Virus record (IMG/VR): IMGVR_UViG_3300023198_001125
Length of the DNA stretch: 64,000 bases
Origin: a virus
Reading direction: 5' to 3' (one strand)
Below are positions 1-64,000 of this stretch, in pieces. The position numbers and the translations under genes are program-made. Within the stretch, counting starts at the first letter, position 1. Every line of letters starts with the position of its first letter. The notes below the pieces were generated by a model. It ran no database searches and was not told the origin of the DNA. It saw only the letters and a program-made list of their open reading frames with translations.

Positions 1-207
1 AGCCTATTCAGATTGGTGATAAACCTGATGAACGCCTTTGGATTGATGTCCTAAGTGAGGAATGGGGAAGGGAACATTCAGATGGGTCACACCCCGGCGA
101 TCCTGAAGGTTACTATGATCCATTGGTCAAACAATACCAGCTCATAGAAACCAATACGTTTTATCAAATGAAGAAACGGATTACAGACTTAGAGAAGGAG
201 TTATGCG

Positions 208-459
208 GTGAATGATATTAAAGTTGGTGATCCAGTAGAGGTTATTGATCCAGGATTGATAATGATGCAGAAGTTTGCACCGCCAGGAGCTAAACCAAAC
301 AATCATGGCTATGTAAAAGAATTGGACTATGGCGAGGATAACGATGTTCTGGTAGAGTTTCCAATTGGTGATGATCCAATGGATGAGCATAGTCAAGTTG
401 CACCATATCCAATGTCTATGATGCGCAAGCGAAAGGAGTTAGCCGATGAGGAAAAGTGA
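208..459 (+). CDS. hypothetical phage protein
   Basis: 83-aa ORF with GGAG RBS; first of a tightly overlapping run of small genes. Confidence 0.7.
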   Translation: MNDIKVGDPVEVIDPGLIMMQKFAPPGAKPNNHGYVKELDYGEDNDVLVEFPIGDDPMDEHSQVAPYPMSMMRKRKELADEEK

Positions 460-709
460 TTTAGATTGGGCTCGAGTTTATGGTGGTCGTGTAATTCATG
501 CCTTTACTGGAGAACGAAGAGAGATTGAAAACTCCCCAAGGAATATTCCTAAAACCATTCGTCAGAGAAAGACGCTCTGTGGGAAATGGTTTGGATATGC
601 TTGTGACCCTTGGGATTACGCAGACATCAATCAGTTTCGATATTCAAAATGCAAGGCGTGTGAAGCTAAATCGGAGAAGATGGAAGCAAAGGAGTTAGCC
701 GGTGATTGA
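446..709 (+). CDS. hypothetical protein (Cys/His, possible Zn-binding)
   Basis: 87 aa, TLCG...CKAC; overlaps neighbours. Confidence 0.7.
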   Translation: MRKSDLDWARVYGGRVIHAFTGERREIENSPRNIPKTIRQRKTLCGKWFGYACDPWDYADINQFRYSKCKACEAKSEKMEAKELAGD

Positions 710-1073
710 CGAACAAGTAACCTTTGACGGTATCCCTATCCCGCTTGGAACTGAAACGATATTGGATGCGATGATTACTGCACAGAATAGATACGTGGCA
801 CGTAGATATTCACTCCAGATAGAGGATGAGAAATGTTTGCGCCAATACCACGCCTTCCGCGCCCGTATCCTGCGGATGTTCGAGGTTGGCAAGGCAATAA
901 ACGCTGACTTGGTTATGGAGATTGAGATGCGGGATGCCAGGATTGCGGAGCTGGAAGCCGATAGTGAAACATTGAACAACTATTGCTCAAAAGTTGATAG
1001 GGAGAAGGTCACCAGGATTGTGGAGTTGGAAGCAGCGCTGGCATGGGCTAATTCAAATCTAAAAGGAGAGTAA
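702..1073 (+). CDS. hypothetical protein with C-terminal coiled coil
   Basis: 123 aa, RIAELEA/RIVELEA heptads. Confidence 0.7.
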   Translation: MIDEQVTFDGIPIPLGTETILDAMITAQNRYVARRYSLQIEDEKCLRQYHAFRARILRMFEVGKAINADLVMEIEMRDARIAELEADSETLNNYCSKVDREKVTRIVELEAALAWANSNLKGE

Positions 1074-1075
1074 AC

Positions 1076-1258
1076 ATGAACTGGGATGTATTTGTAGGGA
1101 TTTGTGCGGGCATCATATTGGTGGTATCTGCCATGAATGTAGTTGGTGGTCTTTTTCTGGTGTCAGAGGGTGCGAAATCACCAGGTGTGTATATTGCACA
1201 GGTGATAGTGGCCGCTTGTTCTGTTATCGTCGCTGGCTCTATATTTGGATGGTGGTAG
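1076..1258 (+). CDS. small two-TM membrane protein
   Basis: 60 aa, two hydrophobic segments, AAGGAG RBS. Confidence 0.65.
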   Translation: MNWDVFVGICAGIILVVSAMNVVGGLFLVSEGAKSPGVYIAQVIVAACSVIVAGSIFGWW

Positions 1259-1561
1259 ATGGCTGGCGATTACAACTATCAATTAGCGTCAACGTCAGCG
1301 ATGGTTGCTTTTCCCACTAATCAGGTAATGACCACCGGTTTTCATGTATCAGATGGCCGCCTCCTGGAGGTGATAAAGGACGCCAAAGAGTATGTAGACG
1401 AGGCAGTTGAGGAGTTCTATTTCCATAGGTGTCTTTGCAGCTATTGCTTGATGACGTACGAGGCCAACCTGGAGGTTACATATGAGTGCCCGTGCTGCGG
1501 CGCCAGGGACTACAAGATTATCGAGGAAGTCAAACGTAGTATTGTCAAGGAGGATCAATGA
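1259..1561 (+). CDS. hypothetical Zn-ribbon protein
   Basis: CSYC...CPCC motifs. Confidence 0.65.
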   Translation: MAGDYNYQLASTSAMVAFPTNQVMTTGFHVSDGRLLEVIKDAKEYVDEAVEEFYFHRCLCSYCLMTYEANLEVTYECPCCGARDYKIIEEVKRSIVKEDQ

Positions 1562-1758
1562 AAATGATAAAGTGTGACCGGTGTGGAAAGAATGAAGAGA
1601 ACCCTGGCTCTGTGTTTAGTGCTGGTATTGCGCCTGTCTGGCTTGGGAGCATTACTCAGTACCGGCTTGGAGAGCAGGCTCTAATTCACCCGATAGACCT
1701 GTGCATAAAGTGCCAGGGCAAATTTGACAATCTGACGAGAGAATTCATGGAGGAATAG
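1558..1758 (+). CDS. hypothetical Zn-finger protein
   Basis: CDRC...DLCIKC, ATGA overlap, GGAGG RBS. Confidence 0.7.
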   Translation: MKMIKCDRCGKNEENPGSVFSAGIAPVWLGSITQYRLGEQALIHPIDLCIKCQGKFDNLTREFMEE

Positions 1759-1977
1759 ATGGAGCTGTTTTACAAGATACTGATGGATATCATGAGGTAT
1801 GTCAACAAAACGTATCCTGATAAAGATACCAGGATGGTAATACGCCCAGATCACAGCGGCCACTTCTCGTATATGTCCGAAATAGGCGGGGAAGAAACGG
1901 AGTATAGGCTATTTCAATGGGGGCCTGGGTATGAAAACATATTCAAAAACTTTGTAGAGTTCATTGTGGAGGTGTAA
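1759..1977 (+). CDS. hypothetical protein
   Basis: 72 aa, abuts previous stop, GGAGG RBS. Confidence 0.65.
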   Translation: MELFYKILMDIMRYVNKTYPDKDTRMVIRPDHSGHFSYMSEIGGEETEYRLFQWGPGYENIFKNFVEFIVEV

Positions 1978-2192
1978 TGTACATACACTACAAATTTTAC
2001 TTTGAGATTTTGTCAGAAGGCGAAATTGATAATTGGCCGCTCGAGGCTGTCTTGAGAGAGGCGAACACTGGCGAACTAGTGGCCGGTAAGTTTGGTAGCT
2101 CGAATGAGTATATAAGTGAAGAAAGGATGGCCGAAAAGCTGGTTGAGTTTGGCTCAGAGCCAGGTTTCTTCAGTATAGGAGAAGAAGAATGA
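1977..2192 (+). CDS. hypothetical protein
   Basis: 71 aa, TAATG coupling, GGAGG RBS. Confidence 0.65.
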   Translation: MYIHYKFYFEILSEGEIDNWPLEAVLREANTGELVAGKFGSSNEYISEERMAEKLVEFGSEPGFFSIGEEE

Positions 2193-2563
2193 GTGGAGCA
2201 TGGAGTGTAGTTGAGAAGGCAAGCGCTGGTGGATCAGCGTACAAGAGCTTTTGGAACGAGATGGTAGTGTTTATGCCAAGTGGCAAGACCACAGGGTTTG
2301 TACTAACCCCCACGGTCAAGGAGAAGCTTGGGAACCCAACGCATGTAATGGTTTTGCACCAGGGTACTAAGATCGGGCTCATGGCGGCTGATGAGACCAA
2401 TTCAAATGGCTATGCACTTACCGGGACAGAGAAGATGGGCAGGGTGAATTGCGCCACCTTCATCAAGGAGCACTGCCCTACCTTTCCATACAGGGTGAAG
2501 TTTGAAGCCAATATGGATGGGGATGTGGTCGTGTTTGATACCACGCAGGGGGAACAAGCATGA
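2189..2563 (+). CDS. hypothetical protein
   Basis: 124 aa, ATGA overlaps at both ends. Confidence 0.7.
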   Translation: MSGAWSVVEKASAGGSAYKSFWNEMVVFMPSGKTTGFVLTPTVKEKLGNPTHVMVLHQGTKIGLMAADETNSNGYALTGTEKMGRVNCATFIKEHCPTFPYRVKFEANMDGDVVVFDTTQGEQA

Positions 2564-2778
2564 GTGACGTAGTTGATATCAAGATCAATTGGGAATTTAT
2601 CCTGCTTGGAGAGGGCCAGGCAGGATATGTGTTTACACAAGCGTTTAACGATTTTCCAATGACGATGCAAATTGACAGCACCACATGGGACGAAATGAGC
2701 TCCGAAGATAGGGAGGAGTGTATTGTCAACGACCTGTGGGAGAGATGCAGAACCAATATAGTCAAAATGAAGGAGTGA
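2560..2778 (+). CDS. hypothetical protein
   Basis: 72 aa, ATGA overlap. Confidence 0.65.
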   Translation: MSDVVDIKINWEFILLGEGQAGYVFTQAFNDFPMTMQIDSTTWDEMSSEDREECIVNDLWERCRTNIVKMKE

Positions 2779-2780
2779 GT

Positions 2781-2948
2781 ATGGATAACTCACCTAATTT
2801 TCAGGTTTTGGTAATCACCATGCTGAGATTGATAATCCGCATGATGTACATAAAGCAGTTCACTGATGTGAGCATGCATGTAATTCAGGATACTATATTC
2901 GAGGCAAATCATTTCCTGGAGGAAAACAGATGGAGAGGATCAGAGTAA
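2781..2948 (+). CDS. hypothetical protein
   Basis: AAGGAG RBS before ATG 2781 (shorter than track ORF). Confidence 0.55.
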   Translation: MDNSPNFQVLVITMLRLIIRMMYIKQFTDVSMHVIQDTIFEANHFLEENRWRGSE

Positions 2949-3418
2949 AAAAGAAACCGATTGTTGTGGAGGCTATCCAGTTCACTGGTAACAACACTGA
3001 GGAGGTTATTGTGTTTGCGGGCCCCGAACATAGTATAGGGCCCGCAAAATCTGGCGAGCTGGTAATGATAACCCTTGAGGGGACTATGCTTGCCTCAGAC
3101 GGGGATTGGATAATCAAGGGGGCAGTGGGGGAGATTTATCCTGTCAAAGATGATATCTTCCTGCTGACATATGAGACTGTTGATGAACAGCCGGTTTTCG
3201 ACATCGAAAACTATATGAAGTCACCGTCCCAGTGTGGCTTCTGTGGCTCTGGTGATATTGATGCCGGTTTCTTTGATGCAGATAGTGGTACTGGAGTAAC
3301 CAAGGTCAAATGTGATAATTGTGGAGCTGAATGGCAAGATTACTATGAATTGAAAGGAGTTTCAGATGTATATGCGCCTGATGGTACTTACATCGGTAAT
3401 GTCGAGGCAAAGCCATGA
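2930..3418 (+). CDS. common phage protein (KKPIVVEAIQ...GDWIIKG...YPVK family) with C-terminal Zn ribbon
   Basis: N-terminal motif typical of a widespread phage family; CGFC...CDNC at the C-terminus. Confidence 0.75.
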   Translation: MERIRVKKKPIVVEAIQFTGNNTEEVIVFAGPEHSIGPAKSGELVMITLEGTMLASDGDWIIKGAVGEIYPVKDDIFLLTYETVDEQPVFDIENYMKSPSQCGFCGSGDIDAGFFDADSGTGVTKVKCDNCGAEWQDYYELKGVSDVYAPDGTYIGNVEAKP

Positions 3419-3594
3419 TCAAAGATATTGTGCTTTACGCGTGGATAGTGGCCTTTGCGATCTTCATGTTTTTCATGGTGATGGATATCAGGGACTTACT
3501 CAAGAAGGATGTCATCTTTAGTCCCTGGCATCCTCGTGCGGCTATAGCATCAGTTGTTGTGTGTGTATTGGCCGTTGTTTATGTAATTCTATAG
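3415..3594 (+). CDS. small membrane protein
   Basis: 59-aa ORF translated by hand, ATGA overlap, two hydrophobic segments. Confidence 0.55.
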   Translation: MIKDIVLYAWIVAFAIFMFFMVMDIRDLLKKDVIFSPWHPRAAIASVVVCVLAVVYVIL

Positions 3595-3602
3595 GAGGTG
3601 CT

Positions 3603-3752
3603 ATGTTTACTTTACTGGTTATCTTTTTGACCTGGTTGGTGATAAGGAGGGCTAGGTTGAGCGGTGACATTAGCTGTGTCCTTATTACAGCCATGTTTAT
3701 GGACTTCGCTATCATCATGGTGATTGTCGGCATCTGGGCAGGCTGGTGGTGA
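3603..3752 (+). CDS. small membrane protein
   Basis: AGGAGG RBS, 49 aa, hydrophobic. Confidence 0.55.
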   Translation: MFTLLVIFLTWLVIRRARLSGDISCVLITAMFMDFAIIMVIVGIWAGWW

Positions 3753-4008
3753 GAACTATATTGTTTTGGCTGGTGTGGAATGTCCCGCTGGGCAGGCTGG
3801 CTCCCTGGGTGCTGGGGATAGCTTTAGGAACGCCACCTATGCGCAAGAGCAAGTTGCCTTCGGATGGTCAAGGGGACTAAACAACTACATAACAAAAACA
3901 AAAACTGAACCCCCCACCCCCTCCCCCCTCGCCTGATTAGTACAGTCAGAGCCAAGACAACTTGCCTGACATGCCCCTGGGGGGCGGGGCCCCGCGGCGA
4001 CTACCGTC

Positions 4009-5009
4009 GCCGACCATGCGGTAGTGTTTAGTCTCTTCCATGGTCGATGGCATCAAATGAGCCACCCAACGGAGTAGAACTAAAAGCCAACCGAACCCCG
4101 CCCCGTTTGCCAGCCTACGTGGATAGAACAAGAGCCCACGGGGGCTGGGTCAAACGGATGCGTGCTCCCGCCCAAGAACGCTCTGGGCGGGTGATTGCGT
4201 AAGTGCAAGAACGATAGTGCCCGCTACGTGCTGGAACGATAGTACCGTTTAAGAGCATCTGGGCTCGGTCGGCTTCGCCTCCCTCGCCAATGAAAGAACG
4301 TCACACTACCGGCCAGGCCATGGAGGCCACCCACCTTGCTTGGGCCCACCTGCGTGGCAAGAACAGCCACGGGGGTGGGCTCCAGCGGTGGTTGGCTTTC
4401 ATTGAATACGGCCACACCCTACCACCTGCGTGGCACCATGAGCAAAGAACGCTCATGCTTGTGCCACGGGGGTGGTGTAGTGGCCTGCAAGCGGAATACC
4501 ACCCACTCCGTCGTCGACCACTCTCACAACGGGAGTACAACACACCCTGTGCTTGGTGTCGCCTACGTGGTGCAGCCTAAGAACAGGCTGTACACACCAC
4601 GGGGGCTCGCCAGCCAGGGTACCCAATGACGATAGAACGTTGTCATTGGTGTGTTGGTAGCATTGTATCGGTGGTCAACGACATGGGTGGGTGCCTTACT
4701 ATAAGAGGGAGCCAGTGCACTCATATGGTGCATAGAACAAGAGCGCACCACACTCATTGGCACTGGACATGTGGGCCGTGATGCACAGTACGCTCACGCA
4801 TGCCCACATGTGGCTAATGACCACCATGTACGTACACGTATATATATCTAATGATGTGTATGGTACGGCGGCACCAAGAGCAGGTGCCGACCATGCGGTA
4901 GTAGGTGGCCATACATCTAAAAGAACAGTTGTGCTAGGGATTATGTAGTAGTGGTTTTCCTCGAGCCCATTATGGCAATGCCCCCCAAGAACATCAAGAA
5001 CGGGGGGCA
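4009..5009. repeat. non-coding array of nine stem-loops with AAGAAC/TAGAAC/AAGAGC loops; 17-bp direct repeat at 4009-4025 and 4886-4902
   Basis: Hairpins at 4111-4147, 4167-4191, 4344-4380, 4421-4476, 4561-4606, 4623-4649, 4712-4766, 4869-4889, 4979-5009; repeat is GCCGACCATGCGGTAGT. Confidence 0.85.
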
Positions 5010-5133
5010 ATACATGCCAAACGGGCTTGATGTCAAACCACAAGAACCGAACCTAGGTACTATTCAGTAGTGAATTTACGAAGTTGGCTTTTGTTTATTA
5101 ATTGCTAACTATCTTAATTCTCTGGAGGCTCCA

Positions 5134-5376
5134 ATGTCTAAGTTTGGTTTTTGTTTATCCGTCTTCGCTGGTGTGGTCTTATATAACTACACCGTTGAGA
5201 ATTTAGGCCAACCCCATGAGACGGGTGTCGCTGTTGGGTTGGTAATGGCCGTTCTCTCGCTGGCTATAGTCTATGCGTGGGGTGCATCATCCGCATCAAG
5301 CTTGACACAGGATGATCGCCACAGGTATAAGAGCCACGCCCATAAGCGAAGTTCGAGCCACAATCGGTGGAAATAG
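5134..5376 (+). CDS. small membrane protein (2 TM, basic tail)
   Basis: GGAGG RBS, 80 aa. Confidence 0.65.
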   Translation: MSKFGFCLSVFAGVVLYNYTVENLGQPHETGVAVGLVMAVLSLAIVYAWGASSASSLTQDDRHRYKSHAHKRSSSHNRWK

Positions 5377-5561
5377 CCCGTATTTACGCTAATTTCGGCG
5401 TTTTAAGGCGTTTTGCGGAGTATATCCACGTCCTAACCCCCGTAAGCCTAATCAGCATCGTATTTGGCCGTTTTCGCACTAATAATTGGCCAGAAACGAT
5501 GAAATTAGAGGGGATGTTGCTAACGCGTTCTTGGTTAGTATATACCACTAAGGAGGTAGTA

Positions 5562-5891
5562 ATGATCACCGTAGTAAATAGGCATTCCTATACAGGCAAG
5601 GGTGTCTATATCGGCCGTGGCACTGCATTAGGGAACAAGTTCTCACATGCAGGCTACAAGGGCACAATCAAGGTGCCAAGCCGACAACAATCTGTTGAGC
5701 GGTATGCTCGCTGGCTAAAAAAGCAGTTGAATATGCCACAATCACCAGCATGCGTGATGTTCTTGAAACTGGCTCAGCAAGCATGGGCAGGCAAGGACGT
5801 CACGTTGATTTGCTCATGCGCTCCGAAAGCATGCCATGGAGACGTGATCAAGCAGGCCATCGAAAACTTACTTGAGGAGGTCAAGTCATGA
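5562..5891 (+). CDS. DUF4326 family protein
   Basis: VVN...GVYIGRGT.LGNKF and LICSCAPKACHGDVI signature; AAGGAGG RBS before ATG 5562. Confidence 0.85.
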   Translation: MITVVNRHSYTGKGVYIGRGTALGNKFSHAGYKGTIKVPSRQQSVERYARWLKKQLNMPQSPACVMFLKLAQQAWAGKDVTLICSCAPKACHGDVIKQAIENLLEEVKS

Positions 5892-6769
5892 AGGTTTTCG
5901 CAGGTACAGGTCACCGCCCACCCAAAATTGGCGGGTACGATAAATTCCCTATCGTAGTAAATTTCGCTGTGATGGTATTGACCAAGTTGCAACCTGATGA
6001 GGTAATTTCGGGTATGGCACTTGGTTGGGATCAGGCGCTTGCACAGGCCGCCATCCAGTTGTCCATTCCATTTACCGCCGCATTGCCGTTCATTGGGCAA
6101 GGGCTACGATGGCCAGCAAGTTCGCAGGCACAGTATGAACGTATATTGAGCCATGCGAAGGACACCATCGTATGCTCAAAGGGTGGTTACTCGCCTGAAT
6201 TGATGCAAATCAGGAATGAGTGGATGGTTGACCATAGTTCGCATGTATTGGCCCTTTGGAATGGGTCGAGCGGCGGCACATTCAACTGCATTAAGTACGC
6301 TAATTCAGTTGACAAGATGGTCATGAACGTCTGGAAACCATGGGAGGAATGGTTTTCAGACGACGGTGAGTTGGAGCCCGGTAATATATTTTCGGGCAAT
6401 CCGGCATTAGCGGCACTCACCAATCCCACTGAATTAGCCCGTAAGAAAGGCAATCTGGATGTGCAGTATCCAGTGAAGTTTCGTGGGAAAGTATATCCTG
6501 ACGCAGAACAGGCGTATCAGGTCACTAAGCGCATGTCGGCTCAAATGGACTTTTTGGGCTTGCAGAATTTGTGCATTGACGTGATTACAGCCAAGTTACG
6601 TCAGTATCCCCAGTTGGTTGAACTAATCCGTGCTAATGGCGGCGTTGAGTGGCTACGGCAGTGTTCACATTTTGTGGGCGCACGCACTCAAGGGTTCAAG
6701 CAGTGGGAAGGTAAAGGTATGAAGAGTGCCTTTATCCGTGCTCTCATTGTAGCGTATGAGAGTTGCTAG
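5888..6769 (+). CDS. YspA/DUF1273-type SLOG domain fused to a NADAR-like domain
   Basis: FAGTGHRP...SGMALGWDQ...RNEWMVD...LALWNG..GGT (SLOG); YPDAEQAYQ.TK...AKLRQYPQL (NADAR-like). Confidence 0.8.
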   Translation: MKVFAGTGHRPPKIGGYDKFPIVVNFAVMVLTKLQPDEVISGMALGWDQALAQAAIQLSIPFTAALPFIGQGLRWPASSQAQYERILSHAKDTIVCSKGGYSPELMQIRNEWMVDHSSHVLALWNGSSGGTFNCIKYANSVDKMVMNVWKPWEEWFSDDGELEPGNIFSGNPALAALTNPTELARKKGNLDVQYPVKFRGKVYPDAEQAYQVTKRMSAQMDFLGLQNLCIDVITAKLRQYPQLVELIRANGGVEWLRQCSHFVGARTQGFKQWEGKGMKSAFIRALIVAYESC

Positions 6770-6884
6770 ACTTTTGGGCGGCGGCATAATTGCTGTCGCC
6801 CTTTAGTCATTTAAGCCAACATCGTTTGGTTATCAGCACTGGACGTCCCAGTGATGGAATTTTGCTAAGAGGAGGTATCGCCTT

Positions 6885-7250
6885 ATGATAGTTGAGCAAG
6901 CAGTACGCTTGTTCGGTAAGACGTTGAACGTGGACGTCACCAAGTACCACATCGGTCAAAATGCACTCGTATTGTGCTCCGTTGATGGCTACCCCGGTGA
7001 TTACGGTCACGCCAGCGTAGCAATTCCTAGCGCACCACAGCACCTAATGGCAACATATCTACGCCATTCGGGCTTTGATGTAGCCGAGAACGTCGTCTAT
7101 ATCAAGGGTTGGGAATTCCCTGACCAGCCTATACTCGAGCAATTAGTCGAGGCAGGCATCGTTCAGGACACCGGCTTAGCAGTCCCATGTGGACGCTGTA
7201 TGGCCGATGTAGCACTTATTAACGTCGCCTATCTACCCCGTGTTTCCTAG
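6885..7250 (+). CDS. hypothetical protein
   Basis: 121 aa, GGAGGT RBS. Confidence 0.7.
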   Translation: MIVEQAVRLFGKTLNVDVTKYHIGQNALVLCSVDGYPGDYGHASVAIPSAPQHLMATYLRHSGFDVAENVVYIKGWEFPDQPILEQLVEAGIVQDTGLAVPCGRCMADVALINVAYLPRVS

Positions 7251-7331
7251 AGGTAGATGATTTGCGGCGCATTTATTGAGTAGCCTGAGTTTTCGGCGTC
7301 GGAAACTTGGGCTACTACTCAGGAGAGTTCG

Positions 7332-7799
7332 ATGTATTACCTTATTGATAGCATTGGTCAATTCATAGATGGTGACCATCTGACCAAGTTTGATGCCCTG
7401 CAAGCGGTTGAGACTTTGTTCTCGCCGCTGACTAGGCACTTGGTCGGCATTGTCAGTGTCGACGGATTGGTTTTCGAAGTGTGGTTGGGGAATGAGTATA
7501 TCCACACGTTCGAGAAGTTCAATCAGGCTGAGTACTGCAACCTGTCCAACTTTGGCGGGGATGCAGTAATCAAGCCAGTCTATAAGGTCGGCGGCGCTGA
7601 ATGGCAACCAACGTCGCCTGACTTCACCTACCCCAACGAGAACAAGTATGGTCACTCAGTTTGTGAGTGTGGCCATACCTCGTGTGGCGGTGGACGAGGA
7701 TGCGGTCACTGTGGGGAATGCAGTGGTGAGCATTGCGAGTGCCACATCCCAGAGTTTCCACACGGCGAGGACATTGTTCCTCGTGGTGTTGAGCTCTAG
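7332..7799 (+). CDS. hypothetical protein with Cys/His-rich C-terminus
   Basis: AGGAG RBS; CECGHTSC...CGHCGEC..HCECH. Confidence 0.7.
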   Translation: MYYLIDSIGQFIDGDHLTKFDALQAVETLFSPLTRHLVGIVSVDGLVFEVWLGNEYIHTFEKFNQAEYCNLSNFGGDAVIKPVYKVGGAEWQPTSPDFTYPNENKYGHSVCECGHTSCGGGRGCGHCGECSGEHCECHIPEFPHGEDIVPRGVEL

Positions 7800-7869
7800 T
7801 CAGATTGGGCGTAGTCTAAATGGCTACGCCCTTTCGGCGGTTAAATCCAATCTAATGACTTAGGAGGTC

Positions 7870-8073
7870 ATGATGCCCAGCAAGTTATTATATCTCCAGC
7901 AATTCGGTATTGACCCAGCAGTTGAATGCCCCGAGGGCGAACGCTGTTGGTGGTGCAATACCCCAACCACCCGGTTGGTATTGGTAGAGACGGAAACTTA
8001 TAAAGCACACCGTCTCGAATGCGGTAATTGCAAGCCTCCGAAAGAGTACACAGTAACGGAGGTCAGCAGTTAG
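7870..8073 (+). CDS. small Zn-finger protein
   Basis: CWWC...CGNC, AGGAGGT RBS. Confidence 0.7.
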   Translation: MMPSKLLYLQQFGIDPAVECPEGERCWWCNTPTTRLVLVETETYKAHRLECGNCKPPKEYTVTEVSS

Positions 8074-8162
8074 TAAATCAGGGCGTAGTCAGCAATGGCT
8101 ACGCCCTTTCAGTCGTTAATACTAAACCCGGCAACGGGAACTATCATGACCTAGGAGGTCAC

Positions 8163-8702
8163 ATGTCTCAGCAACGTTTATTCAGTTTGTATCGGCACGA
8201 CAACAACGAGTGCTTGATTGCTGATGTACCACAATCAGAGATCATCACCCGCCAAGCGTCCTATCACGCCCACGGTGGTAAATCAACGCTCGTCGTTGTA
8301 CCTGAAGGGCAGGAGTATCCCAAGCCTGCAACCGTAGCCGCAATCACCACCGAAGGCGAACCGCTGGAAGTGCAGGCAGTTCAGGGTGCATTGCCCGGCA
8401 TGGAGGAAGTCGCAATTGCACAGTCCGTAGCCATTGAGGCTTGCGAGTTCATCCTCCGTGAAGGCCCCAAGGTGGGCAAGAATTACTCATGGAGCGGCGT
8501 CATCAAGCGGGTCATGAACGGTAAAACCCCAACCGCTGATCCCGTTGACGAAAACGGTAAGCCAATCTTTGACAAGAATGGCCGCAAGAAGGTTGGCGAA
8601 CGCACCTACTTGTTCAACACCGTCAGCGAAATCGTTGCTGATGCCAAGCAGATGATTGCAAACCGTGAAGGCATTGCGATCATGAAAGAACTCTCCGAGT
8701 AA
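8163..8702 (+). CDS. hypothetical protein
   Basis: AGGAGGT RBS before ATG 8163. Confidence 0.75.
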   Translation: MSQQRLFSLYRHDNNECLIADVPQSEIITRQASYHAHGGKSTLVVVPEGQEYPKPATVAAITTEGEPLEVQAVQGALPGMEEVAIAQSVAIEACEFILREGPKVGKNYSWSGVIKRVMNGKTPTADPVDENGKPIFDKNGRKKVGERTYLFNTVSEIVADAKQMIANREGIAIMKELSE

Positions 8703-8774
8703 TCGAATTGGGCGTGGCCGTAATGGCTACGCCCTTTCTTGGGTTAATATCCAACTCATTGACTATAGGAGGTC

Positions 8775-9077
8775 ATGATGATTTATTACAACCCGAACGT
8801 AGAACTGTTCTGTGATGCGTGTGGCATCGAGATAGTGACTAGCAACTATTGCACCTATCCCAACTACGATGGTGTATTCCATCGTCAATGTGCCAACCCG
8901 GAGGCGGTCGATGGCCTACTAATTGGCTATAACAACGTTGTAGTAGGCGTTGATGAAACGGTGCTCGTGAAAGAGGCCGTTGAAACAGCCGATGCACGCC
9001 AGCACCCAAGTGATTGTGGTTGCAGTTGGTGTGTACCGTTAGCTTGGGGGAGCCTCACTCCAGCGGCGGAGTATTAA
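8775..9077 (+). CDS. hypothetical Zn-binding protein
   Basis: CDAC...HRQC, CGCSWC; AGGAGGT RBS. Confidence 0.7.
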   Translation: MMIYYNPNVELFCDACGIEIVTSNYCTYPNYDGVFHRQCANPEAVDGLLIGYNNVVVGVDETVLVKEAVETADARQHPSDCGCSWCVPLAWGSLTPAAEY

Positions 9078-9203
9078 GGCTTGCACCGCTCAGCGAAGAA
9101 CCAGCTGAGCGCCGTCAAGCCCGGCGGCCTGGCCATTCGGCTAGGTCGCCTTTTCTTGGGTTAAGCCATAATTCTGTGGCTAATTCTCTCACGGAGGTGC
9201 ACG

Positions 9204-9320
9204 ATGTTCTTGGGTATTCCTACTTGGCAATGGGGGATAGTTCTGTTAATCCTATTCGTAGTATGGAGGTTGTGGGATGCCATCACAATTACCAAACCCA
9301 CGCACAGATGGGACGAGTAG
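9204..9320 (+). CDS. small single-TM protein
   Basis: 38 aa (MFLGIPTWQWGIVLLILFVVWRLW...), GGAGGT RBS; translated by hand. Confidence 0.55.
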   Translation: MFLGIPTWQWGIVLLILFVVWRLWDAITITKPTHRWDE

Positions 9321-9596
9321 CCCAAGCCGAGAGCCAGGCAAAGAACGCCTGGCTCTCTACCTATTTTTTTGTAGAACATGGAGATTGTTCCTACCCAAAG
9401 GTGGTAAAACAAAAGCCACCTTTGGCTGGAACAATGAACATCAAGGAGCAACAGGCTCCAACACGAAGGAGGTGCATGTAAAGACGAGTAAGAGCCTTGC
9501 TAAGTACGTCTATGAAGGGCGAGGACAGGGAGTTAAGGGCCAACACGCTATACGCGAAAATATCTCTATCCCACCCCTGGTCACAAGGAGATAATC

Positions 9597-9779
9597 ATGA
9601 ACGGCATAATGGGAAACATTGGAACGCTTGCATATATATGCATTCCAAGTTGGATTATTTTTTCGGCAATATTAGTTACTATCATTTGTATCAACAGTTC
9701 CAGACTGAGCAGGATCGATGAACCATTCAAAGACCCGGCGGAACTGGCAGAAGAACGAAGGCTTAGGAGGCCACGATGA
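9597..9779 (+). CDS. small single-TM protein
   Basis: AAGGAG RBS, hydrophobic N-terminus. Confidence 0.6.
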   Translation: MNGIMGNIGTLAYICIPSWIIFSAILVTIICINSSRLSRIDEPFKDPAELAEERRLRRPR

Positions 9780-9952
9780 ACGACATAATGCAAAATCCAT
9801 GGACAACAGTATGCTCATGCATAATCGTGTGGACTGTTATCGCAATGGCATTCATTGCGTATAAGTCAAGAAACAGTCACACGACAAACGAGGAAGATGA
9901 ACAATTCTACTTTCGGGTAAGCGACATAGGCTCAGGAGGCCACGATGAATAA
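9776..9952 (+). CDS. small single-TM protein
   Basis: 58 aa translated by hand, AGGAGG RBS, ATGA overlap. Confidence 0.55.
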   Translation: MNDIMQNPWTTVCSCIIVWTVIAMAFIAYKSRNSHTTNEEDEQFYFRVSDIGSGGHDE

Positions 9953-12287
9953 AGTTGATCGCAAGACCAAGGTGCACGTCATTACACCACAGGGCACACT
10001 AATTGAAGAGCGCACGCTCACCAATAGCCCATGGCCAGAACTTTACCCAGATCGTGACATGGTAATCATCGACTGGATGGCAAATACTCAGATACGACCT
10101 GATGAGGAGGCAATAGCAACACCTGTTGAATACGAGGGCAGGATATACTATGGTAATGCCTATTGGGGGAGCGCAGTAAAACAGGGTGTGACCATCGGCG
10201 TGACTGAACACTTCCTTGACGGCCGTATGGTCAAGAAGGCTGAGGATGGCCAGCGTGTAGGACGCTATCTGTTCGCTGAAGGTCATTGGGGTGCAATACA
10301 AGGCAAGTTACGTGTACGTGTATCACCAATCAACACCATGACACCATGGGGATTGATACATGATGGTGCTGGATTTGTACGCAAGGGATTGGCAGATCGA
10401 GCCTACTCAGGTCTGGATAAAATCAGGCTAGGACGAGCGAAAGAGAGTTATACGTTCTGGCAGAGAATTCCATGGACACTCGAGTTGGCACGAGAACTAG
10501 ACCCAATCCTGTCTGAGGCAGTAATGGCCGCTTCAGACATCTCCAAGTTGCTCTTGCAATACTCACCAGCCTCGTTTGATGAAAAACGAGCACTATACGA
10601 GGCAGACAACACAATGGACGAACACCCATACATTGTGAATGCAATTGCACGCAGTTCTGGTGAGTATCTCTCACGCATGGCTACCACAGCAAATGTGGGT
10701 ACTCGATGCGGCGTGATTGTACCAACACAGGCAGACATCGTAATTCCAAGTATGCCTGATGGCAATCCAGTCATTGGCTATCGACACCCCATCGATAGCA
10801 ATGGCTCAATCCAAGCGATGGTGAACAGCACGGACGAGGCAGAGTTCGTGTCTTATGGTCTATCTCAATTCACGCTAGCATCAGGGGAGATATTTGCTAA
10901 GGGTGTGTCCCGAGAGGTAGAAACAGATGACTTTGATGTCTGGCTATGCGATGAGGATATCAAGATGTCTGAATTGCCCCTAGAGGAAGTACGTCGTGAG
11001 GGCGAGTACGAAATAGACAGCATCTATGCTCAAACTCAGCGCCATAAAGAGAACACGGCCGTTGGTATGAACCTTGATAAAGCATCTGTAAGGCAAGGAG
11101 CAGATGGAGACGGCGACATTGAGGATATCGTTGACGGCAACAAGTACCCTGCATTGTACAGCGCAGTGTTACAACAGCCAGAGGGTACAACCAAGAAACT
11201 CGTGAAGTCAAATAGCCCGCTTGATGAACGTACATCAATGATATACAAGTCAATGATGAACTTGGTTGGATTTGCTACCAAGATCATGACTGACACGCTC
11301 ATGGTAACAGACCGTGAATACCTCGCAGACCAACTAGGCTACGAGAACGAGGCCGAAATGGACGCAGAGGGCAACTACCACATCAAGGTCGGCACTGATG
11401 GCTTCAAGACCAACATCGACCAAGCAGAGGTGCGAGCAAGGTTATCAACACTGCAATCCAACATGTTGGGATTGTTTGGCAAGGGTGCACCATACAGTGA
11501 TTGGCCTAACGACCAAGCATTCACACGCTCCATACCTCAGATTTGGCATGAGGGCATGGACGACGAGGATGCAATCGAGGCAATCATGCCATGGATGGAC
11601 AGCACAGTGCCCAGTATATCCCGGCGTGTACTTCCCGGATTGCAGAACGTGTTAGCGGAGCCGTTCAAGACACGCCCATTGACCACATACAAGTATTGGG
11701 CAGACCATTCCACGTACGATGCGCTTAGAATAGCGAGGAAGATGCAGGATTGGTACAACGCCAATGCCAGCGAGGTCAACTGGCAGGATGCAATCGCAAT
11801 CCAGCAATTCAAGTTGGAATGGAAAGAGCGTATTGCAGATGAGACACTACCACGATACGAACTGGCTAATGCACTATGGTTTATAGCGCATGGAGCACGT
11901 AGTGTCAACAGCGGCGCAGGCTCAGTGTTCCTTGGTTTCCCTGAAGAGGCACTCGACATCGTGCTTGAGAAACCCGGACAGCAGTACGTGAAGACCGAAC
12001 AGGGCTATGAAACGGTAATCGTAGGATTGCCAAAGCAATGCCCCAATGTCCTCGAGATGAAAGGCGAGGTAACGATCATTGACGTACCCCTGAAGAAAGC
12101 AGGCAAACTGATGGTGCGCAAAGCCATTGTTGCCGTCGTGGAAGGACAGTTACAGCCAAGTGACAACCGCTATCCAGAGAACACGATAGCATTAGTCGCT
12201 ACCAATGCCTTCCAGCCTCCAGCAGGTGTATACGAGGCATCAATCACACCAAACAGTGAGGCATCACACCTTATTGTATTGGCATAG
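9945..12287 (+). CDS. single-subunit two-barrel RNA polymerase, YonO/eukaryotic-RdRP-like
   Basis: 780 aa; catalytic GADGDGD (DxDGD), HDGAGFV (DGxG), YRHP, FAKG motifs. Confidence 0.75.
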   Translation: MNKVDRKTKVHVITPQGTLIEERTLTNSPWPELYPDRDMVIIDWMANTQIRPDEEAIATPVEYEGRIYYGNAYWGSAVKQGVTIGVTEHFLDGRMVKKAEDGQRVGRYLFAEGHWGAIQGKLRVRVSPINTMTPWGLIHDGAGFVRKGLADRAYSGLDKIRLGRAKESYTFWQRIPWTLELARELDPILSEAVMAASDISKLLLQYSPASFDEKRALYEADNTMDEHPYIVNAIARSSGEYLSRMATTANVGTRCGVIVPTQADIVIPSMPDGNPVIGYRHPIDSNGSIQAMVNSTDEAEFVSYGLSQFTLASGEIFAKGVSREVETDDFDVWLCDEDIKMSELPLEEVRREGEYEIDSIYAQTQRHKENTAVGMNLDKASVRQGADGDGDIEDIVDGNKYPALYSAVLQQPEGTTKKLVKSNSPLDERTSMIYKSMMNLVGFATKIMTDTLMVTDREYLADQLGYENEAEMDAEGNYHIKVGTDGFKTNIDQAEVRARLSTLQSNMLGLFGKGAPYSDWPNDQAFTRSIPQIWHEGMDDEDAIEAIMPWMDSTVPSISRRVLPGLQNVLAEPFKTRPLTTYKYWADHSTYDALRIARKMQDWYNANASEVNWQDAIAIQQFKLEWKERIADETLPRYELANALWFIAHGARSVNSGAGSVFLGFPEEALDIVLEKPGQQYVKTEQGYETVIVGLPKQCPNVLEMKGEVTIIDVPLKKAGKLMVRKAIVAVVEGQLQPSDNRYPENTIALVATNAFQPPAGVYEASITPNSEASHLIVLA

Positions 12288-12317
12288 TTTTCGGCATCGA
12301 AAAGTAGGGGGATTTCG

Positions 12318-12665
12318 ATGCGTGAGGAGATCACGATGAACGATAAAATGAGAATGCAACCGTTTGGATTGCCTGACCCGAGAAACGATGTATATACATG
12401 GCAACTCAGCACAATGTTCAAGGACAATACCAGCATGGCATCGTTCTTGAACAGGCCCGGACAACTATGTGATGAAATCGACAGGCACATCAAGAATAAA
12501 CGTGCCAAGGTCTTGATTGTATTCCATAGAGGACAACTGTATGAAATCTACCAGTTGCTCATGAGCAATCAGTGGATGAAGTCCAACTTCCAGACACACG
12601 AAGTCGACATCGGCACGCCAGAGGAAATCATGGTCATCCGTGATTTAGGAGGTTTCCCGATATGA
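12318..12665 (+). CDS. hypothetical protein
   Basis: 115 aa; start may be 12336. Confidence 0.65.
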   Translation: MREEITMNDKMRMQPFGLPDPRNDVYTWQLSTMFKDNTSMASFLNRPGQLCDEIDRHIKNKRAKVLIVFHRGQLYEIYQLLMSNQWMKSNFQTHEVDIGTPEEIMVIRDLGGFPI

Positions 12666-12958
12666 ACGCAGACACAAGAATGCAACGCATCCTCAGCAGA
12701 AAGGACAGCATGCACTACATATTCGCAAGAAACATGACATACTCGCCAACAGAGAGCAATCCGTGCCCATCAAGACTGCAAAGAGGGCAGATAGAGAACC
12801 TTGTATGTCGAATAGCATTCGCAATCCAAATTGGCGGAGTGCTCGAACTAATGGAAGTGCCACTGTCCAACAAGCAATGGTGGGTATCATTACACCACAA
12901 AGACGGCTCGAAAGAAGGACTAAGACCCTTTCGACGCCGAAAGCGTGCTGAAGTCTAG
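12662..12958 (+). CDS. hypothetical protein
   Basis: 98 aa, ATGA overlap, AGGAGG RBS. Confidence 0.65.
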   Translation: MNADTRMQRILSRKDSMHYIFARNMTYSPTESNPCPSRLQRGQIENLVCRIAFAIQIGGVLELMEVPLSNKQWWVSLHHKDGSKEGLRPFRRRKRAEV

Positions 12959-12983
12959 ATAGCAAACCTGTACATGTTTGCCC

Positions 12984-13012
12984 TTGACAAACCCAGAGAT
13001 TGTGGGTAAAAT
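12984..13012 (+). promoter_or_regulatory. sigma70-type promoter
   Basis: TTGACA-17 bp-TAAAAT. Confidence 0.7.
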
Positions 13013-13116
13013 CGGCGAGCGGGAACCAAGTAGGTAATAGTTATACTTAAAAGGCCAATACCACTTAAGAAGAGGTAGAGGCCTTTTTGGTAATATTGTT
13101 AACACTGGAGAATAAC

Positions 13117-13449
13117 ATGGAAGTAATACTATTAGACAAGGGCATGTTCATCAACGACGAGCCCCAGTTCAGAAAGGTAATGTTTCCTAAGTCTACGCAC
13201 CTAGCAATCGAACATCGAGTGATGCTAGCGGCGTCAGTCCTGACGGGCAATGGCTTCCCGGCATTCAGGCGTGTATCCAAGCGAGGTGTACCGCATGTAG
13301 TGGCTCGAAACAAAACATTCTCAGTAACGTGGTTTCAAAAGGCACGGACATGGAGATTGTTCACGCCATACAATGCGGAATTCCCTGATAAGCATGATTT
13401 CTACGATTTGAACGAACTAGTAGACTTCCTCATGGAGGAAAAGACATGA
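13117..13449 (+). CDS. hypothetical protein
   Basis: GGAG RBS before ATG 13117. Confidence 0.65.
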   Translation: MEVILLDKGMFINDEPQFRKVMFPKSTHLAIEHRVMLAASVLTGNGFPAFRRVSKRGVPHVVARNKTFSVTWFQKARTWRLFTPYNAEFPDKHDFYDLNELVDFLMEEKT

Positions 13450-13847
13450 TAGTCGTATACACAGATGGAGCATGCAGATTGTCGGGTGGAGGCCCCGGTG
13501 GTTGGGCTTTCCTAGCGGATGGAGAACTCGTATCAGGTGGACTGAGATGGACAACCAATAACGCCGCTGAATTATGGGCAATATGGTTTGCCATACTCCA
13601 TGTGGAGGCCAACACCAACGTGCTATTCGTAACAGATAGCAGAAACGTAATCGGGTGGTTGCAAAGAGACTGGAATAGAAGGCAACCACACATCAACGAG
13701 TTATGCCTGATGATTACAGATGCCAAACGTGAGAAGGGCATCAAATGGGCATTCAAGAAAGTGAAAGGACATGCACAAAATGAAAGCAATAACATTGTCG
13801 ATCACGCCGCAACAAATGAGGCACTCAAACTCCTCCGTCAACTATGA
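13446..13847 (+). CDS. rnhA: ribonuclease HI
   Basis: YTDGAC...GPGGW, TNNAAEL, VTDS, KVKGH..NE.N..VD..A. Confidence 0.92.
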   Translation: MIVVYTDGACRLSGGGPGGWAFLADGELVSGGLRWTTNNAAELWAIWFAILHVEANTNVLFVTDSRNVIGWLQRDWNRRQPHINELCLMITDAKREKGIKWAFKKVKGHAQNESNNIVDHAATNEALKLLRQL

Positions 13848-13864
13848 CGGAGGGGGTTTTTTTT
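13830..13864 (+). terminator. intrinsic terminator
   Basis: CTCCTCCGTC/GACGGAGGGG stem followed by T8. Confidence 0.85.
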
Positions 13865-13946
13865 GGCTAACGCGTTCTACAGTTTATTGCTATCGCAATC
13901 TCGAGCGATTTTAATCCACATTCTTTGTACATAGGAGGTACAAACT

Positions 13947-14267
13947 ATGCCAGCACGCAAAAAGAACACCCTATTGGAGGGCTCGCAGGCAATTGAAGTG
14001 CCGGAAGGCGGCCCATCGGGGAACACACAGGAAACCACACGGATTACTGTCCCCGCAAGTAAACTCGAGGACTTTGCTGATTTAGTTCTCAAGACCCACC
14101 CTGATGCGTATGTCCACGAGGCAACCATCGCTAAAGGTGGACGCAATGCGGCAGGGAAACCCAACGTATTGTTTTCGGTCAAGCAGGATGAACCGACCGG
14201 CATGGCAACAGTGTGGGCATCAGGAAAAGGCTCACTGACTGGCGCAATGGCTGATTTACCCTGGTAG
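13947..14267 (+). CDS. hypothetical protein
   Basis: 106 aa, AGGAGGT RBS. Confidence 0.75.
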   Translation: MPARKKNTLLEGSQAIEVPEGGPSGNTQETTRITVPASKLEDFADLVLKTHPDAYVHEATIAKGGRNAAGKPNVLFSVKQDEPTGMATVWASGKGSLTGAMADLPW

Positions 14268-14286
14268 CATCTATCTCCTCCTGAGA

Positions 14287-14320
14287 ACCCCCGGCATCGA
14301 AAGGTGTCGGGGGTATTTTT
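14287..14320 (+). terminator. intrinsic terminator
   Basis: ACCCCCGGCATC-GAAA-GGTGTCGGGGGT then ATTTTT. Confidence 0.8.
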
Positions 14321-14460
14321 ATTTAAGTCCCGGCAAGAACTTGTAGGAACATTGGAGTGCCTGAATTTGCGGCGCTTCAGCCCCTAAAAAACAACGGGCG
14401 GAATGGATGCCCAACACGAATTACGCCCCGAACCCCTCCCCCACCCCGGTTTGACATTTT

Positions 14461-14931
14461 GCCCGTTAGGGCACACGCTTTAACCCCCATCTCCACCCCT
14501 AGTAAAGGATAGCCTCATGTCTAAAATCATATTAGTCCCTTGCTCGCACAAAGACTGTCCCAATGATGCGGTCGGGATGTGTAACGAGTGCAGGGGAATG
14601 TATTGCACCGACCACTTGCTTTTCAATGGTACCGATCCAGATACTATGAACCCGCTGCTGATATGCAAGGACGACCGAGCAAATGCGGTAAGAAGAAAAA
14701 TATTCCAACCTCTTCCAAACGAGATGTTGCCAACTGAAAAGCTTAGGAAATTGGTAATAGATTACGTGGAGATCAGAGCTGGTGAAGAATACATCGGTGA
14801 CCTCCAGCATTACATTTTCGAAGAGGCCATCAAAATGGTCTACGGTGATGATATCTGGCCCAAGCTGAACAAATTACCTGAGCATTAGCCCGTTAGGGCT
14901 CACGCTTTTCACCCCCTTCCCCACCCCTAGT
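14461..14931 (+). repeat. duplicated ~43-bp upstream element
   Basis: GCCCGTTAGGGCWCACGCTTT..ACCCCC....CCACCCCTAGT at 14461-14503 and 14888-14931. Confidence 0.8.
14517..14888 (+). CDS. hypothetical protein with N-terminal B-box/AN1-like Zn finger
   Basis: CSHKDC...CNEC...YCTDH. Confidence 0.7.
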   Translation: MSKIILVPCSHKDCPNDAVGMCNECRGMYCTDHLLFNGTDPDTMNPLLICKDDRANAVRRKIFQPLPNEMLPTEKLRKLVIDYVEIRAGEEYIGDLQHYIFEEAIKMVYGDDIWPKLNKLPEH

Positions 14932-15027
14932 TTACTCTGAGTAAGTGGTATAGCATGGACGTAAAGAGTGGGCACATGGAACCCGGCTGTAACGTGCCCC
15001 TTACCACAACTTTCTCAAGGAGACAAA

Positions 15028-15213
15028 ATGAAATTCTTTGCAATACTTGTGGATACGGCGATAAAGTTTGGTGCTGTCGCCCTGATTACGGGAGTGATTG
15101 TCGGCTTGTTTATACTATGGGCATGGATGATGGACGATCACCCCAAAGCAGCCATATTACTTATAGCCATTATCGCTATAATAGGCATCTCGATAGCAAA
15201 GTACTACACATGA
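15028..15213 (+). CDS. small two-TM protein
   Basis: AAGGAG RBS before ATG 15028. Confidence 0.6.
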   Translation: MKFFAILVDTAIKFGAVALITGVIVGLFILWAWMMDDHPKAAILLIAIIAIIGISIAKYYT

Positions 15214-15216
15214 GTG

Positions 15217-15225
15217 TGGTACAAT
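15217..15225 (+). promoter_or_regulatory. extended -10 promoter for the tRNA cluster
   Basis: TG-G-TACAAT ending 10 nt before tRNA-Val. Confidence 0.55.
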
Positions 15226-15234
15226 AATTTCCCA

Positions 15235-15308
15235 GCGTGTGTAGCTCAGTAGGTCAGAGCACCTCTCTTACAAAGAGGAGGTCGTTGGTTCGAGCCCAAC
15301 CAGACGCA
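15235..15308 (+). tRNA. tRNA-Val(UAC)
   Basis: Hand-folded cloverleaf, loop CTTACAA, T-loop TTCGAGC. Confidence 0.9.
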
Positions 15309-15524
15309 CTAGGCAGGTTTCCAGTTCCAGCCGAGCAGATAGTTAGCCAAGATTTGTCTGAGAAATGTGGCATGCGGCGCTATCGAAAACTGGTGGCATA
15401 TCACGGATACAAGAGAGTAGGCACGGTGCAGCCGTGTTAGCGTGCGCTCCGCCAAAACTCCAACTAATAGAGAGGGTGTTACAGGATCGGGGATGGCCTC
15501 CCGTTATTGAACTAACTCTCTTAT

Positions 15525-15597
15525 GCAAGCGTAGCACAATGGATAGTGCAAAGGTGTTCTAAGCCTTCAGGTGTGGGTTCAACTCCCGCCGCTTGCT
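15525..15597 (+). tRNA. tRNA-Arg(UCU)
   Basis: Cloverleaf, loop GTTCTAA. Confidence 0.88.
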
Positions 15598-15600
15598 CTA

Positions 15601-15678
15601 GCGAATGTAGTTCATAGAGGACGCCACTTATAAGCCGAAAGGCAGGTGTAAAAGTAGGCTCGTACCCTACCATTCGCT
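15601..15678 (+). tRNA. aberrant tRNA-like gene (possible UAU anticodon) with a 10-nt hairpin in the anticodon arm
   Basis: Perfect GCGAATG/CATTCGC acceptor stem and GTAGG/CCTAC T-stem; loop contains CTTATAA plus GCCGAAAGGC. Confidence 0.55.
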
Positions 15679-15738
15679 CTGGTACCACGGGGTGTTTTGC
15701 TGGCCTTCCCCCGAGAACAAAAGAAAGCGCCAGCACAT

Positions 15739-15812
15739 CAGCGTGTAGCTCAGTCCGGTAGAGCGCCGCGTTTGGGACGCGGATGCCGCAGGTTCAAATC
15801 CTGCTTCGCTGA
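15739..15812 (+). tRNA. tRNA-Pro(UGG)
   Basis: Cloverleaf, loop TTTGGGA. Confidence 0.9.
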
Positions 15813-15879
15813 CTGGGTGGGGCACAAGGGCGGCTGAACCCTTCAGCCGTGCCCCGCCAGATTTTATTAGGAGGCTAAT

Positions 15880-16017
15880 ATGGAACCACTAGAGGCATAC
15901 TTTCTTTTCTCGATTATGATAGCACTAGGAATAGTGACCTTCTGCTCGCTGCTAGTACTTGGCATCGCATTCAGCATACTTTTGTTCTGGATCATTGAAT
16001 TGTGGAGGCAACCATGA
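15880..16017 (+). CDS. small TM protein within the tRNA cluster
   Basis: AGGAGG RBS, 45 aa, hydrophobic; translated by hand. Confidence 0.55.
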   Translation: MEPLEAYFLFSIMIALGIVTFCSLLVLGIAFSILLFWIIELWRQP

Positions 16018-16214
16018 GCAGGATACACAAAAGGAAGAAGGAGCAACCCAAGAATTTCCTGGAGGTACTGGGTAGTAGAGAGGCCGTTGATGCTCTTATA
16101 GTATCTCTCAAGCCTGGGTTCATGGCCGTTGTTGAAAGCGGCGCAATCAAGACCAAGAGATACATGACAAGAATTGCACATTACCCACAAGGTAAGTTCA
16201 GACACTTTCGGTAA
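16014..16214 (+). CDS. small basic protein
   Basis: GGAGG RBS, ATGA overlap. Confidence 0.6.
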   Translation: MSRIHKRKKEQPKNFLEVLGSREAVDALIVSLKPGFMAVVESGAIKTKRYMTRIAHYPQGKFRHFR

Positions 16215-16258
16215 AAGGAGAGTGCTATATGTGCCCCCGTAAGTAATGGGGGCTACTC

Positions 16259-16331
16259 GCTTGCGAAGCTCAAATGGACGAGCAGTGGACTTTTAATCCA
16301 TTGGTTGTGGGTTCGAACCCCACGGCAAGCA
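16259..16331 (+). tRNA. tRNA-Lys(UUU)
   Basis: Cloverleaf, loop CTTTTAA. Confidence 0.9.
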
Positions 16332-16386
16332 TTTGGTACCAAACTGTTTGAGGGAGTGCAGGCCCGCAAGGCATAAACCCTCTCCA

Positions 16387-16460
16387 GGATATGTAGCTCA
16401 GCTAGGCAGAGCACCCGGCTCTTAACCGGTAGCGCGTAGGTTCGATCCCTACCATGTCCA
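16387..16460 (+). tRNA. tRNA-Lys(CUU)
   Basis: Cloverleaf, loop CTCTTAA. Confidence 0.9.
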
Positions 16461-16481
16461 CCTTTCGACATCGAAAACTAT

Positions 16482-16562
16482 GTGCAGGCTGAGCATTGGC
16501 GAGCTCAAGTGGCTGTAACCCACCCGTCTGAGACTGTGGGGGTTCAATTCCCTCTCTGCACA
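16482..16562 (+). tRNA. tRNA-Tyr(GUA)
   Basis: Cloverleaf with long variable arm, loop CTGTAAC. Confidence 0.85.
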
Positions 16563-16723
16563 CTAAAGAGACAGAGACTAAAGGCTCCGACAGGATATCC
16601 ATAGGGTTAAAACGGTCACCGCCTACTGATCCGGCAAGTTGTGTGATGCTGAAGTGTGTCTCGCCAATGAATAACACAGGATAGTTGTCGTGCACAGACA
16701 TCATCCGAGGCAGTCTCTTTTAT

Positions 16724-16795
16724 GGCCGCGTAGCTTACCGGAAGAGCGTCTGCCTGTCGAGCAGAAAGGTGTGGGTTCAAATCCCATCGTGGTCG
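16724..16795 (+). tRNA. tRNA-Asp(GUC)
   Basis: Cloverleaf, loop CTGTCGA. Confidence 0.9.
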
Positions 16796-16977
16796 CTGAA
16801 GCAGTCTAAAACGTGAAACGGGCTACTCCGGTAGATGTGTCCATGGCGCACACCCGCGGTCGCAATGTCCGTCGTTCCAACAGGTCATGAACTGGGAACG
16901 AGACTGTGATAAATAAGATGGGGTGGTCGCCCAACAGAGTTGACGTAGACGCTCATGAGGTAGACGCCCCACAATAT

Positions 16978-17050
16978 GGTGATTGAAGTCAAACAGGTGC
17001 GACACGCGGCTGTGAACCGTGGTAAATGGGTTCGAGACCCATCATTCACC
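16978..17050 (+). tRNA. tRNA-His(GUG)
   Basis: Cloverleaf with encoded G-1:C73, loop CTGTGAA. Confidence 0.88.
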
Positions 17051-17054
17051 CTAT

Positions 17055-17126
17055 GTGCCCTTAGCTCAAATGGTAGAGCGCTCGGTTGAAGCCCGAGGTG
17101 ACCAGGTTCGATACCTGGAGGACACA
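17055..17126 (+). tRNA. tRNA-Phe(GAA)
   Basis: Cloverleaf, loop TTGAAGC. Confidence 0.9.
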
Positions 17127-17267
17127 CAGAGGGCTTTGCGGAGTGACGAGCCGCGGAATGCGTGAATAAACCGTCGGAATAAATGAGGGCCTCACGACGA
17201 AGGAAAGTCGCTAACTAAACCCGCAGGTTCTTGTCACTTCTCCTGGCGAAACAAAAAAGAAGTACTT

Positions 17268-17338
17268 GCACTCTTGGCATATCGGAAGTGCGCAGCGCTA
17301 CGAACGCTGTCAGGGAGGTTCGACTCCTCCAGGGTGCT
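17268..17338 (+). tRNA. tRNA-Arg(ACG)
   Basis: Cloverleaf, loop CTACGAA. Confidence 0.9.
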
Positions 17339-17488
17339 CTCGGTGGTGACACCGAACCCACATCTTGCCGAAGCGTATTCGAACCCGTATAGGCAGGGAG
17401 TTTAGTCTTCTCCCGTAAAAAAAGACCCCTGGACAGAGGCCCGCCTGAGCCTGGTCATCCATACTGGAACAACCAAATCAGGCAACAC

Positions 17489-17560
17489 AGGGATATAGGC
17501 TAATTGGTAAACCGCCGGTCTCCAAAACCGGTCATCGAGGTTCGAGCCCTCGTTTCCCTG
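17489..17560 (+). tRNA. tRNA-Trp(CCA)
   Basis: Cloverleaf, loop CTCCAAA. Confidence 0.9.
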
Positions 17561-17587
17561 CCTAAAACATTCATATAGGAGGCTATT

Positions 17588-17977
17588 ATGAACAGCAAAG
17601 AAATGTACGAGAAATATCGTAGGTCTATGATCTGGGCAATAGCATTTGCGGTAGTTTCACTGATTTGTCTTCTGCTGGCCCTGTTCGTTTTTGTTGGATC
17701 GGCGCTATCAGAGGAAGACAACTGCGGCGTAATAAAAGTATGGCCGAGCCATCAGTATTGTGATGGTGGAACACGCACTTTGTATATGTGCGCAACTGAG
17801 AATGGTGGATATTTCAAGACCACTTGCCTTGGTGTTCCAGAATACGTAGAAGAATGTACATGGCGAGATGGCATATGCTATTCTCCTGCACCTATGCCAG
17901 AGATAGACCTGATGCACTTACCAATTGTGGTGAACATGAGACATTTGCCAACACCAGCACCAACAATGACCCCCTGA
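17588..17977 (+). CDS. membrane-anchored Cys-rich protein within the tRNA cluster
   Basis: N-terminal TM, six Cys, Pro-rich tail, AGGAGG RBS. Confidence 0.7.
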   Translation: MNSKEMYEKYRRSMIWAIAFAVVSLICLLLALFVFVGSALSEEDNCGVIKVWPSHQYCDGGTRTLYMCATENGGYFKTTCLGVPEYVEECTWRDGICYSPAPMPEIDLMHLPIVVNMRHLPTPAPTMTP

Positions 17978-18048
17978 CCTTATCGTCTAATGGATAGGAC
18001 GCCTGGCTTTCACCCAGGAAACCGTGGGTTCAACTCCCCGTAAGGCCA
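17976..18048 (+). tRNA. tRNA-Glu(UUC)
   Basis: Cloverleaf, loop CTTTCAC. Confidence 0.85.
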
Positions 18049-18052
18049 CAAT

Positions 18053-18124
18053 GATCGTATCGTCTAGCGGCTAGGACGCTACCCTCTCAAGGTAGAAACC
18101 ATGGTTCGATCCCCTGTATGATCA
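18053..18124 (+). tRNA. tRNA-Glu(CUC)
   Basis: Cloverleaf, loop CTCTCAA. Confidence 0.88.
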
Positions 18125-18178
18125 CTAGTTCGTCGTGATGTTAATCGGCGGACAAAACCAACTTTAGGAGGTGCCAAA

Positions 18179-18604
18179 ATGGCACAATCAAATTCCGCAA
18201 ATGGTTATTTCCACATGGTATTAGTGGGTAACCTGGCAGCCGACCCTGAGCTTCGTTATACGCCCGGTGGCACGGCAGTATGCAACTTCCGCATCGCAGT
18301 AAATCAGCGGGTTCCCGCTGGTAACGATGAGTGGGAAGTAGTTCCACAATGGTTCAAGGTAGCATGCTGGGGTAAGCAGGGTGAAGCCTGCAACCAGTAT
18401 CTCAAGAAGGGTTCCCGTGTACTCGTCGATGTGTCCCGCATGAACTTCGATAAGCTGACCGGCGCCCCTGAGCTCTTCCAGCGCCAAGACGGCACCAACG
18501 GCGCTAACTATGAAGTAACCGCTCAAACGGTTCGCTTCCTGGATAGCCGCCCCGCTGATCAGCCTGGCGAGCCCATGGTTGAAGAAACAATCGACTTCAA
18601 CTAA
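18179..18604 (+). CDS. ssb: single-stranded DNA-binding protein
   Basis: LVGNLAADPELRYTPGGTAVCNFRIAVN; acidic ...IDFN tail. Confidence 0.95.
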   Translation: MAQSNSANGYFHMVLVGNLAADPELRYTPGGTAVCNFRIAVNQRVPAGNDEWEVVPQWFKVACWGKQGEACNQYLKKGSRVLVDVSRMNFDKLTGAPELFQRQDGTNGANYEVTAQTVRFLDSRPADQPGEPMVEETIDFN

Positions 18605-18618
18605 GTTTGTTGGCCCAG

Positions 18619-18648
18619 CCCCCACCTTAACCGGTGGGGGTTTTTTTT
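18619..18648 (+). terminator. intrinsic terminator
   Basis: CCCCCACC/GGTGGGGG followed by T8. Confidence 0.85.
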
Positions 18649-18663
18649 GGAAGGAGTAGTGTT

Positions 18664-19392
18664 ATGCCTCAGCTTTATGAATTGTTAGCAGTAGAACCCG
18701 AATTGCGTCAGCAGGCTCAAGCCAAGCTCAAGGATATCTCCCTGATTTTCTCGAAGGGCGCAGGTCGATTTGTTGGTCAGTTGACATCTTTCAACGTTCT
18801 CTTGGAGGGAGAACCCGAGATCGAGGACGAAGAGATGGTGTTGGCCACTACCGTTGAGAAAGAGCTGCAAAGCCTATTTCATGTTTATGGTGGCTATTTG
18901 GATGTTACAATCCAGAAGGAAGTCACCAATACCAACACCAGAGCAACTGTTGAAATTGGTGATATCAATTTCGATCTCCCTGCGACTGCTTTGCTAAACC
19001 TGGAAAGTCGCCTGGAGGAGCTCAGAAAGGTCTACGCTCGTATCCCAACCCTTGACCCATCAGAAGTATGGGTTTTCGATGTAGGTCAAGAGCGCTACGT
19101 ATCCAAAGTACGCAGCACGATCCGAACGAAGAAAGTCCCGAAGACCATTGTAAAGTACGATGCCACGGTGGAGCATCCCGCACAGGTAGAACTGTTCAAC
19201 GAGGATGTTCCTGCGTATAAGCTCGAGAAGACCGTTTTCTCCGGCGCTTTGACTGTTGCAGCGAAGACTGCTCGCATTGAGCGGATTGACGAACTCATCC
19301 GTCTGGTCAAAAAGGCTCGTCAACGGGCTAATGATACTGAACTGGACTTTGGGAAAATCTCCGAAGCTCTTGAAGAGTACATTAATGGATAA
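18664..19392 (+). CDS. conserved hypothetical protein (resembles the family I recall as DUF7873)
   Basis: PATALLNLE..L, IPTLDP, RTKKVP...VKYDATVEHPAQV...EDV, FSGAL, VKKARQRAN; family name from memory, unverified. Confidence 0.7.
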   Translation: MPQLYELLAVEPELRQQAQAKLKDISLIFSKGAGRFVGQLTSFNVLLEGEPEIEDEEMVLATTVEKELQSLFHVYGGYLDVTIQKEVTNTNTRATVEIGDINFDLPATALLNLESRLEELRKVYARIPTLDPSEVWVFDVGQERYVSKVRSTIRTKKVPKTIVKYDATVEHPAQVELFNEDVPAYKLEKTVFSGALTVAAKTARIERIDELIRLVKKARQRANDTELDFGKISEALEEYING

Positions 19393-19764
19393 GGAGTAGC
19401 GTTAGTTTGAGCATCAGCATTGAATGAGACCCAGGCAATTGGTAAGTCCTGGTGAAGCATCAGTGTTGTACTCCGCTAGCGTCAGTCTCACAGACCGGTT
19501 GTTGACCATTATATGATCCACCTATAGACTACAGGTTCGAGCCCTGTCCCCCTCTCCTTCAATCATTCTCACTATAACGAAATTACTAGTGAGGGGGTAG
19601 CATAATGGAAATGCAATAGACTGTTTGGTGAATATTACAGTCAACAGCCCGAGAGACTGAGGTGCGGGTAAGCACCCAGTCTCTCCTCATATCAGAAGGG
19701 GGAGGCACAGGACACCTAGCTTACAACTCTAAAAATGTAAATCTTAGTCCTCCTCTCCCCCTTC
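19393..19764 (+). ncRNA. multi-domain structured RNA with a circularly permuted tRNA-like core (YrlA/Y-RNA-like topology)
   Basis: T-arm 19531-19547 and CCCCCTC 19548-19554 lie upstream of GAGGGGG 19591-19597 and the D-arm 19600-19614; flanks pair into a long helix. Confidence 0.75.
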
Positions 19765-19778
19765 GCCATGGAGGTAAC

Positions 19779-20018
19779 ATGGAGATATACGAATTTAGCT
19801 ACAACGGTTTTGGGGGTTTTTGCAATCAAGAAAAAGTTATGGAGTACACAGTCAAGTTCGAGCACTGGACAAACGATCCTGGTATTTTTGTTGGTACGTG
19901 CTCAGATGGACAAGAGCGACTTGTACCAACATATGCGATTGTAGATTACCCCGAGGTTGATTTACCAGAGCAAGATTTATCCAAGATGGTTTATTTTGGA
20001 ATACCAGCAACAAGCTGA
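19779..20018 (+). CDS. hypothetical protein
   Basis: GGAGGT RBS before ATG 19779. Confidence 0.65.
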   Translation: MEIYEFSYNGFGGFCNQEKVMEYTVKFEHWTNDPGIFVGTCSDGQERLVPTYAIVDYPEVDLPEQDLSKMVYFGIPATS

Positions 20019-20041
20019 TTGAAGGCAATCATGGAGGTAAC

Positions 20042-20218
20042 ATGCATATTTTAGTAGCTCTAAAAAATACCCGCGCAAGTACAATTAAGTTCCTTGAGGA
20101 TGTCGAGGACGAAGATTATCGAGAACTTCTCAAGGAGGAAATAAAACAACTTACTACCAAAATTGAGGAGGCTCGAAATGGCCCAGCAACTAAATTACGA
20201 AATTCAGCCCTGCATTGA
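20042..20218 (+). CDS. small coiled-coil protein
   Basis: GGAGGT RBS, 58 aa translated by hand. Confidence 0.5.
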   Translation: MHILVALKNTRASTIKFLEDVEDEDYRELLKEEIKQLTTKIEEARNGPATKLRNSALH

Positions 20219-20453
20219 TGGCGAGTGGGGTGAAATTCATGAGTATGTGTTTCAAGATGCAGTCACCCAGGCCAAATGGGAATTGAAAGAATTCGGCGCA
20301 ATGAGAGCGATGCGAAACCTACAGGCTCTTCAGGAGCTAGTAGATAGCAAAACCTGGAGATCGGTGGAGGCCGCTGATCTTATTCTGAGAATTCAGAGAT
20401 TGGCCCTGGAGGAGAAACATGAAGTCAGGATCGGTAAAGTTGTCCACAGTTAA
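20178..20453 (+). CDS. hypothetical protein
   Basis: GGAGG RBS before ATG 20178. Confidence 0.6.
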   Translation: MAQQLNYEIQPCIDGEWGEIHEYVFQDAVTQAKWELKEFGAMRAMRNLQALQELVDSKTWRSVEAADLILRIQRLALEEKHEVRIGKVVHS

Positions 20454-20643
20454 GAAGCACAATCGCCTTGACGCTGAGTATTATCTCGGCGTCGAGGCGG
20501 AGAAAGACTTGGAGCTGGCCAGAAAGCACGCGGTCAAAACCTTCAAGGCTACTGGGAAACGTCTGCTGCGCGGAATATGGGGTACAATAAAAGGTAGAGT
20601 GCGGTACTACTACTGGAAAGCCACTGGGCAGGTCAGAACATGA
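20419..20643 (+). CDS. hypothetical protein
   Basis: 74 aa, GGAGGAG RBS; NRLDAEYY motif. Confidence 0.6.
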   Translation: MKSGSVKLSTVKKHNRLDAEYYLGVEAEKDLELARKHAVKTFKATGKRLLRGIWGTIKGRVRYYYWKATGQVRT

Positions 20644-20703
20644 GTTACGCAAAAAACCCCCTCCCCAGGGCTGGTTTTCGACACCGAAAAGTAAGGAGTT
20701 CAA

Positions 20704-21126
20704 ATGAGATGTCCCAATTGCAACAAAATGAATTTCGGCACCAGGCAATGCGAAGAGTGCACAGAGAAGCTGGATGTTGGTGTCGCGACATGGAAGAAAA
20801 CACTTCCTGGATGGACTGGAGATGCAGCGATATATCATCTCGATCCGCCCTTCGAGTGGACTGACCTGGACGATGACGGGGAAACAGTAATTAACAAATC
20901 GACTGATTATGTTCTTATTAGTGCTACATTTGCCATGGTAGGCCCAGAAACCATTATGGTTGAGGCTGACGAAGACGGGCCCGTATTTGGTGATGTTGAT
21001 GCTAATGGGCAGCCTGTTGGTCTCAAGGCACTGGCAAAGCTGGTTGGGCAGATGGATCATAGACAAATATTACCTGAATACGAGTTCCGTATGCAGTATC
21101 TCGATAGAGCGGATTATGCGGAGTAG
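20704..21126 (+). CDS. hypothetical protein with N-terminal Zn ribbon
   Basis: CPNC...CEEC, AAGGAG RBS. Confidence 0.7.
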   Translation: MRCPNCNKMNFGTRQCEECTEKLDVGVATWKKTLPGWTGDAAIYHLDPPFEWTDLDDDGETVINKSTDYVLISATFAMVGPETIMVEADEDGPVFGDVDANGQPVGLKALAKLVGQMDHRQILPEYEFRMQYLDRADYAE

Positions 21127-21129
21127 AAC

Positions 21130-21330
21130 ATGGACAAAGACCAATTGATTGAATTTGGCATTCTTGCAAATACGCTTATCGTACTTACGCTTCAGTCTGG
21201 CGGCGAGATGACGATATCAAGGGACGAGTGGGAAAATATCTCGTCCTATACTGTCCTCCGGGAATACGATGAAGAAACAAACACTGATACATTCAAGCTG
21301 ATTGGTAAGAACAAAGACAGGCTGTTATAG
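21130..21330 (+). CDS. hypothetical protein
   Basis: 66 aa, GGAG RBS. Confidence 0.6.
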   Translation: MDKDQLIEFGILANTLIVLTLQSGGEMTISRDEWENISSYTVLREYDEETNTDTFKLIGKNKDRLL

Positions 21331-21499
21331 AACAAATGTTCTCTCAAGTGGTTTTGGATTATTTTGGCTTTATCCATTTCGGGTGTTTCAGGCAGTCTCA
21401 ACAAAACCTTTAGCTGACCGAAAATCCTGGAATGGCTCAAATAGGCACACTGGACGATCTCCTCTTCCAGTGTGTCTTTTTTATAACAAGGAGGTCGTA

Positions 21500-21748
21500 A
21501 TGACCAGTAAATTTCCAATGTATTTGGATTATGGAATAAAAATAGTATTGCTTATTTTGCTTTTTCTGGCGGTATTTGGCTCAATATACTTTTTGACCAC
21601 AACTCTTGAATGTGGCGGCTGTATCAAAGAGACAAGTATCTTAACCCTGCATGATGTAGACTATGAGTGTACATTCTACAACAACGGGGATATGATCTGC
21701 AAGGGCGTCAACGATGTGAACGTCGGAGCAGGAAGGATTTCACCATGA
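21500..21748 (+). CDS. small membrane protein
   Basis: AAGGAGGT RBS before ATG 21500; one TM. Confidence 0.6.
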   Translation: MTSKFPMYLDYGIKIVLLILLFLAVFGSIYFLTTTLECGGCIKETSILTLHDVDYECTFYNNGDMICKGVNDVNVGAGRISP

Positions 21749-22065
21749 AAACCGCTTTATTAGTACTTTCGTTTGGGGGATTGGCAGCTCTATTAGCGTA
21801 TTTCCTTGAGCTCCCAGTTCAACCGGAGACCGCCGCATTGGCGACAGCAATTGTCGTAATTTTCTTTCGAGTAAAGAGAGCTATGGGAATTGACCAGATT
21901 ATTACCTACAACAAAAGAGAGTGGAATGAGGCAACTCAAGAGTGGGCTGATGTCAATAAGAACATGCCCGAGAGCCCTGAGAAAACACAAGACCTAAATC
22001 GGATAGCGCGTGCTACATCTGCACGAGCTCAGGATGATAGGGACTTGAGGGGGTGGAAGTGGTAA
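21745..22065 (+). CDS. small membrane protein
   Basis: ATGA overlap, two TM. Confidence 0.6.
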   Translation: MKTALLVLSFGGLAALLAYFLELPVQPETAALATAIVVIFFRVKRAMGIDQIITYNKREWNEATQEWADVNKNMPESPEKTQDLNRIARATSARAQDDRDLRGWKW

Positions 22066-22180
22066 ATGTCCCCATATACAAGTTTTAGAGAAATGAAAGA
22101 GGATGAACTAGCCCTCATGCAGAGGCATGAGGGCGATCTTCCATTCATAGGCTGGAATACACAAACGTCGTGGAAAGGAG

Positions 22181-22960
22181 CTATTTCTCAACAGTTTGTT
22201 CTGATATATCCTGATGGAGGAGTTGCTCTTCTAATTGGTCATCACTCTCGTCAGTCTCGCTTTCTGTCATGGAAGACAAAGGCGTCGTTTCTGATGGAAA
22301 ATGTAACTCGTCGGACAGGGCTTGATCTATACCTAATTGATCTTCGAGCGAGCTACTGTCCGGATTGTCGAGTAAGGCAGGATTGGTGCTTATGTACTCT
22401 GCCTCTAATACCTCCTCTTCGACCTCGACGTACTCAGTCGGTAAAACAATCTTGACCTCAGTGAGGTCTATCTTGTTTTCAACAAGAAAGGAGACAAGTT
22501 CCTGTCTATCAGACTGAGCGGGCTGCATGTTCTCGAGCCCATTGAGTTGGATGACCTTCTCGATAGCACGTAGTTTAGTACCGGCGGCTATAGTGCCGGT
22601 CAAGAGACCTTTGAGCTTGCCAATGGCAAGTGGTAGCATGTCCGCTAACGCGCCCTGCGCTGCCTTGTATCTAGGATCATGCCCCAGCTCTGCAAAGAGC
22701 ATGTTGTAAGCAGTATCAAACTCTTCGGTTTTGGTGATGTCACGTAACTGGTGTGGGGAGATTTCCATTTCATCTGCGATCTCAGCCCATGTGCGTCCAT
22801 CATCAAGGTCAAGAAAGAGTGCAGCGGCTAGTTCTGCACGTTGTTGTCGTATAAAGTCTTCGCGCTCTGCTTTAGTGAGCTTTACACGACGTCCCTTTTT
22901 AGACTGGCGCTCTGCGAGAGCACCAGTAACTATTTCTGTATCAACTTTGAGCTTAGACAT
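22181..22960 (-). CDS. HTH-containing protein, possibly terminase small subunit-like or a regulator
   Basis: RTWAEIADEMEISPHQLR helix-turn-helix, acidic tail; lone minus-strand gene in a plus block. Confidence 0.6.
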   Translation of the reverse strand: MSKLKVDTEIVTGALAERQSKKGRRVKLTKAEREDFIRQQRAELAAALFLDLDDGRTWAEIADEMEISPHQLRDITKTEEFDTAYNMLFAELGHDPRYKAAQGALADMLPLAIGKLKGLLTGTIAAGTKLRAIEKVIQLNGLENMQPAQSDRQELVSFLVENKIDLTEVKIVLPTEYVEVEEEVLEAEYISTNPALLDNPDSSSLEDQLGIDQALSDELHFPSETTPLSSMTESETDESDDQLEEQLLHQDISEQTVEK

Positions 22961-22966
22961 ATGTCC

Positions 22967-22975
22967 ATTATAGCA
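22967..22975 (-). promoter_or_regulatory. extended -10 promoter, probably giving a leaderless transcript
   Basis: TG-C-TATAAT ending 6 nt before ATG 22960; no SD sequence. Confidence 0.55.
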
Positions 22976-23003
22976 CAAAGAATTATAAACTTGGAGGTTA
23001 GAG

Positions 23004-23309
23004 ATGGCTGAAGGCGATTTGCAAGGATTTGATCAATTTCTGGAAGGCTTGGGCGGCGGAGAGGGCGAGGCAGAAAACCCCCTGTTCGACCCGGAGCAAA
23101 TAATTACCCTGCGTTCTACTACTGGTGGCGGGCAAGACTTCGCTATTCCAGTGGAAGAGCCAACCTCGATCCGTGACCTCATTCAGGGCGCAAACCTGAC
23201 TGTATCGCAGGAGATTGAGTACTGGGTTGACGGCAATGTCGTCGAGCCAGATTATGTTGTAGCCCCTGGCGCAACCGTTACCGCTGTTGGTATGGTCAAG
23301 GGAGGCTGA
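23004..23309 (+). CDS. ubiquitin-like (beta-grasp) protein ending in Gly-Gly
   Basis: ...YWVDGNVVEPDYVVAPGATVTAVGMVKGG-stop; first gene of a Ubl/E2/JAB/E1 cluster. Confidence 0.85.
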   Translation: MAEGDLQGFDQFLEGLGGGEGEAENPLFDPEQIITLRSTTGGGQDFAIPVEEPTSIRDLIQGANLTVSQEIEYWVDGNVVEPDYVVAPGATVTAVGMVKGG

Positions 23310-23375
23310 AAACTAAAGTGGTGTATCCTTGCCCTCCCCACGGTGAGGGTACACCATTATCTCTAGGAGCAGAGC

Positions 23376-24077
23376 ATGGTAATTACAGTAAAGAAGAAGT
23401 GCAAGGTAGATGACGGAGTGATGATTATCTATAAGGAGATGGCTCTCAAAGCACTCGAGGCTATCTATGACAATCTCAACACATCGAGAGCCGCCGCAAA
23501 ATATCTCTCCGATAGAAGAGGAGATGTTGCACGTCTCAATGACATAGCCAAGGGCGTATCCAGGCCAGGTAGAGGCATAGACTTAGAGAAGACCAGGCTA
23601 AGAGGAATTGACTTTCATAATATTACAGTGAAAAATATATATGGTAAAAATTATCTAGTAGCACATACAAGAGACATGATAATGACTACTCCTGGTCAGA
23701 GGCACAGTTCGGAAGACTATAGTCCGATGCGTCGCTATACTCATTACGGTTATGAGTATGACCATGGCGATTACAGGGTCTATGTCGATATAAATACCCT
23801 GGGAACACCTAATATATCTCAGTTGCATTTTATACCTGACCTCGACGAGTTCACAGAGAGCAGGCACTACCATCACAAGGCTGATCCAAGGCCAGAGATG
23901 GATCACCCGGTACAGATGGCCCCCTACTCTTGTTGGGGCAATTTTGCAGGCCCGCTGGCGGCCAACCTGTCTTATTGCGACCTGCCGGAATTGTTTAGAA
24001 TGCTAAGAGCATTTGTTGGCCGCTATAATCCTGGCTCGCCACTAACAACCCCTAGATTTGGGAAAGGTAAAATATGA
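23376..24077 (+). CDS. prokaryotic E2-like protein (putative Ubl-conjugating enzyme)
   Basis: C-terminal HYHH...YSCWGNF with a candidate catalytic Cys; located between Ubl and JAB. Confidence 0.6.
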   Translation: MVITVKKKCKVDDGVMIIYKEMALKALEAIYDNLNTSRAAAKYLSDRRGDVARLNDIAKGVSRPGRGIDLEKTRLRGIDFHNITVKNIYGKNYLVAHTRDMIMTTPGQRHSSEDYSPMRRYTHYGYEYDHGDYRVYVDINTLGTPNISQLHFIPDLDEFTESRHYHHKADPRPEMDHPVQMAPYSCWGNFAGPLAANLSYCDLPELFRMLRAFVGRYNPGSPLTTPRFGKGKI

Positions 24078-24793
24078 ATATCAAACTACGAATGACGGCC
24101 TCTGTTGCCTTGAGGTTAGAGACCGCAGTCAAGGAAACTCGTGGACTTGAGTTTTCTGGCCTTGGTTTCTGCAAGCAGGAGCGGGGCGGCATTGTAATCT
24201 ATGATGTTGTAGTCATGCATGTAGGAAGCGAGGCATATACAGAGATAGACCCTAAAAGTGTTATCGATCTCATGGAGAGAGAAGACAACGAGAACATGCA
24301 TGTCTGGTTTCACAGACATCCAGTTGGGAACGGGATACCAGGCAGGCATTGCTGGAGTGGGATGGACGAGAATACCATCCAGACCAACCCGCTGGGCGGC
24401 ATTCCAGAGCTAGTCAAGTGGAGTATATCCATTGTACGTACACCAGGCGGGTGGGTGGGCAGACTGGACGACCACATCAACAAGACTACCATGCACATCC
24501 CGCTGCATCCGCAACTACCAATGGATTACATCCAATGTATCAGGGATATGACCCCGAAACAGTTCACGGCTTACCCGATGCCGAATGAGAAAAAAAAGCC
24601 GATCCTTCTCCGACCCCTGGCACGGAAAAATCGAGAAGTCACAGAGAAGGTCTATTCAGACGCCTTTGGCGACGACTACTGGACTGAACAGAGGTGGTAC
24701 GAAGAAGATTACGACACCGATACCGAGCTCGAGTTCCAACTTAGCTTATGGGAGCCAGATAATGACGATGAGAGAATACCTGGAGAACATTAG
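24074..24793 (+). CDS. JAB/MPN metallopeptidase (deubiquitinase-like)
   Basis: LEFSG; WFHRHP...WSGMD (E, HxH, SxxD). Confidence 0.85.
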   Translation: MNIKLRMTASVALRLETAVKETRGLEFSGLGFCKQERGGIVIYDVVVMHVGSEAYTEIDPKSVIDLMEREDNENMHVWFHRHPVGNGIPGRHCWSGMDENTIQTNPLGGIPELVKWSISIVRTPGGWVGRLDDHINKTTMHIPLHPQLPMDYIQCIRDMTPKQFTAYPMPNEKKKPILLRPLARKNREVTEKVYSDAFGDDYWTEQRWYEEDYDTDTELEFQLSLWEPDNDDERIPGEH

Positions 24794-24959
24794 TTCTTTG
24801 GCTAAAGAATTCCCCGAAGTTTTAGATTACGTTGTGGTTTCAAACAAGGGAGGGTTTCATGACGAGGTTGAGTTCTACCCACATCCAGGACTATGGCAAC
24901 CGAAGTCAGGAGCATTTCGTACTGGCACAAATAAAGCCAATGCGATCTGTATAAACTGA
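24762..24959 (+). CDS. hypothetical protein
   Basis: GGAG RBS, MTMREYLENI... Confidence 0.55.
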   Translation: MTMREYLENISSLAKEFPEVLDYVVVSNKGGFHDEVEFYPHPGLWQPKSGAFRTGTNKANAICIN

Positions 24960-24970
24960 GGAGATGAAGA

Positions 24971-25198
24971 ATGAAGTCAGTACACAAAGCGCTGGTTGTA
25001 GTTCACAATGTAAAGTACACCAGAATGGTTCGAGAGGCCAGGTTTAGAGGCAGGGTAGAGAGGGTGTTTGGTCAGACCAAGTTCCTATGGACTGGGCTGG
25101 TAAAGGTGAACGCTAGACTTCATCAGGTGTTTGGCTACACTCACTCGTTCAACGTCCCGCCTGTAAATTGGAGTTCCCAGGAGGAGATAAATGGTTGA
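24971..25198 (+). CDS. small basic protein
   Basis: GAGGAG RBS, 75 aa. Confidence 0.6.
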   Translation: MKSVHKALVVVHNVKYTRMVREARFRGRVERVFGQTKFLWTGLVKVNARLHQVFGYTHSFNVPPVNWSSQEEING

Positions 25199-25871
25199 CC
25201 ACATTAGACATAGTGGTATCTTTCAGATAAAGGATCAAGACATCAGCGTTGTTGGGTGTGGAGGTATCGGCGCCATCACTGCCATTACGCTGGCAAAGAT
25301 GGGGTTCGATAACATCCAACTTTTCGACGCCGAAAACGTTGAGGAGGAAAATATTGCTACTCAGTTCCACCCACTTGGTTCGCTTAACAAACCAAAGAAT
25401 TTGTCGGTGCAACGAGAGATAGGCAAGCACGATCCATCGATAGAGGTGCACACATTTCCCAACGTTGATGAGAATACCAACCTGGTTGGCCAGTTCATCT
25501 TTTGTACGGTGGACAGCATTACCTCCAGGAAGGCAGTCTGGGAGGCGGCGAAGAAAGGCCGGTGGCTGTACTATCTTGATGCCCGCATGGGTGCCGAGGT
25601 GTTTCAGTTATACAGTGTACACAACGCCGACATGGAGTGGTATGATAAGAGGCTGGCTCAAATTAGTGAAGACGACATACCCGAGCTACCCTGTACTGAG
25701 AAAGCAACCATCTACACCGCCATGGGTGCCGCCAGTTTTATCGGCAGTACTGTAAGGAAATTCCTAACCAACCAACATGTTCCAAGATTTCAACAAATGG
25801 ATTACGTCAATGGTACATTCTTTCATTCAGGCTTTCATAAGGAAAGTGACATTTCCCCGCTGTCAAAGTGA
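25191..25871 (+). CDS. ThiF/E1-like Ubl-activating enzyme
   Basis: VVGCGGIG, LFDAENVEEENIATQ, CTVDS, LDARMG, candidate catalytic Cys in PELPCTEK. Confidence 0.9.
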   Translation: MVDHIRHSGIFQIKDQDISVVGCGGIGAITAITLAKMGFDNIQLFDAENVEEENIATQFHPLGSLNKPKNLSVQREIGKHDPSIEVHTFPNVDENTNLVGQFIFCTVDSITSRKAVWEAAKKGRWLYYLDARMGAEVFQLYSVHNADMEWYDKRLAQISEDDIPELPCTEKATIYTAMGAASFIGSTVRKFLTNQHVPRFQQMDYVNGTFFHSGFHKESDISPLSK

Positions 25872-25984
25872 GGAAGGTGTTGTACTCCAGTGAATATGGA
25901 AATGGCACTCACTGGAGGTGAGTTCAATGATGGCTGACAAAAACCAAGTATATTATATCGGAGTTGGGGAACGGGAGGTGTATC

Positions 25985-26926
25985 GTGCACTCGTTTCAGG
26001 AGATCAGAGATTTTAGAAGAATATATACCATCAGGTCGGTGCTCAATTATCATGGGCGCAAGAACTGGATGGTGTGTCCGCTGCCTCAGCATTTGCACGG
26101 CAACAGTCCGACCCCATCGTTTTCTATCTACTATGACAAGGATGGCGTGGAGAGGTTTAAGTGTCACGGAGTTTGTGGTTTGAAGGGTGATGTGATTGAT
26201 TTGATTGGTTACTTGCAGGTCTCATCGTACGACCCTACCAGTATCAACTCCGTTCTCCGCGCCGTCTCTATTCTAGGTAATAAGTTTGAAATATCGACCG
26301 CCCCTAAAAAGGTGCGTCGTGACCTCCTTAGAGCCGATGCCTGGCGGGCCTATGTCCCGCCGGGTGTCGAAGCTCATAGGTTTGCCGAGAGTAGGGGGTT
26401 GACCCGTCCTACCGTAGAGAAGTTCAAGATCGGCCAGAAGAATAGTTATTTGTCCATGCCCGTGTTTGAGAACGAGAAGCTTGCTGGTATTAAGTTCAGG
26501 GCAATGTATCCTGGTGGTGCCAGTCTCAGGTTTTTTACAGAGAAAGGTAGTAGAGCAGGGCTGTTCAACTTTGATAGGGTACTATGGACTGAAAAACCAG
26601 TTCTTATTGTCAAGGGCGAGATACCTGTGATGCTGCTGGATCAATATGATATGCTGGCGTGTGCTCCTACCGGTGGCGAGGGAATGTTGGTGGACGAGTA
26701 CGCAAGAGCACTAGCGTTTTCAGCTAGAAGGGTCGTCGTAGGTGATAATGACCCTGACGCAGAGGTAAGGGAGAAGATGCAAGAGGCCGCCAGGGTGCGT
26801 GCTAACGCGCTCCATGCCGAGCTGAGATTTCCTCCCGAAAAGTATAAAGACATTGACGAGTGGATACTTGCCGATGAATATGCAATCGATGAGATAAAAA
26901 GATGGTTTGATGGTTGGTCATTCTAA
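25985..26926 (+). CDS. DNA primase (CHC2 Zn finger + TOPRIM)
   Basis: CPLPQH...FKCHGVC; IVKGE...VVGDND; GTG start after GGGAGG. Confidence 0.85.
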   Translation: MHSFQEIRDFRRIYTIRSVLNYHGRKNWMVCPLPQHLHGNSPTPSFSIYYDKDGVERFKCHGVCGLKGDVIDLIGYLQVSSYDPTSINSVLRAVSILGNKFEISTAPKKVRRDLLRADAWRAYVPPGVEAHRFAESRGLTRPTVEKFKIGQKNSYLSMPVFENEKLAGIKFRAMYPGGASLRFFTEKGSRAGLFNFDRVLWTEKPVLIVKGEIPVMLLDQYDMLACAPTGGEGMLVDEYARALAFSARRVVVGDNDPDAEVREKMQEAARVRANALHAELRFPPEKYKDIDEWILADEYAIDEIKRWFDGWSF

Positions 26927-28414
26927 TGAATAAAACACAAACTAAGAAGCTGAGGAAGGCCATGTTTCATGCGGGCACTCCCAGTACCGAGTTAGGCATC
27001 TTCAAGTCCAGTATTGGACTATGGTGGGTGGGCAGAGAGGACTGGGGGTTATACCAAACTGCCTGGCCTGATGGCTATTTTCTAACCGCCGACGAGGCAA
27101 TAGAGGCCGCTCTCAATGGACAGCGGCCCGAAAGGACAGAACCATGCATAACGTACAAGCCACGGAGTATGAGGTAAAGTTTCAAAAACGTGGATCAGAC
27201 AATCCAGTTCAGAGAGCGAGGTTCTTTGCGCCTGATGCAGAGAAGACCTTCGAGGCCTGGCTGGAGATGATAGTAGAGAGCGATGACCCCAAGAATTATA
27301 TCTATCTTGGTGAGCGCGAGTGCACCGGCGAACCCATCACCCTGGAGGTGAAGGATGTCATCGTCGAGCCAAGGGGGAAAATTGGCTAGAGATGTGGAAA
27401 TTCCTCAAACATGTGGTTGGATTGATGATACGCTAGGTGATATAGATGCGATGGGGAGCGCCGCCAGGAAAGGACATGTATCGGATGTGGAAGAGCATGC
27501 TGGAAATGCCTGCTGCAATCTTGAATATCTGCGTGAGATGAATGCCGAACTACGGGAGGTAGCCGAGGATTATGGCAGCGATGCAGATATGTTCGAGGGC
27601 CAGGTAAACAGACTTCAGGATGCTCTCCATAGAAAGGATCAAGAGATAGTGTCTCTCGAGGAGAAGATAAGGAGGCTAGAGAATGGCCAGAATTTTAGAC
27701 AACCCCAATGGCAATACTGATAGAGCTATTGTGGAGTACGCACCAGAGGAATTACTTCCCAAGGTTTTCGATGCCGAAAAGTCTACATTTGGGAATGCAA
27801 TCCAATCGATAGCGTGGAAAGACCTGTGGGCTAACGCGCCCCATATTGTCAAAGGAAAAGAATTCAAGTATAGTAATTGCACAGTTATAGATGGACTGTA
27901 TATTGTTACCTTCTATACTGAGCTACCAGAAATCAAGAGCCCGCAACCGGAGGCTAGATGAGCGACATAACTACGAAGACAATGAAGACACCACACGTCA
28001 AGTATATTTCGAAGGGCCCAGGTTTTATGGCGATGATGACTATTCAAGCTGGGAGCGTGTCAGATGCCAAGTTGTTTAGGATGCATGATGACCAGCATGG
28101 TTCTATCATTCAATTCGATAACTATCTGGACATGCTGAACGGATATAGGGTTCTAGGTGCTTTGATAGAGGAGATCAAGAACGATGATCCAGGTTATAGT
28201 GAACAGCCAGAACCTACTGGTGAAGGCAGTGGCGCCGAATAGAGAGGAGAGCGCCCAGACTATCATGAAGGAGATACATCCAGCTCACCGTAAATATATG
28301 GGCAAGGGTGTTTGGGCTGTCGGGAACCCATGGAGATATAGAAATATTCCTGCAATAAAAAGTGCATTGAGGGACGCTCAGAAGCAAATGTCGTTTCTTG
28401 ATGATGCAATATAA
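26926..28414 (+). CDS. run of six hypothetical genes (26926-27177, 27144-27389, 27355-27720, 27683-27961, 27958-28242, about 28184-28414)
   Basis: Overlapping plus-strand ORFs, most with an RBS; starts uncertain. Confidence 0.6.
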
Positions 28415-28435
28415 ATTGTAAAAAGGACAAGTGAA

Positions 28436-29044
28436 ATGGCTAAGAAAGATAAAACGTTAGTGTGCTTTGTGCTGGATCAAAGTGGCTCCATGTGGTCTGT
28501 CAAGGATGACACCATTGGTGGTTACAATGAGTACATTGGTGGTCTTCGAGACGAGAAGAATATGTCGATGATGCTGACCCGCTTTAATACACAGGCGGTT
28601 ACTGTTGGTGAACCTGAGCCAATCAAGAATGTAACCAAGCTCTCTAAAGAAAATTACCGGCCTAGCTCTGGCACCCCGCTTTATGATGCAGTTGGCAGGG
28701 CTATCAAAGTAGCCGAGGCACACAAGAAAGTCAAGAATGTTCTTGTTGTTATCATGACTGATGGCCTGGAGAACTCATCTATAGAGTACGGAAGGAAAGC
28801 TCTGTTTGCTCTTGTCAAAGAGAAGGAGGAGGAGGGGTGGAAGTTTGCTTACCTTGGTGCCAATCAGGATGCGTATGCTGAGAGCGGTCTGATAGGTATT
28901 CAGAAGGGTGCTACTATGAACTACAGCCAGGATAGAACGGCTGAGACATTTAATGCCACCCTGCATGCAACCAAGCGGTACGCCCAAGCTCCGCAATCAA
29001 AGGACGATCTCTTTGATAAAGAGGAGAAGGATAAGGTCAAATAA
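28436..29044 (+). CDS. vWA (MIDAS) domain protein
   Basis: VLDQSGSM, GTPLYDAVG, VIMTDGLENSS. Confidence 0.9.
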   Translation: MAKKDKTLVCFVLDQSGSMWSVKDDTIGGYNEYIGGLRDEKNMSMMLTRFNTQAVTVGEPEPIKNVTKLSKENYRPSSGTPLYDAVGRAIKVAEAHKKVKNVLVVIMTDGLENSSIEYGRKALFALVKEKEEEGWKFAYLGANQDAYAESGLIGIQKGATMNYSQDRTAETFNATLHATKRYAQAPQSKDDLFDKEEKDKVK

Positions 29045-29046
29045 TT

Positions 29047-29146
29047 GGGGCTGAAGGTCATCGACGGCATACGTGATAAGGTTAAATGGACAAGAACAAA
29101 GCCTTGTATGAACCGGACGCGGGTTCAATTCCCGCCAGCTCCACCT
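29047..29146 (+). ncRNA. mini-tmRNA (tRNA-like domain only)
   Basis: 5' GGGGCTG...TCGAC; 3' GGACGCGGGTTCAATTCCCGCCAGCTCCA; G3:U70; only ~50 nt between the two ends. Confidence 0.85.
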
Positions 29147-29156
29147 AGGAGATAGC

Positions 29157-29333
29157 ATGAACAGAGCACAAAGAAGACACCTGAGCAGAAAGCATAAAAA
29201 CAAGAGGTTCAAGTTTAGATTGGGGTGTGCACCTGGGAAATGTTCCTATTGCAATGATAACAGGCAGTATTCATCTCTGTGGAGACTGGAGGCCGCAAAG
29301 GAAGAAATCAAACTTTTCGATACCGAAAACTAG
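29157..29333 (+). CDS. small basic protein with Cys motif
   Basis: AGGAG RBS; MNRAQRRHLSRKHK...CAPGKCSYC; 58 aa translated by hand. Confidence 0.6.
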   Translation: MNRAQRRHLSRKHKNKRFKFRLGCAPGKCSYCNDNRQYSSLWRLEAAKEEIKLFDTEN

Positions 29334-29342
29334 GAGGCTAGT

Positions 29343-29828
29343 ATGAGTGACAAAGTTACAGCAGTTCTACCGAATATAGATATAAGTGATTGGAAAATTG
29401 GCGTTGATTTTCGACAGGAGTGGGTGATGGCGCCAAGGCGGCCCAGGACTTTTGATTGTGGTTTGACGCCACGAGAGTGGGAGGTGCTGGTGCAGCGTGG
29501 TGTGGATGACTTTGGTGATAATAGAAGGCGTGTGACTATGACGCTCACCAAGGATGATGTTGAGGGTATGGTCATGCAGTTGGAAGGGACGCTGAAGGAC
29601 ATGGAAGAAATGGATGAGATGAGGGTACATGTCCAGCTGGATGATCGGCGTAATGCACGCTTGCAAGAGCCTATGTATGCTGTGGGTCAATGTACGCCTT
29701 ATCGTGCACGAATGACCCGCCCACCGGCTGGCCCTATCGAAAGCGCGAGCCTTGGTATGGGGCGCTCCCTTCTGGAAAACACTCGCCGTTTGGCAGGCAT
29801 ACATCATGGCGGAGGCATCGATGAGTGA
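29343..29828 (+). CDS. hypothetical protein
   Basis: AGGAGG RBS, 161 aa. Confidence 0.65.
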   Translation: MSDKVTAVLPNIDISDWKIGVDFRQEWVMAPRRPRTFDCGLTPREWEVLVQRGVDDFGDNRRRVTMTLTKDDVEGMVMQLEGTLKDMEEMDEMRVHVQLDDRRNARLQEPMYAVGQCTPYRARMTRPPAGPIESASLGMGRSLLENTRRLAGIHHGGGIDE

Positions 29829-30531
29829 CGATCCTATTAGGGTAGACCCATTGATAAAAGTACGTGTGTACCGTGGCTCGACCCAGGCCAAAGGGATTAT
29901 CAACCTAGCCAAGAAACATCACATGCATATTATAGGTGGGTACGTTCGTTGGATGTGCTCGCCCAGACCCAACCCTCATAAGCCAGGGGACATTGACTTG
30001 TTTCCCTCCGAGGAGGGCTGTGACGAGGACTTTGTAGAGCTCTTGCTGGCTAAGAAGTTCGAACTCGTCATTGAGACCGACGCCGCTTGGACATTCAAGA
30101 AGCACGAGAAATCCCCATACATCAGATGGCCGCAGATACAGGTGATCAAAGCATATCGAGAGGGTCGCACTGTGTGTGTTGGCACGCTCGAGGAGATCAT
30201 CTCCAACTTTGACTTCACTGTTTGCCGTGTCGGTTTGATTGACAAAACCTGGGCGCTGGCTGACCCAGATTTCAAGAGGGACGAAATTGGAAAACGTCTT
30301 AGATGGAAGAATATCCACTGCCCTATATCAGCAGTGGTTAGAGCCTGCAAATACTCTAAAAAGGGCTATTTTGTGGGCCCTATGGAGATTTTGAAGTTGT
30401 TCCATGACTGGGATGACCGTGGAGAAGTGTATAAATCAGAGCTGGCCGAGTTATTCCTTGCCTCCGAGAGCGAGGAGGAGTTTACTGAGGAGCAGCTACA
30501 CAGACTTGAGAGAATGCTGAGGATAGACTAA
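29821..30531 (+). CDS. Pol-beta superfamily nucleotidyltransferase, CCA-adding/poly(A) polymerase head-like
   Basis: IIGGYVRW...GDIDLF, NFDFTVC (cf. GGxVRD...DxD, RDFT). Confidence 0.75.
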   Translation: MSDDPIRVDPLIKVRVYRGSTQAKGIINLAKKHHMHIIGGYVRWMCSPRPNPHKPGDIDLFPSEEGCDEDFVELLLAKKFELVIETDAAWTFKKHEKSPYIRWPQIQVIKAYREGRTVCVGTLEEIISNFDFTVCRVGLIDKTWALADPDFKRDEIGKRLRWKNIHCPISAVVRACKYSKKGYFVGPMEILKLFHDWDDRGEVYKSELAELFLASESEEEFTEEQLHRLERMLRID

Positions 30532-32711
30532 TGTATAAAGTTATTGTTGCTTACTCTAGCGGAGAGCTTCAGAAGAAGTTGAACCATGCGGCGGAAACGG
30601 GCTTCTATTTATCTGGACAGCACCAGGCAACGACTTTCAAAGAGGCAGGCTTCAAGGGTGAGCGGATCATGTACTCTGCCATAGCGATAAGTCAGGAAAA
30701 GTCCCTTGGTATTGTACAGGGATATGTTGGTGCCATAGAGGAGGCGGTTGATGCTAATTGAAAAATATGGAACGGATGCCAAGACCCTGGTGATAGCATT
30801 TGCTTTGTCTTTCACACAGGCTAATATTGACCTTGAAGATATCACCGATCATTTTGGTATTGATGACGAGCACGCTGAGCAGGCCCTTGCAGAGGCTCAG
30901 AGTATACTGAGTGTTCAGTTGGAGACCTTCCAAACGGCCATCGAAGTCCGTAACAGACTGGAGGCCATTGAAGAACAAATCAACCGGGCAAATAAAGCCC
31001 ACTTGAATTAGGAGATAGTATGGGTATTACGCAGAAGGAAAAAGATTATTGGTTAAGGGAACTCGATAGTGAGTTAGAGAAACAGCAAGAGGAGTACGCT
31101 GCCGAGGTCGAGCATGCCATGGCTATAGCTGAGGTATTGACAATTGAAGAGAGTGGCGTTGCTGGAGAGTTGGAGGCGATGGATAGGAAGCTGGCTGAGG
31201 TAAACGAGCTCTATCGTGTCTACGAAGAGGCCAACGATGAACTTCAAGATATGGTAGAGGACACTAACAAGAAACTGAAGCCATTCAGGTATAGCCAGGA
31301 GCGATATGGTCAACTAAACTGGTACTCGGCAAAAGTTGACTACAGTCCACCTAGTAGTGCTTACCAGAAGACGGGTGTTGGAGATATCAAAAACAGTTGG
31401 ATCGAAACGTTTGCCGAGATGAAACTGGACGAGGTTCTTGCAAGCGAAGGGCTTACTGGTACACTGACGATCGGGGCAAAGCGCAAGGGTCTCAAGCGCA
31501 ACGTTATGCTGGCCACCACCAGTGCACAACTCCGTACTTTCCTGGAGGCGTTCTGTTCTGAAAATGGATTGGAGCTTTAATGTCATTCAAAGGTATGTGG
31601 GGAGTACAAAATCATATGCCGTTTACCGGCGGAACGTACCTTACCCGCATGCTTAGAAAGACAGGTGATAAGGGCACTCGCTTTGGTAATATGCATGACC
31701 TGCCTGTAACCGAGTGGTCATATGACAGGGAGTTCATGACTATCAGACAAATACCTGAGTGGTATCGTTCTGCTCATGGGTATATGTCCCCTAATTGGAG
31801 GTGCGGTGGAACCGATAGCCAGATGTGGAATATTGTCAGCGCAAGGATGGTTCACTGTGCTGACAATAACTTCGACAACTGGATGATGAACATTCAGGAT
31901 AAGTACCCTGGTTTGTGTTCGTGGGTGTATAACATGTATGCTGTCCCTAGAATAGAGCTTATCCATTTAGATGATGTGGACAAGTGGTTGTTGGCCAACT
32001 TTAGTATCGAAAGTGATAATAAGGTCAAGCGTAATTCACACAAAGACCCCAAAGTGATAATAACTCCACAGGTGAGGGCGATGTGTGAACTTATGGAGAG
32101 CCCACTATGGTGGGAGCTAACGCGTTCGAGGCAGACATGATAAGTGTAGGAGACAAGGTGAAGGTGAAGAAAGGAAGGCTTACACCGATGACGAGGAAGT
32201 TTATCGGCATGGTGGGAGAGGTTACCGAGAAGAAGGATAAGATGGGTAGCGTTCTCTATAGAGTTACGTTTGTTAGCACCAACCTTGTCTCCTCCGCATG
32301 TTTCTTCGGGCCCGAACTGGAGCCTGATATGGTAGAATAGGAGGAAACATGATACGGTTCATTACCTCAGAGAAATTGAGGCTAATCACTTCCACACGCG
32401 GCCTGCATATCGGCCGCGTTTTGTACCGCCTACACCGTCACTACTGTAGAAAGATGGACACGCGGGGGAAGTGCGACCTGGTGTGTAATACAACCTGTAA
32501 GGTCAGCTTGACCCGTATCTTCCGTCCTTTTGAAAATCCCAAAGACCCATATGCTCTGGTTGTATGGCGGTGCCGTGAGGCATTGGCCGTGCAGGTAGAG
32601 GAGACATCACAGGCGGTACCCCAAGTAAATATCTTCAATGAACAAGTTATTGGTAATGCATTCGAATGGTTAGCAGAGGAGTATGATGAAAGCGAGGCCG
32701 AGGCGAATTGA
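30531..32711 (+). CDS. run of six hypothetical genes (30531-30761, 30751-31011, 31020-31580, 31580-32140, 32137-32340, 32349-32711)
   Basis: Translationally coupled ORFs with RBS; 32137-32340 looks KOW/SH3-like. Confidence 0.65.
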
Positions 32712-33186
32712 AAACAAAGTTGCAGAACTACTATCCGATTACCTTGTATCTATTGCGCCCGTCTCGAAGGTGGAGAGAATACCCGTATTGGGTCGAACTG
32801 GCCCCGATATCGATATCCTGCCCATCTTCCGAGTTGCGGTCGATGTCAAGTCAAGGAAAGCAAATCCAAAATCGTACCAAGCAAGACCAGGCCAGATAAT
32901 GAGGTGGAGGAGCGACCATCATGGGTATACTCATGTTGGTGCTACCTTACAAGACCTTGATGTGCTTTTCGACATCGAAAACCATCCGGTCATTGTTGAA
33001 AAAATGTCGAAGGTAGTAGATGATTGGCTCGAGCATATGGATAGATGGTGTGATGAGAACAAACCTGTTTTGCCTGCGCTGGTATTACATTGGCCAGGTA
33101 GACCAGTCAAAGACAGTGTATTTGTAATTTATGATGGCGACAGGAGGATTTTGCATGACAGAAGAAAATGCTTTGACGATTTATAG
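32683..33186 (+). CDS. PD-(D/E)xK nuclease, Holliday junction resolvase-like
   Basis: RRIENKVAELL...GPDID...VDVKS. Confidence 0.65.
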   Translation: MMKARPRRIENKVAELLSDYLVSIAPVSKVERIPVLGRTGPDIDILPIFRVAVDVKSRKANPKSYQARPGQIMRWRSDHHGYTHVGATLQDLDVLFDIENHPVIVEKMSKVVDDWLEHMDRWCDENKPVLPALVLHWPGRPVKDSVFVIYDGDRRILHDRRKCFDDL

Positions 33187-34054
33187 TTATAACCCATCAA
33201 CTTCTGTACAATTATCGGGGGCCTTAGTGGGGCTAAGGGAGAATATTGAGGTAGCGGCGAGAGCTAGTTTGGATGCCGCAATGGACGAGGATGCCGACTG
33301 GACTGAAACAGAACAGTTGGCCATGCTCAGGATTGAACAGCTCAGGCAGGTGAATGGATTGGATTTGGCCGCCGTCTTATTGCGGGCGGAATACCTCCAG
33401 GAGATTGAGGGTAACAACCTCATCTCTCGACACCCTGCTGGGTATGCAAATATGGGGGAGATGGCTCGTGATCAAGGTATATCCCTTGCGGAGTTATCAC
33501 AAACACTAGACCTGGCCAATGTTGTCTTCCCATACGTACAACAGTTTGTTGCAATCCCTGTTCTTTGGGAGCAAATTGGTAAGTCCAACATGCGGGAACT
33601 GGTGCCGGTGTTGAAGTGTATCATCACTGGTGTAGATGCAGGTGCACAGTCAGTGAATGACGCGGCGCAAAGAATTCTCGATGATGTTGTTCTCACCTTC
33701 GCTAATGCTGATCGACCAGATGATGCCGAGGACAGAGATATTGTGCGGCGCGCTGCTGTTGAGCAGTTACTCGAGCATGGCGCTACACTAACGAACCGGG
33801 AGCTGAGACAGCAAATCAGACCTGAAAGAACTCCAGCCGCAGAAGTAACCACGTTCTCGACACCTGACGAGACCATTGTTATCGCTGCCGAGCTTACCCC
33901 TGAGCAGTGGGAACTGTTCATGAGAAGGATGGGTGCGTACGCTGATCCAATGCCGTTTGTTGCAGCAAACGACGCAGCCCAGAGACAGAGAGACGCCTTG
34001 GGTATCCGTGCCCTCCGTAGGATTATCGATGTAGTCGGAGGCGCTGATGCATAA
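33155..34054 (+). CDS. hypothetical replication-region protein
   Basis: AGGAGG RBS before ATG 33155; directly upstream of DnaB. Confidence 0.7.
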   Translation: MTEENALTIYSYNPSTSVQLSGALVGLRENIEVAARASLDAAMDEDADWTETEQLAMLRIEQLRQVNGLDLAAVLLRAEYLQEIEGNNLISRHPAGYANMGEMARDQGISLAELSQTLDLANVVFPYVQQFVAIPVLWEQIGKSNMRELVPVLKCIITGVDAGAQSVNDAAQRILDDVVLTFANADRPDDAEDRDIVRRAAVEQLLEHGATLTNRELRQQIRPERTPAAEVTTFSTPDETIVIAAELTPEQWELFMRRMGAYADPMPFVAANDAAQRQRDALGIRALRRIIDVVGGADA

Positions 34055-35390
34055 TGTGGGTTGGGAAAGAGCTGTTATAGCGACAGCAATATACGATCCA
34101 CAAACTATGGAGGAGGCTGGTGACTTGTTGCCAGCCGACTTCACCGATGAGCGTCAGGATATCTGGTCAGAGATAATGACGCTACATCGAAATGGTGCGC
34201 TTGATCAGAGAGCATTGATAGAGGCTCTCCGCGACAGAGGGGTGATGGGCACCGGTGCTTTGAGCGAGGAGTATCTCGCTGAACTGATGCAGTATCGTGG
34301 GACTGCGATGGAAGAGTACGCAAATAGGGTACTGAGTGCATCGAATAAGAGACAGATCATGCAAGTAGCGGGGATGATTATTGCAGATGCTCAGGATGAA
34401 AACGTAGATGATCAGGAGGCGTTTGATGCAGCGGAACGTAGACTTATGACGCTCCGCCGTAACAGATCGTCTGAATTAGGCACACCATTAGGAAGTATTA
34501 TTGGTGTCTTTCAGGATAGAATGCAAGGACTATTGGACGGTACGATTGTCCCCATGTGGATACCAGAGATTGAGCCTCTGAAAAGGGTTGTTCAATTCAT
34601 TGATGAGGAAGATTATATAGTTCTTGGTGGGAGACCAGGCGAGGGTAAGTCCTCGATTATGAGATACATGTTCATTGAGGGAGCGCTGGCGGGTACCCCG
34701 TCACTGCTGTTCAACCTGGAAAACGGAGAGCTTGAGTATGCTAAGTTTGCGCTTTCGTATAGGGCGCAAGTCGACAGCTCCAAGCTAAAAGACCCCAGAC
34801 TTTTGTCAGAAGAAGAACACGAGCGTGTTCGTTACGCTGCAAGGGAGCTCGCTAACGCGCCCTTGTATGTCAAGACACTGGGTGCCCCTTCGGTATATGA
34901 GGTGGAGCGTATATCTCGCCACCACATTACACGTTATGACGTCAAACGAATTGGCGTTGATTACATACAGCTAATAAGAAATGGCAAGGAGAATAAGGTA
35001 GCGGATGTGACAGAGAGCTCGCAGGTTTTGCGCTCTATTCCGATCAATTACAGAGTACCTCTTCTGGCCAATGCACAACTGTCAAGAAAAATTGAACACC
35101 GTGGGGAAGGGTCTATTCCAGTGCTCGCTGACTTGCGAGAGAGTGGCTCGCTGGAACAAGACGCTACCATGGTGTGGGTTCCTCGAGCAGTGTGGCCTAC
35201 ACCGACAGGCACGCAACTGCGGACGTTTCCAGATAATATAGACGAGAGTGGTGAGCTATATGAGGGAGCGAAAGCAATTCCAATCAAGGTTCATGTACTA
35301 AAGAACCGAAATGGTTCAGTAGGTGTGACACGTCCATTTCTATGGCGTAAGCACACGAACGATTTCAATACCATTATGATGGAGGTGTAG
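34047..35390 (+). CDS. dnaB: replicative DNA helicase, DnaB family
   Basis: GGRPGEGKS, FNLE, IGVDYIQL, AQLSR, DLRESGSLEQDA, KNRNG. Confidence 0.95.
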   Translation: MHNVGWERAVIATAIYDPQTMEEAGDLLPADFTDERQDIWSEIMTLHRNGALDQRALIEALRDRGVMGTGALSEEYLAELMQYRGTAMEEYANRVLSASNKRQIMQVAGMIIADAQDENVDDQEAFDAAERRLMTLRRNRSSELGTPLGSIIGVFQDRMQGLLDGTIVPMWIPEIEPLKRVVQFIDEEDYIVLGGRPGEGKSSIMRYMFIEGALAGTPSLLFNLENGELEYAKFALSYRAQVDSSKLKDPRLLSEEEHERVRYAARELANAPLYVKTLGAPSVYEVERISRHHITRYDVKRIGVDYIQLIRNGKENKVADVTESSQVLRSIPINYRVPLLANAQLSRKIEHRGEGSIPVLADLRESGSLEQDATMVWVPRAVWPTPTGTQLRTFPDNIDESGELYEGAKAIPIKVHVLKNRNGSVGVTRPFLWRKHTNDFNTIMMEV

Positions 35391-35687
35391 ATGATTATAT
35401 ACATGGATAGAGTTCCAACCTATCGTTTCAAAAGCAAACAGAGTTTTGCCAAGATGTTGTGGCCGCGACTAATTGGCATAAACATATCGCCAGGTGACCC
35501 ACCAGAGGTTATACCTGTTTACATTCCGTTCGCTCGAGTTGAGCCCGGTGATGGACAGGTAGTAATCGAGCTGTCGATGTGGACTGAGGACGCGTGGGTA
35601 ATCCTCCTATATAAGCGCTGGCCGTTTGTATACATTACGAGGGGCGGAGGAATAGATTTGGCAACACGGAGGATAGATGAAGATTAA
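35391..35687 (+). CDS. hypothetical protein
   Basis: 98 aa, GGAGGT RBS. Confidence 0.6.
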   Translation: MIIYMDRVPTYRFKSKQSFAKMLWPRLIGINISPGDPPEVIPVYIPFARVEPGDGQVVIELSMWTEDAWVILLYKRWPFVYITRGGGIDLATRRIDED

Positions 35688-36480
35688 TTGTAGTGGATAT
35701 CCTAGTAAGGGCACTATCACTATTGATGAGTGCTTGCAGTGTTCCCTGGATAGGGATAATACCTGCGGATATGACTACGCACTACTCAAGGGCATGTTCT
35801 ATGGCTCTGACCGTAGTGGTATTCATGTCACCGATTTGACTGGTTGCCTGCGTAAGGCATACCTTGATAAGGAGAAACCAAAGCCACAGTGGGTGCATGA
35901 ACGATTGGTATTGTTTATTGGTACCGCAATGCACGGTTTCCTGGAGGAGGGAGATGAATACATCGATGCGGAACTGCCGGTTGAGGCCTTTGGGGTTCGA
36001 GGAACTGCTGATGTTGTCTACAAAGCAGATGGAAGAGTCATTGATTACAAAACTACCAGATGGCTCAACCCGTCCAAGCTACCGTATGGTAGTCATGAAC
36101 TGCAAGTCAATATCTATGCCCAGCTTCTACGGGGTATGGGGAGGGAAGTTTCTGATCTCTTCATCCAGTACATAGACATGTCTGGGCCCACCAAGTGCAG
36201 AAATTGCAGATTGCCTGTGAGGCCTGACCATACTGGCGAGTTGGTTTGTCCTAGATGCGAGAAACAGCCAGCGAATGCTCACCTGGGTGCATATCTGGTC
36301 GAGATACCTGTTATGCCTGCTAATGAGATACGCACCTCGATTGAGATGCGGCGCAATGATATTCAGGTTGCATTTGATACAGGTATCTTCCCCGATGCCG
36401 AGCCTGGTTTCCTATGTTCCTATTGCTCCCACTGGGAGGAGGGGGACTGTGATGAGGGGAAGGCAGAGGTGGGTAGATGA
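35677..36480 (+). CDS. Cas4-like PD-(D/E)xK exonuclease
   Basis: GCLRKAY, GTAMH, GTADV, IDYKT, QVNIY, CSYC; Zn-ribbon insert CRNC...CPRC. Confidence 0.85.
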   Translation: MKINCSGYPSKGTITIDECLQCSLDRDNTCGYDYALLKGMFYGSDRSGIHVTDLTGCLRKAYLDKEKPKPQWVHERLVLFIGTAMHGFLEEGDEYIDAELPVEAFGVRGTADVVYKADGRVIDYKTTRWLNPSKLPYGSHELQVNIYAQLLRGMGREVSDLFIQYIDMSGPTKCRNCRLPVRPDHTGELVCPRCEKQPANAHLGAYLVEIPVMPANEIRTSIEMRRNDIQVAFDTGIFPDAEPGFLCSYCSHWEEGDCDEGKAEVGR

Positions 36481-36871
36481 CAGACAAAAGGTTCAAGGTA
36501 ACAAGTGGCCTTGGTGAACCGGTGGAGTTTGGTGAACCCGACTTGGAAGACGATGCCTATCTCCATGTTGATGTTGCTGGCATGGGCTTGATCTTGATCA
36601 AGGCCGACATCGAGGGAATAGTCGTAGATGTCTATCCCGAAGATGAAGAGGAGCCTGTTGCTGGTTGTTGGGCTACCAAGGGAGAGCTGGAGGCACCAGA
36701 ATGATACGAGAGAGTGGGTGTTTTCTGCTTATAGTGTTACTGATATGGTTTCTTGCGGCGCTCTATGGAAGTTTTATATTCTTGACTAGTGTCGGCGGGA
36801 TGAACCCATACATGGCAGGTTTTATCATAGTCCTGCTAATTATAACGACGTGGTTACTAGGAGAAGCCTAA
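36477..36871 (+). CDS. two hypothetical genes (36477-36704 acidic; 36701-36871 membrane)
   Basis: ATGA overlaps and RBS. Confidence 0.6.
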
Positions 36872-37857
36872 TGTTTCAAATCGAAAAAGCTACAAAGTTA
36901 GCTGCGAAAGGTCGCATTGCGATAACCGGCCCAGCGGGCTCTGGGAAAACCTATACTGCACTGGTGATTGCTACTGTGCTGATGGGTGATGGTAGGATTT
37001 TATACCTGGATAGTGAGGCGAGATCAAGTGAGAAGTACGCTGACATATTTGACTTTGATATTCTCCCTTTGGCTCCTCCGTATAGCGTCAAGACTTATCT
37101 TGACGCGATCAAGTTTGCCGGTGAGCAAGAGGGGTATACTGTTGTCGTGGTCGATAGCCTTTCTCACGCATGGAGCGGTGAGGGCGGTGCTCTTGAGCAA
37201 GTGGATGCAGCAAAGACAAAGTACAGAGGAAATACCTACGCCGCTTGGAAAGACGTGACCCCGACCCAATGGAAGATGGTTGAGGCCATCCTTCAAAACC
37301 CGAAGCATGTGATTGCCTGCATGCGTAGTAAGATGGAGCACGTCATCGAGAAGAGTGGTGATAAAACCTCTGTCCGCAAGGTTGGTATGGAACCCATCCA
37401 GCGAGCTGGTATGGAGTACGAGTTTGATGTTGTGCTTGACATGGACTGGGATCACAATGCCATTGTGTCCAAGACACGTATGGATAGTATCGCTGACCTG
37501 GTAGTCAATAAGCCTGATGCTGAGTTCGCTCAGAAGATTGCAGATTGGCTGTCGAGCGGTGAAGCTGCAAGACCAGAGCCTTTGGCAGTCCAAGAGCCTG
37601 CCGTAGAGCAAGAGGCAGTCAATGTTGAAGAAGGAGAGGCCATTGTTGAGGCATTGGGTGAGCGTAGCTTTACTCAGGGTGATTTGGTTGCCCTGGCAAG
37701 ACAGAGCTATGACTTTGATGCATCGCAGGTAGGTGCAGCTCTCAAAGCCCAAGGTCATTCGACTTTCGACGTCGAAAACTGGGATAGCTATGTGGAAGCA
37801 CTTGCGTTGTACAACGAGAGCATCCAAGAGGCCAACCAGGCACATGTCCTTACTTGA
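36871..37857 (+). CDS. AAA ATPase, Sak4/AAA_24-like recombination protein
   Basis: GPAGSGKT, LDSE, VVVDSLSH, YEFD. Confidence 0.85.
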   Translation: MFQIEKATKLAAKGRIAITGPAGSGKTYTALVIATVLMGDGRILYLDSEARSSEKYADIFDFDILPLAPPYSVKTYLDAIKFAGEQEGYTVVVVDSLSHAWSGEGGALEQVDAAKTKYRGNTYAAWKDVTPTQWKMVEAILQNPKHVIACMRSKMEHVIEKSGDKTSVRKVGMEPIQRAGMEYEFDVVLDMDWDHNAIVSKTRMDSIADLVVNKPDAEFAQKIADWLSSGEAARPEPLAVQEPAVEQEAVNVEEGEAIVEALGERSFTQGDLVALARQSYDFDASQVGAALKAQGHSTFDVENWDSYVEALALYNESIQEANQAHVLT

Positions 37858-38077
37858 GTTTTATACCTACGCCCTCAAGCCAATGCTAGTTGGCTTGGGG
37901 GCACTAATAGTAATATTTGTGGTTGGCGCGCTCCTGGGTGCTGGCTGGGTCTATGTCGAGGAGAAGATAAAAGAGAGAGTTCAGATTGTTGTTCCAAGAT
38001 GGCTGGACATAACTGTGAAGACAGTCCTAGCCATAGGGTTTGTCTGGGCACTAGGGATGATGCTAACGATGGAGTAG
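37844..38077 (+). CDS. small membrane protein
   Basis: Two TM segments. Confidence 0.6.
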   Translation: MSLLEFYTYALKPMLVGLGALIVIFVVGALLGAGWVYVEEKIKERVQIVVPRWLDITVKTVLAIGFVWALGMMLTME

Positions 38078-38080
38078 GAG

Positions 38081-38296
38081 ATGGAAGATCAAGTTCTGAA
38101 GTACGTAAAGGAGTTCATAGAAGAGCATGGATACTCGCCAACAATCAGGGAAATACGTGATAGTTGTGGTATCAGCTCGACTTCGGTGGTGGCTACCTAC
38201 TTGGGTACGCTAGAGAGAAGGCAGCTCATCACCATGGAGGCTGGAAAGCCAAGAACAATACGAGTAAAGGAGAACGGAAATGAAGGTGTTCTTTAG
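38081..38296 (+). CDS. stand-alone LexA-type winged-helix DNA-binding domain
   Basis: FIEEHGYSPTIREI...GISSTSVV..YL..LER...I......PRTIRV; no peptidase domain. Confidence 0.85.
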   Translation: MEDQVLKYVKEFIEEHGYSPTIREIRDSCGISSTSVVATYLGTLERRQLITMEAGKPRTIRVKENGNEGVL

Positions 38297-40405
38297 TCAC
38301 TGGCGCATACCAAATGGTCAGGCCAAGAAGGACAGAGGCGAGCCGCAGTTCGATGGAGAGCTGCTGCGCTACTACCGCAGCACAACGAACATGTATGTTC
38401 CCGATCCAAGAGGTGGCGCAACAACGTGTGAGGCCAGGCTGGACAACGGCCTGGTGTTTTCTGCTACAGCCAAGTGCTCTCGCGGCGACGTGTTCTGCTA
38501 CAAAGAGGGGCGGATGTGGGCGTACGCTCGTGTACTAGAGCAAATGATCGAGAGTGTAGAGGAGTGGAACTATGTGCCCACTGAGCCTGGCACAGTCTCG
38601 ATGATTATGCCGAAGATATCGGCGGAGTACATTGGCCTGGCACTCAAGAAGATTTTGAGAAACCGGAACTACTCTCAGGAGTTTCGAACTAAGCTGGGCA
38701 GGTTCATCAAAGATGTCAAATACTCTGAAGTTTGAGATCGACGCTAGATTTAGTAAGGAGCTCTCTCCCGTCCAAAAGGGCGTGCTGGTCAAAGAGATTA
38801 TTGGTAAGTTACTGGAGGCTCAGCTCGCCGAAGAGTTGGTATACTTATCGGTGCATGTGGGCGGGAGAGAGGTTCTAATCAAAACTTTAGACAAGGAGAA
38901 GATAGAATGAATGATGAAGAAGTTTTCGATGTCGAAAACGAAGAGAAGGCGGTATACGCACCAATGGATGGTGAGTACCCCGATCAGCCTGATGAAGACC
39001 CGCCGGAGATTGCTCGTGAGCTAGTTGACGAAAGTGTCAAGCAACAGATCGAGCTCTGGGTTACTGACGGTAACATATGGGGCCAGGAAAACATGGGTGT
39101 ACGCAAGACAATCAGTGTCGCACCGGTTGACGAGGAGCGTAAGACAGAGGTGATGCTTGATGACAAAGAGATATCACCGAAAGACCTGATTGAACCCCTC
39201 CTGGAGGCAGGTGTATTGTTTGGCCCGTTTACCCTTGCGGTGGACGAGTACAAGGATGGGAGTAAAAAGAAGTTTGCCATTTCTCAGGCTATTGTCTTCA
39301 AGGGCAATGACCTGTCCAGAACCGTTGCTGAAGTACGCCTATCTGCGGCGCGTCAAGTCTACGGGTTCCTGGTCAATTCGGGAGAGGCAGAGCGCTTCAG
39401 TATACTTGACACTGCCAAGTCAGTAGAGGAGAAGAGAGCCTTGGAGCACCCAGCGTTCTTTGGGTTGAACTTTGGCTACACAGCCCCCTGATTGGGGTTA
39501 CTGTCCCCGTTGCTGGACGCAGACCCAATGGGAGAATGGAAAATGCAAGTGTGGACGGGAGGTGCGCAATGGAGGAAAAGACCTGGGATTGGGTAGACGT
39601 AGAGAGCCTGATCGAGAAGAGAGTGTACGAGCTACAACACGATCTGATCAAGCCAGAGGACTTCACTGAACAGGTTCGCATGGACTTACAGGAGCTAATG
39701 GGTGAGCCCGAATAGGGCTCACCAAGGAGTTACTATGAGCAAGACGATAGAGATGTGGATACTTGACAACGCCGAGGAGGAAGTCCCCTGTCCTAGTTGT
39801 GAGGTGAATGTCCAATTGGAGGTTCTCAACAAAGCTTACGAGATGAACAAAAAATTCAAGTGGTCACGTAAGCTAAGCATTAAATGTCCGTACTGCAAGA
39901 AGATTATTGCGTTTGAAGTATCGTGGATACCAGAGTGGGTTAGAGCAAGAGCGATGGAGGTATGATGGTTTCTCTAGATGAGGTATTATACAAAAACAAG
40001 GCTGCAATTCAGGAGGACAGAGCTGACCGAAATCTTGCTCTGTACAGGGAGGAGAAGCGCGATCACTGGGCTACAAAGCGAGAGAGGGATAGTGCCGTTG
40101 AAGAAAGCGAGAGAAGGTGGGCGGGGCACCAGAGAGATCGCGATGACCTGGCGCTAGCCAAAGACCGTATTATGTCACTCTCTAAGATGGTTGTGGAGCT
40201 GTCGAGAAATATAGAAATCGCCAAGGGGACGGAAGAGGCCCTCCGTATACTACTTGACGAGAAACTGAACGATGATATCTTCTTGAGCAAGTTCGGGGGT
40301 GAGCTCAGTGAGGCTGATGTAGATGCCCTGACGCTCATGAAGCAAAGAGCATGGGGGTTATCACAGCTTGCAGGTGAATTGTTAAAAGACAGAGCCCCTA
40401 ACTAG
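38280..40405 (+). CDS. run of six hypothetical genes (38280-38735, 38713-38910, 38907-39491, 39472-39669, 39735-39965, 39962-40405)
   Basis: Coupled ORFs; two carry CxxC pairs. Confidence 0.65.
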
Positions 40406-40418
40406 GGGCTCTTTTTTT
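40391..40418 (+). terminator. intrinsic terminator at the convergence of the two gene blocks
   Basis: AGAGCCCCT-AACT-AGGGGCTCT followed by a T run. Confidence 0.85.
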
Positions 40419-40830
40419 AGGGTGTATTGATACTGATGAGACTAAAGTAATACCCTAGTCCCAGTGTAACTATCGTGCTTATTGTCACAGTTATACCAGT
40501 GAAGAATACCGCCCTCCATCCTCGTAGCCACTCCAGTTTAGATGTGGCGCTGAGTGTAGCTCTATTGGTGCTGTCGTTTTCTATTGCTGTGAGGCGCACA
40601 TTGATTTCGCCAACTGCGTTGTCGATACACTTGAGTTCGTTGGTTAGACCAGGTTTGCCATTGCCGTGTACAGCATCATGGATTTCTCCTACGCTGTTGT
40701 TGAGTGTATTGTGCCACTCTTCGTTGCGTATGAGCTCCCCTTTGACGTACTCCATGCCGTCGCACAGACTGTCGACTTTGCCTCCAATTGAGTTCATTCC
40801 TACGAGTAGGAGTTCGTTGTCAGTTGCCAT
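40417..40830 (-). CDS. putative holin-like/lysis-associated membrane protein
   Basis: Coiled coil plus C-terminal TM; immediately downstream of the endolysin. Confidence 0.5.
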   Translation of the reverse strand: MATDNELLLVGMNSIGGKVDSLCDGMEYVKGELIRNEEWHNTLNNSVGEIHDAVHGNGKPGLTNELKCIDNAVGEINVRLTAIENDSTNRATLSATSKLEWLRGWRAVFFTGITVTISTIVTLGLGYYFSLISINTP

Positions 40831-40831
40831 G

Positions 40832-41713
40832 TTACTCCATTGGTATGATGTATTTGGCTTTTACGAAGGAGCCATCACCTAGTTTGTACCACTTGACTTG
40901 CTCGGCATCTCGAGTTTCATCAAGTACAGCGACACCTGCCTCGTGTGGTATCAGGCCGATTTTCTCGCCCATCGGGACGTTGAATATGTTGATGTTTGCA
41001 GGTAGTGAGACCTTACCCATGAATGGGAATGGCGCTGGCTCTACTGGCCAGTCAATCATACCCTTGCGTAGTGCTATGTAGGCATCGTACTGTGATTGCG
41101 TGCCCTTGTACCAGTTGCGGTCGTATCCCTTGAATACGGCGCCAGGGATTGGATTGGTCTTGCTGTCCTGCCAGAGTTCGTACTCAGGGGCTCTCTTGCC
41201 CTCCCAGGGAACAGGGATTGCAGGGGCATTTTCTCTGTATGACGCTACCCATAGTGGATAGTTGCCTAACCATGATGGATTGCCCAAGAGGTCTTTGACT
41301 ACGTAGTAGCTCGTGTAGAGCCATGGCTTTTCGCCCCATATCTGTTCTGTTTCCAGACATAGGAGTTGTAAATGTGCGCTCGCTGCGGATAGGGACAGGA
41401 CACCGGTGTTGTTGTATTTCTCGATGTCAATTGCGGGTGGGAATAATGGGCGTTGCCAGGCGGTAGCAATATCGAAGTAGTGCTTCGCTTGCTTCTGTGC
41501 ATCAAAGCCAGCACGCCAATAGTGGAAAGAGCCAAAAGGAAGGTCGAGGCCCTCGGCTTCTTGCTGCCAGTCATCATAATAGTCATCCGTCCATGTTGTG
41601 CCCTCTGTGCACTTGGTAATGAACCCTTGCTGTCCATCGGCGATGAGTAACGGGAGAGGCGTTGGCCATCTCCAGTGACTACCATCGGTTATCTCTACTT
41701 GCTTATTCGGCAT
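40832..41713 (-). CDS. endolysin, GH25 muramidase with SH3-like C-terminus
   Basis: TDGSHW, KCTEG, FHY, AIDIEK (DxE), LWVASY, LWQ; start MPNKQ at 41713. Confidence 0.9.
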   Translation of the reverse strand: MPNKQVEITDGSHWRWPTPLPLLIADGQQGFITKCTEGTTWTDDYYDDWQQEAEGLDLPFGSFHYWRAGFDAQKQAKHYFDIATAWQRPLFPPAIDIEKYNNTGVLSLSAASAHLQLLCLETEQIWGEKPWLYTSYYVVKDLLGNPSWLGNYPLWVASYRENAPAIPVPWEGKRAPEYELWQDSKTNPIPGAVFKGYDRNWYKGTQSQYDAYIALRKGMIDWPVEPAPFPFMGKVSLPANINIFNVPMGEKIGLIPHEAGVAVLDETRDAEQVKWYKLGDGSFVKAKYIIPME

Positions 41714-42083
41714 TCTGTACTCCTTCGGGATCAGCGGCAGGAATATCCTGTATATCTTCGGCGCCGATTTCTGGAGGCGCACCATCTTCTGGTGTAGGTA
41801 GTTCAACTGAACCTCCTGCCTGTGCAAGTTCTACCTGCTTGGCTATCTCCTGCTGGTTGAATAGGTTCTTGGCTGCATCAAAAATTTGTTGCAGGATTTC
41901 GTTGGGGGCCTCCCCACCAACCTGCTTTGCGTCAACACGCTGGGTGCGACTGTCAAAGGTGACAACAATGGTAAGTACAGGTGCATTAGCTAGCTGAGCT
42001 AGCTGTTGGATTTGTTCCACTTGTTCTTTCTTGTTGCTGGTTCCTAGCATTTCTGCTATTGGGTCTTTCTTTCTCATTGGCAT
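41703..42083 (-). CDS. hypothetical protein
   Basis: AGGAGG RBS, 126 aa. Confidence 0.7.
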   Translation of the reverse strand: MPMRKKDPIAEMLGTSNKKEQVEQIQQLAQLANAPVLTIVVTFDSRTQRVDAKQVGGEAPNEILQQIFDAAKNLFNQQEIAKQVELAQAGGSVELPTPEDGAPPEIGAEDIQDIPAADPEGVQNAE

Positions 42084-42101
42084 AATAAGCCTCCTATTTG
42101 T

Positions 42102-42110
42102 ATTGTATCA
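42102..42110 (-). promoter_or_regulatory. extended -10 promoter for the lysis cassette
   Basis: TG-A-TACAAT upstream of the RBS of 42083. Confidence 0.5.
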
Positions 42111-44720
42111 TATTGAGTAACCATATACCTGTACCCAGCAGTCCATGGTTCCCGATCCACTTGCGGAGATAGCCCAATTTAGTGTACCGCCGCTAAGAGG
42201 AACAAGTGCTGTAGCGCCGGAGAATATTCCGTTGGTTATTGGAGAACTTGCACCAGGTGGGTAGCAAGCCAGTGCTAGGTGAGAGGATTGAGGGCCAACA
42301 GCAAAGTAAAGGTCTTTTGGCCATGCTCCACTATCTCTGGCAATGAGCCGCACGAGTACGGCATTTGCGTTCTCTGGTATACCAAGGTTGGCCTCAGTAA
42401 AACTACCAGTGCTTGATGAGCGACCAGTTCCTGCCCATCCAGAAACGGCTACTGCTGATGTGAAATAGTGAACAGCATATACATCTCTGAATGTCCCGCT
42501 TTTGTACGAACGAAGGTTGCCGGTGTAGCCAACGTCTCCTGAGCCAGGCCCAGTTGATCCACCTGCCATAAGTTGAAGAGTACTTATCAATCCATTTGTT
42601 GCTTGAACTGCTGGCCCACTACTCCCAACATTTAGCCCACCAAGGATGCCCATGTCTCCAGTTAGTAAGAGCTGGTCAGTTACTCCGGTTATCTTTCTGG
42701 CCGGAGATGCGTTTGCATCAGTCCATACTTGCCAGTAAGCTTGTGTTGCCCCACTGCTTGCGTTTAGTTTTGTGTATGCGGCATAGTTTGTAGCCGCCAT
42801 CGATAATAGCTCCAGTCCTTCTGATCTGGTATCCGTCGCACCACCTTGGACTATAACCCCAACGGCTTTTGATACTTGCTCACTACCATATATCTTGAAT
42901 GTTGTATTGCCATAGTCCCATTCAATTGCAGCCTCTTGAGCATATGCATTCCATGTAGATAGCTTTATTCCTAGGCCATCGATAGACACTACTCCACCAG
43001 CTGCCTTGATTACAAATGCACCCTCTGTCTCTGCGTTATAGGACATATAGTTGCCAGTGTCGTAATCACCAATGCCAATACCATAGCGGTTGGTGCCAGC
43101 TCCATATGATCCGTACATATTTCCAATGCGTGCTTTTACAAACTGCTGAGACCATGGGCCATGGACTGCTGTTATGTCAATAGTGCATAGCGTCCCGCCT
43201 GCCGGGGCAACAGTTGTGGCCTTGATACCTGTAGAGTAGTCGTATCCTGCTGTTGTTAGTGTCACTGTATCTACTACCGTTGTTGTACCAACTAGTGTGG
43301 CTACGGTGCATGTTGCTGTGCCACTTGAGCCTACTTCAACAAGAGTAAGGATGTTTCCAACAGCATAGCCTGATCCCCCGTCTTCTACTACTACTGTTGT
43401 CACCATATGATTTAGTATTTCAGCAATACTTATGTTTGCTGATGCACCAATGGTTCCATCAGCAGACTGCATAATATAACCGCTGGTAGATGGCCCATAG
43501 TCAATAATAGCCATGCCTTTGTTGAAGGTTGTGTCCCAGCTACCGCTTTCCATGTAGGCGTCGTATTCGGTGTATCCAGTTTGGACATCGGGAGTGCCAG
43601 TGATGGTCATCCATATGTCAACGATAGCAGTACCACTCCATCCCTTAATTCTTACTACATCACCGCTTGCTAAAAGTGCAACATCTCCTGTCTCATTGTT
43701 CTTTGCTTGGAATGCGTTGCTTACTGCGCCTGCTGCTGATGGTGTAGTGAAGCTCTCGTACAGTTCAGCGGCGGATTTGAATACGCCCTGTGAGCCTGCT
43801 GTTGCAGTTATCTCTCCGATATTGAATACGCTGGCACGAATAGTCCCTCTTACAACTACGTTATTGAACTCTGCGTTTCCGTCTAGGGCATAAAGACCGA
43901 AGCCAGTATATCCAGGGTCAAATCCTTCGGACTTGATCATCCTGCTATCACCGTCTATGTATATCCTTGGCGCGCCAGCACCAACAATAATTTGGTCGTT
44001 GGCACTATCAAGAATAATACCGGTCTTCTTTATTTGGGTGGCGTTGATAGTCCATCCAGCAATGACAGCAGAAGAGGAGATTAGCTGGCCACTTTTCGAC
44101 ACCGAAAAGGGTGCACTTGCGGGGGCGCTGTCACCTGCCCATATACGGTAAGTGGCGTCCTCTACTCCTAGTTTTACAATGTCAGGGTCTCTTCCTAGGG
44201 TTATTGTCCCTAGAGGGTTAATGGATACTTGGTCTGAGAAAAGTATACCGTCGCTGGTAACATCCCAGCCTGGGAGAATTTCGCCGATGGCGTGCTTATG
44301 GTCTGCGAGAGCTGGTATAAAACTGAGGTGCTCGAATGATATGCCGCCCTTCTTTACTCTTAGCCCCTGAGTTGCGCTGTTCTCGATTGTGATGCCGTCG
44401 GCTACTACGCCGCCGCCTGAACTACCACCAACAGAGAAGAGAATGCGGTTCTCTCCACCTCCACCACCTCCAGGGGCATACACCACTGGACGCATTGTTC
44501 CATGGTCGTTCTCCCATGTAAGTCCAACAACCTGACCAATTGCTATCTGGTTTGGATCGCCGACTACGCGGCAGTTTCTCATATGGGTTGTGCGACCAGG
44601 TAGCTGGATGTCGACTAGGTTTCCGTCAATTACTGCTACTGTCGCGCTTGTAGGATAGTCAATAATCTTACTATCAACTATTTTTTCAACAAGCTTGCGT
44701 ACTTGCTTAGGTGTTAGCAT
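42108..44720 (-). CDS. tail fibre / receptor-binding protein
   Basis: Gly/Thr-rich beta-structured 870 aa; AEFNNVVVRGTI; last gene of the tail module. Confidence 0.75.
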   Translation of the reverse strand: MLTPKQVRKLVEKIVDSKIIDYPTSATVAVIDGNLVDIQLPGRTTHMRNCRVVGDPNQIAIGQVVGLTWENDHGTMRPVVYAPGGGGGGENRILFSVGGSSGGGVVADGITIENSATQGLRVKKGGISFEHLSFIPALADHKHAIGEILPGWDVTSDGILFSDQVSINPLGTITLGRDPDIVKLGVEDATYRIWAGDSAPASAPFSVSKSGQLISSSAVIAGWTINATQIKKTGIILDSANDQIIVGAGAPRIYIDGDSRMIKSEGFDPGYTGFGLYALDGNAEFNNVVVRGTIRASVFNIGEITATAGSQGVFKSAAELYESFTTPSAAGAVSNAFQAKNNETGDVALLASGDVVRIKGWSGTAIVDIWMTITGTPDVQTGYTEYDAYMESGSWDTTFNKGMAIIDYGPSTSGYIMQSADGTIGASANISIAEILNHMVTTVVVEDGGSGYAVGNILTLVEVGSSGTATCTVATLVGTTTVVDTVTLTTAGYDYSTGIKATTVAPAGGTLCTIDITAVHGPWSQQFVKARIGNMYGSYGAGTNRYGIGIGDYDTGNYMSYNAETEGAFVIKAAGGVVSIDGLGIKLSTWNAYAQEAAIEWDYGNTTFKIYGSEQVSKAVGVIVQGGATDTRSEGLELLSMAATNYAAYTKLNASSGATQAYWQVWTDANASPARKITGVTDQLLLTGDMGILGGLNVGSSGPAVQATNGLISTLQLMAGGSTGPGSGDVGYTGNLRSYKSGTFRDVYAVHYFTSAVAVSGWAGTGRSSSTGSFTEANLGIPENANAVLVRLIARDSGAWPKDLYFAVGPQSSHLALACYPPGASSPITNGIFSGATALVPLSGGTLNWAISASGSGTMDCWVQVYGYSI

Positions 44721-47700
44721 CGTGTCCTTGTATTTGCATGTCGAATACGGCTTGTGTCTTGCTGACTTCCATAGCAATGGCTATGCGGTCAACAACAATG
44801 CTTACTGTCTCGTCTGGAAACTCTACCTCGATTATATCACCGGCTTCTACACGAGGGTCACAAGCTCCAGATAGGTTGTATGAGTTAGATTGTTTGTATA
44901 CTTCATCTAGTAGCCAATCGGCCTCTACTTGGGCATCCTGAGCAGTCATTACGTCCTCAGAGTTAGCTAAGAAGAATAGGTTTCCGTGTTCTGCTAACGC
45001 GTCCTCGTCGATGGACATAGCAGCATCGGCTCCCTCAACACGCACCCTGGTGGCCATATTAGTCTCGTTGTATTCACCACCGCCTGCGTTGGCTAGATCG
45101 TATGGGTCTCCAGAGTTTACAGTTACTTTCTCTCTATATAGGCGCAGATCGCCATTTTGATCGTCCTGCCAGTATATCCTTTTCTGGCCAATTAGGCGGT
45201 TCATAGAGCTGCTGCCCTTGATACCTATATCCATGATGAAGTTGTCCACTCTTTGGCCTAATTCAGGCCAATTGTAGCGAACTGTGGCACCTGAGTAAGC
45301 GGGTGCAGCCCAGGATTGCGTGTTTATCTCTTCGGGTAGCTTGAATGCGGCCACCAGTGCTCCTGCCAGGTATACATTCGCTCGTTGCTCTTGCACTGAG
45401 AAGGTCATCCACCCGTCGGTTGCATAGGTTGAGTTGTTTAGAGGCACAGACTGGAGGACTGTCTGACTATCAGCGGTCATAAGTACTGCATGTCCGTTCG
45501 ATCCGCCTTGTACATATACCACCCATCCTCCGCTACCAGATGATGTGCGACCAAATTGAATGCCGCCCTTTCCACTTGAGCCGAGCATAGCCATATGCAC
45601 TACGCAGTTGGCCTGTTTTATCTTGTAGCTCCCAAACTGACTGCCTAGGTTCCATGAACCACTTGAGGTGACAGTTCTGTCCATGTGCTTCTTGGCTTCT
45701 ATATTTTGTACGCCAGCTTTTCGGGCTATCTCAACAATCATCTCCTCCATAGACCATTCCTTCTCGTTGGTAAATACGTTGAACTCATCTATGTGAACAC
45801 GACCTGGTGTATATAGGTTTAGCTTCTCTGTAAGGTCGTTATGGGATGATATCAGCGTGCTGTTGTAGCCACGGGTGCATGTTCCCTTGTAGACTATTGC
45901 CCACTGAGTGCCTGGTCTGAAAGCGCCACGGGTATCCTCGGTGACAAATATACGGGAGAAGTTCTTTGTGTCCCATTCTCCATATGATACGTTTCCAACG
46001 AAGTCTAACCAGTCGGGATTAGTTGGAGAAAAGTACCCACCGGTAGGTTTCCATTGGCGTGGGGCATCATAGTCCCATCCGCCTGCTGCCACCTCATATG
46101 TGTTTCCTTTTGCGGGCCCATCAAGGACTACAACCATCATATCGTTGTAGTAGTTGGCACTTGTGTCACCAAGCCCTCCTACATATTCACCCCATATTGG
46201 GAATGAGTTGGCTGGAGGCGTAAAACCTGGGTTGTCTTTTGGTTGTCCGTCATTTGGCCATAGATGGCATTCTTGATTTATCCATGCTGAGCGGGCGGTT
46301 GATGCAGTTCCGCCTATTGCGGTTACGTAATACTGCTCCTCGTCCACTATATATACTTCGGGTACCGGGAGAGCATTACTATATTGGTCTACCTTCCATC
46401 CAAATGGAAGATATGTGGCGGTGTTGTTGTGGGGTCGGTTGTATGTCCATGAGATTTCGTTGTGTGTGAATAAGCCGAAGCGACCAACTGGCTGAGCACG
46501 GAAATAGGGTTTGTCCTCCTCTTCAAAGCTTTCAGTAAAAAGCTTTGTCCAGGAGGAAGCGCTGTCTGCCCTGTAGTAGACGTCTATGTGCCCCTCTTGG
46601 TATCTCACCATAAGCCAGTAGTCTGTAGCCGCTGATAGTGCCAATGACACGGTGTTGAGAACAGGCCAGGTTACCCAGTCTCCATCACGTACTGCTCTTA
46701 GTGATACACCAGGCGCACCAGAATGCTCTTTTGTACCCCAGGCAACCAACAGATAGTTCCTGCCATAATCTAGCCATGATAGCGTGTTTGGATCAGCAAC
46801 TCCAGCTCTTTCTGCTGCCTGCTCTTTAGTTTCAACATAGTAGTTTATAGCGATACCGGCTATAGGGTTATAGTTTGTATCACTATCGTACTTGAATTTC
46901 ATTTGAGCTATTCCACCTCTGGATGGGCGGGCTGTAGAATACATAAGGCCAAGTTTTTCTTGGGTAGCGAGGTTGGACACTGGGTTCATGTCAGTGCAGG
47001 TTAGTTTGTCGGCGACAACTTCCCAATGACCATCAACCCTGATTACCTCAGAGCGAAGAGCAGGTGATGCTATTTTAGTATCAGCACCCCAATAGTCATA
47101 TGACGTATCTGGCTTCCACATTTGCAGGTTCTTAGCTGAGCGAGAACGGCCAATAATAGTCTTGTATTCCCCACTCTCGCCTTGGTCATCGAGGACAACA
47201 TCTATGTTGAATGTCCCCATCTTGACTTCCTGTGGTGAGCCACCTTCTTGAGCTACACTTGCATACCATATGAGGTCGGAACCACTTCGAAGAGCTGAGC
47301 CAGACACACTGGGTGGTATGTCGGCGATAATCTTGGCACTGTCGTTTTGTGATGATGTAAAACGTACACTGTGTACGTCATCGATAGATAGGGATGGAGA
47401 TGTATCTCCAGTGAAGTCAACGCCATCTGCCTCATAGCCAAATCCGGGCCCAATGTAATACACCTTTGAGCCTATAAAGTGCATCTTTCCACCAGCTAGA
47501 ATGTTATCATCTGTTGTGCCATCAGTTCCCACAAAGATGTCACGTCCCATAGTCCATGGAGGCCCTTGTGAGTACATTTGCATGTGGCCGCCATCAGTTC
47601 TTATTAGGGCGCCGCCAACCCATAGGTCACCAGTAAGAGCCCATGGTTCATCACTGCCTATACTACCTGGACGGGTCACGCCACCCCATGCGAATTGGTT

Positions 47701-48414
47701 GAGGTCATCGACGACATCCATAGGGATTACGTCCTGAACGTCACTCCATGGTTCATAACTCTCTAAAAATCGCATGTACTTCATTCGTTTGCTTTCGTTG
47801 TCGGAGAAGAATACGTAAGTCCATCCGTTTTCATCAGTTTCGGCGTCGAAAAACTCTAGTGAGAGGTCAGTATTTCCATATAGTCTACCCTCCCACTGGT
47901 ACCCCGCTGGATAGGTAACCATTACTGTTGCCCATACACCCGTTGGTGAGGGCACATCACGCATCACGCATGTCGTTGGGCCAATAGGGGCGATTGAGAG
48001 AGTTCCCGCGATAGGGAACCCAGTATATGTGTTTGCACCACCAAGAGATGAGCCGCTAAAATCAGAGTATTTCACTGATCCGCCGCTCTCTTGATAGAAC
48101 ACACGGTTCTGGTAAAGACCTGGCCTGCTGTTGGCTTTCAATGAACGTCCTGTGCTTGTCCATCCCGGCCAACTGCCTCCAGGAGATGATAGATAGCAGT
48201 AGTACAGTGTGTTGCTGATGTTTGCTACTCTATATATGGTGCTCCCCTTAGTGGCGGCATCGTATGACTTCATGTTGCTGTACAACGCACCATCGCTCCC
48301 CGACTTATTCATGTTAGAGAAGCGCAGGCGGTTGTCTCTTGCTACAAGACGACTGCTAACTATACGTGCCGATTGTGCGGCGGCCGATACTAGACCTGAC
48401 GGTACTGTTCTCAT
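44707..48414 (-). CDS. large tail/baseplate hub (Tal-like) protein
   Basis: 1235 aa; follows the distal tail gene; C-terminal ACDPRVEAGDII motif. Confidence 0.7.
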   Translation of the reverse strand: MRTVPSGLVSAAAQSARIVSSRLVARDNRLRFSNMNKSGSDGALYSNMKSYDAATKGSTIYRVANISNTLYYCYLSSPGGSWPGWTSTGRSLKANSRPGLYQNRVFYQESGGSVKYSDFSGSSLGGANTYTGFPIAGTLSIAPIGPTTCVMRDVPSPTGVWATVMVTYPAGYQWEGRLYGNTDLSLEFFDAETDENGWTYVFFSDNESKRMKYMRFLESYEPWSDVQDVIPMDVVDDLNQFAWGGVTRPGSIGSDEPWALTGDLWVGGALIRTDGGHMQMYSQGPPWTMGRDIFVGTDGTTDDNILAGGKMHFIGSKVYYIGPGFGYEADGVDFTGDTSPSLSIDDVHSVRFTSSQNDSAKIIADIPPSVSGSALRSGSDLIWYASVAQEGGSPQEVKMGTFNIDVVLDDQGESGEYKTIIGRSRSAKNLQMWKPDTSYDYWGADTKIASPALRSEVIRVDGHWEVVADKLTCTDMNPVSNLATQEKLGLMYSTARPSRGGIAQMKFKYDSDTNYNPIAGIAINYYVETKEQAAERAGVADPNTLSWLDYGRNYLLVAWGTKEHSGAPGVSLRAVRDGDWVTWPVLNTVSLALSAATDYWLMVRYQEGHIDVYYRADSASSWTKLFTESFEEEDKPYFRAQPVGRFGLFTHNEISWTYNRPHNNTATYLPFGWKVDQYSNALPVPEVYIVDEEQYYVTAIGGTASTARSAWINQECHLWPNDGQPKDNPGFTPPANSFPIWGEYVGGLGDTSANYYNDMMVVVLDGPAKGNTYEVAAGGWDYDAPRQWKPTGGYFSPTNPDWLDFVGNVSYGEWDTKNFSRIFVTEDTRGAFRPGTQWAIVYKGTCTRGYNSTLISSHNDLTEKLNLYTPGRVHIDEFNVFTNEKEWSMEEMIVEIARKAGVQNIEAKKHMDRTVTSSGSWNLGSQFGSYKIKQANCVVHMAMLGSSGKGGIQFGRTSSGSGGWVVYVQGGSNGHAVLMTADSQTVLQSVPLNNSTYATDGWMTFSVQEQRANVYLAGALVAAFKLPEEINTQSWAAPAYSGATVRYNWPELGQRVDNFIMDIGIKGSSSMNRLIGQKRIYWQDDQNGDLRLYREKVTVNSGDPYDLANAGGGEYNETNMATRVRVEGADAAMSIDEDALAEHGNLFFLANSEDVMTAQDAQVEADWLLDEVYKQSNSYNLSGACDPRVEAGDIIEVEFPDETVSIVVDRIAIAMEVSKTQAVFDMQIQGHDANT

Positions 48415-48803
48415 GTAGCTGTTACCTTTACGTTGACCAGTATTTCGTTACTGGCGACATCCCAGTCGGGCTGGATACTTTGTTCACTGAACGAGCCTTG
48501 TATAGCTGCTTCAGTGTAGACTTCTTCGTAGTGATCTGTAAATGTGAATAGAACCTTTCTGGCAAGCTGTGTTCTCAAGGTGGCTATTGTTCCGTAGCTG
48601 CCACCAGGAGAAGTTACAGGCGCTTTTATGTCGCCTTCCCATTCCTTGACGTCTGCATTGCCATAAGTTACATCCATTTTACCAGATAACAATATCCTCG
48701 CGGTGCTGGGATTGTTAGGTGCATAGTGCCATGTTTTGGAAATGGTTTTATACCAGTAGGTATCGGTTCCATCATTGATGATGATGTATGGTTTGAAAGC
48801 CAT
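48411..48803 (-). CDS. distal tail protein-like
   Basis: 130 aa directly after the tape measure gene. Confidence 0.55.
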   Translation of the reverse strand: MAFKPYIIINDGTDTYWYKTISKTWHYAPNNPSTARILLSGKMDVTYGNADVKEWEGDIKAPVTSPGGSYGTIATLRTQLARKVLFTFTDHYEEVYTEAAIQGSFSEQSIQPDWDVASNEILVNVKVTAT

Positions 48804-51800
48804 TAGAACCCTCCTTCTATTTCTGCTAGCAGACGAGCGATTGTTGCCAGTCTACGAGGATCGAGATTGCCAATTACAGCAAATAACACGGCTAGCTCGT
48901 GTGCTATATCATCGCTTACTTTACTCATTGATGTAAATGATTTACCAATTTCTTGAGCCTTGGTAGTGCTTAGTTTATCAACCTCAATAACCATGTCTGA
49001 GAGAGCTTCGAATACTGCCATAGGATCGTGTTTGATTATCTCCCCAGTGCTCTTTTCCATGGTATCGAAAGCAAGCGATGTTATACCCATCGCCTTGGAG
49101 AACGTTTCTTGTTCCTCGGCGGCCTGTGCTTGAACCGCGGCCGCAGCAGCCTGTAATGCTAGTTGCTCTGCTTGGTACTCGCGTTGCTTGGCAACCATCT
49201 CATCTTGAAGCTTCTTGTTTTCTTGGTAGAAGGCAATTTGCTTCTCAAGGTGCTCTGAGTTCATCTCGAACACGGTTTCACGTTGCTCTTGCTGTAGCTC
49301 GAACTGCTCTTCGTCGAGCTCCATCATGGTCTCAGAGTAGCCTTGTGCCTTTTCGAACCGCTCATCCTCACGAGCCCATGTTTCTTCTTGGCGCTCTCTT
49401 TGAGTGTCGACTTGCTCACCCTCGAGATTAAATTTAGTTGTAGCACGTTCTTTCTGGCGTACCAGGTTAGAGCGCTTACGGCCAGATGAAGTTCGGATGG
49501 CCTCATCCATATCTTCCATCGCCCACCCAAAGCCCATGTTCCGCATGCTGTCCTGGAAGTTCCAGTCCTCTTGTGCCCAGCCACGCTGCATTTGCATTCC
49601 TTCTTGCTGGAACCCAAATTGCCATCTCTGGTTGGCCTGGTTGACGGCCATGCGTGTGCCTTGGATTTCCTCTCCGCGGACTGCAAACTCGTTTTGAGTT
49701 TCCATCATGTCGCGAGAGAAACCAAAGTTGTACATTTGCTGTCTGTGAGCTAATGCACGTTGTCTGTCTTGGATACCCCAGATACTATCTTCTGTTGGTG
49801 TGCCTGTCCATTCTCCACCACCCCACAGCATGCGTCTTGATAGAGCTACACCAGCCATTGCTATACCGGCTGATTGGCGCTGGTAACCAGCCATACGTGA
49901 GGCATGTAGAGTTTGGGCTGTTTGTCCAGATATGTTGAAGGCACCCATCATTTCTTGGTCAATACCACTTGAGCCAAGAAGCGCTTGCGTCCGTTGCATC
50001 TGTGTAGCACCAGGCCCAGCCATCTGTAAGCTTCTCAAGGACGTAGATAGCTGTGAACCTGCTGGGACGAGCCCAGCATTTATCATTTGGCCTGTTCTTC
50101 CCTGGAGGGTCTTAGTGAAAGCACCAAAGTCGGTCGTGAACATTGGAGCGCCAGCTTGGTTACGGAAGTTCCACTGGCTTGCGTCCTGGAATAGCTCTGG
50201 CTGGGTATTGGCCATATATGAAATGGTTCCCATATCGCCACCAACCATAGCGCCTACCTGTGATATCTGCTGGTCAGTTAGGTTCTGCCCCATGCCACCG
50301 GCAAGAACTTGCATAGCGTTGGTATATCCCTGTCGCATAAGTGGCTCTGCTATTGATGGAATTGCTGAGCCTGCATAAGAGGACACGCCAGCTATTGGAG
50401 ATATAAATCTCTCTGGATCGTCGTACCCTACACCATAAGCGGCTCCTGCTCCTAGCCATCTTTGGGCGCTTTGTACTTGTTGTGCGTTTGAGAACCCTAG
50501 TCTTTCTGCCGCCCCTAGAGCAATTTGGGCTTCTTGTCCCATGCCTGTGAGTGCACTAGCTAGAGGGGTATCGACATTGTAGGTCAAGAGGTTTCCACGT
50601 CTTTCGACTTGCTCTCTGACCATATCGAACATAGTGTACTCTCTGCCGGTAGCACTATATGCTACTATATCTTCTCCCTCTAGACCACCTCTTGAGCCTA
50701 CCGCCATCAGGGATTGCACTGGGCCCATACGAGCGGCCGTTGTCAACTTGTTCTTTTTAGTTAGTCTTTCTGCTGTTGACGTGCTTCTGAAGTAAGGTGC
50801 TATTTGTCCAGAGAACTGGGCATTTCTTGCAGCGCTACCTTGCAGTCTGTAGAACTCAGAAATGTCATTCTCTGCCATTGTGGAGTTGAATGTTTCCCAG
50901 AAGCCTTCGAACTCTGGTGTTCCTGGTATGTATCCGAAAGCATCGGACATCTGCATAAAAGCGTTTGTTCCTTGCTCTACAGATAGTCCCATTTCAGCCC
51001 ATTGTCTGGCTGTGTCTTCAAAGCCTTTAGGTACGTAGCCTAGACCCTGAACAACCTTGGCGAGCGCTTGGTACATTCCTCCGCCAGTTTCACCAGTTGC
51101 CTCGTCAATGGCCTTGTACATACCTATTGTGTTCTGGGTCATCTCTGGCTGGTCTTGATAGTTGACTATGGCGCGTGCCTGTGGTGTCATAAATTGAGTG
51201 AGCTTCGCATCTGACATAGGTGCGCCGAATATAGCTTCGAGCCCCTCGCCCTGGAACATTGCGGCGAGGTTCTGTCTCGTTGTTCCGCCTGCGGCTTTGC
51301 TTGCTTGTGAGCGATGCCAATCAGCAGATAGCTCACGCGTTACGCTACCAATGGATACCGGTGGCTGATCTGGGTTAGCGGCGTTGTATAGCTCCATTGC
51401 ACCGACAGTTCCAGCTAGGGCGACAGCGGCCGGAATGGCAACTGTTGATATTGCGCTACCAAGACCTGCCATCATTCCAGCGCCTTGCACACCCATCGAT
51501 CCGCCAAATGCACCCATGAAACCTAGAGTTTGTCCTGCGATCACACCGCTAGTGGCAAGACCACCGGCTAGCGCAAGCCCAGACATAGCTCTTGGGCCTG
51601 CACCCGAGCCGCCCGTGAATGAGTACGCGGCGTCTGTTATTCCACCAAGTTGCTCAAAAGCACCACGTTGCATGAAGCTTTCTACTCCGCGTTGCCTTGC
51701 TCCAAACCCGGTTTCGGTTGAAGTTATTCCTGGGCCAGCCATTGGGCCATATTGCTGGGCGTTGAGGATGTGAAATAGTGGTGCCCCCTGACTTATTTCT

Positions 51801-54800
51801 TCACCATATTTTTGTGCGGCTTGAACTTGTGGTGCTGCGGTCATACTCCACATACGCTTTGTGATGTATGCAGCATACATCATACCCCCAGCTCTACCAC
51901 CGAATAGGTTCAAGCGGCCTCTTCCTGGCCCTGCTGGGCCTGCTGGGCCAGCTCCGCCACGACCAAACATTAGAGCGCGCCCCTTGTCGTCTATCCGCTG
52001 TATTCCACCTCCACCAGAGGAGGCGAGTGCTCTTGGGTCTACGCCTTCGCTGTCAAGTCGTGCCCTAAGTGCTGGATTTTGTGCCATAACCTCGTCAACA
52101 TTGGCTTCATTGACATTTAGCCTGAAGGCTGTGGCGGCACCAGTTTTTGCTCTTCCAAGCTCTTGTCCCTCTAGCCCGGTTGTTACTTTGGCAATGGCCC
52201 CTTGGCCAATCGATCTTGAAACTGCTCTTTGTGTTTCAATTATCGCTCTCTCGGCATGCGGCATGTCTTTAGCGAGAGCCTTGTCGTATGTATCGATTAT
52301 TGCCTTGTTGAAACGCTGCATGACAGAGCCAACTACATTTCCGGCACCTCCAGCACCTTGGAAAGACCCCTCTGTAGCTTTTATCAAGGCACTGTTGGCT
52401 ACGTTAGCGGCTTGCGTAACCTGCCCTTTGTTTAGAACCTGGGTGCCCTCTTGTGTTACCAGCTCGCCATCGACGATGTTCATGTCGCTGCCACCCATTT
52501 GGATGGTTCCCCTGACGTTCTCTGGGTTTATAGCGTCTCGTCTGAGCTGTGTTACTATATTTTCAGGGTTGCGTACAGTTTCAGCACGTCTGACTTGTCT
52601 TCTCCAGTAGGCTTTCTTATCTGCTTCGTAACCGGCGTTTCTTGGAGCTACGCTTGGGTTCCTGTTTGGGCTACCCTCATCGGTGAGTTCATGGCCTTCT
52701 CTCCATTTTGCATTTGCCGCTCTGTCTCTCTCCCATGATTTCTCTATCGATCTACTGGTGGCCCATAAGTCAGAGCGCTTCTCTTGTCTAGGTACAGTCG
52801 ATGAAATGGTGTTGCCACCACTTGTTGGTACATTTGTCCATCCGCCTGTATCCCCTGATATTTCATATCCGGCAATCATCGCAGCTTGAGTGTATGCTGC
52901 GCGTACTCCACCAATGTTTGCGCTGCCATGCTTTACCTGCATAGGCACGCCGGTCTCGGCAGAAGTCGTTATTTGCTTAACCATCCCCTTGAATATGTCT
53001 TGTCTTGAGTATCCCTCACCTGATGTATTTCGAAGATGGTTTCTTAGAGCATCAAAGGCTTTCATCCTGCCATAGCTTTTTTGCTGGGCAGTACGAGGGC
53101 CAGCACGAGCTGCTTGTTCCTCTGCTCTGGCAATGACGCTGGCCTCTCTAGCGTCGTCTGGGTCTCCTTCAGCATTCACCCTGTCGATTTCTTCTTGGAA
53201 GCTACCGGCAGTATTTGGGTCTTCAAAGTTAGGCAGGTTGCCAAGTACCCTACCTCTTGTTATTGCCTTTGGCTTGAGTGCGGTAGTCTCACCCATGTGC
53301 TCTACAAGGGTGGCCGCCTGCTCACCCTTGGCAATCTTATCCTCGTATTTTCGGAAGAACTCAGCATACTCTGGGAAGTCTTTCTCCAGTCTTTCGCCAC
53401 CTAAACCAGCGGCGGCGGCATAGGCTTGAGCAAACTCCTCTCTGAATGATGCAGACTTGCTTGGCCATCTGGCCGTGAGCATATTCTCTTTACCGACCTG
53501 CTCTAGGCGGGCAGTATATACCTTGAGGAACTCTTTTCTTACAGTGGCATCTGCATATCTGAAGACAACATGACCTAGTTCATGGAAGCCAGCAAGCTTC
53601 TGTACCATGTACGATCTTTGCAGCCCTTCCATGCCTGGGTATTTCTTTGCAAGTTCAACTTCTGAAATATATTGATAAGGCTTACCTTCTGGATCGATAG
53701 CTCTCAGGTATCCTGTTTGGTCAATAGCTCTACCACGACCAGGGGCACCCTCAAAGGCTTCTTCCTCTGATAGGTGCTGACCAGGTACGAATTCTGTCGG
53801 AACTAGCTGACGCGCACGGAATGATGTTGGCCGTTGCTTCATTCCTAGAGGATCGACTGCTGCCTCTTTGCTCCACTGGTTTTCTTCACTCCATGTTGGA
53901 GGCGGCGGAGGTCTTCTATGCTGTGATGTTGGAGCAGCAGCTTGCTGTGCTACATCAACTACCCGCTGCGGTGTTGTTACAGCCCTGTCAGGTGGTCTTA
54001 CGCCGTGCACCATCTCTATGCCATCCTGCCATAGCTTGTACTCCATATCGTTCAGTTGAGTATTCCGCGCTAGGTCGGTAGGCGATATACTACTGCCTCC
54101 GGTATGGGTGGTACGGACATAGGCAGATTGAAGATTGCGGTTCTGTCTCTGTCCTATTACGTCTCTTCGTTCACTCTCGAGCCTGTCTTGTTCCCACTCA
54201 ATTTGCTCAAGTGGGCTCATTGCACGCTGCTCACGCTCTGGTCTGTCGCCAGGGATAGGATTATATAGCCCAGCTTGCGGGAGGCCATAACCACTTTGTA
54301 CTGTTCTGCCAGCTCTTTGCTCTATATAGTCTAGCCTGTTATAGGGAGGTACCCATTCTTTGCGCTCTGAGCTTCCGTAGAGAAAAGCTTCACTTTTTCC
54401 TCTGGTTAGAAGAGGCCATGGCTGTCGTAGTGTTCTCGCTGCTCTGACCTGTGGTATCAGCGCGCCTCGAGTAGCCTCATCTGGGCTTGTTAGAAGATAC
54501 TGTTGATCGGGATCAAGCGATTGTCTACCGGCTGTAAGAAGAGGCCATGGTTTTGTAGGATATGGAGGTTTTGCCGGATGCCTTGACTGAGGCATGAATG
54601 CATCTGGATCGTTTTCGAACTGCGATGTGACCATCGGCACACGTTCCCCAGTACGTGGGTCGTTTATATATACCAGGTTACGTGATCTTTCACTTTCGGC
54701 AGTTACCAGCTCTTGCAGGAAGCCCTGGTTCTCTGTGATAGACGGGCGTGCTGATACATACCCCTCCATGTGCTTCCATATTTGATTAGCTACACCGCGC

Positions 54801-55762
54801 TCTCTGTGAAATAAGTCTTTGACATTTTCCCCTGGAGGAAGAAACTTCCCATATAGAGGGTTGTCTCTTATATCTCGTGGTGATGCATTCCCGGTCAGGA
54901 AGAGGACGTGCTGTGGGTTCATAGCCTTCATGCCACGACGAAGGTTCGTTGGCATTTGATTTGGAAGGTCTCTATATACCATCTTGGCCAGATCGGCGGC
55001 GACTTCCTCTGTTGATGGTGTTCTGGTTTGCATACCAGGCATTGGGGGCTGTGTGTTCATGCCTGGGTCGCGGAAATCGGCACCAAATTGTGCTCCGGCA
55101 ACGTCTCCAAGGCTTCCTGCCGCCTGTGGTGGCTCACTGAATGTTTCTCGGCGACCGAATTGTTGTACAGCCTCAAAGGCTTTGCCAAGACCATATTGGA
55201 CAATACTACGTAGCCCTGTTGGGTTACTTCCTGGCTGGTAGTTAGGAAAAGCTCTTTCTACAATACCAACTACCATTTCGCCAAAGACTTCGGGCCCAGA
55301 CTGGAATAATCTAGTTGGGGCTTGCTCGGCAAGGCCCTGGGTCATATTGTTTATAAGTACCTGCTGCAATGCTCTTACATCACCAGCGGCTTTGAATGTC
55401 TCGGTGCCGCGTATGAACTGTCCTTTCTGTTGCTTAGTGGCATCAGCAGGAACATCTACCCAGTATTTTCTTTGTAGCTCTTTGAGAACAGGGGGAAGAG
55501 TGCTGTTGAGCACTCTTTGTTCAGCTAGCCCTCTCTGGTACTCGAGAGGGCCGTCTTTTCTCCAGAAGCTCTTGTAGTGCTTCTGTCGTTCGGGAGAACT
55601 CAGGCTCTCGTTTTTTTCAAGAGGAAATTGTGAAAGATAGTCCTGTTCATATAGTTTCTGAATTTCCCGAGCTGATGCATTGGCCACCTCAGGAAGCAAC
55701 CAGACACTATCCCGCATTATTTGTTTGTACCAGCTAGAGTGAGAGAATTCGTATGGTTCCAT
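48803..55762 (-). CDS. tape-measure-position protein with an internal HExxH metallopeptidase motif
   Basis: 2319 aa after the chaperones; FHELGH at 53570-53584; C-terminal helical Q/E-rich region. Confidence 0.75.
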   Translation of the reverse strand: MEPYEFSHSSWYKQIMRDSVWLLPEVANASAREIQKLYEQDYLSQFPLEKNESLSSPERQKHYKSFWRKDGPLEYQRGLAEQRVLNSTLPPVLKELQRKYWVDVPADATKQQKGQFIRGTETFKAAGDVRALQQVLINNMTQGLAEQAPTRLFQSGPEVFGEMVVGIVERAFPNYQPGSNPTGLRSIVQYGLGKAFEAVQQFGRRETFSEPPQAAGSLGDVAGAQFGADFRDPGMNTQPPMPGMQTRTPSTEEVAADLAKMVYRDLPNQMPTNLRRGMKAMNPQHVLFLTGNASPRDIRDNPLYGKFLPPGENVKDLFHRERGVANQIWKHMEGYVSARPSITENQGFLQELVTAESERSRNLVYINDPRTGERVPMVTSQFENDPDAFMPQSRHPAKPPYPTKPWPLLTAGRQSLDPDQQYLLTSPDEATRGALIPQVRAARTLRQPWPLLTRGKSEAFLYGSSERKEWVPPYNRLDYIEQRAGRTVQSGYGLPQAGLYNPIPGDRPEREQRAMSPLEQIEWEQDRLESERRDVIGQRQNRNLQSAYVRTTHTGGSSISPTDLARNTQLNDMEYKLWQDGIEMVHGVRPPDRAVTTPQRVVDVAQQAAAPTSQHRRPPPPPTWSEENQWSKEAAVDPLGMKQRPTSFRARQLVPTEFVPGQHLSEEEAFEGAPGRGRAIDQTGYLRAIDPEGKPYQYISEVELAKKYPGMEGLQRSYMVQKLAGFHELGHVVFRYADATVRKEFLKVYTARLEQVGKENMLTARWPSKSASFREEFAQAYAAAAGLGGERLEKDFPEYAEFFRKYEDKIAKGEQAATLVEHMGETTALKPKAITRGRVLGNLPNFEDPNTAGSFQEEIDRVNAEGDPDDAREASVIARAEEQAARAGPRTAQQKSYGRMKAFDALRNHLRNTSGEGYSRQDIFKGMVKQITTSAETGVPMQVKHGSANIGGVRAAYTQAAMIAGYEISGDTGGWTNVPTSGGNTISSTVPRQEKRSDLWATSRSIEKSWERDRAANAKWREGHELTDEGSPNRNPSVAPRNAGYEADKKAYWRRQVRRAETVRNPENIVTQLRRDAINPENVRGTIQMGGSDMNIVDGELVTQEGTQVLNKGQVTQAANVANSALIKATEGSFQGAGGAGNVVGSVMQRFNKAIIDTYDKALAKDMPHAERAIIETQRAVSRSIGQGAIAKVTTGLEGQELGRAKTGAATAFRLNVNEANVDEVMAQNPALRARLDSEGVDPRALASSGGGGIQRIDDKGRALMFGRGGAGPAGPAGPGRGRLNLFGGRAGGMMYAAYITKRMWSMTAAPQVQAAQKYGEEISQGAPLFHILNAQQYGPMAGPGITSTETGFGARQRGVESFMQRGAFEQLGGITDAAYSFTGGSGAGPRAMSGLALAGGLATSGVIAGQTLGFMGAFGGSMGVQGAGMMAGLGSAISTVAIPAAVALAGTVGAMELYNAANPDQPPVSIGSVTRELSADWHRSQASKAAGGTTRQNLAAMFQGEGLEAIFGAPMSDAKLTQFMTPQARAIVNYQDQPEMTQNTIGMYKAIDEATGETGGGMYQALAKVVQGLGYVPKGFEDTARQWAEMGLSVEQGTNAFMQMSDAFGYIPGTPEFEGFWETFNSTMAENDISEFYRLQGSAARNAQFSGQIAPYFRSTSTAERLTKKNKLTTAARMGPVQSLMAVGSRGGLEGEDIVAYSATGREYTMFDMVREQVERRGNLLTYNVDTPLASALTGMGQEAQIALGAAERLGFSNAQQVQSAQRWLGAGAAYGVGYDDPERFISPIAGVSSYAGSAIPSIAEPLMRQGYTNAMQVLAGGMGQNLTDQQISQVGAMVGGDMGTISYMANTQPELFQDASQWNFRNQAGAPMFTTDFGAFTKTLQGRTGQMINAGLVPAGSQLSTSLRSLQMAGPGATQMQRTQALLGSSGIDQEMMGAFNISGQTAQTLHASRMAGYQRQSAGIAMAGVALSRRMLWGGGEWTGTPTEDSIWGIQDRQRALAHRQQMYNFGFSRDMMETQNEFAVRGEEIQGTRMAVNQANQRWQFGFQQEGMQMQRGWAQEDWNFQDSMRNMGFGWAMEDMDEAIRTSSGRKRSNLVRQKERATTKFNLEGEQVDTQRERQEETWAREDERFEKAQGYSETMMELDEEQFELQQEQRETVFEMNSEHLEKQIAFYQENKKLQDEMVAKQREYQAEQLALQAAAAAVQAQAAEEQETFSKAMGITSLAFDTMEKSTGEIIKHDPMAVFEALSDMVIEVDKLSTTKAQEIGKSFTSMSKVSDDIAHELAVLFAVIGNLDPRRLATIARLLAEIEGGF

Positions 55763-55818
55763 AGTCTTCCCATAAGTATGGTCAAGACGGGAGGCGACGC
55801 CTTGGCCATACTTTTATT

Positions 55819-56088
55819 TTATGTTGGGAACTCGAGGCCAGGTATCTTCGCTAGCACGCCATCTTGTGCCTTGGAGATTTCCTCCTGTGCTGCTCTAGCA
55901 TCCTCAAGTCCTTCTTTGACCATTCCCATGAACTTGCCAAATAGCACTGGCTCGTCCAAGGGGTTTGGGAAGACGGGTCGTTTTTCGTATATCGACACAA
56001 ACGCTATTCGTATCAGCCATCTGAGCTCTGGGTCTGGTGCTTTCTCAGTGATGAGGACTTCAACAACTGCGTCCTCGAGCTCTTCCAT
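55819..56088 (-). CDS. tail assembly chaperone, gpT-like C-terminal part
   Basis: In the -1 frame of the upstream chaperone. Confidence 0.7.
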   Translation of the reverse strand: MEELEDAVVEVLITEKAPDPELRWLIRIAFVSIYEKRPVFPNPLDEPVLFGKFMGMVKEGLEDARAAQEEISKAQDGVLAKIPGLEFPT

Positions 56089-56090
56089 TG

Positions 56091-56531
56091 CTATTTCGGC
56101 GAGTTCGAATTTGGTTGCGTCGTCTCCACGTTTGGGTCAGCGGGCCCCCAGTAAGGGTAAGCTTCGCCGACTGCACCCCAGATTTCATAGAACATGTCTC
56201 TGGGTAGGAGACTGAGCGATAGTTCGATCTGTTCAACCGTGGCGTCGTCAGATAGGAAAGGCTCTCCGCCTTCTTCAATAGTCTTATTCTCATCTAACGG
56301 AATGTTTGTGCCCCCAAAAGTAAGTGCGACCTCACGCATGGCAATTTCCATGTGGGTCGGCGGAAGTTCGATCCTTCCTTCTGGTGTTGAGATGAGACGC
56401 CTGTGGTTGAGAAACTTTGACATTTCCAGCTCCATTCCTGTGGTTACTGGTGTTACTTTCCAGTACCAATCTGGCTCTTGTTCAAAGTTGTGTGTTACAT
56501 CTGTTGCTATTGCATATTTTCCGAATTTCAT
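56091..56531 (-). CDS. tail assembly chaperone, gpG-like
   Basis: Between major tail and tape measure genes; GGAGG RBS before ATG 56531. Confidence 0.75.
   Translation of the reverse strand: MKFGKYAIATDVTHNFEQEPDWYWKVTPVTTGMELEMSKFLNHRRLISTPEGRIELPPTHMEIAMREVALTFGGTNIPLDENKTIEEGGEPFLSDDATVEQIELSLSLLPRDMFYEIWGAVGEAYPYWGPADPNVETTQPNSNSPK
56130..56136 (-). promoter_or_regulatory. programmed -1 frameshift site C CCA AAC
   Basis: X XXY YYZ heptamer in frame; the -1 frame is open into 55819-56088. Confidence 0.75.
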
Positions 56532-56586
56532 TTCAGCCTCCATAGGGGAGGGTTTTCGATGTCGAAAACCCTCCTAAAGGTCACTC

Positions 56587-57633
56587 TTAGTACTGAGTGG
56601 ATTGTGTGTTGATCAGGTTGACAGTTACGGGTTCGTAAGAACCTGTTGGGTCAGCGGTGAATGTGCCTGTTACGGCCATGGTCAGTTGACGACCGGCTCT
56701 CATAGAGATCGGTGTCGCTGTCCATAGAACGTTGGCATCTGCTCCGGTTTGGGCGTTAGCTAGTACTTCGATTGAGTATGGATATGCAGTGTCAGCCTCG
56801 ACATCACTCTCGAACTTGAGACCGATGTCAGCTTCACGATAGACTTCTGCTAACCAAGCAGCTCCGTCTGCGGGATCGTAGTTCATCTTGTTATAGAGAA
56901 CCTTGTCCGTAGTCTTCACCACCATTGTAAGAGCGAATGCTCTTTGGTTGATATCGAAGTCATCAGGGTAGTAACTCCCTGTTATCCATTGCTCATCCAT
57001 AGGTATCTGCATACCCATGGTGAAAGCACCACTTAGGCACTTGACGGCTGTCGACGTTGGAAGTTCAGTTGTGAATAGGGGAGCCAAGAACTGCGGCCCT
57101 CCATCAACTGCGGCCAGAGCACTCCATGTACCAGTTGACACGTTTGGAGTGGGAAGCCCACCCAAGAATGCAACTTGTCCACGAAGATAATCTGCGGCCC
57201 TCCAGGTGAAAGCCAGGTTAGCTATTCTGCAATCCTGAAATGTTTCTCCCCAAAGTGAGCCAGGTGTTGACCGCACGGTGTGATACGGAGCGGCGAACTG
57301 GTCTGTGCCAAGGTCAAAGGCGTGAAGGTAAGCTGCTGTCGTTCCCTGCATTGCTGGAGCGGCAACGTCACCCATTGCACCTAGAAGAAACATGCCCGTG
57401 ATAGTTGGGCGGGGGATAAAGCTAAAAGCACCTACAGAGGTAACGCCAACCTTAGCTACGCCACGTAGCATAGCACCACCACCTACCTCTTGGTCAAGGG
57501 GCAGGTTGTTGTTCTGAGGCCCGACGGTTCCTTCGTTGAACAAAAAGTAAGAGAACTCCCCATCTGTTGTGTTGGGGGTTGCCTTAGCAGTTTGTTTTGC
57601 GAAGCCGACAAATGAGCTCTCGCTAGCGGTCAT
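56587..57633 (-). CDS. major tail protein
   Basis: 348 aa, position and beta-rich composition. Confidence 0.8.
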   Translation of the reverse strand: MTASESSFVGFAKQTAKATPNTTDGEFSYFLFNEGTVGPQNNNLPLDQEVGGGAMLRGVAKVGVTSVGAFSFIPRPTITGMFLLGAMGDVAAPAMQGTTAAYLHAFDLGTDQFAAPYHTVRSTPGSLWGETFQDCRIANLAFTWRAADYLRGQVAFLGGLPTPNVSTGTWSALAAVDGGPQFLAPLFTTELPTSTAVKCLSGAFTMGMQIPMDEQWITGSYYPDDFDINQRAFALTMVVKTTDKVLYNKMNYDPADGAAWLAEVYREADIGLKFESDVEADTAYPYSIEVLANAQTGADANVLWTATPISMRAGRQLTMAVTGTFTADPTGSYEPVTVNLINTQSTQY

Positions 57634-58172
57634 GGTTGTACTCCTCTTGTGGTTTCTACTTGAAAACGTACTTTAATATGGTAGTCGTAGGCTTCGGGGC
57701 CTCCAGCCTGTATCATTTCTCCGCGAAGTGCATAGTTGAATACTCGTTTGGAGACAAACTCCCCTGTTTCTGCATCAGTGACACCTGTAAACCTCATTGT
57801 GAGCAGTGATGTTTCCATTCTACTGCGTAGCTTTGATGCGATGTCTCTGGTTTCGGACAGGGTTTCACCAGTGCTTGCGAGTAGTACACGAGCCATTGCT
57901 GTAAACCGGCGGTACATTGTTATAGAGCCGCTACATTCAATTTCAGCTACGTCATCTACCCACTCGTTGGTCATATTCGTGTTGCCTGGTTTGTATACGC
58001 CATCGGGGTCGTTCTCATGAAGAGTGACACTTAGCCTTGCGTCTGCAACATCAGGATCGTCCTGGACTGGGCCTAATATGACTTGGTGAACTTTAGCGTC
58101 GTCGCTCACATTGTCTATTAGGTCAGTCTCAAAGTTAGACCTGACATGCTCGAGAATTGCATCGTGTATCAT
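57630..58172 (-). CDS. tail terminator-like protein
   Basis: Directly upstream of the major tail protein. Confidence 0.6.
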   Translation of the reverse strand: MIHDAILEHVRSNFETDLIDNVSDDAKVHQVILGPVQDDPDVADARLSVTLHENDPDGVYKPGNTNMTNEWVDDVAEIECSGSITMYRRFTAMARVLLASTGETLSETRDIASKLRSRMETSLLTMRFTGVTDAETGEFVSKRVFNYALRGEMIQAGGPEAYDYHIKVRFQVETTRGVQP

Positions 58173-58816
58173 CTGTTACGACCTGGGCGGTACAATGCTA
58201 TGGCACCACCTGGTGATCTTTCAGCGATTTTAGAGTAGTATTCATCCATAAGTGTCGAGACTTCTAGGTTTACTGGGTTGTCATCCCGTCTACCGGCGCC
58301 GAGTTTGAAGCGGTCGATACCAGATTGCTTAGTCCTTACCTGTTCGTTGGCCTTTGCCAGAACGTAGAGGCGAATAAGCTCCTCGTCGGACGAGGGGACT
58401 GACATGACCGTAGTCGTGCTCAGGTAGGTAGCCGGAATTGTGTGTAATGCTCCATAAGTCAGTAGACACTCACTTATGGGGGCGGCATCAAGGTAGAGCC
58501 GCCCCCCGGAAATGTGATATAGAGTAGGAGAGGCTGGTGTTGTGTATTTCTTACCTGGCCGTCCCGATCTCCTTTCAAGGAAGCTGTTCTCTGGGCTCTC
58601 GACAGTGAAGTCCTGGAGGAAGTCACTAGGCAGGGTAGCGGAGAATGTGTCATCGAGGGACATTTCCTGTTTGTCCACCGCCATCGGGAACCAACCAGAG
58701 TAATCCTTGATTGCATCTTTTACCCAAATGTAAAGACTTTCGTTAGGCCACTTGGTTGCGGCCACATCCTTTAGCTCTACACGGATATCAGCTAGGAGCT
58801 GGGCGTAGGTAGTCAT
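58169..58816 (-). CDS. head-tail adaptor (DUF6682/gp6-like)
   Basis: TYAQLLADIRVELKD...KWPNESL; follows the capsid gene. Confidence 0.65.
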   Translation of the reverse strand: MTTYAQLLADIRVELKDVAATKWPNESLYIWVKDAIKDYSGWFPMAVDKQEMSLDDTFSATLPSDFLQDFTVESPENSFLERRSGRPGKKYTTPASPTLYHISGGRLYLDAAPISECLLTYGALHTIPATYLSTTTVMSVPSSDEELIRLYVLAKANEQVRTKQSGIDRFKLGAGRRDDNPVNLEVSTLMDEYYSKIAERSPGGAIALYRPGRNR

Positions 58817-58825
58817 ACACAATCC

Positions 58826-60097
58826 TTAGTCTGTTGAACCTTGGACTTCCACTACTTCGAAGTACTCGGGGCGGAACAGTTGGAACTTCACAAACCCTCT
58901 CCAACCGATACGATTGACCATCATTAGGTCATCGTACTTAGGAGGCATAACTGGGTGTGGACGTTCTCCAACGGCGTAAACGACACCAGGGCCACCCATG
59001 AAGATCGCGCTGTGGATATCTGCGGCTACAGTAACGTAGTCGGTATCTGCGTGAGGCTTCAGAAGAGGCTTGTCGAGAACGATTTTGTTGGTTCCAGGAA
59101 GGGAAACGATACGACGTGTTTCTTGTGTCCCGTCAGCATCAAGTACGGTTGTTCCCGATGCTTGGTTGCTGATAGTGATGTATTGCCCAACCGCGAAGCC
59201 GGTGTCATCAGTTACAGTGATGTAACGTGTTGAGCCTGACTGACCTGGTGAGTACACCTGGTCAACAGTTGATGCAGCACCTTGTCCAACCACTGTGGCT
59301 CCGTCGAGGTCGTCTTGGTTGACGGCAAGACCTGCGTTCTTCAGACGAAGACGGTTTGAACGGATGAAGCGAACTCCACCCCACATTCCAACTTCGTTTG
59401 TGAACTTCTTGACAGGCCCAGCATACTCTTGGACTTCTAGCCACTTGCTGGATGGATCATTACGGATGTCCTTGATTACACGAGGGGATGTGGCGCAAAC
59501 AATTTGGCCACCGTCTCCGTCCTGTACTCCGGCAACGCCGGGGATTTCGTTCTCTTCAAGGTGGACACGGATTGTCTCCACGATGTCGGGATCGAACAGG
59601 TCAGTAGCGGTGATTGATGCGCGTGCTCCACCTGGTGTCAGGGTGCCCGCAATGAGAGCGTTCTTGTTGGGGTGCGAGAGGAAGGCGTTCCTCGCAAGGA
59701 TATCCAGATAATCAACCTGGTTTTGGCCGATCTTTTCTTTCACCAAACCACGGAAGTTGCCCGCGTTCACGTACTGAACGATCTGGTTGTAGTCGGAAAA
59801 CTTCAGGGTGTCGCCGTGGATTTCAAGCGCAATTTGGACGGTTCTGCTGTCCAGCGCCGCACCGCGAAGCCAGATATCGGTTTCGGACAGTGCGTTCCAG
59901 TTAGGCTCAGTGTCATATACTTCGGTGAAGATAACGACACCTGAGTTTGCGGCGGCAAAGTCTTCCTTCATCAGGGCGAAGGGAACTAGAATACTTTTGG
60001 TTCTCAGTGTCTCCAGTAGCAACAGTGAGTAATAATCACGTTGCCATGAGGGGAGAGTTGAAGACCAATGTAGACCAGTCGTTAGACTGTTAGCCAT
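58826..60097 (-). CDS. major capsid protein (N4-gp56-like, HK97 fold)
   Basis: 423 aa after the scaffold; EVGMWGGVRFI, DDL....IGW. Confidence 0.85.
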   Translation of the reverse strand: MANSLTTGLHWSSTLPSWQRDYYSLLLLETLRTKSILVPFALMKEDFAAANSGVVIFTEVYDTEPNWNALSETDIWLRGAALDSRTVQIALEIHGDTLKFSDYNQIVQYVNAGNFRGLVKEKIGQNQVDYLDILARNAFLSHPNKNALIAGTLTPGGARASITATDLFDPDIVETIRVHLEENEIPGVAGVQDGDGGQIVCATSPRVIKDIRNDPSSKWLEVQEYAGPVKKFTNEVGMWGGVRFIRSNRLRLKNAGLAVNQDDLDGATVVGQGAASTVDQVYSPGQSGSTRYITVTDDTGFAVGQYITISNQASGTTVLDADGTQETRRIVSLPGTNKIVLDKPLLKPHADTDYVTVAADIHSAIFMGGPGVVYAVGERPHPVMPPKYDDLMMVNRIGWRGFVKFQLFRPEYFEVVEVQGSTD

Positions 60098-60119
60098 TTC
60101 TTACTCCTATTCATTGGTA

Positions 60120-60803
60120 TTATTGTTGGCTGTCCGCCCAATCACCGAACTCGTCCATAGCTTTGGCGCGTTCGGGAGTACCAAGAGGAATACCATTTAC
60201 GTATTCTTCCCATCCTTGAGATGTAGAGGGTTTCACTGGGGCTGTTACTACGGAGCTGATCGGGTCAGTCACGCCTGCTTTCAGTTGTGTTTCCCTTGCT
60301 TGTACAAGGTCATCTCCCCATCCCAAAAAGTCTTTTGCGACGGTTGTTAGAGCTTCCTTGTCAGTAAGGTTCGGCAGACGATCTAGTATTGCTACCAGGT
60401 CAGGTCGTTGCAAGTCCTTAGCTACTTCCAGCTTTAGCCTCAAGGCTCGGAGTTCTGTTAACTCCGTCAATAGGGCTTGGTTCTCCTCAAGTGATGTTTG
60501 GAGAGCCTTGTCACGCTCACCCACTGCGACTGTCTTTTCCGTGTCCTTGACTGCCAGTTGTCCGGTAAGCTGTTCCTCTGCGGAAGTCTTACCAGCAAGT
60601 TGACCTTCTGTTTCACGGAGCTGAAGTGTGAGCTCCTCGACCTTCTTTACGAGGCCGTTGTAGCGGGCTTGTTCGATATAGCCTGCTGGGGGTGACACCG
60701 GCGGTGTGGGGGCCGGAGTAGCTGGCGGCGGCTGTACAGGTGGGGTCTCCGTCGGAGGTGTCTCCACTGCTGCTACAGGGACGTTTGCTGGGTTGTCGGT
60801 CAT
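60120..60803 (-). CDS. capsid scaffolding protein
   Basis: Pro-rich N-terminus, coiled coil, directly upstream of the capsid gene. Confidence 0.75.
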   Translation of the reverse strand: MTDNPANVPVAAVETPPTETPPVQPPPATPAPTPPVSPPAGYIEQARYNGLVKKVEELTLQLRETEGQLAGKTSAEEQLTGQLAVKDTEKTVAVGERDKALQTSLEENQALLTELTELRALRLKLEVAKDLQRPDLVAILDRLPNLTDKEALTTVAKDFLGWGDDLVQARETQLKAGVTDPISSVVTAPVKPSTSQGWEEYVNGIPLGTPERAKAMDEFGDWADSQQ

Positions 60804-60814
60804 TATGCGCTCCT

Positions 60815-60844
60815 ATTGTAAAGTGTTCCTACCCTTATTGTCAA
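60815..60844 (-). promoter_or_regulatory. sigma70-type promoter of the scaffold-capsid-tail operon, with an inverted repeat over -35
   Basis: TTGACA-18 bp-TACAAT; TACCCTT-N6-AAGGGTA at 60830-60849. Confidence 0.65.
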
Positions 60845-60891
60845 GGGTAAATGTATGCCCACCCCGAGGGGTGGGCCTTTAGCTGGGCTAG

Positions 60892-61203
60892 TTAGGCAGT
60901 GATGCCAGCAGCGTCTAGCGCCGCTACAACCAATGCCATCTGGTCATTGAGCTCTTCGCAGAACTCAAGAAGCTCTGCTACCGTGGGTGCTGATCCATCA
61001 GCAATGGTAATTGCCTCATCAGTGGTGATCGTGGGATCATTCGCTGTGTAGGTAATCGCTACCTTGGCAACTGTTGCTTGTGCGTCAAACTGACCGGCGG
61101 CAATTTCAGGTGCGATATAATCGCGGAAATTAGCTCGGGCCCGTGCGCCGCGGATGTACTCGCTGACTTCGGCGATCTTAGCCGATGTAAAATACTTAGC
61201 CAT
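60892..61203 (-). CDS. putative head decoration/fibre protein
   Basis: Ala/Thr-rich, ends ...LVVAALDAAGITA. Confidence 0.55.
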   Translation of the reverse strand: MAKYFTSAKIAEVSEYIRGARARANFRDYIAPEIAAGQFDAQATVAKVAITYTANDPTITTDEAITIADGSAPTVAELLEFCEELNDQMALVVAALDAAGITA

Positions 61204-61237
61204 TTCTGTCTCCTTTCGTAGTTTTCGATGTCGAAAA

Positions 61238-61543
61238 TTACAGGTTATCTAGTACGGCGAAAGTTAATACGCTGGTCTTCCAGGCTCCACCTGGCAAGGT
61301 CACCTGGCCTTGCCATTGCCAGTTGCCAATCTCTGCAAGGACATTGGCGGCGGTAGTAGCGTACTCCATTTTTCCATCAGTTCCATCAGTTGTGTGAGTA
61401 GCTGTGTGGGTAGTTTTTACGGTTGTGGGACTAACCAGATTGATCTTCATTACCGACGCAGCAGAGATGTCGACAATGGATGTTCCATCCATAATCGTGA
61501 GAATAAATGTAGTTCCAACATCTCCCTCGTGGATATCGCTCAT
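61238..61543 (-). CDS. BppU-N-like small virion protein
   Basis: IHEGDVGTTFILTI...DGTDGKMEY...GNWQWQGQV. Confidence 0.6.
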   Translation of the reverse strand: MSDIHEGDVGTTFILTIMDGTSIVDISAASVMKINLVSPTTVKTTHTATHTTDGTDGKMEYATTAANVLAEIGNWQWQGQVTLPGGAWKTSVLTFAVLDNL

Positions 61544-63054
61544 ATTTCACCATCCTGTTCGTATGTTACTGCAACGGGTGCATCTTGGCCGTGCTCTTGT
61601 TCGATCTCCCCGTCACCGTCTAGTTGCTGGTCGATATAAGCGTCTATGTCGTACTCTTGATCAATCAAAGCATACTCCTCATGGACTAACAGTACATATC
61701 CTACCACAGAGTATGTTATTGTCGCAAGCCCGATGTCTTCATGGCGCTCATACCACCATTCTCCTAAGTATATTAATTGAAGGCCATTTGCTTGTGATAG
61801 CCCAAGACCAGCTAGGTTATGTACCTGCGTAAGTGTAGGTACAGAGAAGGTGTTGGCCTGTGTGATGTTTATTGTGGACAGTTGGTAAGCTGTGTTTACC
61901 CATGGTTTCTCAACTAGGTTAGACTGGGTGAGATTATTTACAGCTATTACATGGGTCTGAGTTAGTGATGGGACAGAGACGATGTTGGCTTGTGCTAACG
62001 CGTACCCAATGACAGAGCCTTCGGGCTCGATGGAAGCCTTCTCTACTTGGTTTGACTGCGATAGATCATTTACTATAAGGTCACTGGTTAGAGTGAGGCT
62101 CTTCTTCTCTACAGTGCTCTCTTGTGAGAGGTCCTTGAGGGAAAGATTGTGGGCTTGTGTAAGTGTAATGGCGGTGAAGTCACTAACCTGTGACAAATTG
62201 TCAATGGCCAGCGTACTCTCTTTCGTTATGCCAACCTTGTCTACAGCATTGGACTGGGAGAGATCGTCAACAACAAGCGTGCTTTCTGTGGCGCCAACAG
62301 GGAAGTTGAAGAACCGCTGTGGGTAGTCTATCCAGGCAGGTTGTTTTGTTTCTGGAGGTGCGTATTGGCTATTGTATGCGTATGTTACTGTTGTTGCTTC
62401 TTTGCCGTCGACGACGTTGGCTTTCTTGCGATCAGTTAGTGGCGCATAAAATACAAGCCCATTCGGAAACCATAGAGGGGAGTGGCCCTTGGCTAGCCAG
62501 GCAATTTCGCTTGGCAAGAGCATCCTTCTCCATATACCGTAGTGGGCTATGGCGCCATCAAATTCTGCACCACCTGAGTTTCTAGTCCCTATTCGGAATT
62601 CGTCTGGATGTGTTTCTGTTGATGAACCACCAGAGCTGGAGCTACGACCGACTGCGATGCCGTCCTTGTAAGGTTCTATGTTGTCTGCTTGGTATATACC
62701 GCCACCAATTCCACCTAGGTCTGTATATGCATAGTGATGCCACTCATCCCAATCGATGGTTGCATTAAAGGCTGCGTATCGGCTATTTGGTCTGAAGGCC
62801 AGTATGCGTGACCCGCTATCGATGCTATAGAGCCTCCAGCCCCATGTGTTTGTGGCACCGCTTGTGCTGTAAGCGGTGCCAATATATGGGTTGCCCGTGA
62901 TATCACCAGTTGGTCTTAGCCAGGCAGACATGGTGTATGGATGTTCCCATGCATCCATGGGAACATACTTGTCATAAAAGACTGTCTGGCCAGTTGTCTG
63001 GTCGAAACGGGTAGAGCCCCTCAAACGCAAGACTTCGGGCTTCGCAATTATCAT
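61540..63054 (-). CDS. LamG/concanavalin-like virion protein with repetitive stalk
   Basis: YTMSAW...WHHYAYT...FDGAIAHYGIWRRML; repeated L.V..LSQ motifs. Confidence 0.7.
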   Translation of the reverse strand: MIIAKPEVLRLRGSTRFDQTTGQTVFYDKYVPMDAWEHPYTMSAWLRPTGDITGNPYIGTAYSTSGATNTWGWRLYSIDSGSRILAFRPNSRYAAFNATIDWDEWHHYAYTDLGGIGGGIYQADNIEPYKDGIAVGRSSSSGGSSTETHPDEFRIGTRNSGGAEFDGAIAHYGIWRRMLLPSEIAWLAKGHSPLWFPNGLVFYAPLTDRKKANVVDGKEATTVTYAYNSQYAPPETKQPAWIDYPQRFFNFPVGATESTLVVDDLSQSNAVDKVGITKESTLAIDNLSQVSDFTAITLTQAHNLSLKDLSQESTVEKKSLTLTSDLIVNDLSQSNQVEKASIEPEGSVIGYALAQANIVSVPSLTQTHVIAVNNLTQSNLVEKPWVNTAYQLSTINITQANTFSVPTLTQVHNLAGLGLSQANGLQLIYLGEWWYERHEDIGLATITYSVVGYVLLVHEEYALIDQEYDIDAYIDQQLDGDGEIEQEHGQDAPVAVTYEQDGEI

Positions 63055-63494
63055 GTTTGTATGTTGTACAGAAGGTACTTCAGTGTGTTACCAGAGGATG
63101 CAAATGCAACGCCGATCTCATTGATTATTAGAAATCTGAAATCCTCTGGCGGAAGAAGAATATTGCGGAGGACTACATAGCGGGCCGCTGTTGCGGACGC
63201 GTCAAGCTGAAAGTCTCCAACATGTGTATTGTTAGCTGGGTCTAATGATGCACCTCCATAGGCGTAGTTGGAGCCGTCTACTGTTGGTAGCAAATATAGT
63301 TCTACCCGAGCATCAGTTCCTCTAGAGGTTGTTGTTGCTAAATATAGCTCTACGTCTGCGAACATGTATAGCTCGCCTGCGGCGTCATTGGATATGACAT
63401 CACCCAGAACGTTGCCGCCATCTGCTAAGCTGTTCAGGTCTGTAGTTTCATAAGTAGTTGGGCCACTGGGTGCTTCCCATTTAGTTGTTCCCAT
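63051..63494 (-). CDS. virion-associated hypothetical protein
   Basis: 147 aa, beta-rich, AAGGAG RBS. Confidence 0.65.
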   Translation of the reverse strand: MGTTKWEAPSGPTTYETTDLNSLADGGNVLGDVISNDAAGELYMFADVELYLATTTSRGTDARVELYLLPTVDGSNYAYGGASLDPANNTHVGDFQLDASATAARYVVLRNILLPPEDFRFLIINEIGVAFASSGNTLKYLLYNIQT

Positions 63495-63503
63495 AATTGC
63501 TCC

Positions 63504-63902
63504 TTATATGGCTTGGGCTTTTACGATATCGCTCTCGCGGACATTGCCAAGGCCAAGTTCAGTGCCTCTGCTGATATCATCCTTGCGTGCGTCTGCTAGG
63601 GCTACGATTGTATCTGAGCCTCCGCCGAATACCGATGTAAAAATAGTGGCCTCGTTACCAAATGGGTCAAGGTCTCCACCCATGTGGAGAATGTCCCATA
63701 TTTGACGTTGCTCGTCGGCAGTGAGAGCTACCCAGTCTGCAATTACAACTGTGTTGAGTACCTCCGTAGGTGACATTCTCTCTCTGTTTTTCTCTCTGTA
63801 GAGAGTATTCATGTCGCTGGCGATTTCTTGGTTTGTCATACCAGAATACCCTCTTCCCAGAGGGTCTGCATCTATCTCTGTCATGAGTACTTGATAGTTC
63901 AT
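63504..63902 (-). CDS. hypothetical protein
   Basis: AAGGAG RBS before ATG 63902. Confidence 0.65.
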   Translation of the reverse strand: MNYQVLMTEIDADPLGRGYSGMTNQEIASDMNTLYREKNRERMSPTEVLNTVVIADWVALTADEQRQIWDILHMGGDLDPFGNEATIFTSVFGGGSDTIVALADARKDDISRGTELGLGNVRESDIVKAQAI

Positions 63903-64000
63903 GGTTCTCCTTTTCGGCGCCGAAAACTTAGATGATGTTCGGGTTGACTGTGAAGGGCACGCTTGATGTGTAGCCGTGCCATGCGGGTAGTTCAACCTTA

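Follow-up and report, generated by a model that had tools for sequence, protein, structure and literature searches.

We describe a gene cassette, carried by a phage of uncultured Chloroflexota, that probably constitutes a self-contained, thioester-type ubiquitin-like (Ubl) conjugation module acting during infection. It encodes a Ubl protein with a C-terminal Gly-Gly, a highly divergent E2-like protein, a JAMM/JAB peptidase and a minimal E1. To date, work on comparable kits has concerned only those with which bacteria defend themselves against phages. On the best reading of its features, the cassette resembles an unfused type I Bub system in layout and Bil or UBA5 in chemistry, without belonging to either group. 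In the following sections, the term window refers to the whole stretch of DNA that was analysed (64,000 nucleotides).

Organization and distribution of the cassette

The cassette spans positions 23004-25871 on the + strand and consists of six closely packed genes, some of which overlap. The Ubl gene (23004-23309; 101 aa) is preceded by a GGAGG ribosome-binding site 7 nt upstream and followed by the gene of the E2-like protein (23376-24077; 233 aa), which shares 4 nt with the JAMM/JAB peptidase gene (24074-24793; 239 aa). Small ORF D (24762-24959; 65 aa) overlaps the end of the JAB gene, and small ORF E (24971-25198; 75 aa) has an 8-nt overlap with the E1 gene (25191-25871; 226 aa). All of these ORFs had been listed in a preliminary description made from the sequence alone, and all six are present on the + strand at these coordinates. 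The primase that it had placed directly after the cassette was likewise found, as a DnaG-type protein encoded on the same strand (25964-26926; phrog_47 at 2.3e-20, Zn_ribbon_DnaG). On the other side, a divergently transcribed gene on the - strand (22181..22961, with a likely ATG at 22961) encodes a helix-turn-helix (HTH) protein of ~260 aa with an acidic C-terminal tail. This protein shows only weak matches, to HTH_23 and phrog_2538, and a homologue occupies the same divergent position in 14 related loci. It is thus a constant neighbour of the cassette and could be a regulator or a small-terminase-like protein.

The window is phage DNA, with 13 tRNA genes (including Lys-UUU and Glu-UUC) and genes for a capsid protein, a GH25 lysozyme, a DnaB helicase and the primase. 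No genes for thiamine or molybdopterin synthesis were found in it, and the preliminary description had noted none near the cassette; rhodanese, PP-loop and NifS motifs were not found in it either, and five related viral records also contain no rhodanese above the cut-off, PP-loop ATPase or desulfurase motif. Within the cassette, E1 is the sole protein with a Pfam match, and the single PADLOC match is a partial one of Cap2 models to the adenylation part of E1. The remaining five proteins gave no match in Pfam, PADLOC or PHROG, except for one PHROG match of ORF E at chance level (E 0.06). GenBank phages contain no DNA match to the window, and tblastn searches of them with the E2-like and JAB proteins were likewise negative. 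Among sequencing runs, only small shares matched, in DNA runs from marine sediment, and RNA runs gave no match.

In IMG/VR, relatives were found with JAB and primase alignments. About 20 loci share the gene order Ubl, E2-like protein (present once or as two copies), JAB, E1, primase. Each of them stems from a viral contig, a provirus or a metagenome-assembled genome (MAG) of Chloroflexota. Wherever the surroundings of the E2-like gene were inspected, it is flanked by a GG-ended Ubl on one side and by the JAB and E1 genes on the other. The primase follows the cassette in nearly all relatives, and the position between the HTH and primase genes is kept even where the E2-like proteins are only ~25-33% identical to that of the window. 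With the primase as bait, the full cassette was recovered in five of six viral contigs. One relative has an E1 and no Ubl, E2 or JAB within 61 kb of its sequence. Two records are classed as proviruses by IMG/VR, a further copy has an integrase and cellular genes as neighbours on a MAG contig of 1.8 Mb, and other relatives have integrases within a few kb of the cassette. The cassette lineage thus comprises deeply diverged temperate phages of Chloroflexota. An apparent JAB-E1 fusion in locus L002 was discarded, since the copies of this MAG (L001, L002 and L019) show broken frames resembling assembly errors.

Small ORFs D and E had been proposed as adaptors or substrates, a suggestion that the comparison does not bear out. 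ORFs of matching size were seen solely in a relative with 91% identity in the E2-like protein, other cassettes yielded no homologue, and other branches carry unrelated small ORFs at the position of ORF E. A short resemblance (R-x-x-V-E-R-x-F-G) between ORF E and small ORFs preceding E1 in loci L007 and L008 was too weak to be retained. Because they are unconserved, both ORFs were rejected as core parts; judged from these comparisons, they appear to be lineage-specific.

Predicted properties of the four core proteins

The motifs named in the preliminary description proved to be the conserved ones, namely the cysteine of the E2-like protein (C186), the JAMM residues, the E1 cysteine (C168) and the VKGG end of the Ubl. 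The Ubl consists of an acidic N-terminal extension of ~27 aa, which is probably disordered, and one beta-grasp domain that ends in G-x-V-K-G-G directly before the stop codon. Its Atlas model matches ThiS/MoaD/SAMP2 clusters (TM 0.54-0.62), in agreement with the beta-grasp fold expected from its size. In the Ubl alignment (A5, n=7), residues D29, P30, G89, T91, G96 and V98-K-G-G101 are invariant, and all 19 related loci whose Ubl end could be read show G-x-[VI]-K-G-G there. Four related Ubls carry 2-3 extra residues after the GG, which indicates that the tag needs processing. We know of no parallel among sulfur carriers for the long acidic N-terminal extension.

The E1 matches PF00899 across residues 4-209 (1.1e-19) as a single ThiF domain, and its best solved relative is UBA5 (1.7e-13). 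It contains a GxGGxG loop, D46, N54, Q58, K69, D108, an N-terminal R6 and, within the PELPC stretch of the crossover loop, C168, a residue that does not vary across the E1 set. A CxxC zinc site is absent, as are rhodanese, inactive-adenylation and Cys domains. In an alignment with E. coli ThiF, the ATP/Mg-binding residues correspond, except for the arginine of the NLxRQ motif (ThiF R70), which is T57 in the window and Thr or Val throughout the E1 family. By these features, the protein is predicted to be a minimal single-domain adenylation enzyme of the ThiF/UBA5 type, in keeping with the initial ThiF/E1 assignment. Since C168 aligns with ThiF Cys184, it fits sulfur chemistry and conjugation alike.

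The JAB protein has a core (residues 1-150) followed by a variable acidic C-terminal tail. Its JAMM motif comprises E26, H80-x-H82 and S95-x-x-D98; H80, H82, S95 and D98 do not vary among 52 homologues, in which E26 is conserved to at least 90%. Pfam models gave no score, and a PDB profile search returned only archaeal Rpn11-like proteins at E ~1, with the E and HxH residues aligned. The Atlas model matches Prok-JAB/JAB/MPN clusters (feature score 0.92, TM 0.5-0.66), which together with the conserved motif upholds the assignment as a JAB peptidase. The protein is predicted to trim Ubl precursors, to remove conjugates, or both.

The family of the 233-aa protein carries no annotation and, clustered at 50% identity, comprises at least 233 clusters. 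C186, in the stretch YSCWGNF, and H166 are invariant in 146 homologues, and the candidate catalytic residue is C186. Further family motifs are H151-F-I-P154, R163-H-x-H166-H167 and [H/N]177-P178. Some phages encode tandem paralogues, both of which keep the RHxHH motif and the Cys-Trp after it. The concentration of histidines (H151, H164, H166 and H167) is unusual for an E2, and these residues could form a metal site. The AF2 model (pLDDT 93.8), which superseded a poor first model from six sequences (pLDDT 64), shows an N-terminal three-helix extension (residues 1-60), followed by a core with the element order of an E2: a helix, a four-strand beta-meander, the Cys just before a helix, and two helices. 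The [H/N]-P pair sits 8-9 residues before the Cys and is presumably the counterpart of the HPN motif of classical E2s, a likeness by spacing without a significant alignment.

The preliminary description had called this protein an E2 and named the call as its weakest link. At the level of the fold, the call gained support. In a VIA search of 48,161 chains, 49 of the 50 best matches belong to the UBC/UEV/RWD superfamily, BubB (9eav_D, Z 4.4) and Cap2 among them, although the Z scores are low (2.9-4.7). AlphaFold DB cluster matches at probability 1.0 include a protein named "UBC core", and the AlphaFold DB matches also comprise one named "RING-type". By sequence, the call is not significant. When all 146 family members were scanned with Pfam, nothing beyond scattered chance matches emerged; a PDB profile search with the family gave only coiled-coil noise, and a scan of IMG/VR with patterns from a shallow E2 alignment no match. 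PF14460 had no match in a genome carrying the cassette, and hhalign of the family alignment (A2) with 15 Prok-E2_D sequences of Chloroflexota genomes placed the cysteines opposite each other but fell short of significance (probability 3.4%, P 0.013). Foldseek, run with the high-pLDDT model, found no match in the PDB, and an Atlas shape search (TM ~0.3) found no UBC-fold match. Taken together, the fold matches suggest that the protein is probably a very divergent E2.

Comparison with known conjugation systems

Experimental proof of Ubl-type conjugation in bacteria is so far confined to systems of the host: Bil, type II CBASS (at its conjugation step) and Bub. Anti-phage defence is proven for the first two. 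In layout, the cassette resembles type I Bub (formerly 6E.1), which consists of BubAB, BubCD and BubE (Ye et al, 2024, PMC11601596). Both encode a Ubl, an E2 (a probable one in the cassette), a JAB and then a minimal, homodimer-type E1 resembling UBA5/ThiF, with the JAB directly before the E1, and neither encodes an E3. BubB is also among the best fold matches of the E2-like protein. However, Bub contains Ubl-E2 and JAB-E1 fusions and a DUF6527 serine protease, and has no catalytic cysteines, using Tyr/Ser oxyesters instead (PMC11601596). In the cassette, the four activities reside on separate genes, DUF6527/BubE was not found among the ORFs by Pfam, and an invariant Cys is retained in the E1 crossover loop as well as in the E2-like protein. 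Furthermore, Bub is found in a bacterial defence context, whereas the cassette is carried by a phage.

The Bil systems (BilABCD, types I and II; Hör et al, 10.1101/2023.09.04.556158; Chambers et al, 10.1101/2023.09.26.559546) share with the cassette the four separate genes for Ubl, E2, JAB and E1, the expected cysteine-based chemistry, and the lack of an E3, with the E2 presumed to choose the target. The Ubl is Gly-terminal in both, and BilA homologues can have residues beyond the terminal Gly (10.1101/2023.09.04.556158), as do the four related Ubls with short overhangs. In contrast to the E1 by which Bil is defined, that of the cassette is a 226-aa single domain (ThiF at residues 4-209). The characterised BilA of Collimonas has two ubiquitin-like domains, whereas the cassette Ubl has one beta-grasp domain and an acidic tail. 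By Pfam and PADLOC models, none of which they matched, the E2-like protein and the JAB showed no link to BilB and BilC. Finally, Bil protects bacteria from phages, while the cassette belongs to a phage. Type II CBASS (Cap2/Cap3), with its E2-E1 fusion, a JAB beside a CD-NTase and no Ubl, is unlike the cassette, which has a separate Ubl and a separate E2-like gene, and no CD-NTase in the ORFs scanned.

The minimal E1s of the UBA5/ThiF type resemble the cassette E1 in their single adenylation domain and the candidate Cys in the crossover loop; they differ from it in the CxxC zinc site, which it lacks, and in the NLxRQ arginine, which it replaces by Thr or Val. UBA5 also has a C-terminal E2-binding/UIS segment, and the 226-aa cassette E1 has nothing comparable. 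Among phages, an E1 28% identical to that of the window is encoded by cultured Flavobacterium psychrophilum phages (Fipvunavirus: FpV4, Fpv1-3 and others), one record of which annotates it as a thiamine biosynthesis protein. The preceding gene in these phages starts with a JAB domain related to that of the cassette (hhalign probability 77%, E 2e-5), and this JAB and "ThiF" pair sits among replication and repair genes, as the cassette sits near replication genes. However, the neighbouring proteins are larger (~420 aa), no homologue of the E2-like protein was found (gp54 against A2, probability 0.1%), and no Ubl was identified in these phages.

Proposed mechanism, alternatives and implications

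From the gene set, conserved residues, folds and synteny described above, we infer the following chemical steps, targets and role. The minimal E1, probably a homodimer like UBA5/ThiF, would adenylate the C-terminal Gly101 of the Ubl and then hold it as a thioester on Cys168 of the crossover loop. From there, the Ubl would be handed to Cys186 of the divergent E2-like protein and finally attached to lysines of target proteins. Since no E3 is encoded, the E2-like protein would choose the targets, perhaps via its N-terminal helical extension, as proposed for Bil. The JAMM peptidase would trim Ubl precursors with residues past the GG and could take the tag off again. The module is presumably transcribed with replication genes and is kept across a deeply diverged lineage, which suggests that it most likely acts during infection, with proteins of the host or the phage as targets, and serves takeover or counter-defence. 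The preliminary description had likewise considered host or phage proteins as targets, with a jamming of host Bil or CBASS conjugation as another candidate role. In its most complete form, in which the virus runs a full cysteine-based Ubl cascade with an unclassified E2 family and tags host or own proteins during infection with an acidic-tailed modifier, this reading is tentative.

The temperate character of the lineage, with two IMG/VR proviruses, a MAG copy beside an integrase and integrases nearby elsewhere, could also fit a defence carried by prophages. The same chemistry would then tag structural proteins of superinfecting phages in a Bil-like manner and protect the lysogen, rather than serve the phage's own infection; for Bil and for Bub, a role in defence or an association with it has been described (PMC11601596). 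We consider such a role unlikely. The cassette is no variable add-on; it occupies one fixed slot between the HTH and primase genes, on the strand of the replication genes, and keeps it at ~25-33% identity of the E2-like proteins. Its PADLOC match is limited to part of the E1 against Cap2 models.

The closest structural matches of the Ubl (ThiS, MoaD and SAMP2) are sulfur carriers, which speaks against conjugation, as do the loss of the NLxRQ arginine from the E1 family and the relative that has an E1 without the other three parts. The Ubl might accordingly be thiocarboxylated, as in ThiS/ThiF, MoaD/MoeB, CysO/MoeZ/Mec+ or TtuB/TtuC, and provide sulfur for phage tRNAs, DNA or a metabolite, with the JAB only processing the carrier and the 233-aa protein serving as a sulfur relay or sulfur-inserting enzyme. 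The ThiF-type E1 with its conserved Cys168 on ThiF Cys184 would suit this chemistry, as would the 13 phage tRNAs, which include Lys-UUU and Glu-UUC; cellular tRNAs of these two kinds carry 2-thiouridine. Sulfur carriers processed by a JAB are also known (Iyer 2006, PMC1779556). However, the E1 has no rhodanese domain, the window and five related viral records contain no candidate sulfur donor of the kinds searched for, though the host could supply one, and thiamine and molybdopterin genes are absent. The acidic extension of the Ubl also fits poorly, and in every context inspected a protein of probable UBC fold, sometimes duplicated and with its Cys and His both invariant, lies between the Ubl and the JAB. 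Four families with fitting folds and residues in one packed gene string, with two overlaps counted, argue for conjugation, and a sulfur-carrier function appears unlikely.

It is very doubtful that the 233-aa protein is instead a His/Cys metal-binding or hydrolytic enzyme resembling the UBC fold, added as an unrelated fourth activity to a Ubl, JAB and E1 trio as in E2-less systems: the lack of a significant sequence link to any E2 family, the structural Z scores below 5, the searches of the PDB and Atlas without a UBC-fold match and the invariant Cys with its four to five conserved histidines nearby would suit such an enzyme, but the share of UBC/UEV/RWD matches in VIA, the element order of the core, the [H/N]-P pair and the fixed gene position all point to an E2.

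Our literature search found no paper on a phage-encoded Ubl/E2/JAB/E1 cassette; its coverage is incomplete and does not prove absence. The conjugation module proposed here mixes types, combining a Bub operon layout with the cysteines of Bil and eukaryotic systems. To our knowledge, its 226-aa E1 is smaller than every characterised conjugating E1. Together with an E2 fold that has drifted past sequence recognition, these features bear on the evolution of E1-E2 cascades. Trypsin would leave a di-Gly remnant of the VKGG end that is identical to that of ubiquitin, so that standard K-GG proteomics could reveal the targets directly. Exploitation of ubiquitin is common among eukaryotic viruses. Throughout a whole phage lineage, the cassette is conserved and firmly built into the block of replication genes, which suggests that bacterial viruses also use protein tagging. 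If this is true, ubiquitin-type tagging would be a viral weapon and not solely a cellular one, and the tandem E2 paralogues of some phages would widen its target range.

Gene string and assigned components

Six closely packed open reading frames (ORFs) occupy positions 23004–25871 on the + strand of the window, exactly where the preliminary description had placed them. They encode a ubiquitin-like protein (Ubl, 23004–23309), an E2-like protein (23376–24077), a JAB peptidase (24074–24793), two small products, ORF D (24762–24959) and ORF E (24971–25198), and an E1 (25191–25871). A GGAGG ribosome-binding site lies 7 nt 5′ of the Ubl ORF, and the second and third ORFs overlap by 4 nt and the fifth and sixth by 8 nt. 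The cassette is followed immediately 3′ by a DnaG-type primase gene (phrog_47, 2e-20), and a ~260-aa protein with a weak helix–turn–helix (HTH) signal is encoded on the opposite strand, starting ~42 bp upstream. The window is a phage, with 13 tRNA genes and genes for a DnaB helicase, a PD-(D/E)XK nuclease, an AAA_24 ATPase, a GH25 lysozyme, and a capsid protein. Just past the tRNA array, it encodes a DUF7873 protein (18634–19392, 2e-62), a family that also opens the 6.9-kb contig of a relative with a 91%-identical E2-like protein. The replication block contains a VWA (CoxE-like) domain protein 2.5 kb 3′ of the cassette (28436–29044; E 1.8e-4, below the Pfam cut-off).

The 101-aa Ubl is assigned by its Atlas structure model, which matches ThiS, MoaD, SAMP2, and RnfH-type beta-grasp clusters over residues 17–101 (TM 0.54–0.62). 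An alignment of seven homologues revealed that D29, P30, G89, T91, G96, and the terminal V-K-G-G are invariant, and that the N-terminal extension varies in length and is acidic throughout. The G-x-[VI]-K-G-G end is present in all 19 related loci in which the Ubl terminus was read. Digestion of conjugates with trypsin would leave a di-Gly remnant of the window's VKGG terminus. Three distinct phages have two or three extra residues between GG and the stop codon (SVA, TG, and MFA), and a fourth such Ubl, at the related locus L004, ends in AR.

The 239-aa JAB peptidase is recognized by its JAMM motif and by its Atlas fold matches, which comprise Prok-JAB, JAB, and MPN clusters as well as JAB–ThiF fusion proteins (TM 0.5–0.66). 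Its homologues form at least 127 clusters, none of which has a precomputed Pfam domain. H80, H82, S95, and D98 of the motif are invariant among 52 homologues, and E26 is conserved in at least 90%. Profile matches in the PDB were confined to archaeal Rpn11-like proteins, with the Glu and HxH aligned (E ~1).

The E1 (226 aa) matches ThiF over its whole length (1.1e-19). Among solved structures, UBA5 is its best relative (1.7e-13), followed by UBA7, PaaA, ThiF, and MccB. Alignment with Escherichia coli ThiF (K-12 record) pairs R6 with R11, D46 with D59, N54 with N67, Q58 with Q71, K69 with K83, D108 with D127, and C168 with C184, the last of which is the crossover-loop cysteine that forms the ThiF–ThiS acyl-disulfide. 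The catalytic C250 of UBA5 occupies the same place as ThiF C184 (PMC11601596). The protein lacks zinc-binding CxxC pairs. In the NLxRQ motif, every one of the seven E1 family members aligned has Thr or Val in place of the arginine (ThiF R70; T57 in the window, 25359–25361), and the other adenylation residues are kept.

A pure sulfur-carrier function fits the Ubl and also the E1 with its C168. Such a function leaves unexplained both the UBC-fold Cys/His protein that is always present and the lack of a rhodanese, PP-loop, or desulfurase partner, none of which was found in the window or the five related viral records, although the host could supply such partners. We regard a true conjugation cascade as moderately probable.

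The E2-like protein

The 233-aa E2-like protein has no sequence match in Pfam, PADLOC, PHROG, or the PDB, whether queried singly or as a family. An exhaustive profile search placed 233 representatives of 50%-identity clusters in the family, and 207 of these scored below 1e-10. The alignment of 146 members shows no substitution at H166 or C186, conservation of at least 93% at T98, G131, Y133, P154, R163, and H167, and conservation of about 86% at H151, H164, and P178; position 177 is His or Asn in most. A profile comparison with Prok-E2_D sequences drawn from Chloroflexota genomes aligned the cysteines but fell short of significance (probability 3.4%, P 0.013).

An AlphaFold2 model built from the family alignment (pLDDT 93.8) consists of three N-terminal helices, a further helix, a four-stranded meander with a disordered insert, a His-rich loop, C186 at a helix start, and two helices. 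Foldseek returned no match to this model in the PDB. VIA, a structure search independent of Foldseek, was run against 48,161 chains, and 49 of the 50 matches listed are E2, UEV, or RWD proteins, including Pex4p, UbcH5, Ubc9, Ubc13, UFC1, and Tsg101; the scores are modest (best Z 4.7). The list also includes the bacterial BubB (9eav_D, Z 4.4) and Cap2 (Z 3.5). Clusters of the AlphaFold DB gave probability-1.0 matches to uncharacterized prokaryotic proteins, some of which are named "UBC core domain" or "RING-type domain".

The conserved histidines (H151, H164, H166, H167, and often H177) adjoin the invariant C186 (residues 151–192; window 23826–23951). E2 proteins do not usually have such a cluster, which may bind a metal. 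It raises the alternative that the protein is an enzyme of a metal-binding or hydrolytic kind, against which stand the UBC-type fold matches and the fixed gene context. On the strength of fold, catalytic-type residues, and gene context rather than sequence, we consider the protein a probable, highly divergent E2. The preliminary interpretation is supported in part: its parts list of Ubl, E2, JAB, and E1 holds, with the E2 entry qualified as probable.

Distribution and variation of the cassette

The order HTH (opposite strand)/Ubl/E2-like/JAB/E1/primase recurs in five IMG/VR viral contigs, in metagenome contigs, and at nine loci from genome collections, all nine in Chloroflexota MAGs (labelled Anaerolineae, Anaerolineaceae, or Chloroflexia). 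Two related records are classed as proviruses by IMG/VR, and one copy adjoins an integrase and cellular genes on a 1.8-Mb MAG contig. Given these Chloroflexota MAGs, provirus records, and the integrase-adjacent copy, the cassette carriers are a lineage of temperate Chloroflexota phages. Identities of relatives to the window proteins are low (E2-like 23–33%, JAB 38–54%, E1 34–45%), which implies long-term retention of the module.

Use of the primase as bait, which lessens sampling bias, recovered six viral contigs, five of which carry the full cassette. The sixth, L051 (IMGVR_UViG_3300040801_003247), has an E1 directly before the primase (4284–4961) with intact motifs (GAGGIG loop, D, N..Q, K, D, and PCTSKAT), and no Ubl, E2-like, or JAB gene was found in the 61 kb of its record. 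An independent function of this lone E1 could explain the pattern, as could an incomplete record.

Some cassettes contain two tandem E2-like paralogues (L007, 2817–3898; L008, 6425–8011; L009, 4306–5669), and the upstream copies in L008 and L009 keep RHxHH and the later Cys-Trp (hhalign against the family, 1e-28 to 3e-37). L009 also has a SymE_toxin-domain gene directly 3′ of the primase (8263–8490). In L002, a pair of paralogous genes, Cys-rich and HNH-like, separates the E1 from the primase (8004–8561 and 8857–9612); the broken JAB and E1 frames in L001 and L019, from the same MAG, are probably assembly errors.

ORFs D and E had been proposed as candidate adaptors or substrates. The relative with the 91%-identical E2-like protein has predicted ORFs of matching size (65 and 75 aa), and one with a 53%-identical E2-like protein has a single 90-aa ORF at this position. 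A weak Gad2 match lies downstream in the latter contig. The other cassettes examined yielded no homologue of ORF D or ORF E, so the adaptor proposal fails; rather than belonging to the core, the two are fillers or accessories specific to their lineage.

Relation to known systems and possible role

Among the known bacterial Ubl-type conjugation systems, type I Bub is closest in layout, sharing the succession Ubl, E2, JAB, minimal E1 and the lack of an E3. The cassette differs in having separate genes, no DUF6527, and both of the catalytic-type cysteines that are missing from Bub. The expected chemistry resembles that of Bil and UBA5/UFC1, but the E1 of Bil is a three-domain enzyme, unlike that of the cassette, and the cassette is not Cap2/Cap3. 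Because of these differences, it is a new variant of prokaryotic ubiquitination-like systems outside the named ones.

No GenBank phage matched the E2-like or JAB protein. E1 relatives (28% identical) occur in Flavobacterium psychrophilum phages, annotated as "thiamine biosynthesis protein ThiF". In cultured Fipvunavirus phages, as in Fpv3 (NC_031904.1, 2707–4639), gp53, which starts with a related JAB domain, lies directly before the "ThiF" gene; a related E2 was not found in the F. psychrophilum phages. This pair is probably a mis-annotated Ubl-type module. Our literature search found no paper describing such a phage-borne Ubl/E2-like/JAB/E1 cassette. Earlier work predicted that mobile elements carry related operons and that phage tail-assembly clusters contain Ubl and JAB pairs (Iyer et al, 2006; PMC1779556).

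The simplest reading of the conjugation cascade is a thioester relay, each step of which we infer from residues, folds, gene order, and the behavior of Bil and Bub. The E1 would adenylate Gly101 of the Ubl and then hold the Ubl on C168, from which it would pass to C186 of the E2-like protein and be joined to target lysines without an E3. The JAB peptidase would trim Ubl precursors and reverse the tagging.

Candidate counter-defence genes in the early region of the window comprise DUF4326 and SLOG genes, and a related phage carries another candidate, an Acb2/Tad1-hairpin family gene (PF24729, an anti-CBASS/Thoeris sponge family), ~4 kb upstream of its cassette (L001, 1968–2192; L002, 1970–2194). 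A defence role that protects the lysogen stays alive because the carrier phages are temperate. Taken together, the fixed position of the cassette, co-oriented with the replication genes, its near-universal presence in the phage lineage, and the candidate counter-defence genes that share the early regions point to action of the conjugation module during infection, in takeover or counter-defence.
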